Of a stretch of 64,000 nt of DNA, positions 1 to 64,000 are shown one piece after another; the stretch's first letter is position 1; each line of letters opens with the position of its first letter. The stretch is from Octopus sinensis (taxonomy: Eukaryota), in assembly GCF_006345805.1 (NCBI RefSeq), contig NC_043002.1, forward strand, positions 88,350,001-88,414,000. The letters are read 5' to 3'. A program made the position numbers and the translations under genes. The notes beneath the pieces were generated by a model. It was not told the DNA's origin. It saw only the letters and a program-made list of their open reading frames with translations, and did not search any database.

Positions 1-3000
1 ACGTGCAATCTGCAGTATCCATTATCTATGCTGTGAAATGACTGGATCTGGGTTAGGATTAAGGTTTGGGATTAGGGTTTAGAATTAAGGTTAGACAGCA
101 CTCTAAAGTATAAATGGCCAGATAGATTGCATGCTAAAGTGGCACCAATCACTCCATCTCACATGACAGGTGCTAGTTAAGAGTCACAACAACAGTGATT
201 GTCAATATTATTTCAATATCCACTTCTCCATGCTTGCATGGACCAGGTGAAAATTCAATGAGGTATACTTTCTACACCCAGATGTTCTTCAGGTCACCTG
301 TTTTTCAAGCGAGGTAATGTTTTCCTTGATCCTTTGAACGCGAACAGCATAATGACTGAACATGTTTCCATAGAAGATTGCAAACAAACGACAATAATTG
401 TATGGTGGTAGCAGTCATTTACAACTTATACACACTGTCAAGACCAAGAGACACAAACCTGTGTATGTGTGTGTGTGATGTACATGCACATAGACACATT
501 TATTATCGATCAAACACACTTAAATATTTTATTGGCCTGTGAGCTTATGCAAACAGCTACCCAGTAGGGCTGAACTTGGGACGATTTGGCTGCAAACTTT
601 TTAACCACTTTGTTGCACTAGCAGAAAACTGATAAGAATTTTGTGACATTAAAACTGTCAGATTTAAAATAATCTATTACTGTGAAGTAGTCTATAATCA
701 ATTGCATATATTTAACAGGTTTCAATTACACGAATTTTTATGAGTTTATGAAGTGGCAAAATGGAATGTTATTGTTTAACATTACTATTACAGCAATTTA
801 TTTAAAAGTATTCATTACAATAGATACGTATACTTAGAAATGCAATTAAGAAAACTAGGAAGAAGGACTTTGTTTTTTTTTTTCCTTGAGAAGATAAACA
901 TTAATGTCTGAAGAAACAAAATATATCTAGGTTAAAAACTTTGACCTCAATCATATACCCAGGTGGATGTTAACCACACTATTTTCAAGCCTTTTTTTTT
1001 TCTCATCTCAATGTCAAATATGTCAAATATCATTCTCACATTTCAACACAAGTTCTTTTTTCTTTCAATTTAAATTACAAAGATATCGGTTGTGCATATC
1101 AAATCTTGCTTTATTGAAATAAAATATTTAAATACACTATCATGTTTCACATACTGTGGTTTATACGCAGGTATACACATAAATCACACACACAAAATAC
1201 ATTTGTAAATCTCACTCCTCACTACATGACTAAGATATTAATTTTGCAGACTGACTTAACTAACATGGTCATGTGTCACAATTTTGTTAATCTGTTTTGT
1301 TCCAATGTATTGGTCTGATAACATTGCCACTTCAAAGTAAAGCAATTTGAAGTAATAAGAGAATCCAACTGTAAAACTGCAAGCTCCAAAAATATGCAAA
1401 TTCTAGTTTCTCCCAGACATAGGGAGGTAGAGGATATAATTGAGTAAAACCAACTCCAACGCTTCACTGATATTTTATTTTACCAAATGAAGAGCAAAGT
1501 TGACCTGAGCAGTATTTGAACTAGGAACATAAGGAGTTGTAACAATGTGCCATTTTGCATAGACCGATATGAAAATTAGAGTGAAATAATGATGAATGTC
1601 ACTAGTTGCCAATCATTTATCTTCACGGAATATTATTATGTTGGTAGGTAGCTAATAAGACAGAAGACATCTGACCAGAAAATATCTGAATAAAACCAAT
1701 ACAACTCCTGATATCATGGTGTAGTTAAGGATATTGAGAAATAGTTTTCAGGTTTATGTCAAGACCTTTAAAATATGATGCAGAAACACTTATTCTATCA
1801 ACTAAAAAGCACAATTTCACATCAATTTTTCATGTTTGGAAGTGATTGCTGACTGCCAAAAGAAGCTAACAAAAGACCCTTTATGTTAACACTTGACAAA
1901 CAAATAATACAAGCCAAAACTCCCACAAAGCATAGGTCTTCTGGACCAGTGTTCCCTAACAACATAGTCAAAGCTTTGCTGACCTAGTTTTTACCTATTA
2001 TACCAGTTTTGAGATTAATAGGATCTTATAGCATTTTCACTATATAATTCTGAGTGAAAAAAAGCAGAAAATATTTCCCTGAAACTGACTACCAAAACTG
2101 CAACACACATTCAATAGAATGGATGTATTGTGTATGAGAGTAATTATCACTATGATAATGAATCTTTGTTAGTAAAAACTATAAATAAGAATAATACACA
2201 TCACCAAAAATTACATTTTGAAATATTTGATGTATATGTAGATAAGGTTCTAAATATTAAAAATGCAAAACTGTACATATGTATCTTCCCTGATTCGATT
2301 TTGTCAAAAATACTTTCCTAAATGTAAGTAGCGATGTAGCTCTTCTACAATAATAAAACAACTCTATCCCATTCTTTTCTCTCATACCTTAACTTACATC
2401 TGCTCACATTAAGACCCTCCCCTAGGGTTCCATAAGCTTAGGAACGGCATGGCAACATCGCTATTTGGACAGTTACAATAACGTTGGTGAACATTTTCCC
2501 ATTTTTCACAACTGTATTAAATTGTTCATTTATCCCCATAAGGAAGGCTCAACCTTCGATCATAAGATATGTCAATTAAAAGTGAAGTCACAACACTAAA
2601 TTGTTAACCACCTTAAGCTAATCTCATTTCATTGCTATCATCAAATTGGAAGATTTACCGAATATTTGTGGTAGTATCCGTACTACCCCACCCCTTAAAT
2701 GATAAAAGAGAAACATTGGTCATTGTTCCTTTCCTGGAATTAATGACTTCCAGTATACAAGCAAAAATTTTTTTTCAACAACAAAACCTCTCAGAATTCT
2801 TTAGGGTTAAATTAATAATTTTGATTTAAACAGTTTCAGAAATAACCGACTATGGAGTTAATGCAATTAGATTCAAGAGACACGAGTTGGTTACCCTTAT
2901 AGACACATTTTTAGAAACGATTGTTAAAATATGTAACATAATTTGTTAACGAGGCGCGATATTAAAAAATTGGCAAGACATTATGTAAACTTTTAATTGC

Positions 3001-3095
3001 AACCATATTTTCGATAGCAATGAAAGTGTTCACAGCATCTAATTATAATTGGGAATACAAGAAGAAAAGCATGGATGGTAATTTCCACATTCGAT

Positions 3096-3133
<38 letters not shown>

Positions 3134-5094
3134 TATATATATAATATATATATAAGATTTCCGGTTTTGTGACAACTTGAAAAACAATGCCGGCTCTTTT
3201 CGTACTTTCACTTGCGATATGTTATATGAAATCCTTCTTTTCAATAAACACGCACGTGTTCGTTTAAGGGTGAAGTTTGACATTTCTAAGGGTTAAATTA
3301 CGAACATTTCATTGTGGATTCCAGTTTTGAGAAATTCTAATTCTGACAGAACCATATTCACTGTCTACGAAGAAAATATATTCTTAAAAATTGAAATTGC
3401 TATTTATAGACAATTACATAACGTCCCAAACATTAAAAAAAAAGAAAGAAAGAAAGAAAGAAAGAAATCTCATACAAAATGGTAATCTAACTGATTTTGG
3501 TGTTTGGAAATATGATACGAAAACAAAAACCTTTTTAACAAGACAATATCAAACGAGAAGGAAATTTAAAACAACAGTTTATTAGAATTCAATAAGACAT
3601 TCAGAAATAATGTAAATGGCTAAAAAAATCAGTTTATAGTTGACAAACATTTCGTTACAGAATAAGTTTATTTATCTTGTTGACACAAATTTAATTTTTT
3701 TTTTTCAAATACATATCTAATTTACAGCTGAAACCGAATTTAAGATATGTCAGTGTATCGTTCACTTGAGTATTTGAGTAACGGCTACGCCTTACTAAAA
3801 ATTTTAAATATATCTTAATTACCTACACAAGTATTGTATTACAAATTTTTAATTGCAGTCTTACAGCAAAAATAACTAATTTCAAGATGTACACAATCTG
3901 CTAATTCGTGAGTTTGGAAATATCTCAAGCAAAAATATATGCCCTGCTTTAAAGGAGGGGTACAGCACTTAACATTCCCAGCCTCTAAGTTTTTGTACCA
4001 GCGCATATTTTATCCTTTATCGACACCCTAAAAAAATGTCCCAGTTTGTATAGTTTCAAAAGCTTGACACTTATACCCTTCCTTTTTTGCTGACCTTAAG
4101 AGAGCTGGCAAATAATGATTGGTAGGGAGCCTGTTCCCAATGTTAAAGTAGGTTAGAAGATAGGGCTGGAGGTGTATCGTGTGAAAGAAACTAAAGGGTT
4201 TCTAAATAGTAGTCATCAGTCTATGAAATGGTTGTTCTTAATAAACTAACGAATTTTTTACATTATTCTAGATCATAGGATTTCATTCAAATTCTTACAA
4301 ATATAAATATATATATATATACACACACACACACACTTGAGGAAAGACAAAACACAAATCAATTGTTTGTAATTAGAATTTTTGAAACCAAATAGAGCCG
4401 ATATTAAAACGTGAATATTGTATAATACAAATAAATTGTCTTCTAAACAAAATATGTTTTTAAATCAAATTTAACTAGAACACCTAGTAAATTGAAAGAA
4501 AAAATTGGGAGCGGGGAGAAAATTGACAAAATATTGCAAACATCGAGTTTTTGTTGTGTCAACTATTCTTAAAAGTACTCCACTTAACAGACTGGATTTT
4601 CAATAAGGAAATTGTTCTTTTATTCAAATAAGAAAGCTATTGCCAAGTGTTAAAGTATGCTTCTCGCAACTTGAAAGAAAGTGACAGATAAAACCAGTAG
4701 CAGCCAACCAGCCACTATGGTATTTGTTAATGTAACTGTGGTAGAATGGTATTGAAACTGCGGTAGTGGTGGTGGTAATAGCAATAATAGTAACTGTGGC
4801 AATGGTCGTAGCAAAGTATTGCAGCTGAGGTAGTCGAGTGGTATTGTAACGTAGTGGTAATAGCATGAAGTATATTGTAACTGTGGTATAGAATTGGTTA
4901 GTAGGTGGTAATATTAGTAATATTGTAAACTAGTAGTTAGTATGGAGATATTGTAACTGTCACAATGATAGTCACATTGTAACGGCGACAGTAGTAGTGG
5001 TATCATAACTGTAATGGTGATAGTTGTATTGTAACCAAGGTTGTAATACTAATGCCTAATTAAGGAACAGGGCCGGCAATTTTTTAAGTAAAGG

Positions 5095-5430
5095 GTTACA
5101 CCGATACCATCGACTCCCAGTGCTTCACTGCTACTTTATCTTATTGATCCCGGAGGGATGAAAGGCAAAGTTGGCCGCGGTAGAATTTGAACTCGGAAAC
5201 GTAGAGAGCTATTGCAAAGCATTTTGCCCGACGCTTTATTCTACAAGTATATCAATAACCCTAATACAGACAAAAAGGCCTGAAATGTGGGAAAGGAGGT
5301 AAAGTCGATTACATCGACCCCAATGCTCGAAAGGGTAAAAGGCAGTCGACCTCGGCGTCACTTGAACTCAGAATGTCGCTACGCATTTTGTCCGAAGCGG
5401 AAAATGATTCTGCTCGCTGGCCGCCTTAGT
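5095..5430 (-). mobile_element. Two adjacent partial copies of SINE family B
   Basis: Reverse complement of the GAGTTCAAAT..CCGCCGAGGTCGACT-GCCTTTCATCC motif seen intact at 26177. Confidence 0.65.
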
Positions 5431-6828
5431 AATAATTGAAATATTGAAGGCATTTGTATTGTGGAATTCACAAACGGTAGATATTAAAATTCATTAAGCC
5501 TATAGATATTTAATGAAAGAACCAACTGTCATAATATGTTATTATAATCAAGTGTGTGTGTGTGTGACACATATACACATATTTATGTGTCAGTTTATGT
5601 AACCTAAAATCCTGATGTTTGTATGTGTACCTGATTTAACAGTCCGTGTGCTGTAAAAGCCTGCTGTGTGTTTTTGTATGTGTAAATATGTGTACGATGA
5701 GACAGTCACGTAGTGTAAAATGCTACCCCGTGTGTGTGTAAATGTATGTGACAGTTCGTGTATTGCAAAACTGTGTCTGTGTGTATATATATTAAATATA
5801 TGCTGCCTGTGTTGTAAAATCCTGTATGTGTATGCGTGTGTGAGAGTTAAATCATATGACAGTGAAATTCGAAGTCAATAGGATGACGTCAACACCACAC
5901 TATATCACTGGTTAACTAAAACTAAGTGGTTTTGTTTCATTTCACGCATACAACTCGCTCTACGAAGATATTTATGAAAGTAGATTCCTATTTTATTAGC
6001 TTAAAAGTACAAGTAAATGTATATAGACTGATATTTATATTTTATTTCGAATCAAAGATAAAACACCGGCTTTTGTTCTATAGTCTTTCCCCATCTCTTC
6101 TTCAGTAATTAAAATATAAACTGAACGAGACCATACTCAGTGTATAATTAAAAGCCAACTAGTAAAGAATTATTCGGTGATGTACGCAAATTATTAATTC
6201 TAAATTTAAAAAGAAAAAACATAGCTAATCAAATATTGCAGAGGGATATACATATATTAAGATAAAAATTGTGATCAGTATCAAATTAGATCAAAACATA
6301 CAAGTGTATGTATGTATGTATGTATGTATGTATGAGATGCTTGTCTTTATACATGCAAAATGTCATATCTGAAGGGAAGGTGAAATTATAGTAAAGTTAT
6401 TATCAAAATAAGTGGAACGGTTTCAACAGATAACCAAAGGAGTGAGCTTAATACCAGCGACGCCCGCCATACGTATGTGGAGGACTGACTGCATTGGTTA
6501 TATGAGTACATTCTTCACATTTTCTCTAAGATAGCATCGTTTGTTCGAAAAGACGGCGGTCGAAATTCCATCGAAGATGCAGAATGACAGATAAGACAAA
6601 ATAACTTAAAGCAACAAGAGAATATATCTAAGAACTTTTTTGTAGGGTGTAACTATATATATGCCTTAATTTAAAAACCCCCCAAAAAAAAAAGTTTTTG
6701 ATCGGCGGATTAATAATAACTGTGAATTATCAGAAATAAATTTCTATTAATTAGATTAATTGAAGCACGACTCGAAGACAAATTATTTAAATTAAAAAAA
6801 CTGTGAAACAAATTAGTTTGAAATGAAG

Positions 6829-6861
<33 letters not shown>

Positions 6862-7570
6862 ACACAAAGAAGATATAAAATATGAATATTTTGTAAAAGA
6901 TGTAAGACATATATGTAAGTGCTTGATATTCTTGAAAGAGAGAGAGAGAGAGAGAGAGAGGAGAGGAGAGAGAAACGGTAGTATTCTAAATTCTGCTGAA
7001 GTGAAACAAACGTATATCTATCTGAGAAGCCGGGAACAGTACAAGTATTTCACTTATGTAGCAGAGAAAAATGACTTCGCTATTCTATATACCCGCCCAC
7101 CCAGCTTCCCCACCTCTAGCTTCTTTCTCCTCTTCCTCCTACTCCTACCTCTTTTCATTTAGACAACTGTTGTTAAAAATAGCAATTTAAAAAAGAAACT
7201 ATTTCATATATATAAATATATGTATATATATATATATATATATATAAATATATATATATATTAAATAAATCGAACAAAACAGCGCATAAAAAAAAACTCG
7301 AATTTTGCAAATGGTTCGAAATTTAGATACTCAAGCTTAAAAAAATAAAAATCGACTTATTCTGTTATTTAAAAGATGCAAACAAAAGGTATGACATGTG
7401 AAGTGAACAAAAGAAAATTACAGAAAATGTAAAGCAAACTATAAATTCCGCCGGCTGAATATATGTCTTGCAAACATCATATATATATTATATATATACA
7501 TATATATATATATATAACAGCCCTTAACCACATTAAGTCCTATTACACTGAGGATGTTTTAATACACACA

Positions 7571-7612
<42 letters not shown>

Positions 7613-8797
7613 CCACACACCAATGAATCTATATACTTATTTAAACTGAAGCATCGCAAATCTTTTCCTTAATTTCTAAGCCATTTTCTTTTTCAAAATC
7701 AAATTTTCACATGAAATAAGATATGTCAAATCCGGGTTGTTACTCCATTTACGAAAAATAAAGCGGATGAAAGAATTCTTCCCCCTTCACACACACATAC
7801 ACACAACTGTTCCTTTTTATCGGCGTAATTATTAATTTTTGGCCAAAGTCAAAAGGAATGTTTGCCTGTGTACACAATTTAAGACGGGGGGGGATTTTAA
7901 AACTGAGGGGACTAACGAGAATTCCGCCAACTTCAAGAGGGGGAGGGATGTTAAAAGAAAGGAACTGATGGTGGTGGTAGTGGTGGTGGTGGTGGTTAAC
8001 AGCAACAACGCCATCCATGGTCCCAGTAAGCCGGCACATAATAGCATCCTGCCCTATTAATTTACAAGAAGCTCCCTATACCTCACGTTCTCCTTAACAC
8101 AGATACATATATCAAGTGATGAGAATCGCTTAGCAAGGAAACGATGTAAATTTATCTCAATATTTTTTAATCTACATGAAAGAAATATAAATCGAAATAT
8201 ATCTTGATATGACAATTAAAAAAAATGATGGTTATGAACTTGGAGAGCAATTTGATATATTTCTTTATGGGTCTAAGAAATTCCCTCTTATCTTTAAGAC
8301 ATCAACCTAAATTACACCGGTGAGAAATTATTTCTGCTAATCAACTAAAATAAAAACAAAGAATCTTAAAAACTGAAAAAAAAAAAAAACCCTCACTAAA
8401 TTCCGTCGGTTGATTACTGGAGGACAAAATACCTCTTACAGTGAATAAATAACAAAAAGAAAAGGGTGTGTTGGAATCAATGTGGACAATGATCAGCGGT
8501 AAATTAATGAAAGTGAAGAAAGTGGAACCAACAGCTGTATCGTATCGGAAGAAAAGTGAGCTTGTTAATAGTTTAAGGTGTGGAGAGAGAGAGAAATAGT
8601 TGCTGCATCTAGAGCAAAGATACTTGTCCTATGTTAGGAAACGGGACAACCTAAGTTATTTAACACTGCTTTCATTTGAATAGCAATCAACTAAAAATAA
8701 CTGCCAACTATTTATCTGTCAACACAGATACACACGCATATACACTCATTATCTCTCTATATAAATATATAGGAAAAAATATTAATAAAAGGTTGTA

Positions 8798-8852
<55 letters not shown>

Positions 8853-8856
<4 letters not shown>

Positions 8857-9743
8857 GACATTTGCGAAGGACATGGGGCTACAGAGAGCTCCTTTAGTCA
8901 GAGCAATCCAAAAAGTAAAAGATGGTAAGTTTGTAAACAGCAACCAAACATACATATCTAAAAAAAATAAAAGAATCCTTCTTCAAATGCACCATCGAGA
9001 GAGATTATTAGTTTAATTAATCATAGTCCCACGCTCATATCAATTGTCAAAACTGGGTAGGTTCTTAATTGCCGAATACATTTTGTGAAGAAGACTTAAA
9101 CAAACGCACGGAAATATATTTCCAAATTATATTAAAAAAACCGAGTTACCGCAGCTTTTTTTTTTTTTTAATGATGAATAACATTGAAATAATTATGAGA
9201 ATTTATCCTCATTTAAAATAAGACATACGCCGGTAAAATGTAGAATTTGTTCGAAGCAATTTGAACAAGGTGTGACTGAATCCCCGCCATATCTCTTACT
9301 TTCAGCAACACAGGAATTCCTATGAAATACGTCATCTCAATCAACATTATGTTGTTTTGCTTTTTGTTGTTGTCTTACTAACATCAGTGACACGTATATA
9401 TGACATAAAAATACAGACATTTCTAAAATCTAGCGAATATAACGTTAAGAGATAGAAACAGCCTACAACAACGACGACGATAGTGAGGACATAATAGAAG
9501 CGGGGGGAAGGCGACGGAAAAGGGCTTTCTGGAATGATCCTCGTGATCTGTGTTGCTTGATGTAAGGAGCAGTCGTTTAGCCCCAGGTCAGCTCTGACTG
9601 AGTAAATGTCATGATCGACATTCCAACCCTAACGATCATGTATTTTTTTATATCAAAGACTATATACATACATATATATATAGACATATATACACATACA
9701 TATATATAGACATATATACACATACATATATATAGACATATAT

Positions 9744-9774
<31 letters not shown>

Positions 9775-9793
9775 GACATATATACACATACAT

Positions 9794-9845
<52 letters not shown>

Positions 9846-10646
9846 GACATTTGCGAAGGACATGGGGCTACAGAGAGCTCCTTAGTCAGAGCAATCCAAA
9901 AAGTAAAAGATGGTAAGTTTGTAAACAGCAACCAAACATACATATCTAAAAAAAATAATAAAAGAATCCTTCTTCAAATGCACCATCGAGAGAGATTATT
10001 AGTTTAATTAATCATAGTCCCACGCTCATATCAATTGTCAAAACTGGGTAGGTTCTTAATTGCCGAATACATTTTGTGAAGACTTAAACAAACGCACGGA
10101 AATATATTTCCAAATTATATTAAAAAAACCGAGTTACCGCAGCTTTTTTTTTTTTTTAATGATGAATAACATTGAAATAATTATGAGAATTTATCCTCAT
10201 TTAAAATAAGACATACGCCGGTAAAATGTAGAATTTGTTCGAAGCAATTTGAACAAGGTGTGACTGAATCCCCGCCATATCTCTTACTTTCAGCAACACA
10301 GGAATTCCTATGAAATACGTCATCTCAATCAACATTATGTTGTTTTGCTTTTTGTTGTTGTCTTACTAACATCAGTGACACGTATATATGACATAAAAAT
10401 ACAGACATTTCTAAAATCTAGCGAATATAACGTTAAGAGATAGAAACAGCCTACAACAACGACGACGATAGTGAGGACATATAGAAGCGGGGGGAAGGCG
10501 ACGGAAAAGGGCTTTCTGGAATGATCCTCGTGATCTGTGTTGCTTGATGTAAGGAGCAGTCGTTTAGCCCCAGGTCAGCTCTGACTGAGTAAATGTCATG
10601 ATCGACATTCCAACCCTAACGATCATGTATTTTTTATATCAAAGAC
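8853..10646. repeat. Near-identical tandem duplication, period ~989 bp (unique parts 8853-9660 and 9842-10646)
   Basis: Both copies start (TA)n-TGAAGACATTTGCGAAGG and end TATCAAAGAC before the same minisatellite. The differences I found are small indels. Confidence 0.95.
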
Positions 10647-10729
10647 TATATACATACATATATATATAGACATATATACACATACATATATATAGACATA
10701 TATACACATACATATATATAGACATATAT

Positions 10730-10762
<33 letters not shown>

Positions 10763-10803
10763 GACATATATACACATACATATATATATATATAGACATA
10801 TAT

Positions 10804-10834
<31 letters not shown>

Positions 10835-10971
10835 GACATATATACACATACATATATATATATATATATATAGACATATATACACATACATATATATATA
10901 TATAGACATATATACACATACATATATATATATAGACATATATACACATACATATATATATATAGACATAT

Positions 10972-11004
<33 letters not shown>

Positions 11005-12175
11005 GACATATATACACATACATATATTATATATTATATATATAGACATATATACACATACATATATATATATATATATAGACTATATACACATACATAT
11101 ATATATATATATAGACATATATCACATACATATATACATATATATATATATAGACATATATACACATACATATATATATATATAGACATATATACACATA
11201 CATATATATATATATAGATATATATAGACATTATATACACATACATATATATTATATATATATATATATAGACATATATACACATATATATAATATATAT
11301 AGACATATATACCATACATATATATTATATATATATATAGAATATATAACATATATATATATATATATATATAGACATATATACACATATATATATATAT
11401 AGACATATATAACATACATATATATATATATAGACATATACACATACATATAATATATAGACATATATACACATACATATTATATATATAGACATATATA
11501 CACACACATACATATATATATATAGACATATATACACATACATATATATATATATAGACATATATACACATACATATATATATATAGACATATATACACA
11601 TACATATATATTATATAGACATATATACACATACATATATATATATAGACATATATACACATACATATATATATATATAGACATATATACACATACATAT
11701 ATATATATAGACATATATATACACATATATATACACATATATACAGACATATATATATACACATATATATACACATATATACAGACATATATACACATAT
11801 ATACACACATATATAGACATATACACATACATATATATATATTAGACATATATACACATAATATATATAGACATATATACACATACATACATATATATAT
11901 AGACATATATACACATACATACATATATATATAGACATATATACACATACATACATATATATATAGACATATATACACATACATACATATATATATAGAC
12001 ATATATACACATACATACATATATATATATAGACATATATACACATACATACATATATATATATAGACATATATACACATACATATATATACACAGACAT
12101 ATATACACATACATATATATAGACATATATACACATACATATATATACACATACATATATACACACATATATATA
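10647..12175. repeat. Compound minisatellite, unit TAGACATATATACACATACA(TA)n
   Basis: About 1.5 kb array of the unit with variable (TA)n. A shorter array lies at 9661-9841. Confidence 0.95.
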
Positions 12176-12868
12176 GTAGTGTGATCTGAGGGAAATTTGT
12201 CAGCTATTTCAACCAGATCGTACGATAACGTTGGGGGTTCACCAAGTTACTCAGTGATTTGGAAAGCCGGTTTAAAGTAGAAAAACAATCAGGGGTAAAA
12301 TATGAAAGTAACAAAAAGTTCCATAAAAAAAAATATTCTAGAATAAATGAAGATACGTGTTGGCTGTTTGGTGTGATAAAAAGGTTTATAACGACAAAGA
12401 CTGAATCGAAGTGATGATACCCGATTTCCTGATCACTGGTGTTGAAACAACATATCGACGATACTCAACGAAATGAATACGCAGTCACACATACATATGC
12501 CTATGTATGTACAAGCTGTCGGTTCACTGTCGCTACTCAGAGTTTTTTTGGGGGGTTTTTGTTGTCTTATCTCTTGATGCGAACATTCGGATGACAATAG
12601 AATATCACGTAAATGACAGCAGACATCATCGAGCGAGATAAAAATGAATTGTAACACAATGAATCACCAGCCTCAAATGAAATGTGTGAGGGACAGACAG
12701 ACAGACAGGAAAAGAAAAAAACATGTATTGAGTACTACTTTTTTCGTGAATTTCTGTAAAATGTCATTTAAAAAATATACATTTCTTACAAAGTCGGTGG
12801 GGAGGGAACCAATCTGTGAGTGATACCATATGAAAAAACTAAGGGAATACTTAATACACACACACATT

Positions 12869-12899
<31 letters not shown>

Positions 12900-13076
12900 A
12901 TGTATGTATATTTCGTTTTTGGATTTGGTTTGCAAGATTCTTTATGTGTTCGTGTGTTGAAACATATACTGTTGTGTCTGGGGAGAGGAAAATAAGAAAT
13001 AAGTGGAAATTTTACCGGTGAGTGTGTTAAATAATAAGGCACAAAAAGAAAATGACTCTCCCCAGACATAACAGAT

Positions 13077-13123
<47 letters not shown>

Positions 13124-13245
13124 ATAATGCCGCCACTAGTGTTGTCTTGTTACTGAGCGGGGTGAGGAAAGAAGTGTCAAAATGGTTAAAGGCATATGGA
13201 ATAATGATACGAAACGTTTAAAGATACGTCACAAAAATTACTTAC

Positions 13246-13343
13246 CCGTATATAAGAGCGCACAAATGGATGAACCATACAAAACACCATCCACAAAGGG
13301 TGATGATAGATATACCTGTAAAAACTAAATGGACTATGGTCAT
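13246..13343 (-). CDS. UGCG: First coding exon of a ceramide glucosyltransferase (glucosylceramide synthase) homologue; later exons not found in the window
   Basis: Minus-strand ATG at 13343 gives MTIVHLVFTGISIITLCGWCFVWFIHLCALIY-G(G), then a consensus donor GG|GTAAGT (13245-13240), phase 2. It aligns without gaps to the human UGCG N-terminus as I recall it ([33 protein letters not shown]), sharing L6, G10, W23, H26, A29, I31 and Y32. The hydrophobic stretch fits the N-terminal membrane anchor. Confidence 0.85.
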
Positions 13344-13351
13344 CTCGACAT
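13340..13351 (-). other. Minimal upstream ORF (Met-Ser-Arg-stop) overlapping the main start codon
   Basis: Minus strand reads gccaacATG TCG AGA TGA; the stop overlaps the main ATG (AG-ATG-A). Confidence 0.7.
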
Positions 13352-13789
13352 GTTGGCTATGTCTTAAGATGTGTTATTGAATATATAGATTTTATAATCT
13401 TCTATAAAAATAATTATATACACATTTATGTATATATATATATATATATATATATTTGTTTGTTTGTTTGTTTTGTTTTTTTTTTTTTTGGTTTTACTAT
13501 ATTTCCTGTCTGATGAAGAAGAGAAAGAAACTTGGAGGTTCTTAGGAGGGTAAAAGAAAACCGGTAATGTCTGTCTCTCCTTCTCCGTTTCTGTGAACTG
13601 TTGGGGGTTTCTACCAGCAGTTTTCGGTGATGGCTATGTGTTGTTGGTGTTGTTGTTAGTAGCCGCAGCTACCTACCTCCCGTGTAAGCAGCCACTAAAG
13701 GGAGCAGCAGTAACGGTTCTCTCGATTTTATCAAATAAAATACACTCCCTCATTCAACTTCTGCCAGTAACGAGGAGGTAAAAACCGCC

Positions 13790-13850
13790 TGCAACTTCTA
13801 AAGTATTTGCGCATGCGTAGGCGGAAGATTAGCGGTTTCACTACTTCTCG
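13790..13850 (-). promoter_or_regulatory. Probable core/proximal promoter of the UGCG-like gene
   Basis: TGCGCATGCG (NRF1-type palindrome, 13808-13817) next to GGCGGAAG (ETS-type, 13820-13827) in locally CpG-rich sequence about 460 nt upstream of the ATG. TSS is inferred. Confidence 0.55.
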
Positions 13851-14110
13851 TTTCCTCTCACTCTCCTCCTCCTCTCTCGCTTTTCTCTTCTCACTATTTT
13901 TTCTCTTAATCCTTTTCTCTCTCTTCTTCTTTCACCTTCTCGCTTTCACTCGCTCTCTCTCTCTCTTTCTTCTCGCCTTTTATACTCTTTCTCTATACTC
14001 AATCAATGCTTTTTCAATTATTGTTTCTGTTTACACTCTCTCTCGCTCACTCTCTTGCTTTCTCCCACTCTCTCTCTCTTCCGCTCATCCCTTTCTCTTT
14101 TACTCTCATT
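13845..14110. repeat. Polypyrimidine/polypurine (CT-rich) tract upstream of the promoter
   Basis: About 260 nt of mostly C/T on the plus strand, including (CT)n runs. Confidence 0.8.
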
Positions 14111-14924
14111 CTATTGTCACATCTGTCTCGTTTGTTCAAGTCTACCTTTTCATCTAATATAACAGTTTATGTCATTCTTCAGCATTTCTAGGCTTTATTT
14201 TTATGTGCTAAGATTAACCCTAATTATTAACATGATAATTTGATGCATGTTAACTCTCCTGTTCTCCCACTTTCTCTGTACTTTATATATATGTATATAT
14301 ATATACATTTATCGGAAGCGCATTGTGACCAGCAATGTACAATAACACCTGATGGTCTTTGGTCGATACTGTCATATATATATTTATATGTGTGTGTGTG
14401 TATGTATATGGAGAGAGAATTAATTTGATATTCAATGCTGTCAGCTGAAATGATTCCTTACTAATTGGTAAACTCAAATACATAGCATCAACCATAAGAT
14501 CCTCTTTGTTTAATAAAAAATACTTCCCCTTGACACACTTGTAAAGTATATTTACGTGTCTATATATTATTAGGTTAACTAACTCAAAAATATATACAAA
14601 AGAAGTGTGATGGAATACAATCACTGTTTCACCACTAAATTTTTGTTTAAATTTTGAACCAAAATAAAAATATTTTCTCTGAAATAACACATGACAAAAA
14701 ACATGAAAATGTCTAAAGATCTACATATATCCATTTCATTTTTACAGTTGTTTGACAAATCTGTTTTCACAATTCTGTACAATCACTAGGTATGAGAAAA
14801 AAGAGGGTGGCAAGATATGCATGACATTGGAAGTGAAAAAGGATCTTATGGTTGATGCTATGTATTTGAGTTTACCAATTAGTGGAACTTTCTGATTGAT
14901 TAGATCGAGTTTCCTCGATCTGAA

Positions 14925-15500
14925 CAGACGTTCCTCCAATAGTCACTGTACTCCATTGCTAACTTGAACTCAAGAGCTGATAGGCTGTTGTCAATCACTA
15001 GTCTGTCAAGATATGTTGTAGCGAGTCAACCTCTGCTCTTGTAACCATACATTGGTTCCCAGTGTAACACATCATTGATGCATTCATTCCTGGCTCAGTA
15101 GCAGTGCCCAGCAAAACAGACCACCTCTGATATCAGGAGAAGGTTCCAGTAGAGATTTTTATTGGTCACCCTCTGTTGCCATTCAATATGCAGTGCATGT
15201 TGGAGTTAGCGGATGTAGCTTACTCCATCTAGTCGTTCCTGCAACGTTTTCGACTGGGTCCAAGTTTCAGACCACTAAAGTAGCACACTTTCAACCATTG
15301 CTTTGAAGAACATGATTTTTTGTCTTCTTGGGAGTGATGACTACCAAATCCTGTCCAGTTTGCCGATGGCATTCCAGGCTTGGACCTTTCTTGTCTCGAG
15401 TTCTCTCTCTGGTGAGGTTAAACATGAACTGAGATATTCAAAGTCTTCAACTTGTCTTATGTCATCTCCAGTGAGTGATTTGAGAGTTCCATCGCCTCAA
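14925..15500 (-). mobile_element. Degenerate RTE-type non-LTR retrotransposon 3' fragment
   Basis: Minus-strand translation gives VEDFEYL..., VESVLL*WSETWT and FAGHCY...VLHWEP.YG..SRG, typical of the RT thumb/C-terminus; contains stops and frameshifts. Confidence 0.7.
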
Positions 15501-15519
15501 TCTTGTGTAACCCCACCTC

Positions 15520-15860
15520 TTGGGCTGCTCCTTCATGCAGTGAAACGTTGAAAATGTCAACAAAAGTGGCTAAGAAGCTGAAGACATTCCAGAAATGATG
15601 CCTATGGAAGATTCTCAAAGTCACCCAATGTGATGGAATTACAAATGAAGAAATCTCACTGTACAATAAATCTCAACCATTGTAAAACATGTTGGTGTTG
15701 CATCTATTTCACCTGGCAGATCACATTTTGTACCTGCCAGTCACTTTGCATGCAAAGACTATGAGGATTTGAACACTAGAACAAAAACACCTGAAAGAAT
15801 AAGGATAGGAAGAATAACACCAAATCAACCAAACTGGGCCACAACATCTAACAATGCAGG
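15520..15860 (+). mobile_element. Degenerate RTE-type fragment in the opposite orientation
   Basis: SETLKM...KKLKTFQK*CLWKILKV...ITNEEI resembles the GSETW...FQ.RCLR.IL...ITNEE motif. Confidence 0.55.
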
Positions 15861-15869
15861 AGAATCTAA

Positions 15870-16218
15870 GGATCTTTTTGGTTTGAACGGGAGTTTTTAA
15901 CATAATTTCTAGGTAACTAAAAAGTTTTAAACTTCATATACTGGTAGAATGTGTTTATAAAACATCTTTTTCTCTTGACTTTATTGAGAAAATTCCATTG
16001 GGGTAAACAATGTTCTGTGCCGTATGAATATGTCCCTCGTTTAAAAAACAGATTGGGTTTATTTACATTTGTGAAGAAAAAAAGATACCCTTCCCCCCAC
16101 CCCTAACCCTAACCCTAAAACAGATTGAAATGCAATAGATCAATACTAGGGTCATAATTATTGGTGACAATTTCATATGACACCGCTAGAAAAAACTGCC
16201 GTTCAAACCGAAAAGATC
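15870..16218. mobile_element. Non-autonomous TIR element (MITE) with internal telomere-like (CCCTAA)n
   Basis: ~28-bp TIRs GATCTTTTYGGTTTGAACGGSAGTTTTT. Flanks AGAATCTAA and AGAAACTAA resemble a 9-bp TSD. A second copy lies at 30408-30833. Confidence 0.85.
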
Positions 16219-16800
16219 AGAAACTAACTGAAAGTAATATTAAAGAATACAGTTCCAGAACAAAGCAATTCTAATGAAAAACAAATCAATGTTTAACATG
16301 TAGCACACAATATTTCTTTTTCAAGTTTCAAACTTTATTCAGAGTTACAATATGGTTTATACAAGAGCCAAGTCATCAACGTACAGAAGGGTTTGATTTG
16401 CTCAAGGCAGTACCTATCTTAGATAGGTGTCTTCCATTTTAGCCTCAGACTGACCAATATTTTATAATTTAAGAAAAGGAAACTGTGTGGAAAACAGGAC
16501 TGCCAACTAATGAAGAGTCGTTCTTTATGTGACCACTCCTGTTTTCCATTTGGTTCTCTCATTATTTGCATATTGAACTCATTTGTTTTCATATTTCATG
16601 TTCTTTACTGTCGGTGACATCCTGTACCCATATATATATATATAGATAGATAGATATATAGATAGATAGATAGATAGATATAGAAAGAGAAATATATATA
16701 TATATATATATATACTTTATATAATTAGGGTTCAGCAAAAAAAATTTGCTTTGCCACATACCGAACTAATTAATTAATTAATTTTACCCTTTATTAATAT

Positions 16801-16848
<48 letters not shown>

Positions 16849-17033
16849 TGTATGCATATATATAAAGATTATTTATATTATTATTTGATTGAATGCCACG
16901 CATCCATTTCCACATAAGTTTATATATATTATATATATTTCAACAATTGAGGGCAAAATTAATTAATTATTAATCAATTTCACCAAGTGTTCAGTATGCA
17001 AGGGACCATTCAAGGCGAATTCAAATTATTACA

Positions 17034-17296
17034 TTATATAAAAGGGCTTAGTAAAATAAATTACTTGCCGCATACTGAACTCATTAGAAATAGCAGCTAA
17101 AAAACTTTTTAAAACTATTTCTAATGCTTAAAGAAAATCTCTCTCATATATAGTGTTTGTTTAATTAAACAAACACTATATATGAGAGAGATTTTCTTTA
17201 AGTATTAGAAATAGTTTTAAAAAGTTTTTTAGCTGCTATTTCTAATGAGTTCAGTATGCGGCAAAGTAATTTATTTTACTAAGCCCTTTTATATAA
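17034..17296. repeat. Spacer-less near-perfect palindrome, ~131-bp arms
   Basis: Centre TTAA|TTAA at 17164/17165. I found one substitution and one 1-nt indel between the arms. Confidence 0.95.
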
Positions 17297-17422
17297 AATA
17301 AATATATATATATCTATATATATATATATATATACATGTTATATGTATATATGCATGTATATATGTGTGTATATATATATATATGTGTGTGTGTATATAT
17401 ATGTATATATGTATGTATATAT

Positions 17423-18865
17423 CCTGGCCGCCCCACTGTCTCCGCCTGCAACTGCCCCACCAAAATCGTCAGTTATCTTGACTGTGTCCTTGCCCCACTA
17501 GGGCTTCCCTCCTCTCTCATGGTCTTCGTCTGTTCAACTCTTTCTCCTTCCCTCATGGCCCCTCTAAACTTCCTCTTCACTCTTGACGTCAAGAGTGATC
17601 CCTCACCACGAGGGGCTTTGTGCACTCCAACATTACCTTGACCTTCGAACCAACCCCCAACCTGATACATCCACACTTCTCCATCTGGCCGAACTTGTTC
17701 TCTCCCTTAACTGCTTCTCGTCTGCGGGTGATTTTTACCTGCAGGTCCCGGGAGAGGGCATGAGAATGAGAATGGGACCCAACTATGCAAACCTGTTTAT
17801 TGGTTTGTTGAGGCCCAAATATTCTCAAGTTTCACTGGTCCCACTCCCAAACTATATGGTCGTTATATTGACAACTGTATCAGTGCAACCTCACTCTCCA
17901 GCAAACAACTAGACTCCTTCCTCTCTTTTTTCATATCTTTCCATCCTGCCCTTGACATTTTGATCAGCATTCATCACTCCACTCTCACCACCTCCATCAA
18001 ACACACAGACTCACACTCGTGCCTCAACTTCTCCTCCTCCCACCCTCCAATTCCCTATTCATTCCCTATTCTATTCTCTCCAGTCCCTATTCCCAATTCC
18101 TCCATCTGTACAGGCTCTACAGTGACAACCATGACTTTAAGACTCAGTCTCAACTCATGGCTCACCACTTCATCCTTTGTGGATATCCCCTCACCACTAT
18201 CCACACCGCCCTTGCCAGAGCACATTCCATGGACCGTGCGTCTGCTCTCTCCCTCCCACACCTGCCCCGCCACCACCCGTCTCCCATTTCCCCTCACCTA
18301 CCACCCCTCCACCCTATCTCTCCAACGCACCATTCTCCAAGCCTTCCGGCGACTCAAGTCCGACCCCTCCATCTTCCCTAACTGACTCCTCCCCTCCTTC
18401 AAACAAGCCCACAATCTAGGTGACCTCAGTCCAAAGTTTCTTCCCTATCCCAACCTCCCGACCTGGCTCGTTCCCCTTCTCCCACCCATACTGCCGCACT
18501 TGCCCTTACCTTTCCAACACCACCATCCTCACAGGGACCCTATCATATCACTGACTCCTTCACCTCCACTTGTAGGAACATCATCAACTGCATCTCCTGC
18601 TCTCTGTCCTCTGTACATTGGTCAAACGGGACACTGCTTGGCTGACCAGTTCACAGAACACCTCCAAGACATCAGTCTCGGCAATGACACCCCGGTCTCA
18701 CACAATTTCCGCTCTACCGGTCAATCTTTATAACACTGGTCTGTGTTCAGATTGTCCTTGCACAGGTGCCATCCGGACTCCCACCTTCACCGTGAACAGG
18801 AATTAATCTTCTCTCTTCGCTCTTTTGTGTCACATGGGTTCAACACTCCTCCTCTCTTCATCTAA
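17423..18865 (+). mobile_element. Penelope-like retroelement pseudo-ORF (RT plus GIY-YIG endonuclease), frameshifted
   Basis: Motifs PGRPTVSACNCPT, FLFTLDVKS, IPHHEGL, LAELVLSLNCF...FYLQV.G...MGPNYANLF, GRYIDN (RYIDD site) and LYIGQTG...LADQFTEH (YIG), spread over several frames. Confidence 0.9.
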
Positions 18866-19459
18866 CCTGTCCTCTCTCCTCTCTTCCCCTTACACGTACT
18901 TCCTCCCTTCACTCCCATTCACTTCTCCTCTCCTGCTCTGACACCTACTTACTCTCTTCACTCCTACTCACCTTCTCCCTTCCACTGTCACCCTTCATCG
19001 TCATCCCCTCCATCGTTACCCAACCCTTACCCTCACCCTCACCCCAACCCACACACCACCCTTGCTTCTGGAGGTTCGCCAGGGGCAAAGACATTATTCT
19101 GCTTAGCAAAGTCATATGGGAAACATATAACTACTGTCATTCACAGAAAAACTACTGTTTTACCTTGAGAAAGCACTGTTAAAGTGCTAAGTGAAATTTG
19201 GCAATTGAGGATCGAATCCACGCTAAGCCTGCATGAAGCCACTACAAATATGTTGTGGAATAAAAAATTTATCTACTGTCATGGAAAAAGTGTAACTGTA
19301 AAAATGCTAATTTATCGGAGGAATGGGCATTCAAAAAAGTATGTATGTATAGAAATGTATGAATGAAGTCTTTAAGGTTTAAGATTCAAATTAAAGAACT
19401 GCAATAATAATGTTTAGCAGTCCAGAACAGTGATTAGTGAAATACAGAATTAGGTCAGC

Positions 19460-20001
19460 TGATTGTGAGAATCAAACATTGATCCCTTCGCTAAAATCTG
19501 CAGGTGGTATGGGTTATTTCCTTTGGGTTGTTTAAATAAAATATTAGTAATATGTAGTAGATAGAAGGATCCATTAGAAGGGTCCTATTATCGATTTTTT
19601 TTCAACAATCTAAGTATGTCATGAGGTTTCCAGACATGAATTCCACTCATGCGTCAAATAAAGTATAAAAGTGATATTGTCTGCAAAAAATACAACTAGG
19701 ACACACAAAAAAATCAGTATTCAAAGTAATAGAACATAAACAATGAAATGGGTTATTTCCCTTGAGTGTTTAAAAAAATATTGTACAGGTGCTATGGATT
19801 ATTTCCCTTGCATGTTTAAAAAATTAGTTATATGAGGGTCTGTATTATTGATTTTTTTCAATAATCTAAGTTTGTCACGAGATTTCAAGACATGAGTTCT
19901 ACTCACATGCCAAGTTTCATCAAAATCAATAAAATGATGTAGGAGGAATTAGCTAACAACATCACAAACAAGCACACACCGATTTTCCACATATATAGTA
20001 G

Positions 20002-20003
<2 letters not shown>
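19460..20003 (-). mobile_element. Possible non-autonomous Helitron-type element with an internal sub-repeat
   Basis: Minus strand begins TCTACTATATAT. A block GGGTTATTTCCCTT...AATCTAAG is duplicated internally, and CCAAGTTTCATCAAAATC is present. Classification is by resemblance only. Confidence 0.35.
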
Positions 20004-20054
<51 letters not shown>

Positions 20055-20058
20055 CTAG

Positions 20059-20090
<32 letters not shown>

Positions 20091-20148
20091 ATTACGGAGA
20101 TGTACTTGCATAGCAAGTGATTTGATCTGAGATCGTGTGCTGAAACGA

Positions 20149-20427
20149 AAACAATTGCAGCGTGGAAGGTGTTTGTAAGCCATTTAAGAAACATACAAAA
20201 GCCGTTTGATTCACTTCAACATTTAAGTTTAATTTGTCAAAATATTTTCGTCGCTATAAGACCGTGACCTGTCCACTGACAAAAACCCGTGCTGCATCAG
20301 TGAACAGGTCGCGGTCTTAAAGCAACAAAAATATTTTGACAAATTAAACTTAAATGTTGAAGTGAATCGAACAGCTTTTGTGTGTTTCTTAAATGGCTTA
20401 CAAACACCTTCCATGCTGCAATTGTTT
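20149..20427. repeat. Foldback element, ~130-bp inverted arms with a 17-nt loop, inserted in (TA)n
   Basis: Arms 20149-20279 and 20297-20427 are reverse complements, differing mostly by transitions. The marker CATATACTAG is duplicated in both flanking TA runs. Confidence 0.9.
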
Positions 20428-20701
20428 ATATATATATACATATACTAGTATATATATATATATATATATATATACATAATCAAAATAAGCAACAGTATAT
20501 CTTCGGTAATTTGGTACGATCGTTTCACACTACATCATTTTATTAAGCATTGTAAGTATTACAGCAATTTTAAAATGTTGAGCCATTTATCAGCCATTTA
20601 TAGAGGTTTTCCATATATATATATATGGAACTTATATATATGTGTGAGTATATGTATGTGTGTGTGTGTATATATATATATATAATGTATATATATATAT
20701 A

Positions 20702-20756
<55 letters not shown>

Positions 20757-21555
20757 ATATGTATATATATGTGTATATATATATACATAAATAACACCGA
20801 GAAGGAGATGCTTTTTCCTCTCACTAAAACGAATGGAGCTTTGGCCAGGAGGAACTGATGTCATCAGACTGCATCCAATGTTCATCAGGTATCTTGACCC
20901 TGAACTGTAACATCCTCCTGTTGGTGGGTCAGCAGAGGCAGCCAAATCATTGCTCATCATCTAAATACACACACACACATGTATATGATAGCTATACATA
21001 AGTAATGCTTATTGCCACTTTAATATGGCTGTTCTGTCAGAACTGATGTTACTATCATTTTAACCCCAGGAGGTTATTCAATGCACCCAATATATATTGC
21101 AGGCAGGGGAGTGAACCCCTACCATCTTCCAGCCACTTAGTTTCTATACATTGCAAGCTGGAGCAAACTACTGCTATCTCTAGCAGATAAGTATCCACGA
21201 CGAAGGATGAGCACAAGGAGCTCAAAACTATATGGTCTCATGGCCTTGTGGCTGTATTAGCTTGTTAATTCATTGGGAGTGAAGGACTCCTAGCCTTTGT
21301 TAGGGCATCCTTCTAGGAGGAGGTAACTCAGGTAACTGGGATAACTCCGAAATAAAACCTGCGGCTCAGTGGTTACTGATGATGTTGACTTGTTCTTCTT
21401 TGCGGATTATGGCTGTTGTTGCTTAGTGAGTGGGATTGACTCAGTGCACAGCCTTTCTTCACTTTAAAAAAAAATCTTCTTGCACAGGCATTGCACGATA
21501 ACAACATTGATTAAGCTTCATGCAATGGCCATACTCAATAACGAGGGGGCAGCCA

Positions 21556-21605
<50 letters not shown>

Positions 21606-21610
21606 CATAC

Positions 21611-21643
<33 letters not shown>

Positions 21644-21649
21644 CATACA

Positions 21650-22927
<1,278 letters not shown>

Positions 22928-23479
22928 AGTGTGTAATGACATTTTATTACCTTTCTCAAAGTGTAGTAGATTTAAAAACCTTGAAAATTGTTGGCATAAA
23001 GGTTGCGAGTCATGTTTATGTGCTCAAAAATATAATTTACTGATTTAATGAATAAAATTAATAAAAAAAACAATACCATCCAAGGTGGCTGGTTGACAGA
23101 ACTGTAAGAACATTGAACTGGATGTTTTGTGATATTAGTTCTAATGCTTTACATTCTGAGTAAAAATTTCACCATGATCAGCTTGAGTGGTAGGCTTAAT
23201 ATACCTCCTGGCTCAACACTACCACCTGGTATATTGGATGCCCTTAACAGAGTGTATTCCACTAAAAGCATTGGAATGGTCATGAGCTTTACCTTCATCT
23301 TGGATAAAAGGTGATAAGAAACAGAAATAAAAGAGGTGCCGCATGGCATCTCTAAGTGAGATAATTAATTATACAAATCACAGTACACTTCTCATTTAGG
23401 ATGTAAACCCTGCTGGAAATTAATGTTTCATATGAAAGACTGGTAACTCATTCAAAAGCGAATTCATATTTTCGAAGCA

Positions 23480-24025
23480 TGACCTTTGAAAATTAGGTCT
23501 CACTGAGGCAATGACTAGTGGCCGAGACCTTTGCAAATATGCAGTACATGAGAAGACCCGCAGGACAAGTGAGACCATAACCCATGGCCTTTACCTGGGA
23601 TGTAGCCAGTCCACTTATGCATACCTTTCCTTCTTGGGACACAAAACTCTGCTTGCGAAGACCTGTTAAGGCAAGTGAAATCGAAATCGATAAAAAAAAA
23701 CAATGGAAATTGTAGCTGTGATACCAGTGCCGGTGGTATGTAAAAAGAACCATCCAAACGTGGCCGTTGCCAGGACCGCCTTGACTGGCCTCCGTGCCGG
23801 TGCACGTAAAAAGCACCAACTGATTGTGGCCGTTGCCAGCCTTGCCTGGCACATAAAAAGCACCCACTACACTCACGGAGTGGTTGGCGTTAGGAAAGGC
23901 ATCCAGCTGTAGAAACACTGCCAGATCAGACTGGAGCCTGGTGCAGCCTCCTGGCTTCCCAGACCCCAGTCGAACCGTCCAATCCATGCTAGCATGGAAA
24001 ACGGACGTTAAACGATGATGATGAT
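23480..24025 (+). mobile_element. RTE 3'-end fragment with (GAT)n tail
   Basis: Same 3' UTR as the 21650 element, including GAGTGGTTGGCGTTAGGAA.GGCATCCAGC. Confidence 0.85.
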
Positions 24026-24438
24026 ACATGGACATAAGTTCCCATATTTCTAATATAAGACTCTCTTATTTACAACTAGACACAATGTTTTACATTTTGG
24101 TAATGATGTGCATTGTCAAGGAAATCAGTTCCACTACACCACTGGATGGATGAAAAATAAAGTGGATCTTAACAAAACTTGAACTCAGAATATAAAGGAA
24201 GATAACTAAAATATTATCGAAATATTAAATTTTTAAATATCTCAGAGAGATATAAGCAGTTGTGGTACGATAGAATAGTTGTATACTGTCAACTTAATGT
24301 GACAGTCCCATGAAGGGAATCACACCACTGCTATTTAGCCCTAGGAAGCATCAATGCTTCCTGCCACCCTTGACACATTTCCTGTGTCCTTATGTTTACA
24401 AGGGGGAGATAAGCATCTCCACCTGGCTAAGCCTACAT

Positions 24439-24474
24439 CCAGAGACTTGTTCCTGAGTCTTTGCTCATCATCAG
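24439..24474 (-). ncRNA. Minimal type I hammerhead ribozyme-like motif (degenerate mirror copy)
   Basis: Minus strand CTGATGA-TGAG CAAAGA CTCA-GgAA-CaAG-TC-TCTGG: intact CUGAUGA and stem II, mutated GAAA and stem III; the 5' stem I strand is disrupted at the inversion loop. Confidence 0.65.
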
Positions 24475-24484
24475 TCATGCTACT

Positions 24485-24525
24485 CCAGATTGATGACAAG
24501 CAAAGACTCAGAAACTAGTCTCTGA
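24485..24525 (+). ncRNA. Minimal type I hammerhead ribozyme-like motif (degenerate copy)
   Basis: CCAGA-tTGATGA-caAG CAAAGA CTCA-GAAA-CTAG-TC-TCTG: stem I CAGA/TCTG, GAAA core, palindromic stem III ACTAGT, GUC site at 24518-24520. C3 and two stem II bases are mutated. Confidence 0.7.
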
Positions 24526-24879
24526 ATGCAGGCTTAGCTGGGTGAAGGTGCTTGTCTCCCTCTTGTAAACATAAGGTCACAGGAAATGTGTCAAGGCCGA
24601 CAGGAAGCATTGATGTTTCCTAGGGCTAAATAGCAGTGGTGTGATTTCCTTCATGGGACTGTCACATTAAGTTGACAGTATACAACTACTCTAAAGTATT
24701 ATCACTTTTACTAATCTGCCATCTTTCTACAATAATACAACAGGAAATACCTAAAAGGTTATGTGAAAGTTTAGTTACGCCCATAATATCTCATTGAGAA
24801 CATTTAAAAGATGTGGTTAAAAAGAATCTACCACAGATATGTTTGCAATATCACAGATATTGTTTTTATTGCTATCACT

Positions 24880-25245
24880 TTGTTGTCGTCGTCATCATCA
24901 TCATCATCATCATCACCATAATCATTGTCATCACTATTGTCCCCATCATTGGTTGTCATTGTTGTTATTGTTATTATCATTATCATTGTTGGCAGCAGCA
25001 TCATAATCATCACTGTCACCATCATCACCACCACTGCCACCACCACCGCCACTACCACCACCACCACCACCACCACTACTACCACCACCACCACCACCAC
25101 CACCACCACCATCACCATAATCATAATCATCACCATTGTCATTGTCATCTTCGATGTCATTGTTATCATTGTTATTGTCATTGTCATCCTCCTCATCATC
25201 ATCATCACATTCATAATCGCCATCACCATCATCATTATCATCATG
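24880..25245. repeat. Imperfect (CAT)n/(CAC)n trinucleotide microsatellite
   Basis: Direct reading; it produces the spurious poly-His/Thr/Val ORFs. Confidence 0.95.
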
Positions 25246-25518
25246 TGCTATACCATATACGTGATCCTGACCATCACACTAGTGGAATTTAACAACCGAA
25301 TGTTTAGTTGTTAATTATAAGGTTCCTGCTTCAAATCCAAAGTTTCTTGTGTTTTTAATTGATTAATCAGACAGGGCTAGATAATATTGGGCTTAAGGCT
25401 ATATGTATAACAACATTGGATAGACATCCCACTGTTGCAAAGTCTAGCTTTATGTTTACTTGGTCATGCCTCTGAAAACCTGCCTCTAGAAAATATGAGG
25501 GCAAGGAATATTTGTTAT

Positions 25519-25697
25519 ATGGGTGTGTGGTAAGAAATTTGCTTTCCAACCACATGGTTCTGGGTTCAATCCCACAGCATGAAACTTTGGGCAAGAGCCT
25601 TCTATTATAGCCTCGGGCTGACCAAAGCCTCGTGAGTGAATTTGGTAGAGAGAAATTGAAAGAACCCTGTCGTATGTGTGTGTATGTGTTCATGTGT

Positions 25698-25732
<35 letters not shown>

Positions 25733-25754
25733 CATGTGTTCATGTGTGTGTGTG

Positions 25755-25785
<31 letters not shown>

Positions 25786-25990
25786 GTCTTTGCATCTGGG
25801 TTTGTTCCCACCACCACTTGACAACCATTGTTGATGTGTTTATGTCTCTGTAACTTAGCAAAAGAGTCCAATAGAATAAGTATCAGGCCTTAAAAAAAAT
25901 ACGTACTAGGGTGGATTCATTCAACTAAAATTCTTCAAGGTAGTACCCCAATGTAGCCACAATCTAATGACTGAAACAAGTAAAAGAAAT
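25519..25990 (+). mobile_element. SINE family A (tRNA-like head, internal (TG)n, GTAAAAGA tail), diverged copy
   Basis: Head GTGTGGTAAG...GGTTCAATCCC with A/B-box-like motifs; body shared with about ten other copies in the window. Confidence 0.85.
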
Positions 25991-26176
25991 ACAAGGAAGA
26001 ATACTTCTAGCATAGACATTTTTGAGAGAGTTGTTATAGTTGATTAAATAAGTATCACTTAGGTGATCTTTTATTTTACTGACCCTGGAAAAATGAAAGA
26101 CAAATTTATCTCTGACAGGATTTGAACTCAAAACAAAACTGTAATAAAATACCACAAAGTGTATCATATAAAGATT

Positions 26177-26370
26177 AAGGCGGCGAGCTGGCAGAAACAT
26201 TAGCACGCCGGGCGAAATGCATAGCCGTATTTCATCTGCCGTTATGTTCTGAGTTCAAATTCCGCTGAGGTCAACTTTGCCTTTCATCCTTTCGGGGTCG
26301 ATAAATTAAGTAACAATTATGCACTGGGGTCGATGTAATCAACTTAATCCCTTTAGCCCCTTGTGGGCAA
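26177..26370 (+). mobile_element. SINE family B (core GCCTTTCATCCTTTCGGGGTCGATAAA, resembling Meta/Nin-type conserved SINE domains)
   Basis: Head GGCGGCGAGCTGGCAGAA...GAGTTCAAATTCC. Other copies at ~5095-5430 (-), 40170-40403 (-), 50097-50315 (+) and 54875-55000 (+). Superfamily name is from memory. Confidence 0.8.
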
Positions 26371-26972
26371 TAAAAAAAATAAAATAAGATAGAGGTGCAT
26401 GACTTAGTGATTAGGGTGTTGGACTCATGACCATAAGTTTGAGATTTCAATTCCTGGACTGAGTAATGCATTGTGTTTTTTAGTAAAACACTTTATTTCA
26501 CATTGCTCCAATCCACTCAGCTGACAGAAATGAGTATTTGTAAGACTGATTGGCATCCTGTCCAGTGGCAGTATATATGCCAGAGAATCCAGGAAACCAG
26601 CCCCATGAGTCCATATGACTCTTGTTAGAGCCGTATTATTTCATGCATTAACGAATCTATGAAGTTCCCTCTCTTACCAGAAAATATTTGTGTTATATTT
26701 TTATGCATTACATTCTTTTTTTAAAAAAAAAGAGAATACTATAATGTGAATTAAATAAAACTGTAAAGGTGTCTTTTGAACAGATCCAGAAAAGAATAAT
26801 AATCAAATGAATGTACCCCAGTACACACGTATTATCAATTCATATCCATTAGCTTTAGAGGGATAAAAACCATCTAGGTCAAATCCAGCAGGATTTTAAT
26901 ATAAAAAAAAATGTTGAGAATTTTAAGTATAATAGCTTTAGGAACCATTTATTCAACCACTTATAAATCTAA

Positions 26973-27050
<78 letters not shown>

Positions 27051-27645
27051 CTGTTAGTTATGGACTATCTCACTATGTTTACACATTAGTGATTAATTCC
27101 AGAAATGTTGTGTATAGTAACAGGATACTATAAAACACTAAAAAATTCTAGACTATGATATGAGAACAAATTCCCAGCCTTGTGCTTTCAACTGAATTTT
27201 CTCAGAGGAATAATGTGTAGGTAGATGGTTACATTAAAGAAGAGCGAACAACACTGTAATTTGATTCATTCACAAATTGGGCGATGAATAAGATAAAGAA
27301 TTTGACAATTCCAATTATTTTTTCATGATGGAATACCAAGAAGAAGAGGAGTGCCAACATGACCTTATTCAGAATGCAATAGGAACAGATTTAATCTTAC
27401 TTATATCCTGCACATGCTGCTAATAAGATGTCTGGCTCTACAAGACATGTCAGAGTTAACAAGTTTGAGGTTAGCCATTCATCAACCATGTTCATAATGT
27501 GTACCGTAGGATTTAAGAATCCAGTTTTTATATGTGGAATATAAGACAAACCTTAATTATTTCAGGGAACATCGTTTAATGTTAAAAAGGTCACCTGTGC
27601 TAACATATTCATGTTCTTAATTTCCATTCTATGCTGTGCTAAGTA

Positions 27646-27863
27646 TGAAGGAGTGATGAAAAGTTCCTGGCTTTATGGGTATTGTGAAAGGCCTGGTTGA
27701 AGGCCCAATCTTCCAAGTTCTTTTACAGGATTTAGAAAAACTGAAAGACCGCTGCAATAAGTGTGTGAATCTGAGGGGAGAACATGTTGAATAAAATCAT
27801 AATTAACGGATTCTCCTGTTCTTTTCTTTTACACAAAGCCAAGAACTTTTCAGCACCTCCTCA
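27646..27863. mobile_element. Mariner-derived MITE with TA target duplication
   Basis: Left end TA-TGAAGGAGTGATGAAAAGTTCCTGGCTTT; right end reverse-complemented TA-TGAGGAGGTGCTGAAAAGTTCTTGGCTTT. The interior encodes a mariner-like C-terminus (RCNKCVNLRGEHVE*). Confidence 0.85.
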
Positions 27864-27881
27864 TATAGGGACATTCTTTAA

Positions 27882-28092
27882 CTCTTTAGCATTTAAACCG
27901 GCCAAAAATATTCTACCTGTTTTATGTTCAAACTAGCCCTATCTGGTCTCTCACACCAACCCTACAATATTGTTTTAAAAATTAACAGCTACCCCATCAA
28001 AATCTCATGGCTACAAGATAATGAATGATTAGTTCAAAACAATGTGGATGAAGAAGCATTCATTTTGGCAGAATAATGTGAACACTAAAGGG
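27882..28092. mobile_element. piggyBac-type MITE with TTAA target duplication
   Basis: TTAA-CTCTTTAGCATT ... AACACTAAAGGG-TTAA. Confidence 0.7.
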
Positions 28093-28534
28093 TTAATGGT
28101 TCCTGTAACATATGTTTTCTATGAGAAAAGGCTGCTAGTTCCTCATTCAATCCATCTGCATTTCTTGAGAAAGAGACACCATAAGTGATTTTTCACAACT
28201 CTTCTACACAATACAATGTAGTCAATTCAGAAAGTGACAGACGAACAGATACACAAATGGAGAGAGAAGAATCAGCACCACCAATACTTTATTTCTTAAT
28301 ATCGTATTGATGAAAGACAAAGTAGGATATGAACTCAAAGCTCAAACAATTCTGCCAAGTCAGTGATATACACTAACATACACAGCATTTTATACACTGC
28401 CATTCACTGACAAATATGCTATATTATTTCATTCTGTGCCATTCACCAACACACAAAGTATTTTATATGCTGCCTTACACTGACAAATCGGTATGTCATT
28501 TTATTCTCTGCTATACACAAACATATCCTTTATC

Positions 28535-28915
28535 CTTTTTTTGTTTCAGTCATGAGTCTGTGGCTATACTGAGACACTGGCACGAAGAATTTTTAGTTAA
28601 TTGAATCAACACCAATATTTTTTGTTTTTGTTTTAAACCTGGTATTTATTGTATCAATCCCTTTTACCAAACTGCTAAGTAACAGTGATGTAAACACACC
28701 AGCACCAGGTATCAAGGGTGCTGGAGACAAACACACACAGACACACACTCTCACACACACATACACAATGGGCTTCTTACAGTTTCCATCATTCAAATTC
28801 ATTCATAAGGCTTTGATCAGACTGCGGCTATAGTAGAAGACGTTTGGCCAAGATGCAATGCTGTGGAACTGGACCCAGAATCATGTAATTGGGAAGCAAT
28901 TCTCTGCCATACACT
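28535..28915 (-). mobile_element. SINE family A, diverged copy
   Basis: Reverse-complement similarity to the family A body (TTTCAGTCAT..., GTAAACACACCAGCA, GGCTATAGTAGAAGAC). Confidence 0.75.
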
Positions 28916-28959
28916 GACATGTATGGTATTTTACTTCAATTTCACTGCCTTACACAGTA

Positions 28960-29402
28960 TTTTAATTTATATGGGATTTTGTTCCACCAGGGTTTGCAGG
29001 ATGTCCTCATCGAGCTCTACAGATTTTCCAGGATGAGGCTCATCATCTAGGCTGAAGTTTCCAGCTCGGAAATTCTGGAACCACCATTGACACTGACTTA
29101 CACTTACTATCGAATCCCCATATGCTGCATTGATATTCCTCACACTTTCTGTTGCATTGTTGCATTTATTGAACTCATACAACAAAATACACTGAATATG
29201 CTCCTTTGTCACTTCCATTATAGCATTGAAAAAATAACTGTTAAAATTGAACTGCACTCTTCAAAACTTGCACTAAGAATAAGACAAAGTAAAATTACTA
29301 CCTGCTTTTATAGCAAGTTGATGCAGGTAGTTTATCCCACCCCCCTTCGACTTTTAGTTCATGCAATTCAAAAAACCAGCATTATTTATGGGATGACCCA
29401 AT
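28960..29402 (-). mobile_element. Mariner transposon 5' fragment (TIR plus Mos1-type HTH)
   Basis: TIR TA-TTGGGTCATCCCATAAAT at 29402; ORF with ILLYEF...NA.ES.RNIN..YG...WFQNFRAGNFSLDDE. Confidence 0.85.
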
Positions 29403-29869
29403 ATATTAGTTGTTCGGTAGTTTATTATCTTTTTAACCCTGGAAGAATTAAAGGTAAATTGTGGATCTGTGGATTTGAACTCAGAAGACAAAGATTCATT
29501 AAAATTACTGCAAGGTAATCTGTCCATGTTAATAAATCTGCCAGTTAACCACCTTAGAGTCAATGGAGTTAATTGGTACAAAACAAGAAAATACATATGC
29601 ATAATTTCTTTTTTAAAAAAATGCTTATGCCATGGAGAGAGAGATTTGTTCTGACATTTTAGTCATGATACTTCAAATGTGTGTCTTAGAATGTTCTAAA
29701 ATAATATTAGATTAAAAAATGGTGTCATGGTGTGTTGCTATTGCTGATGTTGTTACTGCTGCTGCTGCTGCTTGTTTGTTTGTTTGTTTGTTTATTTGTT
29801 TGTTGAGCAAAGCAGTCTTCCTCCCAGTGCTCACAGTGGGAGAAGTCTGAAATGTGGTCCTTTGCTATT

Positions 29870-30165
29870 CGTAAGACCCACAGAAGAGAAAGCAGGTCAA
29901 CCCCCCCGACACCGAGAGCATCGCTGGATGGATGAATGCGCATTCAGGCTCAGCGGTTGCATAGGAAGTTGGGGACAAGTAACAGGAAGAAAGAGTGAAA
30001 GAAAGTTGGAGCGAAAGAGTACAACAGGGGTCGCCACCAACCCCTGCCGGAGCCTCGTGGAGTTTTTAGGTGTTTTCACTCAATAAGCACACACAACGCC
30101 CGGTCTGGGAATCGAAACCGTGATTTGCTGACTGCAAGTCCGCTGCCCTAACCACTGGGCCATAA
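29870..30165 (-). mobile_element. SINE family C
   Basis: Minus-strand head TGGCCCAGTGGTTAGGGCAGCGGAC...GGTTTCGATTCCC with A and B boxes. Relatives at ~34730-35040 (-), 55625-56170 (+) and 61790-62080 (-). Confidence 0.85.
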
Positions 30166-30407
30166 TTTTACTTGGCTTGATGGGTCTACCTTCTCAAGGC
30201 ACAGCAAATTGCCAAATGTCTGGGTTATCTATCATCGTCTCCATGAGGCCCAATGACACCTATATTGGCCACAATATTTCCTTTATATATGTGTGGTAGC
30301 TGGCCCTTATTAGATGAGTGACTAGAAATAGCAGCCAAATCACTCTCTTAGCTGCTGTTTCTAGTCAGAATGTAATAAGGGCCAACTAAAAGTTTGTGAA
30401 CAAGTAT

Positions 30408-30833
30408 GGATATTAGGTTTGAACAGCAGTTTTTTCTAGCGGTGTCATATGAAATTGTCACCCATAATTATGACCCTAGTATCGATCTATTGCATTTCAA
30501 TCTGTTTTAGGGTTAGGGTTAGATAGGGTTAGGGTTAGGGTGAGGGGTGGGGGAAGAGTATCTTTTTTTCTTCACAAATGTAAATAAACCCAATCTGTTT
30601 CTTAAACGAGGGACATATTCATATGGTACAGAATGTTTTTTACCTCACTGATTGGTTGAAAGTGCAGAAATTGAAGAAAAAAAACAACAAATATCTTACA
30701 AACTATAGAATTTTCTCAATAAAGCTAAGAGAAAAAGATGTTTTATAAACACATTCTACCCGTATACGCAGTTTAAAATTCTTTAGTTACCTAGAAATTA
30801 TGTTAAAAACTGCCGTTCAAACCGAAAAGATCC
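30408..30833. mobile_element. Second copy (opposite orientation) of the telomere-repeat-containing MITE
   Basis: Ends GGAT..TAGGTTTGAACAGCAGTTTTT and AAAAACTGCCGTTCAAACCGAAAAGATCC; internal (TTAGGG)n at ~30507-30541. Confidence 0.85.
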
Positions 30834-31482
30834 GGACAAACTTATGAAAATGTTTTGGACAGGTTAAGGGTTAAAGACATTCCAACTATGACCATCCAAT
30901 CTTTTTGATGTATGCAAGAATACATTGTCTGATATACTTCTTTATTTATTTAAGATGATTATTTGCTACAAAAGAGTGATATAGCTGCTATTTCTAGTCA
31001 GTCATGTAAGTGTAAAGAGACTCCTTCGTTGACTTCAATAAGAGAAAATATGTTGGAATGCTGTAATGAAATATTTTGATTCAGGAAGGATGTTTAAGTA
31101 TGTAAAACACAATGGTGGCTGTGCTATGAGGTGCTACAACAAAGTGCTAATTAACTGTTAATTATCACTGGAAACTATTCAGTTCCATCAACAGGACTGA
31201 ATTAAATGAAGCAGGTGTTAAATGAAAGTCATTGATAAATCCACTTGATAATTATTTGGACACGAAAAAATACACATGTGTGAACACATGTGTGTGTGTG
31301 TGTGTGTGTGTGTGAGCATGTGTATGTGTGTATGTTCGTGTGTGTATGTGTGTGCATGTGTGTGCATGTTTGTGTGCATGTGTATGCATGTATGTGTTTG
31401 TATGCATTTATATGTGTGTGTGTATGTATGTATATTTGTATTGTGTTTATGTGCAAATTCAGGTTCATTTATCAATCTATTT

Positions 31483-31522
<40 letters not shown>

Positions 31523-31558
31523 ATCTATCTATCTATCTATCTATTTATCAATCTATCT

Positions 31559-31601
<43 letters not shown>

Positions 31602-32042
31602 TTCACCATTTTCTATCTATCTCTATCTCTCCCCCTCTTTCTCTTTTTCTCTCTCTCATTACTCACATGTGACCATCGTCCATCTTTCTTTGCCTGCACC
31701 GACATTCAAAGGACTGGACGTTGTTTCTCTCTTCTTTCTCTTTTCTCTTTTTAAAGAAAATATTTCTCCCAGGATTCACTATTTTCTTCTCAATCTGGTC
31801 CAACATTCCCCCTCCATGTTAGTCATTCGGTTTTCTTGTATCTGTCCACTGTCCTGTTTTTGTTCCCAACTCTGACCCTCGATACATCCTGAATTTTATT
31901 TTAGAATTTTTAGAAGCAACTGTCTTTGAAGACTCACATTGTTGCTGAATGCTCGAAATGAGTAGATAGACAGCCGACAACTGATGAAGGATCTTTTCTC
32001 AGTGCTTACTTGACCTGTTTTCCATTTTTTCTCTCTATCATT

Positions 32043-32452
32043 ACTCTTTTACTCTTTTATTTGTTTCAGTCATTTGACTGCGGCCATGCTGGAGCACCGC
32101 CTTTAATCGAGCAACTCGACCCCGGGACTTATTCTTTGTAAGCCCAGTACTTATTTTATTGGTCTTTTTTGCCGAACCACTAAGTTACAGGGACGTAAAC
32201 ACACCAGCATCGGTTGTCAAGCGATGTTGGGGGGGGGACAAACACAGACACACAAACATATACACACACATACACATATATATATATACATATATACGAC
32301 GGGCTTCTTTCAGTTTCCGTCTACCAAATCCACTCACAAGGCTTTGGTCGGCCCGAGGCTATAGTAGAAGACATTTGCCCAAGGTGCCACACAGTGGGAC
32401 TGAACCCGGAACCATGTAGTTGGTAAGCAAGCTACTTACCACACAGCCACTC
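32043..32452 (-). mobile_element. SINE family A, near full length
   Basis: Close reverse-complement match to the 38862, 45852 and 60728 copies. Confidence 0.9.
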
Positions 32453-32530
32453 ATGTTTACGTATTTAACTTGTTTGTCTACATATTTCGTGCTGCTTACA
32501 CAGTTGGTGACGTCCTGTACCTATATGTGC

Positions 32531-32564
<34 letters not shown>

Positions 32565-32566
<2 letters not shown>

Positions 32567-33000
32567 CAGAACCAAAATTGAAGTCGATCAATATCAATGG
32601 AAATTGCAGCTGTGATACCAGTGCCGGTGGCACGTAAGCGAACCATCCAATCGTGGCTGTTGCCAGCGCCACCCCGACTGGCCTCCATGCCGCCGGCACG
32701 TAAAAAGCACCATCCGATCGTGGCCATTGCCAGCCTCGCCTGGCCCCCCGTGCCGGTAGCCCATAAAAAGCACCATCTGACCATGGCTGTTTGCCAGCCC
32801 CGTCTGGCACCTGTGCTGGTGACACGTAAAAAGCACCCACTACACTTACGGAGTGGTTGGCATTAGGAAGGGCATCCAGCCGTAGAAACATTGCCAGATC
32901 AGACTGGGCTTGGTGCAGCCTTCTGGCTTCCCAGACCCCAGTTGAACCGTCCAAACCATGCTAGCATGGAAAGCAGATGCTAAATGATGATGATGATGAT
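32565..33000 (+). mobile_element. RTE 3' UTR fragment with (GAT)n tail
   Basis: Sub-repeats GTGCCGGTGGCACGTAAAAAGCACC and the shared 3' end. Confidence 0.85.
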
Positions 33001-33004
33001 ATAT

Positions 33005-34687
33005 AAACCCCTCTACATAGCTTTCGTGGAGTTAGAGAAAGCCTTTGACAGGGTCCCCTGATCCCTTATCTGGTGGGCGATGTGGAAACTGGAGATTGAC
33101 GAATGGTTAATAAGGGCTGTACAGGCCCTATACATAGAGGCCGTCAGCAAAGTTAGGATTGGCAATGAGTATAGTGAAGAATTCCAGGTAGAAGTAGAAG
33201 TCCACCAAGGTTCAGCCCTCAGTCCCCTTTTATTCATCATAGTCCTCCAGGCAATAACAGAGGAATTCAAGACAGGTTGCTCCTGGGAGCTCCTCTATGC
33301 TGATGACCTGGCCCTCATAGCAGAATCACTACTGGAACTAGAAAAGAAATTTCAGGTGTGGAAGCTAGGTTTAGAATAAAAAGACCTTAGAGTCAATGTA
33401 GCAAAGACCAAAGTTATAGTAAGTAGAAAGGCGAACTCATCACACACCCCTTCAGGCAGGTGGCCCTGCTTGATTTGTAGAAAAGGCGTAAGTAGAAACT
33501 CCATAAGATGTACCCAGTGTAAGCTATGGATACATAAGAGGTGCAGCACCATCAAAGGAAAATTAACCGAGAAGATAGCTTTTGTGTGTGGCAGATGCAC
33601 AGGTGCAATAAACACTATTGATACTCAGAAAACAAATTCCATTACACTCCTGAGCGAGAAACTAGAAGTAGTTGATAGTTTCCGCTACCTAGGTGACCAA
33701 GTTAGTAGTGGGGGTGGATGCTCAAAGAGTGTTACCACTAGAGTAAGAATGGCCTGGGCAAAGTTTAGAAAGCTCCTACCGCTACTAGTGACAAAGGGTC
33801 TCTCGCTCAGAGTGAAAGGTAGATTGTACGACACATGTGTGCGAACTGCTGTGCTTCACGGTAGTGAAACATGGGCTGTGACTGCAGAGGACATGCGTAG
33901 GCTTGAAAGAAATTAAGCTAGTATGATCTGCTGGATGTGTAATGTCAGTGTGCATACGCGACAGAGTTTAAGTGCCCTGAGAGATAAGAAGCATTGGATG
34001 TGGTGTGCAAGTGAGATGGCTGTGCTGGTATGGTCATGTACTACAGATGGATGAAGCGAGATGTGTGAAGAAGTGTCACTCCCAAACAGTTGAAGGAATC
34101 TGAGGTAGAGGTAGACCCAGGAAGACATGGGATGAGGTGGTCAAGCATGATCTTCGAATGTTGGGTCTCACAGAAGCAATGACGAAAGACCGAGACCTCT
34201 GGAGATATGCTGTGACTGTGAAGACCCGACAAATAACATGAGTTTATGGCTGCTTCCTGCACCAGCTTCACATAGAAGCCCCAGCCCATCCAAAGTGTCT
34301 TGGATTGCAGGACAGCCTGCTGTGCTTGAGGAGACCAATTGAGTCAAGTATATCAACATCAAAAAATCAAATGGAAATTGTTGTGATACCTGTGCCAGTG
34401 GCACGTTAAAAGCACCATCTATATGCGGCTTCTGTGCCGGTGGCACGTAAAAAGCACCAACCAATCGTGGCCATTGCCAGCCTCCCCTGGCACCTGTGAT
34501 GGTGGCATGTAAAAAGCACCCACTACACTCACGGAGTGGTTGGTGTTAGGAAGGGCATCCAGCTGTAGAAACAATGCCAGATCAGACTGGAGCCTGCTGC
34601 AGCCTCCTGGCTTCCCAGACCCCGGTCGAACCGTCCAACCCATGCTAGCATGGAAAGCGAACGTTAAACGATGATGATGATGATGAT
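33005..34687 (+). mobile_element. 5'-truncated RTE-clade LINE (RT core through 3' tail), pseudogenised
   Basis: LEKAFDRVP, VHQGSALSPLLFII, ELLYADDLAL, PHD finger, FRYLG, LHGSETW and GRPRKTW motifs with in-frame stops; (GAT)n tail. Confidence 0.95.
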
Positions 34688-34729
34688 AAGATATACATAT
34701 ATATATTATTTATTATATATATATATATA

Positions 34730-35036
34730 TCACCATGATCACCGTGACCGACCAAGCTATCAGATATTGCTACACATCGCTGGTCACAATGCGCTTCGCA
34801 TTGTTTTAGCCTTCAAATGACGACACCCGGCTTGCTAAGCGAGCAGACCAATAGAAGAAAGTGAGAGAAAGTTGTGGCGAAAGAGTACAGCAGGGATCGC
34901 CACCACCTCCTGCCGGAGCCTTGTGTAGCTTTAGGTGTTTTCACTCAATAAACACTCACAGCGCCCAGTCTGGGTATCAAAACCACAATCCTACAACCGA
35001 GAGTCCGCTGCCCTAACCACTGGGCCATTGTGCCTC

Positions 35037-35040
<4 letters not shown>
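34730..35040 (-). mobile_element. SINE family C
   Basis: Minus-strand head TGGAGGCACAATGGCCCAGTGGTTAGGGCAGCGG. Confidence 0.8.
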
Positions 35041-35076
<36 letters not shown>

Positions 35077-35684
35077 CACACATATATATTAAAAGCGGCT
35101 GAAACTGCTAGGACGATCTAGTACTTGACTGAAGATTGAAAGCTCCAAGTGACCCGTCCTTGTTTTTCCTGTCGTTTTTTGTATTGTCTAACTGTCCATA
35201 TGTCTTGTTGTCGCCTGTTACGTTCTTGTTCCATTTTTGTTTTGTTTTATATAAATATATATACATATATAAATATATAGGAGTGGTTCTGTGGTAAGAA
35301 GCTTGCTTCCTAACCACATGGCTCCGGGTTCAGTCTCACTGCATGGCACCTTGGGTAAGTGTCTTCTATTAAAGATTTCGGGCTGTGAGTGGATTTGGTA
35401 GACAGAAACTTATGTGTGTGTGTGTGTGTGTGAATGGTTTCGTTCAGTTTCAGTCTACCAAATCCACTCACAAGGCTTTGGTCAGCTCAAGGCTATAGTA
35501 GAAGGCACCTACCCAAGATGTCATGAAGTGGGAATGAACCCAGAACCATGTAGTTGGGGAGAAAGCTTCCTACTATATCATCATCATCATTTAACATCCA
35601 TTTTCAATACTGGTATGGGCTAGGTGGTTTGACACACAAACACACACAGAGTGAGAGATATATATTTTTCTATAAAGTGTGATA

Positions 35685-35726
<42 letters not shown>

Positions 35727-35820
35727 TACACACACACATATATACAGTACATATATATATACATAAATATGTGTGTGTGTGTGTGTGTGTGTATCAATGT
35801 GTGTCATGTATGTTGGTGTG

Positions 35821-35851
<31 letters not shown>

Positions 35852-36239
35852 CCATGTGCGAGTGGGTGAATATGCAATAAATGCCAATATGGTTTATATT
35901 TTATCCGTGACTGCCAGTGAGTTCAACTATGAAGAATCAAAATTCCTCTTGGGCAACAACAGAAAACGTTGCTAAGTCTATAAACTATTAACTTCTCATA
36001 TTTCTCTGCCAAGAACATGACACTCAGAAATATGAATTCGCAACCTGTCTTCCCCCAAATATTCCTGACACCAGCTCGTGTTTCAGTAACCAATCCACTT
36101 AGCCATGCGACATTTGAACAAGTACAAATTAACTGATATTGAAGCAACAGTGGCTTATATCAGCTCCTTCTTTGAATCGCTATATATTAAAACAACTCTT
36201 TCAGGGAACAGGATTCAGATAAAACCATGCTGTTGCTGT

Positions 36240-36645
36240 TTATTATTATTATTATTATTATCATTCAGTAGTTTTATTTTTATAGCGTGCTTTCACTTCA
36301 CTACCGAGCGCAGCTCTGTGTGCCTTAGGTATGTGCTGTGATTTGTTGTGATGCTCTGATGGTTATTGTATGGAAAGTGTTCTGCGTAGGATGTGTGCAG
36401 TGCCTAGTAGTGCAATTTTCTGTATGTTATATGTGTTTGTAAGTCCTGGTGTTTTTGTTATGTATTTGTCTGAATATTTTTTTATCATGCCTAATGCACC
36501 TACTATGATAGGAATTGTTTCTGTTTTTAGATTCCACATTCTGGTTACCTCTGTTTCCAGGTCTTTGTATTTTGAAAGTTTCTCCATTTCTTTTAGAGAC
36601 ACGTTGTCATCTGCCGGTATTGATACATCAATTAGAAAGCATTAT
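36240..36645 (-). mobile_element. 3' end of an R4/Dong-like non-LTR element (restriction-like endonuclease C-terminus) in a (TAA)n tract
   Basis: CFLIDVSIPADDNV...KEMEKLSKYKDL..E..RMW....IPIIVGALG...IQKIALLGTAHILRRTL, followed by a short 3' UTR and (TAA)n on both sides. Confidence 0.88.
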
Positions 36646-36689
36646 TATTATTATTATTATTATTATTGTTATTGTTATTGTTATTGTTA

Positions 36690-36720
<31 letters not shown>

Positions 36721-36732
36721 TATTATTATTAA

Positions 36733-36778
<46 letters not shown>

Positions 36779-36845
36779 GTTGTTGTTGTTATTGATATTA
36801 TTATTATTATCATTATTATTATTATTATTATAATTTTTATTATTT
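36641..36845. repeat. (TTA)n microsatellite
   Basis: Direct reading. Confidence 0.95.
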
Positions 36846-37114
36846 TTTTTTTTGGTATCAGGTCAAATCTAATCGAGCAAACCTGTAAAAAAAAAGCACT
36901 CCATCTATGACCATTTGTTTTTTCTTTTTTTCCTTTTTTTTTTCCTCAGGTATCATATATCTAATACTCCAGTTTCCAGTATGGTGTTTAGAAACTTGAT
37001 ATCCAGTGCATATTAGTTTTACATTGTAGTATCAGAGACTTTTTTAAAGATACTTAATGTTATTCCTGTGATTTAAAGAAAATTTGACTGCTGTCTTTAG
37101 CAGGCTGAATGACA

Positions 37115-37330
<216 letters not shown>

Positions 37331-38285
37331 AAAGCGACTGAAACTGCTAGGATGATCTGGTACTTGACTGAAGATTGAAACCTCCAAGTGACCTGTCATT
37401 GTTTTTCCTGTCCTTTTTTGTATTGTCTAACTGTCCGTGTGTCTTGTTGTCGCCTGTTATGTTCTTGTTCCATTTTTTATTTTGTTTTATATATATATAT
37501 ATACATATATAAATATATAGGAGTGGTTCTGTGGTAAGAATCTTGCTTCCCAACCACATGGCTTTAAGATTCTCATCTTAAAATAACAAATGGTAATTTG
37601 TAACATAGGGATCAGACAAATTCAGAAATTTAAGGGGTACTAAGTATTTGACTGGTACTTTATATATACCTCTACTTTTCATCTTTCCATAGGTAATACA
37701 ATAAAATACCAGTCAAGTATTGGGGTTGATTTTATCAACACTTTCTACCCTTTAAATTTCTGGCCTTGTCTTGTCCCTATGTTAGAAATCACTATTAGTT
37801 ATTTCAACAGAAGGAGATTTCTTACATATTTATGCAACATCTACAATTTTAGATGTCTGGATTTATGTATGCTCACACATACATATATAAAAAGATAGAT
37901 GTAGGCATATATATATAGATTCAGATGAATATGGTACTTAAGTTAAAGTCACAAGAATTTTGTATGGTATTATCCATATAAATCAAATGGGGTGATTATA
38001 ATCAAAATAAGCAACAAGTATATCCAAGGTAAAGTAGTACAATTGTTTCATGCTACTTCATTTTATTAAACACTGTAAGTATTACATCAGTTTTAAAAAC
38101 TTTACCACTTCTATACCCCACTTTCCTTGTATAATGGAACTACAACTACAATATCTTTATATATTTTATATTTTATTTCTACTTCCATTCTCTTATTTCC
38201 CTCTATATTCCCTATCTCCTCCTTTACCGTAATAATTCCTTATTTTGAACTCAAATATTTACCTCTGTTTAACCATCTGACGTCA

Positions 38286-38331
38286 TCTCTGATGAAGGGG
38301 TACCCATAATATCCAAGAAACAGCTGTAAGA
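38286..38331 (+). ncRNA. Hammerhead ribozyme-like motif (minimal type I)
   Basis: TCT-CTGATGA-(ag GGGTA..TATCC aa)-GAAA-CAGCTG-TA-AGA: both core boxes intact, palindromic stem III ACAGCTGT, GUA site. Stem I is only 3 bp. Confidence 0.55.
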
Positions 38332-38419
38332 CTATATCTATATCTTTTTCCTTATAAGTGTCCTGAAAACTAGTCACAGCCTTGGCTTTGTTATCTCATT
38401 TTGTCTAATAAATATATAT

Positions 38420-39750
38420 ATAAGCAAATGAATAATAACAGACGATGGATAAATGTCAGGTCATTACAGCTGTTTCTTACTCATTTTTTGTAATGAGTAC
38501 ATTACATCACTTCAAAAAACCGTAATCATCAGAGGAAACAATTTCAAAACAATAGGATATCCCAAGAAGACAGTGGGAACATGCCTGAAGCCAGCCAAAG
38601 CTGACCATGAAATTGGAGAAAACCAACAAAAATTGGCTGTTATGGGCATTAGTGGATGGGGTGAAAAGGTGCAATATGATATTTATGGTCAGTGACCGGG
38701 GCAGTGGTGGGGTAGAGGAAATAAATCAGAGTCAGCTAGACTGGTTTATTTCAGAGACTGGAGAAGATGTGTACGCAATTATGCAATTATAGTGTAATTT
38801 ATTATACTAGGCATAGGAAAATGAGCAGCAGGGAATGAATGGGAAAAAGAAAAGATAAATAAGAGTGGCTGTGTGGTAAGTAGCTTGCTTACCAACTACA
38901 TGGTTCCGGGTTCAGTCCCACTACGTGGCACCTTGGGCACGTGTCTTCTATTATAGCCTTGGGCCGACCAAAGCCTTGTGAGTGGATTTGGTAGGCAGAA
39001 ACTGAAAGAAGCCTGTCGTATATATGTGTATATATATATGTGTGTGTGTGTGTATATGTTTGTGTGTCTGTGTTTGTCCTCCCCCCCAACATCGCTTGAC
39101 AACCGATGCTGGTGTGTTTGCGTCCCCTTTACTTAACAGTTCGGCAAGAGAGACCGATAAAATAAGTACTAGGCATACAAAGAACAAGTTCTGGGGGCAA
39201 TTTGCTTGACTAAAGGCAGTGCTCCAGTATGGCCGCAGTCAAATGACTGGAACATATAAAAGAATAAAAGAATATGCATAAGAGAAGCCAACACCTATCT
39301 ACTGTAATACTGTAGGTGTCTCTACCCTCCTCTTTTTGAACTTTGATCTTTAGCAAGAGCTTGATACACCCCAGGCCTGCACTTAAGTGGCTTTTCTTAT
39401 GCATATATTCATTTATTTATTAATTTTTTCTTTCTTCCATTCATTCCCTGCTACCCACTTTGCAAAGCCTAGTATAATAAATTACACTATAATTGCCTAC
39501 ACATCTTCTCCAGTTTCTGAAATAAACCAGTCTAGCTAACTCCAGTTTACTACCTCTACCCACCCACCCACCCCATCTGATGATTACGTGGGTGGGGGTG
39601 GGGTTGTTTGAAGTGGTATACTCATCACTCATGAAGTTTTTTTGAAGAATGTATTCATTCTTCTATTAAAAAATGTGGAAGAAACAGTTGTAATGAGCTG
39701 ACATTTATCCATCGCCTTTTATTACTCATTCTCTTATAATACACCATAGG
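38420..39750. repeat. Diverged inverted pair (arms ~38420-38853 and ~39425-39750), each with CTGATGA...GAAACAGYTGTA, separated by a spacer containing a SINE
   Basis: For example AATTATAGTGTAATTTATTATACTAGGC versus GCCTAGTATAATAAATTACACTATAATT, and GATGGATAAATGTCAG versus CTGACATTTATCCATC. Confidence 0.8.
38862..39272 (+). mobile_element. SINE family A, full length
   Basis: GAGTGGCTGTGTGGTAAGTAG...GGTTCAGTCCC head, (TG)n middle, TAAAAGA tail. Confidence 0.9.
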
Positions 39751-40774
39751 GATTCACAACAATTCAGACACCCTGGAGTATACCAAACGATGTATGATCA
39801 GCACAACATGTACTTTGGATCAGCCCCTAGATGCTTAATACTCAAAGGGGTGGTTTTCTTTGTGTGCACAACCTGAATATCCTGAATATCCTAGTGGATA
39901 TTTAATTGACCAACCCTGCTTGGTGCATATTTTTTAAGTACCTGATTCTATCAAGAATCCTTATTATTATCTATTTATATGTACGTGCGTGTATGTGTGT
40001 GTATGTGTGTGTACACGCATGTGTGTGTGTTTGTGTGTTATGTAGGTAGAGTAAAATCCAAGTAGTGCCCCTTAAAATACATCTGCTTATTCTAGCATTA
40101 CAATTGAGCATGTAGTTGCTGCATTTATGCGAGGTACATATTACGTAGAATTGAAAATTCTGTAAATATTTATTTCTTTATTGCCCAAAGGTGGGTTAAA
40201 CATAGAGTGGACAAACAATGACAGATAAAGGTATTAAGTTGATTACATCGACCCCAGTGCTTAACTGGTACTTATTTAATCAACCCCGAAAGGATGAAAG
40301 GCAAAGTCGACCTTGGCAGAATTTGAACTCAGAATGTAACAGCAGACGAAATACCGCTAAGCACTTCACCTGGCATGCTAATGATTCTGCCAGCTCACCA
40401 TCCTAAAATTCTGTAAATATTGTTGGCAGAATTATCATATATCAAAACAGGAAATTGGAAAAATATTTGGTATTATTTATTCACCATTATACATGTTTTG
40501 TTTGCTAATTGAAATTATAAAGTTTGACATGATGGATAAATATTTTAAAAAATTCTTATTAGAAATTCTTTAAACAGAGAATCAAGTATTATTAGATTTG
40601 GTTAATAGTATTATTTGATTCTCTGTTTGAAGAATTAATAAGAAATTTCCGCATTTATATTCAAGATGTACAACTTTGTAACTCCCATTAGCAAGTAAAA
40701 CATGTGTAATGATGAATAGATAATACCAAAGAGTTCTCAATTTCCTATTTTGTACATTGTGGATTTTTCCGGCT

Positions 40775-41260
40775 CATCATCATCATCATCATCATCGTTT
40801 AATGTCCGCTTTCCATGCTAGCATGGGTTGGACATGTGACTGAGGGCTGGCGAGCCAGTTGGCTGCACCAGGCTTCAATCTTGATCTGGCAGAGTCTCTA
40901 CAGCTGGATGCCCTTCCTAACACCAACCACTCCGAGAGTGTAGTGGGGGCTTTTACATGCCACCAGCACGGGGCCAGTCAGGTGGCACTGGCAACGACCT
41001 TGCTCAAATCTTTTACACATGCCACCGGCGCGGGTGCCAGTAAGGCGATGCTGGTAACGATCACGCTCAAATGGTGTTTTTTACATGCCACCGGCACGGA
41101 AGCCAGATAGCCGCTCTGGCAACGATCATGCTCGGATGGTGCTCTTAATACCCTACTAGCACGGGGCTCGAGTACCAGTAGTGCAACACTGGTAACAATC
41201 ACGCTCGAAAGGTGCCTTTTAAGTGCCACTGGCACGGAAGCCAGTTAGCCGCTCTTGCAG
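40775..41260 (-). mobile_element. RTE 3' UTR fragment
   Basis: (CAT)n followed by the reverse complement of the shared 3' end. Further minus-strand copies at ~43425-43930, 46305-46770, 47040-47395, 49590-50045 and 51755-52100. Confidence 0.85.
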
Positions 41261-41554
41261 ACTCCTCAGTATACTGTGGATCTCTGCAGACAATACATGT
41301 TTATATTTTTTTAGATTTTAACTATTTCTGTGGTAAAATAAGCATTTTCATGTCTAAAAATTAATAAATTAATAAATAAAAATACAGTACAGTACTGCAT
41401 TGTATAAAAAATTAATTAAAATATACTAAAAGAAATGTACTGTAGAGGAGTAAACAAAGAATTGCACATACTGTATGGTAAACAAAACTTGGGAGACAAG
41501 TGTGTGGTGTTGTTTTGCATTTGTGTACAAAATTATGAATTTGTTTCAAGCCCT

Positions 41555-43410
41555 ACGATGTTGCCCAAATGTTCTGCAGTTTCTAAGGCTTTTGGCAGTG
41601 GGCACAAGCACCTGAGGAAGATGCTTACTATAGCAGAGAAGGTGAGATTCCTTGACATGCTTAAGGAAAAGAGAAGGTATGCGGATGTTGGCCACCATTA
41701 TGGCATCAATGAATGTACTGTTCACTACATCAAGAAGGACGAAAAATATAAGGGCGACAGCAAAAGTGACTTTTAATAAGACAGCAAAAATGGAGGTAAC
41801 TTTCTGCAATAAGGCCATCGTAGGGATGGAGTCTGCATTAGCCCTTTGGATCAGTAACTGCAGGGAAAAGAACATAGCACTGGATACCAACACCATCAGT
41901 GAGAAGGCGAGGCAGCTGTAAGGCAAAGTGTACGGATGGCAGTGACGATGACCCAGACAACCCTGAACCAGGACTGTCTATGGCGTCTCCCACCAAACCA
42001 ACTGAATATAATGCCAGCAAGGGCTGGTTTGATAAAATTTCAAAGGAGGTTCAACCTTAAGAGTGTGTCCCTGCAAGGAGAAGCTGCCTCTGCTGACAAA
42101 CCCGCAGCTGAGGAGTACATGAACAAGACGATCAAGACTATCATCAAGGAAGGGCGATATTTGTGTCAACAAGTTTTCAATATGGATGAAACTGGCCTCT
42201 TTTGGAAATGGATGCCATCACAGACTTTCATTATGAAGGAGGAGGCTAAAGCCCCTGGATTTAAGGCATACAAAGATCACATCACAATTATAATGTGTGG
42301 AAATGCTGCGGGCTTTATGATAAAGCCAGGGCTTATTATAAGACCAAAAAGCCAAGGGTCCTCAAAAACAAAAATAAGAACCTGCTGCCAGTGCATTGGA
42401 GGCACAACAAGAAGGTTCTAGACATCTCCAAAGTCAAGGTTTATCTCACTGAAAAACGATTGGAATTCAAAGTGCTTCTCCAAATGAACAATGCTGGAGG
42501 TCATGTGCTCGACCTGTTGTATGAGGCCATATAAATCAAATTCTTACAGCCAAACACCACATCACATATGCAGCCCATGGATCAAGGCATTATTTGTGCT
42601 TTTCAGGTGCTCTATATGTAAAAATTCCTTGCAACACCTGATCAAAGCTATGGACTCAGATGATAAGTTTTTGCTGAAGGAGTACTAGCATAGGTATACC
42701 ATTGCAACATGTCTCCAAAATATTCAGAATACCATAAAGGAGATGAAGAATGAAACTTTGAATACCAGCTGGAAGAAATTGTGGCGAGAAGCAGTCCACA
42801 ACTATAAAAGAGTCTCTCCTGACAAAATCCACCACGTTGTAGTAGATAAGGCAGCAAAGCTGGCAAAATTGCTAGGAGATGGTTTTGCTGATATGACTAC
42901 TGAGGGTGTTAATAACATGATTGAGGCCCACCAAGATTCATTTATGGATGAAGATCTGACGAAGATGACGAAATCAGCAAGTGAGAAAGATGAAGAACAA
43001 AAGGATCCAGGGGAAGAAGAAGTTGGCTTATCACTAGAATGCCTCTCGACTCTAGCAAAAAACGGCAAAAGAACTTCAAAGAATGGCACCCTCAGATGAT
43101 TCATGAGTTGCTGTTCAGAAATGCAATTGATGGAGCCATGGAAGTTTATAAAAAACTACCTTACACAGAAGAAAAGGCAGTACCAGTAACTGCCCATCAC
43201 TATGTTCCTCATCCACAAAAAAAGAGAAGGCAAGGTCACTCCTAAGAGCGTGGGGAGAGTTTATAAAAGCTTAAATATATAAAAAAAGATAAAATAAATA
43301 TAAACAAAAATAATTTTAAAAATTATACAGTACAGTACTCTTTCTACTTCACAGATTTTCACCTATCCGGGGTTTTTTGGAATGTAACACCCACAATAGT
43401 TGAGGGATTA
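41555..43410 (+). pseudogene. Tigger/pogo-family transposase relic (CENP-B-type HTH plus DDE_1 domain)
   Basis: RKMLTIAEKV, ASKGW...FQRRF, QVFNMDETGLFWK.MP, PGFKA.KD...CGNAAG, LLQMNNAGGH and PNTTS..QPMDQGII, with many stops and frameshifts. Confidence 0.92.
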
Positions 43411-44518
43411 GTGTGTGTGTATATATCATCATCATCATCATCATCATCATCATCGTTTAACATCCGTTCTCCATGCTAGCATAGGTTGGACGGTTCAACC
43501 GGGGATCTGGGAAGCCAGAAGGCTGCCCCAGGCTCAGGTCTTATCTGGCAATGTTTCTACAGCTGGATGCCCTTCCTAACGCCAACCACTCTGTGAGTGT
43601 AGTGGGTGCTTTTTACGTGCCACCTGCACTGGAGCCAGGCAAGGCTGGCATTGGCCACGGTCGGATTGGTGCATTTTACGTGCCACCTGCACGGAACCAG
43701 TCAAGGCGGCACTGGCTTCGGCCACGATTCGGATGGTGCTTTTTACGTGCCACCGACACGGAAGCCAGTCAAGGCGGCACTGGCATCGGCCACGATTCAG
43801 ATAGTGCTTTTTACGTATCTCCAGTCCAGGGGTCCTGGCATCTGCCAGGTGCCAGTCATAGGATTGGTTCAATTTCGATTCCGATTTCGATTTCGATTTC
43901 ACTTGCCCCAACAGGTCTTCGCAAGCAAAAGGAGGTAGGCATAGATATATATATATAATTATTATTGAGTGAGAGAGCAGTGCATGCCATCAAAGTGATA
44001 CTGGGGTAAAATATACGAAGCCCAGTATACCCATCATGACTACCCATCTAAGGGTACACCAGGCACATGCATCACAACCATATGTGCACGACATGGTGAT
44101 CTCATATCAAGATAAACAGCACATGTCCTTGCAGGTGGGGCCCAGTTAGAACTTTCTTCTGGTCGAGTAGCCCATCCTGCTCAAAAGGCCCCTGAATAAG
44201 GATTGTTTAAGGATGTTGAACAAAACATCCATGTTTCTAAAGGTGAATTATTCAAACCTCTAAGAACTCCTTTCAACACATGGCTATGATGCTCCCCCAC
44301 TACTTCTGCTCATGATCAGAGATGCACATATCGTCAGCCACTAAGGGACATGGTCAACTGGTTATGGTCAAACAACTGACAAGCAAATCTGTGGTACTGA
44401 GCAGAATATTTGCTGTAGTCCATCTTTTATACCAAGACGAAACAATGTACATGACAACATTTCCAATCAGTTAAGATCAGAAGCCATGAGAGCCACTGCC
44501 TGGTATTGCATCATATGA

Positions 44519-44562
<44 letters not shown>

Positions 44563-44635
44563 AATAATAATAATAATAACAACAACAGGAACAGTATCAA
44601 TACCAAAAGGTAATCTTGATCTCCAACTTAATGTG

Positions 44636-44892
44636 GAGGTTGTGTTAGAACACAGAATATGGCATTATATACTTTGAGAAGATCTCTTGTAAGGACTTGT
44701 GGCACATAAAAGCACTCATGTATTGTTAATAGATGAGAATCATCTGCTATGGCTGCCAGAACAGTCAGATCACCTGATTTCACCCTGTTATGAGTTCCTC
44801 AGTCACAGATGTCCAGCAGTGCTATAACAGCCAAATTTCCTGTCAAAAATGTATAGAATCTCAGTGTTTATTCTGTATTCTAACACAACCTT
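44636..44892. mobile_element. Small TIR element (MITE)
   Basis: AGGTTGTGTTAGAACACAGAATA ... TATTCTGTATTCTAACACAACCT (23-bp inverted repeat, one mismatch). Confidence 0.7.
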
Positions 44893-45287
44893 TGCGTTAC
44901 TGCTTCTGTCGTTATTAATTATTTGTCAATAAGCACACTGGCTATTTGTGGCACCAGTGCCTGAATAGATGCAGAGATTCTATATATTGTTGACAGGAGA
45001 CTTGTCTGTTATGGCATTGCTGAACATCTGTCATCTTCTCAGTCAAATTCGTTTCTTATTTTCATTTCTCAAGTTGATTTGACATTTCACATTGACTAAA
45101 ATTAGCTAAAAATTCAAGTCAGCACAGTTCAAGCAACCCATCTCTGTGAACCCACCAACAGCCATAAAAAAGCTCATCTTGCTGAATTAAAGCAGAGAGG
45201 GAAGCCAGCTACCTTAGCTACTGTTTATTTCATTCTCATACATTCTCATGAATTTATATAAACACATATTCTACATGTAAAACATAT

Positions 45288-45678
45288 ACTCTTTCTCTTT
45301 TACTCTTTTATTTGTTTCAGTCATTTGACTGCGGCCATGCTGGAGCACCGCCTTTAGTCGAGCAAATCGACCCCGGGACTTATTCTTTGTAAGCCCAGTA
45401 CTTATTCTATCGGTCTCTTTTGCCGAACCGCTAAGTGACGGGGATGTAAACACACCAGCATCGGTTGTCAAGCAATGCTAGGGGGACAAACACAGACACA
45501 CAAACACACACACATACACATATATATATATACATATATACGACAGGCTTCTTTCAGTTTCCGTCTACCAAATCCACTCACAAGGCATTGGTCGGCCCGG
45601 GGCTATAGCAGAAGACACTTGCCCAAGGTGCCACGCAGTGGGACTGAACCCGGAACCATGTGGTTGGTTAGCAAGCTA
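45288..45678 (-). mobile_element. SINE family A
   Basis: CpG-rich, young-looking copy lacking the first part of the head. Confidence 0.9.
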
Positions 45679-45851
45679 ATGCACAGTTTTTAATCAACTG
45701 GCTGTAAACCTACTTTTTATTTAATATTGTAAGTCAATCGGGAATAATAGTTTGATAGTGCTGTTTGATCAGTTTGTTCTGTACATAAATTACAGGAATA
45801 CATTATTATGATGTCTATGGTTCCAGTATTTAGCTCAAATTCTCCACAAAT

Positions 45852-46248
45852 AGGCGCAGGAGTGGCTGTGTGGTAAGTAGCTTGCTTACTAACCAACCAC
45901 AAGGTTCTGGGTTCAGTCCCACTGCGTGGCACCATGGACAAGTGTCTTCAACTATAGTCTCGGGCCAACCAAAGTCTTGTGAGTGGATTTGGCAGACGGA
46001 AACTGAAAGAAGCCTGTCATGTATATGTATACATGTATGTGTTTGTGTCTGTGTTTGTCCCCCCAATATCGCTTGACGACTAATGCTGGTGTGTTTACGT
46101 CTCCGTAACTTAGCGGTTTGGCAAAAAAAGACTGATAGAATAAGTACTAGGCTTACAAAGAATAAGTCCTGGGGTCGATTTGCTCAACTAAAGGCGGTGC
46201 TCCAGCATGGCTGCAGTCAAATGACTGAAACAAGTAAAAGAATAAATA
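45852..46248 (+). mobile_element. SINE family A, full length
   Basis: GGCGCAGGAGTGGCTGTGTGGTAAGTAG head through CAAGTAAAAGA tail. Confidence 0.9.
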
Positions 46249-47534
46249 AATGGGATTATTTTATTTAAATTTGATTATTACTTAAAAGCAGCCACACACA
46301 AACATCATCATCATCATCCTCCTCCTCCTCATCATCATCATTTAGCATCTGCTTTCCATGCTGGCATGAGTTAAATGATTTGACAGAAACTGGTAAGCTG
46401 GAGAGCTGCACCAAGTTCCAATCTTATTTGACATGGTTTCTGTGGCTGGATGCAATTTCTAACACTAGTCACTCCAAGAGTGTAATGGAAGCTTGTTACA
46501 TGTCACTGGCATGGGTGCCAGTTGCATAACACTGGTATCGGCCACAATTATGATTGCAAATGGCTTCATGTATCTTCTCAGGCATGGCATATCATAAAAG
46601 GTCTCATTCGCTTATCACCTTTGTGAAGCCCAATGTTTGCAAAATGTTTTTTTATGTGCTACCAGCATGAGTGCCTTGGTTCGATGGGTCTTCTCAAGCA
46701 TGGCACATTGCCAAAGGTCTCGGTCACTTGTCATTGCCTTTGTGAGTCCCATTATTCAAAGATCATGCTTCACCATGCTTCAATATTTTCAAAGATGGAA
46801 ACAATAAGTAACATGCAGGTTATGTACAGGTTAAAGGCTGAAGCTAAAGTATTATAATCATAAAGGGAAATGGGTTATCAACTACCATGGTTTATATGTG
46901 GATCTCCTAAACTCTATAATCTAGATGATGCAAAATCATGTAAGATTAAAACCACAGCTCCCATTCACAAGCAAGTATTTCTTGGTAAAATGTACCATGC
47001 TTTTGCTAATTGCTTTTAGATGCCTATATATTGTTGATAGGATTGGACAGTTTTGATTGAGGGCTGGCAACCAGATGGCTGCACCAGGCTCCAGTCTTGA
47101 TCTGGCAGAGTTTCTACAGTTGGATGCCCTTCCTAATGCCAACCACTCCAAGAGTGTAGTGGGTGCTTTTTACGTGCCACCTGCATGGGGGCCAGTCATG
47201 CGGTACTGGCAATGACCTCTCTTGAATCTTTTTACACGTGCCACCGACACAGGTGCCAGTGAAGCGACATTGGTATGATCACGCTCGAATGGTGCCCTTT
47301 TACGTGCCACGGGTACGGAAGCCAGTTGGCTGCTCTGACAACGATCACAACGATCACGCTCGGATGGTGTTCATGGCACCCTACTAGCACAGTCAGAAGT
47401 AAACATAGACACCCTCTTGACCCGGTAGATCATGATAGACATGGTAGCTGGATGGAGAGGGGGATGCATCAATTCTTGGCTGGTACTTTTTGCAGCTAAG
47501 TAGAGTGGAGCAAAGATAAAGCGAAGTACCTTGA

Positions 47535-48440
47535 TTCATCATCATCATCATCATCATTTAGCGTCCGTTTTCCATGCTAGCATGGGTTGGACGGTTCTAC
47601 TGGGGTCTGTGAAGCCAGAAGGCTTCATCAGGCCCAGTCAAATCTGGCAGTGTTTCTACGGCTGGATGCCCTCCTAACGCCAACCACTCCGTGAGTGTAG
47701 TGGGTGCTTTTTACGTGCCACCCGCACTGGTGCCAGACAGAGCTGGCAACGGCCATGAACGGATGGTGCTTTTTTTGCCACGGCACGAGGGCCAGGCGAG
47801 GCTGGCAACGGCCACGAAACGGGGCGGTGCTGGCAACGGTCGCGAAACGGAAAGTTCTCTTACATGCCACCGGCACTGGTAACACATCTGCAATTTCCAT
47901 GATCGATTTCCATTGATCGATTTCGATTCTGATCCTCACTTGCCTCAATGGGTCTTCACAAGCAGAGTTTCGACATGCCACCGGCACTGGTAGCACATCC
48001 GCAATTTCCATTGATCGATTTCGATTCTGATCCTCACTAGCCTCAACACGTCTTCACAAGTAGAGTTTTGTGTCCCAAGAAGGGAAGGTATGCATACGTA
48101 GGCTGCTCCATCCCATGTAGAAGGCCACGGGTTGTGGACTCACTTGTCCTGCCGGGTCTTCTCGCGCACAGCACACTTCCAGAGGTCTCGGTCTCTAGTC
48201 ATTTCCTCAGTGAGACCTAAAGTTCGAAGGTCGTGCTTCACCACCTCGTCCCAGGTTTTCCTGGGTCTGCCTCTTCCACAGGTTCCCTCAACCGCTAGGG
48301 TGTGGCACTTTTTCACACAACTATCTTCATCCATTCTCGCCACATGACCATACCAGTGCAAACGTCTCTCTTGCACACCACAACTGATGCTTCTTAGGTC
48401 CAGCTTTTCTCTCAAGGTACTTACACTCTGCCGAGTGTGA
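47535..48440 (-). mobile_element. RTE-clade LINE 3' fragment (ORF end plus 3' UTR)
   Basis: ORF 48140-48472 contains RRLHWYGHVARM...GRGRPRKTWDEVVKHDL...RDRDLWK; (GAT)n tail. Confidence 0.92.
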
Positions 48441-50341
48441 GTACCAAAGATACAATATGTGGATCGGTCCAAGAGTTAGTCAAATAGTTGTGAGCCCAAT
48501 ACACAAAACACAAGATAAAGCACCTTCACATACACACACACACACACACAATATGCACATGTACAAATACATCATATAATCATTGCATGTCATATGAAAT
48601 ATCTCCGCACTGTTCCTATTCTCAAAATGTTTAACATCACATTTGCTGTTGCACAACAACTATTTATTCTTATGTACATTGTTTGGTATTGACTTTGAAC
48701 ACCAACCACCACCACCACCACTACCAATATCTCTGCTACCACCACACAGTTTGTAATTAAAACCAGATCATAGATCAATGAGTGAAATATTTAGAAACAC
48801 TACTTTGAAGCTGGGTGCTGGAGTATCTTCCTGTTTCCTTCCTTAGAATCAAAGAGAAACTAGAACTCAGTAAAGGAAGCTAACAAAATAACAAGGAAAA
48901 TACATGAGAATGGCAGCAATAGAGTTACTAGAGCTGCTAGAACTAATAGCCAAATCTTCTTCAGAATGCATCCTACAACTTTCAAAACAGAATACATTGG
49001 ATAATGCGATCCTAGGCATACAGTACCAAAAAAAACAAAGATAGGATTGCAATGACTGAATTACCTTTAACTACAAGACTATAAAATACTCATTAAGTAA
49101 ACAGAGCCAGGTATTCTTTATAGAACTAAGCTATACTTAATATACGTTTTGGTGCACTAATTCAGCAAGAGTTAAAGCAAAGAACATTGTAGAACCATCC
49201 TAGAAATGAATATGAATGATGGACTCTTGGTTAGTAGTCTGACATTCTGTTGCTACCTCTATATCACAAAACTTCACCAAACAAACAAGCGTCTGCATTA
49301 GTGTTTCTTAACACTTTTTTTGTAGCACCCTTTTTAAATAGATATTATGCCTAGTACCCACCTAAATGGTGAGTGAGGTATTACTAACTTAACATAGATG
49401 ATGATTTATAAACTTTACTCAAAAAACGTACAAGCTTTTGAGACTGAAATGCTAAAAAAAATTAATAAAGACAAAAGTTGTAAATTTACTTTATGCATTT
49501 CAAGTTAATGACTTCCTTGTGGCTGATATGATCTAAGATTGCAAATTTATTTCATTGCTTAGTCAGGAATCATGAGAATGCACTGAATCATCATCATCAT
49601 CATCATCATTTAACGTCCGTTTTCCATGCTAGCACGGGTTGGACAGTTTTGACTGAGGGCTGGCAACCAGATGGCTGCACCAGGCTCCAGTCTTGATCTG
49701 GCAGAGTTTCTACAGCTGGATGCCCTTCCTAATGCCAACTACTCCGAGAGTGTAGTGGGTGCTTTTTACGTGCCACCTGCACGGGGGCCAGTCAGGCGGT
49801 ACTGGCAATGACCTCGCTCGAATCTTTTTACACGTGCCACCGACACAGGTGCCAGTGAAGCGACATTGGTAACGATCACGCTCGAATGGTGCCCTTTTAT
49901 GTGCCACGGGTACGGAAGCCAGTTGGCTGCTCTGACAACGATCACAACGATCACGCTCGGATGGTGTTCTTGGCACCCTACTAGCACAAGCATAATTGCC
50001 AGTAAGGCAACACTGGTAACGATCATACTCGAATAGCCACTCTGTCATTGATCACACGCATTTAAATAATCCTTTAAATAATATGATTACGACTATAAAG
50101 TGGTGAGATGGCAGAAATGTTAGCACGCCAGGCAAAATGTTTAGCAGTATTTCGTCTATCTTTATCTTCTGATTTCAAATTCTGCCAAGGTCGATTTTGC
50201 CTTTCATCCTTTCAGGGTTGATAAATTAAGTACCAGTTGCATACTGGTGTCAATCTAATTGACTAGCCCCCTCCCCCAAAATTTCAGGCCTTGTGCCTAG
50301 GGTAGAAAAGAATATAATTACTACTATGGGTAAAATTTAAT

Positions 50342-50551
50342 ATTCTTTTATTTGTTTCAGACTGTGGCCATGCTGAAACACTGCCTTTAGTCGAGCAAAT
50401 TGATCACAGGACTTATTCTTTGGAAGCCTAGTACTTATACTTTCAGTCTCTTTTGTTGAACTGCTAAGTTACGGGGATGTAAACACACCAGCATTGGTTG
50501 TCAAGTGATGTTGGGGGTACAAACACAAACACATAACACACACACACACAC

Positions 50552-50594
<43 letters not shown>

Positions 50595-50798
50595 CACACA
50601 CACACACACACACACACCACACACACACACACACATATATGCGATGGGCTTCTTTCAGTTTCCGTCTACCAAATCCACTCACAAGGTTTTGGTTGGCCCG
50701 AGGCTATAGTAGAAGACATTTGGCTAAGGTGCCATGCAGTGAGACTGAACCTGGAACCATGTGGTTGGTAAGCAAACTACTTATCACACAGCCACTCC
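50342..50798 (-). mobile_element. SINE family A with expanded internal (CA)n
   Basis: Same head and body as the other family A copies. Confidence 0.85.
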
Positions 50799-52261
50799 AC
50801 CACCTATATGTTAATTTTGTTACTTCACCACCCCAATCACTGTCCCCCCTTTAAGCCTAGCACTCCCTTATATGTGTCCAATGTCCTTTTGGGGTGGTGC
50901 TACCCATGTTGAAAACCTCCGCTCAACATGATCACTCAACTTGCTGGAAATAGCTGCCGAACCTCTTTCAAATCAATCGCTACCACTTGTAAGAAAAAAG
51001 CAGAACATTGAATATTGTGTATTCTGAAATTATGAAATATGCTACATCTGAAAAGATGGAATAGTCATAATTGGAACGTCTTTGTTCATAGGACTGCCAA
51101 ATCAGGGCTGAGCTGGAAATGAACAAATACTGTCCTCAAGAAGAATTATTTTTAGAAATCTTTATCTAATTCCTATTTGGTTCATTTGTTTGTCATGGTA
51201 GATCTTTGAAAAGCAAACAAAGAAATTTTTTGTCTTATCAACAGAGTACAATGTTTGGGTTGCTACATGATTTTATAACCTCTAAACCAAGTGGCTGTCA
51301 CTTGACCCACATGGTATTACATAGCAATGCAATTTGAGATTATAATCTTTACATTACAGAAATATCATTTCAGACTGTTGTTGACTTTACTCTATGTGCA
51401 TTAAAACATGGCTGAAACTTATCTCTGAGCTTCTTTTATCTTTGACATCAAATGAATGAATAATAGATGTAATATACGCATATGAAATATCTTCCTTCTT
51501 TTACTGAAGCATACACATCTACTGCCACATACATGCATTGGCATACATATGTGTGTGTAAGTGCTTTCATATAAACATATGCAAACACACACACACACAT
51601 ACACACATATGTGTGCACACATAGATATGTATATCTCTTTTACTAAACCCTTATAACTGACCAATGCTTGTAAGCAAATTTGGTAACCAGAAACTGTGTG
51701 GAAGCTCATCTTATGGCTGTATGGTTGAGAAGTTCATTTTCCAATACATACATACATACATCATCATCATCATTATCATCATTGTTTAACGTCCATCTTC
51801 TATGCTGGCATAGGTGGGGCAGTTTGCCAAGAGCTAGCCAGGCAGAAACTTGCACCAGACTTCTATAACGGTTTTGGCAGGATTTTTACTGCTAGGTGCC
51901 CTTCCTAACATCAACCACTCAGCAGAGTGGACTTAGTGCTTTTTACCTACAACAAGCACAAGTGAGGTCAGATTTGGCAAGGTTTTTACAGCTGGACGCC
52001 CTTCCAAACATCAACAACTTTACAGTGCAGGTTGGATGCTTTTTAAGTGGCACCTGCACTGACAGGGTCACCAAGTAACTTGCAAGACAAAAATTATTTG
52101 CGAGGAGAGGAGGCATCGGAGGAGGTAATCTTGTGTCAAATGATGAAAGGCTGTAGTGAGACAGAGAGACAGGTGTCTAGCCGTAGAGGAGGTATATGGT
52201 TACCCAGCTAGGGAGAGAGAGGGAGAGAAAGAGAGAGAAAGAAAGAGAGAGAAAAGAGAGA

Positions 52262-52600
52262 GCATTTCTTTATTCACCATAAGGTTGAGAAAAAGAATGG
52301 ACGATATGAGGACAGACAAAACAAACATTGGGTATCGAATAAACAAACAATTAAAATATATACAATTAAATGAGAATGAGTGATTAACAAAAAATGAAGC
52401 GGAGGACGCGGTTGACCCCACAAACCACATACTCACACTGAAGACTTTGCTTTCTCCTTTTTTACATTCTCGATTAAACAGTTTCTTTCACTCGCAACAT
52501 ACTTGCTATAGACTTTCATCTTTTACGAAGCACACTTTGCGACAGGCATTTCTTCTCCAGCCTTATTTTCCGTTTCATGTGGAAAAAGTCGATTAGCTCA
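52262..52600 (-). mobile_element. Possible L1/Tx1-type 3' end
   Basis: Minus strand LIDFF..MKRKIRLEKKCL....KR* followed by a T-rich UTR ending AATAAAGAAAT next to a GA-rich tract. Resemblance only. Confidence 0.35.
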
Positions 52601-53019
52601 AGACTGAAAAAAGAGAGAGAGAAAAAAAAAAGAGAGAGAGAAAAAAAGAGAGAGAAAAAAAAAAGAGAGAGAGAAAAAGAGAGCGATCAAGAAGGAAGAC
52701 AGAAACAGGTGTGCTACTGCAAGGAGATAAATGGTTACCCAACCTGAGAGAAGTGCAGAAGGAAAGAGTGGGAGACTGCAGGATAGAGATGGTCAAGTGC
52801 CGGGTATACTCACAAGGGATGGGGATCAGAATATAAATGGGATGGTTGAGTGAAGGAAGAGAGAGGTATAGATGGTGGCAAGTGCCAGGGCATATCCTTG
52901 AGGTTCAGATGTCATAATATAAGTGGCAGGATATTGTGAAAGGAATGGGATTAGAAAGCGTAGAGGGGTGGGGAAGTGAATGGTCAAAACCTAGGTATAT
53001 ATAGAATGGGGAAAGGTTT

Positions 53020-53550
53020 AGGGAAGTGTTTTGGTGCTTCATTTTGGTCCAACCACTGTGGAGAATGTTTTTTGATTATTGTACAGAATCCACTTTTCAT
53101 TGCAAGTTGCAATAGGGTTGAGAAATTGATCGGTCTGGTTACGGAGTAGTGATGAGCAAATTTCATATCTGCGCATTTTCTGATTTTCCTTTAAATCATG
53201 TGGTACCCATTTGTCGAGCCTTTTTTGATTTTCTGATCGCATGCAAATGGTTGCAGGCAGTTTTCTGGCTAACTTGAAGTTCTTTTGCCAGTTCTCAAGT
53301 GGTTTTATGTGGATCCCTCTCAATGACAGTCTTTAGTTAACCATCATCGGTGACAGATAAGTATCCATCACTCTCATGACTCTCAAGGTCTCCACTACGA
53401 AATTGTTTAAACCATTTTCAAGTTGACCACTCACTGCTCACTTCCTCAACAAATATTTAGTTGATATCATGAGCAGTTTCAGCTGCTTTACATCCTTTTC
53501 TTAAAGTTGAATAGCAAAACTACTCGAATATCACGCTTTAACAGTTCCAT
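53020..53550 (-). pseudogene. Mariner transposase N-terminal/central fragment
   Basis: LDKWVPHDL (WVPHEL motif), IATCNEKWILYNN (first catalytic D region) and WLD..EAPKHFPKP. Confidence 0.88.
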
Positions 53551-53744
53551 TTCAGATTATTGCGACAATGGTGGAGAAAATATCAACGTTCATTTATTCA
53601 TGCATTTGGGAAAGTCTATGTCTGTATTATTAGACAATTGCAAAGAAAAAGTTTAAAAAAATTCAAAACTCTGCAAAAACTTGGTACAAATTCTTCATGG
53701 TTTAAAACGTTGCTTACTTTTTACTCAACATACAATGGGAAAAT

Positions 53745-54100
53745 CAAGGTACCAACAACGAGGTTCTTCGCCGTGCCTCACTACCAAGTGTCAAAACCAC
53801 CATTCCTTGCCATCGTCTCCACTGGGCAGGTCATGTTCAACGCATGGACCCCTCTTGTCTCCCAAGGATCGTGCTCTACAGAGAACTTGCAATCGGAACA
53901 AGACCCAGAAGAGGTCTGAAATTCCCTTTTAAAGACCAGCTCAAATGGACCTTGGCTGAAGCTAACATTCAGCCATCCTCGTGGGAACAGATTGCCATGG
54001 ATAGGAGATTCTGGAGAACTGCTATCTGCAATGGAGCCAGTTCCTGCAAACAGAACAGACAACAGAATGAGGAGGAAAAACACAGGAGAAGAAAGAGCCC
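53745..54100 (+). mobile_element. RTE/BovB-like 3' fragment
   Basis: HWAGHVQRMDPSCLPRIVLYREL..G.R..RG....FKDQLK. Confidence 0.85.
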
Positions 54101-54104
54101 CACT

Positions 54105-54402
54105 CACCATATTCACCAGGCATTGCCCCATCTGATTATCATTTATTTGGCAGTCTTTAAAATCATTTGGATGGAAAAAATATAAATTATGTAGACAAGG
54201 TCAGAACATTACTGGAGGAGTATTTTTCATCATGGACAAGTGAATTTTGGAAGAGGGGTCTTGCAAGTCTACCACATAGATGGAAGAGCATTGTAGAAAA
54301 TGAAGAAGAGTATATTTTAGATTAAAAATGAGCTTTGTTTATCTTAATTTTGAAAAATAAAATAAATATAAAAAAGCTGCCTTATTTATGGGATGACCCA
54401 AT
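54105..54402 (+). mobile_element. Mariner 3' end with TIR
   Basis: PYSPGIAPSDYHLF (YSPDLAPSD motif) and terminal TTTATGGGATGACCCAA-TA, the same TIR as at 29402. Confidence 0.85.
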
Positions 54403-54824
54403 ATATATATATATATATATAAAATAAAGATGTATTATTATGTCTAATAGTCCAGTTGATACAGTGATACAATGATATATATATATATATATATATACCC
54501 TATTGTATCTATATATATAATTGTATCAATGTATCAACCAGACTATTAGATGTTGTTATACATCACTAGTCACAATGCACTTCATCATTCCTTGCATTGT
54601 CATAGCTTTCAAATGATGCCACTTCACCAACTAAGCAGGCAAGCTGACATTCCCTCTGAATGGTACATCAGTCTGTCAGAGGGTTGTTCCTTTATAGCTA
54701 AATGGACTGGAGCAACATAAAATGATGCATTTTGCTTAGGAGCACAATGTACTGCTGGCCTGGGAGTCAAACCCATGATTTTGTGATTGTGAGTGCAACA
54801 CCCTAATCACTAGGCCACGTGTCA

Positions 54825-54868
<44 letters not shown>

Positions 54869-55624
54869 ACACTCATGAGGTCAATTTTTTTGCCTTTCAT
54901 CCTTCTGGAGTCAATAAGATAAAGTACCAGTAAATTGTTGAGAGTTGATATAATTAATTATCCCCCCCACCAAAAAAAAAAAGTAGTGGCCTTGTGCCAT
55001 TGTAAGAAGGTAATAATTAATAATTTTGTAATAAATTAGTACTGTGCTTATCATCATCATCATCATCATCATCACCACCACATCATCACTGCCACCACCA
55101 CTGCCATCATCATCATCATCATCATTGTCATCACCACAGTTATTGTCACCACCACCATCATCATCATTGCCACCACCACCACGACCACCATCATCAACAG
55201 CACCAGTAGCATATCCAATTATGTTTTGGGTGTGTCCTTGGAATTACCTCTCAATGAATTGATACATTTCTAGATTAATACCTGTTCGTTTGTTGTCTTA
55301 ACAACAACAGCAACAACAACAATATTGAACGAATTTAAGCTAAGTAATCCATCAATTTTAGTCTGTTTCTACTTTCATTAACAAACACTAGGATTTTACA
55401 ACGCTTCTCTATTTACATCACAAAATACACTTGAGACTTCCCTCACATAACAATTTCCTGATTGTCTTTGGAATGTTAATCATTCATTTATTTATCCATT
55501 CTCTTACTGTAGTCATTGGACTACAGCCATGCTGGACACCCCGTTTCAAAAGAGTTTAGTCAGTCACATACACCCAAGTCTGGTTCTTATTTGATCAATT
55601 TCATTTCAGTGAATCACTAAGTTG

Positions 55625-56170
55625 TGGAGGCGCGTGGCTTAGTGGTTAGGGTGTCAGCATCATGATCGCAAGATTGTGGTTTCGATTCCTGGACCGGGTA
55701 ATGCGTTTTGTTCTTGAGCAAAACACTTCATCTCACGGTGCTCCAGTCCACTCAGCTGGCAAAAATAAGTAACGCTGCAATGGATTGGTGCCCATCCAGC
55801 TTGGGAACACATACACCGTTGAAACCAGGAAACTGGGCCCATGAGCCTGGCTAGGCTTTAAAAGGGCACAGAGGAGGTGCAGTGGCCCAGTGGTTAGGGC
55901 AGCGGTCGGAGGATCGCAATTTCAATTCCCAGACCAGGTGTTGTGTGTGTTTATAGAGTGAAAACACCTAAAAAGCTCCACGAGGCTCCTGCAGGGGTTG
56001 CTGGCGACCCCTGTTGTACTCTTTCACCCCAACTTTCTCTCACTCTCTCTTCCTGTTTCTTCAGTAATGCTGCGAAGGACTGGTGTCCCATCCAGCTGGG
56101 GGGAACACATATGCCACAGAAACCAGGAAACCGAGCCCATGAGCCTGGTTAGGCTTGAAAAGAGCGCATA
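55625..56170 (+). mobile_element. Head-to-tail pair of related tRNA-headed SINEs (family C and a relative)
   Basis: Two heads (TGGCTTAGTGG..GGTTTCGATTCC; TGGCCCAGTGG..TTTCAATTCCC), each ending GAAACCAGGAAAC...CCCATGAGCCTGG. Confidence 0.8.
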
Positions 56171-56442
56171 AATATAAATAAAAAAATCACTAAGTTATAC
56201 TTCTGATATAAATGAAAGCAGCTAGACTGTTTATATATTCAACAAATGTTCTTATATATATATATATATATACCTTGATACTGTGTGGACTAAGATTCCC
56301 ACTGTCAGGTCGCTGGTATTTATAGAGTATTAAACACATTCAGTATGTAAATTAGGGACTCCTTCACAGAGTAACTGCTGCATTTGTTGAGTATATAAAC
56401 AGTTGGGTTGCTCATTTCTCTGGAGACTGTTAGAATGATGTC

Positions 56443-56492
56443 AACTCCTCTGATGAGAACTCAATAAGGTTTGAAAATTGATTAAGGTGGTT
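56443..56492 (+). ncRNA. Hammerhead ribozyme-like motif (minimal type I)
   Basis: AACTCCT-CTGATGA-GAAC TCAATAAG GTTT-GAAA-ATTGAT-TA-AGGTGGTT: both cores intact, stem II and stem I can pair, and stem III could be a CpG-decayed ATCGAT palindrome. Confidence 0.55.
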
Positions 56493-56689
56493 CATTATTT
56501 TTTTCAGTCTGTGTGGAGAGATGGCTAAAATTTGCCCTGTTTATAATTATACCATGTGTTACATATATATACAATATATTTATACATACATTTATGCTAC
56601 CACAAAGTATATACATGTATATATATTTATACATATATATATATACAGACACATATATGTACATATACATAACCAGTCTATCACTTAAC

Positions 56690-56899
56690 TTACTCTTTTA
56701 CTTGTTTCAGTCATTTGACTGTGGCCATGCTGGTGCACCACTCTTTAGTCGAGCAAATCGACCCCAGAACTTATTATTTGTAAGCCTAGTACTTATTCTA
56801 TCAGTCTCTTTTGCCGAACCACTAAGTTACAGGGATGTAAACACACCAGCATCGGTTGTCAAGCGATGTTGGGGGAACAAACACAGACACACAAACACG

Positions 56900-56953
<54 letters not shown>

Positions 56954-57235
56954 GGAGTAAACACATAAATGTGAAACAAGGTGGAAAAAAGAGTACTCAA
57001 ATACCAGTGGTAGAGTAATATGCTTTAAATAAAGTATATATATATATATATATATATATATGCATATACACATATACAATGGGCTTCTGTCAGCTTCCAT
57101 CTACCAAATCCACTCACAGGGCTTTGGTCGGCCCGAGGCTATAGTAGAAGACACTTGTCCATGATGCCACGCTGTGGGACTGAACCCGGGACCATGTGGT
57201 TGGTAAGCAAGCTACTTACCATACAGCCACTCCTG
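56690..57235 (-). mobile_element. SINE family A with an insertion inside its internal (TA)n
   Basis: Family A tail and head flank an ~85-nt unrelated block at ~56950-57035. Confidence 0.85.
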
Positions 57236-57243
57236 CAGCTGCG

Positions 57244-57570
57244 CTTATTAAATATTAAAGTTCAACAAATTCATTCATATTTATGTAATGAAGAAGATTG
57301 GATGTTAAACTGGATTATGGTTTTTATTTTTCATATTGCTATACAATTGTTTCACACAAACTCCTAAGTAGTTAATAAGACGTTTGTTTTTCTGTTAACT
57401 GCTGAGGACTACAAGTATGACTATTATAATGTTCTATTTATGAATATCTGAGTCCATTTGTATGTAACAATTGTATAGCAATATTAAAAATAAACACTAT
57501 AATCAATTTTAACATCCAATCTCCATCATTACATGAATATGAATGAATTTGTTGAACGTTGTTTAATAAG
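57244..57570. repeat. Diverged inverted repeat, ~120-bp arms, ~85-nt spacer
   Basis: GTTCAACAAATTCATTCATATT versus AATATGAATGAATTTGTTGAAC; the ORF track shows similar peptides on both strands. Confidence 0.85.
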
Positions 57571-58237
57571 TTAAGCCATATACTGAGTATTTCAATACAA
57601 GCTTTCATGCCTATACGCATTATTATTAAAAAAATTCAAAAGTAAAGTATGAAGAAAAGACATTAGAAATCTTAGGAAAAATTCCAGTTAAAGGACTAAT
57701 GTACATTCATCCAATAAAATATATATAGAATATATATATTATGTATATACATATATAGTACAAAGTAAGACAGGGGTTATGAAGGTAACCCACTATGAGA
57801 TATCATTTATCCAATATACTGCTGGTAAAGTACCCAAATACTAAATACATAAATGCTTATAATTGCAATGCAATTAATTCATTTATTGTATTGAATGAGT
57901 GAAGATAAAAAATATTTTACTGTAAATTCATAATACAAATAAGAAAATGTAGGAACAGATTCATTTTGATCATCAACTTACAGATATTACAATTTCATAT
58001 TATTTATTAATTATACAAATAGAAACATGAAAATCGAACAACACAATATACATCAATATGCAAATTAATAATAAAATAAAAATAATACAAATAAACTGCT
58101 CCTTACAGCTGTTTCAGCCTATGGTCAAGAGACAATCCAACTTAAATTGCCCATATATGCCATTGTAGTGTAGTCTTAGGCATTAAAGATTATATTTGTC
58201 TGTTTATATATATTAACATTCTCTCTGCAGGTATATA

Positions 58238-58945
58238 TGAGGGGAAGTCAAAAATTATTCACACTTTCGCCATAACATCTTTATTACTGTCACACTGCCT
58301 TTTGCTCAAGTGTGCTTATAGTTGGTACTATTGCGGTCATGTGATCAAAGTTTGAGCCTTATCACACCACTTTTCTTTCTGGTTTTACCACTAGCAATGT
58401 GCACCAAAGAAGAACAAAGAGCAGTGATCCGATTTCTCTGATTGGAAGGCATGTCAGGTGCTGAAATTCATCAGAGTCTTTTAACATAATATGGGGACAA
58501 TGCACTACCACGTAGAAGTTAGTATGAAGGGACTGAGAAGTTTAAAAGTCACTGGACAAATGTGACACACGAAGAGGGAGCAGGACGCCCATCAACCTCC
58601 ACCACTAACAAGATTCTGCAAGCTCAAGAGATGGTGATGGTGAACCGGTGAGTTATGATCAATGTGGTCGCTCATTCTCTGGAGATTAGTCATGGTTCAG
58701 CATATCATCCACAATGAGCTCGACTTCCATAAAATCTGTGCAAGACAGAGAATGGAGAGGAAACATCCTGGCTTGCCAGTGATGAAAAAATTCAAGACTC
58801 ACTATTCTGCAGAAAAAGTGATGCTAACCATTTTTTGGGACTCAAAAGGGCTTCTACTGGAAGACTACCTGGAAAAGGGATGTATGATCAACAGTGCAAG
58901 ATACAATGCTTTGCTGGCCAACGAACTGAAGCCAGTAATTCACAC
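58238..58945 (+). pseudogene. Mariner transposase relic (irritans/Hsmar2-like), internally deleted
   Basis: TA-TGAGGGGAAGTCAAAAATTAT terminus; TKEEQRAVIRFL, GRPSTST and SAEKVMLTIFWDSKG...INSARY motifs. Confidence 0.85.
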
Positions 58946-60270
58946 CAAACACTTGTGGGAGAACCTGAAATCAGCCATCCTTAAGACATCTATGGAAGTT
59001 CTCGGGCACACAAAGAAGAAAAACAAGGACTGGTTCGATGAAAATGACAAGGAGATCCAGAAATTACTAGCAAAGAAGAGGGCAGCTCCTCAGGCCCACC
59101 TCGCACAACCAGCTTGTCCTGTAAAGAAATCTACCTTTCGATGCACATGCAGCACCCTACAGTGAAAATTCAGAGAAATGCAGAACGAGTGGTAGGAGCA
59201 CCTGGCGTGGAGAACCCAGCTGTGCGCTGACCTCGGAGACTATAGAGGCTTCTATGAGGCTCTGAAAGCAGTGTATGCCCCACCCACCTGGTCCAGAGTC
59301 CCCTGCACAGTTCAGATGGACAGAACCTCCTCACTGATAACACTTCCATCCTCGCTCGCTGGTCCAAGCACTTCCAAAGCCTCTTCAGTGCTAACCGTAC
59401 CGTACAGGATGCTCAACGAACCACCTACCCTCGAAGAAACGATTGAGTTGCAAAGAAGCAGGACTTGACGGCATCCCACTAGAAATCTGGAAGAATGGAA
59501 GTCCGATGCTCCATAACAAGCTCCATGATCTTCTTGTCTGCTGCTGGGAGCAGAGCAAGCTGCCACAGGATCTTTGCGACGCCGTCATCATAACCCTGTA
59601 CAAGAACATGGGTGAAAAGTCAGACCTAGAGGGCCGTGGTTCTCACCACTCTTCTCTATGGCTCAGAGACCTGGATCACTTACCGCAGTCACATCCGTCT
59701 CCTCGAGCGCTTCCACCAGCAATGTCTCCGCACCATCCTCAACATTCACTGGAGTAACTTTGTCACAAAAATTGACGTCTTGGAGCGGGCCGAGATCCCC
59801 AGCATTGAAGCCATGCTACTAAAGTACCACCTCCGATGGGCAGGGCATTTCTCCAGAATGGAGAACCATCGCCTTCCTAAGATTGCCCTGTTTGGTGAAC
59901 TCTCCACCGGCCACCGTGTGAGAGGAGCTCTGAGGAAGTGCTGCAAAGACTGCCTCAAGAAGTCTCTAACAGCATGTCATATTAACCACCAATGCTGGCC
60001 AGACCTGGCTGCGGACCGTGATGTCTGGTGCCACACGATCTTCAACGCAGTCAGCAAGTTTGAGGAATAAAGAAGAGACGTGCTTAAAGACAATAGACAC
60101 AGGAGGAAGGCACGAGCCGCCTCTGACACCACACTGGATGTTACCTTCATCCGTGGACACTGCTCACGGACCTGCCTTTCCCATATTGGACTTGTCAGTC
60201 ATGAGCATGCATGCACACAACGTGGACAGCCTTCCTGATCTTCGTTCAAGAAGCCAAGCCATGATGATGA
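58945..60270 (+). mobile_element. RTE/BovB-like LINE with the RT core deleted, C-terminal zinc-finger remnant and (ATG)n tail
   Basis: KNKDWFDEND.EIQ and AGLDGIP.EIWK...IITLYK.MGEKSD joined directly to VVLTTLLYGSETW...LRWAGH..RM...RLPK; HCSR.C.S.IGL.SH; tail GAAGCCAAGCCATGATGATGA. Confidence 0.92.
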
Positions 60271-60727
60271 CTGTATTTGTACATCCACATGCAAATATAT
60301 GCATGATGATTACCTCATCTTGTCAGATGATAGCTGTCTCACATTCAACCTGTTTATTCTGATTTATTTTTTTATTTGCATGTAATGCCATATTTGATAT
60401 GACTTCACACATTGTCATTTATCCACTGCAATAGGACTCAATAAAATACAAAACGGATCAAGAAATGAAATGTTAGTGGGACATCTGTATGTCATTGGAT
60501 TTAAGTAACAAAAGCTTGTACAACACTTTTGCCAGGCTCTTGGTCACTATAGTAGGTTCCAATGACAAGCACTGCAAATTGACTGACACTATTTTGACTA
60601 CACATTTTATGTTAGAGTATCTTTCTGCTGAAACAAATGCCTTCCCCATAGCATATATATATATACATATATGTAAATAGATGCACACATGAATATATTA
60701 CATACATATGCACATATATACGTACAT

Positions 60728-61140
60728 AGGCATAGGAGTGGCTGTGTGGTAAATAGCTTGCTTACCAACCACATGGTTTCGGGTTCAGTCTCACTGCATG
60801 GCACCTTGGGCAAGTGTCATCAACTATATAGCCTCAGGCTGATCAAAGCCTTGTGAGTGGATTTGGTAGACAGAAACTGAAAGAAGTCCGTCGCATATAT
60901 GTATATGTATATATGTGTGTGTGTGTGTGTTTGTGTGTCTGTGCTTGTCCCTCCCCAACATCGCTTGACAACCAATGCTGGTGTGTTTACGTCCCCGTAA
61001 CTTAGTGGTTCAGTAAAAGAGACCAATAGAATAAGTACTAGGTTACAAAGAATAAGTCCTGGGGTTAATTTGCTCGACTAAAGGCGGTGCTCCAGCATGG
61101 CTGCAGTCAAATGACTGAAACAAGTAAAAGAGTAAAAAAG
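60728..61140 (+). mobile_element. SINE family A, full length
   Basis: Head GGAGTGGCTGTGTGGTAA, tail CAAGTAAAAGAGTAAAA. Confidence 0.9.
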
Positions 61141-61188
61141 TATACACACACACACATATATATATACATACATTTATATATATATATC

Positions 61189-61224
<36 letters not shown>

Positions 61225-61789
61225 CATACACACACACACGCACACACACATATATATACATATACATGTATGCATACATAAGGCAGATATGTTCGGTTGA
61301 ATATGCAGTATTAGCTTAGATTACAACCTGGCTTTTGGCCAGGTCAGTAGAAGCAAAGAGAGGTTTTTTAAGTGCAGACACTAACACACACTTGTATTCA
61401 CATACATACTTATGCATATGCATATGTATGTGTGTCTGAATCCATGTGCGTGTGTGTGTGTGTGTTTCCGCAAACCTAACTCACAAACATGTTCTAATTT
61501 TTCTTCCGCTGCTGTCAGAGAGGTGTATCAAAATCTTTTGTTCAGTGTTGTCATGTCTGAGGAACCAACTACACATTAGGAAAACCTAGAGTAGGAAGCC
61601 ACTAGATCCAGAACTGCCGCTATACTTTAGATAAACCAGGTGGACACTAAAAGAGGTGGAGCCAAACATAGTCGAACTATTCAAACCAAATTTTTTAAAG
61701 GACAGGATTGAGTGTTGGGTTGAGAAATAGGAGTGGATCAGCTAGTGCTACAACTTGTTAAATGAGTTGTTGTTTTTTTGTTTGTTCCT

Positions 61790-62080
61790 TCTTGAGCCAT
61801 GCCTGGCTCATAAGGGCCAGTTTCCCGGTTTATTGGCGTATAGGTTCCCCACCTGGACAGAATGCCGGTCCATTGCAGGTGAGCTGCAAGATACAGGAGG
61901 AAAGAGTGAGAGAAAGTTGTGGCGAAAGAGTCAGCAGAAGTTCGCCATTACCTTCTGCCAGAGCCGCATGGAGCTTAGGTGTTTTTGCTGATAAACACAC
62001 ACATCGCCCGGTCTGAGATTCGAACCCGTGATCTCTTGACCGCGAGTCCGCTGCTCTAACCACTAGGCCATGTGCCTCCA
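61790..62080 (-). mobile_element. SINE related to family C
   Basis: Minus-strand head TGGAGGCACATGGCCTAGTGGTTAGAGCAGCGGAC...GGGTTCGAATCTC. Confidence 0.85.
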
Positions 62081-62559
62081 AGTTAAATGAGTTGGTGTTG
62101 TATCATTTAAAATTTTGCCAGATTTAACCGGTGACATGTATGAAAATAATAATATGGATTCTTCTGCTCAGCTTCATTATCATTTTGTCAACTGCAGGTT
62201 TTTGTTGATGTATAGAAGGTGATTGCTAGAAGAATTTGAGAAAAATTGTTAAAAGGATGTACATTGCAGGAGTGCAAGAAAAGGGAGTATATTGTAGGAA
62301 AGTAGATGTTCCTTTGGCACTCGGAGAAAGGGAGCATATTGAAAGGCTGGGATATAGAGAAGTACATCGTGGGATTGAGAGAAGGGTGAGCAAATTGTAG
62401 GGCTGGATTAAGGGGGAGTACATTGTAGAACTGGAAAAAAAGAAGTAACCTTGCATGCCTGGCATAGGGCATTGATTATCTTGGCACCAACTCTGAGAGG
62501 ATAAGTTTAAATAAACTACATGTATCTATATATCTATCTATCAATTTGTATATACAAGT

Positions 62560-62742
62560 ACATGCATACACACACACATACATGCATACATACATGCATA
62601 CATACATACATACATACATACATACATGTATACATACATACATACATACGTACATACATACACGCATGCATACATACATACATGTATACATACATACATG
62701 CATGCATACACGCATGCATACATACATACATACATACATACA

Positions 62743-62772
<30 letters not shown>
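62560..62772. repeat. (TACA)n microsatellite
   Basis: Direct reading. Confidence 0.95.
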
Positions 62773-62774
<2 letters not shown>

Positions 62775-62914
62775 ACGTCTTTAATGACAGAGAAATAGTT
62801 TGATGAAATTCTATGCAACAATAAGAAAATTCTAATATCACAGCAAATTGTTTCATAATTTAAAAACATGCAAATAATTTATATTATTATATCTAACAAT
62901 AAATAAGTGAGTTT

Positions 62915-63622
62915 TTTTTTTGTGACGAGGTGACTTTTCATGTTTCAGGGAAATTAAACAGACAATGTGAGAATCTGGTGATCAGAACACCCCCATGTGA
63001 CTAGGGAGCTTCAACAGGATAGTCCAAAAGTGAATGTGTGGTATGGAATCATGTGCAATTGAATAATTGGTCCACTTTTCTTCAATGAGGCAGCAATTAC
63101 TGCAGATGTTTACCTCGGCCTTCTCACCGAATATGTGGCACCACAACAGATTGATTTACAACCAACCATCATTTTCCAGCAAGATGGTGCACCACCACAT
63201 TGGGGACGGCATGTTCGTTAGTTCCTCAATCAAACATTTTCAGACCGATAGATTTGAAGAGATGGGCCAATTCCATGGCCCTCGTGTTCACCAGATATCA
63301 TTTCCTTGGACTTCTTTTTATGGGGTTACGTAAAAGATATCATGTATCAAACAAAGATACGGAACATTGCTGACTTGAAGCAAAGGATTCATAATGCCAT
63401 TGCCACCGTTGATGAGGCTATCCTACAGCACACATGGCAAGAAATTGAGTACCGTCTTGATGTGTTTCATGCAACTAATGGTGCCCATATTGAGGTCTAT
63501 TAAATAACAATTAAAAACTTTAATAAACAAATATTACAATAAAATAAATCTTGTTAAGATACCTTATCAACTGCCTTTGTAATAAAATTTTAAAATTGTG
63601 AAGAGACTTTATGGACACCCTG
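62915..63622 (+). pseudogene. Tc1/mariner DD41D (rosa/VS-type) transposase relic with 3' TIR
   Basis: SPKVNVW, IGP.FFNE and FQQDGAPPHW-x-WPSCSPDIISLDFFLWGYVKD, with 41 codons between the second and third Asp (three are now stops). Ends GACTTTATGGACACCCTG-TA. Confidence 0.92.
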
Positions 63623-64000
63623 TATATATACATATATATATATATATATCCCATGGACTTTTGAGAAGCTGCCTGTCAACCAATTCCACTCACAAGAAGT
63701 TGATGAATTGATTAACACCAAAACTGCAATAAAAAACTTACTGAGATGCAACTCCTTCAGTGGACCTGGCTACAAACCACATAGTAAACCAATATGAAGG
63801 AGTGTAATGAAGAGTCTTATGTAGTTGAAATCCATACATTAAAAATTTAAATGTCCCTACATCAAAAATTTGATGATTCTTTTTGTATGTGTATCCTAGA
63901 GTTGAAAACTTGGTGTAACTATGATATTTTGTTGATTTGAAGAGCTAGCCTTCTGTATCTACATTCGTTTGTAATATGTCCAATTGTATTATGCAATTTA

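Follow-up and report, generated by a model that had tools for sequence, protein, structure and literature searches.

A decayed head-to-head insertion of hammerhead-bearing, retrozyme-like monomers in the genome of Octopus sinensis

What kind of element is a long fold-back with a hammerhead ribozyme motif on each strand at its apex, and is the back-to-back arrangement of the two motifs special? The question is raised by an inverted repeat (24266–24476 and 24488–24698; arms of 211 nt each, 90% complementary) in a 64,000 nt stretch of the Octopus sinensis genome (contig NC_043002.1, positions 88,350,001–88,414,000), referred to here as the window. A sequence-only reading had described a hairpin whose arms reconstruct a complete minimal hammerhead, and had proposed a retrozyme-like or Penelope-derived element. 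The locus is very probably a decayed head-to-head insertion of two 5′-truncated copies of a dispersed 351 nt hammerhead monomer, a non-LTR retrozyme whose insertion was likely a single event carried out by the enzymes of a Penelope-like retrotransposon.

The insertion and its two ribozyme motifs

The features of the locus are listed in Table 1. The hairpin with a hammerhead motif on each strand was confirmed, and both motifs read as first written. The extent first given (24271–24693, 420 bp) is correct at its right end and too short, the tail of the left arm having been missed. The locus is not tandem, and the whole insertion has a predicted fold-back energy of about −352 kcal/mol.

Table 1. 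Features of the insertion in the window.
Feature	Position	Strand	Details
Whole insertion	24216..24693	.	478 nt; two 5′-truncated monomer copies, head to head
Left arm	24216..24476	-	monomer 146–351 plus tail; 93.5% identity to family-1 majority
Tail	24216..24270	-	55 nt (monomer positions 1–55); left arm only
Right arm	24476..24693	+	monomer 134–351, without tail; 95.9% identity to family-1 majority
Inversion junction	24476..24476	.	1 nt common to both arms
Left hammerhead	24438..24476	-	junction leaves 2 nt of stem I 5′ strand; core A13 changed (24452); stem III palindrome broken (24448)
Right hammerhead	24484..24526	+	core C3 changed (24490); stem II G lost to CpG decay (24498); stem I pair lost (24525)
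Target-site duplication, left copy	24206..24218	+	12/13 identical to 24691–24703; 3 nt overlap with element end
Target-site duplication, right copy	24691..24703	+	pairs with 24206–24218

Each copy of the ribozyme carries one core change together with stem damage, in keeping with the earlier suspicion that both are impaired, and both are predicted to be dead. A read-through RNA would be expected to form a hairpin that hides the two motifs. With both motifs mutated and expected to be trapped in the fold-back, the locus is predicted to be a fossil. The cut predicted from the GUC of the right copy falls after 24520, the position that the sequence-only reading had expected. A strict hammerhead descriptor gave no match in the window because both copies are mutated. 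Scans with the Rfam models likewise detected no hammerhead, whether in the whole window, in the isolated apex or, at E values up to 10, in an intact relative (L012), and returned only hairpin and microsatellite noise, so that the case for a hammerhead rests on structure and family evidence.

Several other repeat-derived pieces lie in the window. A weak match to the monomer profile (21004–21074, minus strand; E = 0.005) is possibly an old relative of the monomer, and a decayed frame at 17732–18385 resembles a Penelope-type reverse transcriptase (RT) by eye, without a Pfam hit. Two PHD-finger LINE-like fragments (21653–22381 and 33380–33916) and a mariner-type transposase fragment (58659–59165) are repeat-derived frames.

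A dispersed family of 351 nt monomers

The locus is one member of a dispersed family (family 1) of a known kind of element. With the right arm as query, the 2.7 Gb, repeat-rich genome yielded 2989 first-look candidates, matching at 92–95% in the best 40 of the 2989. Exact matches numbered 62 for the intact 35 nt ribozyme core, 189 for the 3′ 35-mer, 86 for the motif just after the ribozyme and 671 for a core pattern spanning two families; each reversed control gave none. The period of the monomer, fixed by a tandem locus, is 351 nt. Two ribozymes per arm are rare in this family, L029 and L242 being the examples, and long family-1 arrays were not encountered. An intact copy is predicted to fold into a long rod that bears the ribozyme at its tip (z = −6.5). 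Family sequence occurs in contigs of four runs, which carry no strand, end or expression information, and none of the listed records holding family sequence is an RNA record. A literature search, confined to papers and with repeat databases outside its scope, found no description of the 351 nt family.

The anatomy of the insertions was examined at the first 100 of the 189 matches listed for the 3′ 35-mer, a set unselected for 5′ extent that comprises 92 loci and 145 arms (the first set); the median identity to the majority is 93.6%. The 3′ ends of the 145 arms fall into two fixed classes, at about monomer position 351 or about 55 nt beyond it, and the 5′ ends are spread over the monomer. Nineteen of the 145 arms are longer than one monomer plus tail. 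Head-to-head pairs occur in 46 of the 92 loci, and in 32 of these 46 a tailed arm faces an untailed one. After exclusion of 24 inverted loci with low-complexity flanks, a duplication of at least 9 nt was present in 16 of the 22 remaining, non-microsatellite loci, as against 7.6% in mismatched controls.

This combination of 5′ truncation, head-to-head inversion, one-arm tail and target duplication is that described, in passages of PMC8557442 and PMC3846280, for insertions of Penelope-like pseudo-LTRs (pLTRs). The pLTRs of endonuclease-bearing Penelope-like elements also share with the octopus copies the occurrence of partial tandems and insertion beside microsatellites. They differ in that the RT/GIY-YIG ORF is absent here, in the length of the tail (55 nt here, 30–40 there) and in the duplications, which are mostly 11–15 nt here by a measure that includes end overlap, compared with 8–10 in Penelope-like elements.

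Animal non-LTR retrozymes, as portrayed in parts of PMC7229834 (Cervera & de la Pena 2020) and of the preprint by Li, Clavereau & Pollet (10.64898/2026.07.22.740005), are non-coding monomers of 150–450 bp (350–390 in mussel) with a type I hammerhead. The octopus elements have a tandem monomer within that range with a type I ribozyme (351 nt; L029, L242, and L173 of family 2, below), lack a coding frame and are flanked by duplications of more than 4 bp. Tandem copies, a predicted self-paired RNA and co-existing Penelope-like elements are likewise common to both, as far as those texts go. The octopus copies differ from the retrozymes described there in being mostly shorter than a monomer, 5′-truncated and inverted, with long arrays rare. 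The sequence-only reading had expected that a genome-wide search would recover intact consensus cores, tandem copies or linkage to Penelope ORFs; the first two were found and the third was not. Its proposal of a retrozyme-like element is supported, and the anatomy is of Penelope type, with one-arm tails, inversion, duplication, fixed 3′ ends and variable 5′ ends.

Structure of the ribozyme in three families

Of the 63 family-1 copies that span the motif, 50 retain the full set of 11 core bases as well as the cut base, and the core positions differ from the majority in 2.2% of cases, compared with 5.1% pooled and a median of 3.5% elsewhere. The majority has both invariant cores intact, as had been inferred for the ancestor, and intact natural copies include L012. 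Two details of the earlier reconstruction need correction. In intact copies stem I is one pair longer than the 5 bp given, at 6 bp. A U-A pair had been placed at the base of stem II, but most copies have C rather than U after the core (C in 48 and T in 19 of 69), followed by G in 57 and A in 10. In the window the corresponding dinucleotide is CA in the right copy and TG in the left, the two CpG-decay products of CG, and is best read as decay of an ancestral CG, which makes the stem II base a probable C.A mismatch rather than U-A.

The term 'minimal' is also inapt. Minimal hammerheads, as set out in parts of PMC4209133 (Cervera & de la Pena 2014), have no loop 3, a long helix II and a helix I of 4–5 bp, and differ from the octopus motif with its 6 bp stem I, short stem II and a loop 3, which is nearer to the canonical metazoan type I.

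Two further families are colinear with family 1 and keep the ribozyme with different stem sequences. Family 2 (349 nt, 59% identical to family 1; 3287 first-look candidates, for example L173 and L139) includes at L173 a 3.5-mer array with three ribozymes. Family 3 is about 366 nt long and 58% identical to family 1 (2412 first-look candidates, for example L300:2346–3147 and L313–L342). In all 35 copies listed from family-3 loci, one of which belongs to a further family, U3-A8 replaces C3-G8. In an alignment of 13 hand-picked copies from the families, stem I is fully paired in 12 and stem III is palindromic in 10, as the sequence-only reading had it. The covariation score of these copies was 0.53 against 0.27 in shuffles and was reached in none of 500, counts that are not to be read as probabilities since the copies are hand-picked and related. 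Next to the core, families 1 and 2 have C.A and family 3 has G.U or A-U, and this position is unpaired in 7 of the 13; one position further out from the core an invariant G-C pair is found in 13/13. An unpaired stem II base may lower activity. Judged from sequence, compensatory changes, including that from C3-G8 to U3-A8, keep the predicted structure across the related families, and the assignment of the motif as a type I hammerhead is supported.

Several of these traits recur in the hammerheads of Penelope-like elements. Parts of PMC4209133 describe an extra base after A9, a palindromic stem III, action as a dimer and U3-A8; the octopus motifs share the extra base after A9 followed by G...C, the palindromic stem III, the occurrence of opposite-strand pairs and, as in Schistosoma, U3-A8. 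In Fig. S3 of the same paper, 1 of 56 rows carries an extra A before GAAA (machine-read, the row being uncertain). The stem II base, C.A in the octopus family, is U.U in the axolotl Amex2 ribozyme, according to a passage of PMC7229834. Further distinct hammerhead motifs were seen in flanking sequences (L058:3134–3178, L095, L116, L130, L191 and L329), which suggests that the Octopus sinensis genome holds more families.

Origin of the insertions and the question of a partner element

An autonomous partner was sought among the Penelope-like elements of the genome. One abundant, young and autonomous family of the RT plus GIY-YIG type (16463 candidates; L278:2104–4515, a tandem copy at L279, and L141–L170) has an 804-residue frame with RT, and no canonical hammerhead was found in its 3′ end. 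An older family, found via L037 (L286–L308), has its own, different hammerhead with a long stem II after the ORF, and opposite-strand copies. No homology to the monomer was found as the elements' own ends in 32 loci of one of these families and 30 of the other, and non-autonomy of the monomer is supported because neither shares ends with it. No autonomous element sharing monomer sequence was found, nor any RT plus GIY-YIG ORF between pLTRs, and the ORF hits in the vicinity of family copies belong to insertions of their own. A GIY-YIG frame beside L012 was rejected as a partner, being a separate insertion of the abundant family with an unrelated 3′ end. The family-3 tandem that follows an ORF remnant at L300 was also set aside, as it begins within a TA repeat and appears to have been inserted later. 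The link to a Penelope ORF that the sequence-only reading had anticipated was thus found neither at family copies nor in the two Penelope-like families examined.

It could still be argued that the monomer is the pLTR of an unseen autonomous Penelope-like element, and the copies its 5′-truncated ends. Tail, inversion and duplication are indeed those of autonomous elements, a passage of the preprint (10.64898/2026.07.22.740005) places retrozymes as sister to pLTRs in Xenopus, and the copies fetched are only part of the family. However, arms running past monomer position 1 enter another monomer rather than a common body, no coding frame is present in the monomer and no ORF lies at a shared position among copies, and families 2 and 3 form ORF-free tandems likewise; we regard this alternative as improbable. 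A MITE or foldback DNA transposon whose long terminal inverted repeats enclose a chance ribozyme-like centre would account for long inverted arms with a flanking duplication of about 10 nt, but symmetric fixed termini at both ends were not found in most copies. The tail sets the two ends apart, half of the loci lack an inverted partner, and the copies are 5′-truncated and partly tandem. Chance is also a poor explanation for a motif that covaries across families: the strict descriptor matches the family majority once and 20 of the 92 family loci, as against 1 match in 100 Mb of composition-matched random sequence, or 3.5e-6 per monomer. The asymmetric ends and tandem arms largely refute a DNA transposon, which is barely credible here.

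The sequence-only reading had drawn attention to the back-to-back ribozymes and to an inversion point at the ribozyme 5′ edge. That such a pair is selected or mechanistically fixed, through inversion at this edge or as a functional fold-back, is very unlikely. Both arms in the window do begin within 14 nt of the core, 13 of the 145 5′ ends of the first set cluster at monomer positions 128–139, and one arm of a family-2 pair begins in the same zone. But both arms retain the core in only 3 of the 46 inverted loci, the junctions fall across the whole monomer, and the arms in the window have diverged by 10% and carry core mutations each. A second set, made up of 86 arms at all 86 places of the post-ribozyme motif and partly overlapping the first, had 10 ends at 128–139 compared with 5.5 expected (P = 0.05); 3 of these were in common with the first set and 3 were the gag-like fusions described below, the only ones among the 86 arms. 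The preference for 128–139 is at most mild. Opposite-strand hammerhead pairs 100–700 bp apart are, moreover, already described in a passage of PMC4209133, and four opposite-strand neighbours among the matches to the core pattern, one of which was inspected, suggest intact pairs elsewhere. Ends at the cut site (positions 179–180) numbered 4 in the first set and 2 in the second, where 2.2 were expected; a cut-site signature was dropped as the excess was not repeated. In the 86 arms, cDNA 5′ ends are no more frequent at the cut site than expected, and no indication of cleavage was found in the genome. 5′ ends were scarce at monomer positions 106–126 (1 compared with 7.9 expected) and 153–164 (0 compared with 5.9), windows that were picked post hoc.

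A recurrent fusion was found upstream of the core. The 3′ end of a gag-like element, which has a weak zinc-knuckle match and ends with a motif like a poly(A) signal, is fused at positions 127–134 in 11 family-1 loci (L025, L030, L032, L033, L036, L039, L047, L060, L111:6388, L272 and G000:C5:90419949). In family 2 the junction lies 17 nt ahead of the core, at 7 loci of which one is only probable (L034, L035, L037, L040, L175, L187 and L190). Across both families the fusions lie 14–21 nt upstream of the core. Among the 30 best matches to the gag-like end, 7 are joined to family 1, of which the query included 18 nt, 4 to family 2 and 19 to neither. A check of 30 family-3 loci gave no gag-like fusion. 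Mapping of 14 distinct loci showed none with an upstream half of the retrozyme next to the gag-like segment; 2 of them carry a short inverted piece of retrozyme at that place. At L052:1666–2100, the gag-like 3′ end is joined directly to the apparent start of a related ORF-bearing element. Template jumping from the 5′ end of an RNA may have produced the fusions; a rival explanation is that a LINE made a targeted insertion. Tentatively, the families could record Penelope copying on a retrozyme template whose RNA would begin not at the cut site but at the base of the proximal stem, 14–21 nt upstream of the core, with an end-to-end jump of the RT from there to the 3′ end of an unrelated gag-like RNA. 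This reading is possible and somewhat doubtful.

For the non-LTR retrozyme inserted by Penelope-like enzymes, a course of events involving transcription, cleavage, RNA circles and these enzymes can be inferred as follows. Tandem source copies would be transcribed, and the type I ribozyme would cut the RNA, probably as a dimer via the palindromic stem III. A circular or multimeric RNA would serve as template, copying of which would begin at a fixed point, at about monomer position 351 or 55 nt further, and halt at variable points. The inversion would arise during retrotransposition, with a second, inverted copy made in half of the loci and the whole flanked by a target duplication of 10–15 nt.

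The locus in the window is an ordinary dead insertion, and its family a modestly useful example. The use of Penelope-like enzymes by retrozymes has been proposed from common ribozymes, co-occurrence and sequence kinship, according to parts of PMC7229834 and 10.64898/2026.07.22.740005, and the anatomy of the octopus family, with its one-arm tail, inversion, duplication and more-than-unit copies, agrees with that proposal. If the fusions do record Penelope copying, some 18 separate events in two families would mark where the RNA starts and demonstrate that a Penelope enzyme jumps between templates. The recurrent fusion point gives a way of testing a retrotransposition mechanism that a passage of PMC8557442 calls still undefined, and the three families provide natural ribozyme variants for cleavage assays.
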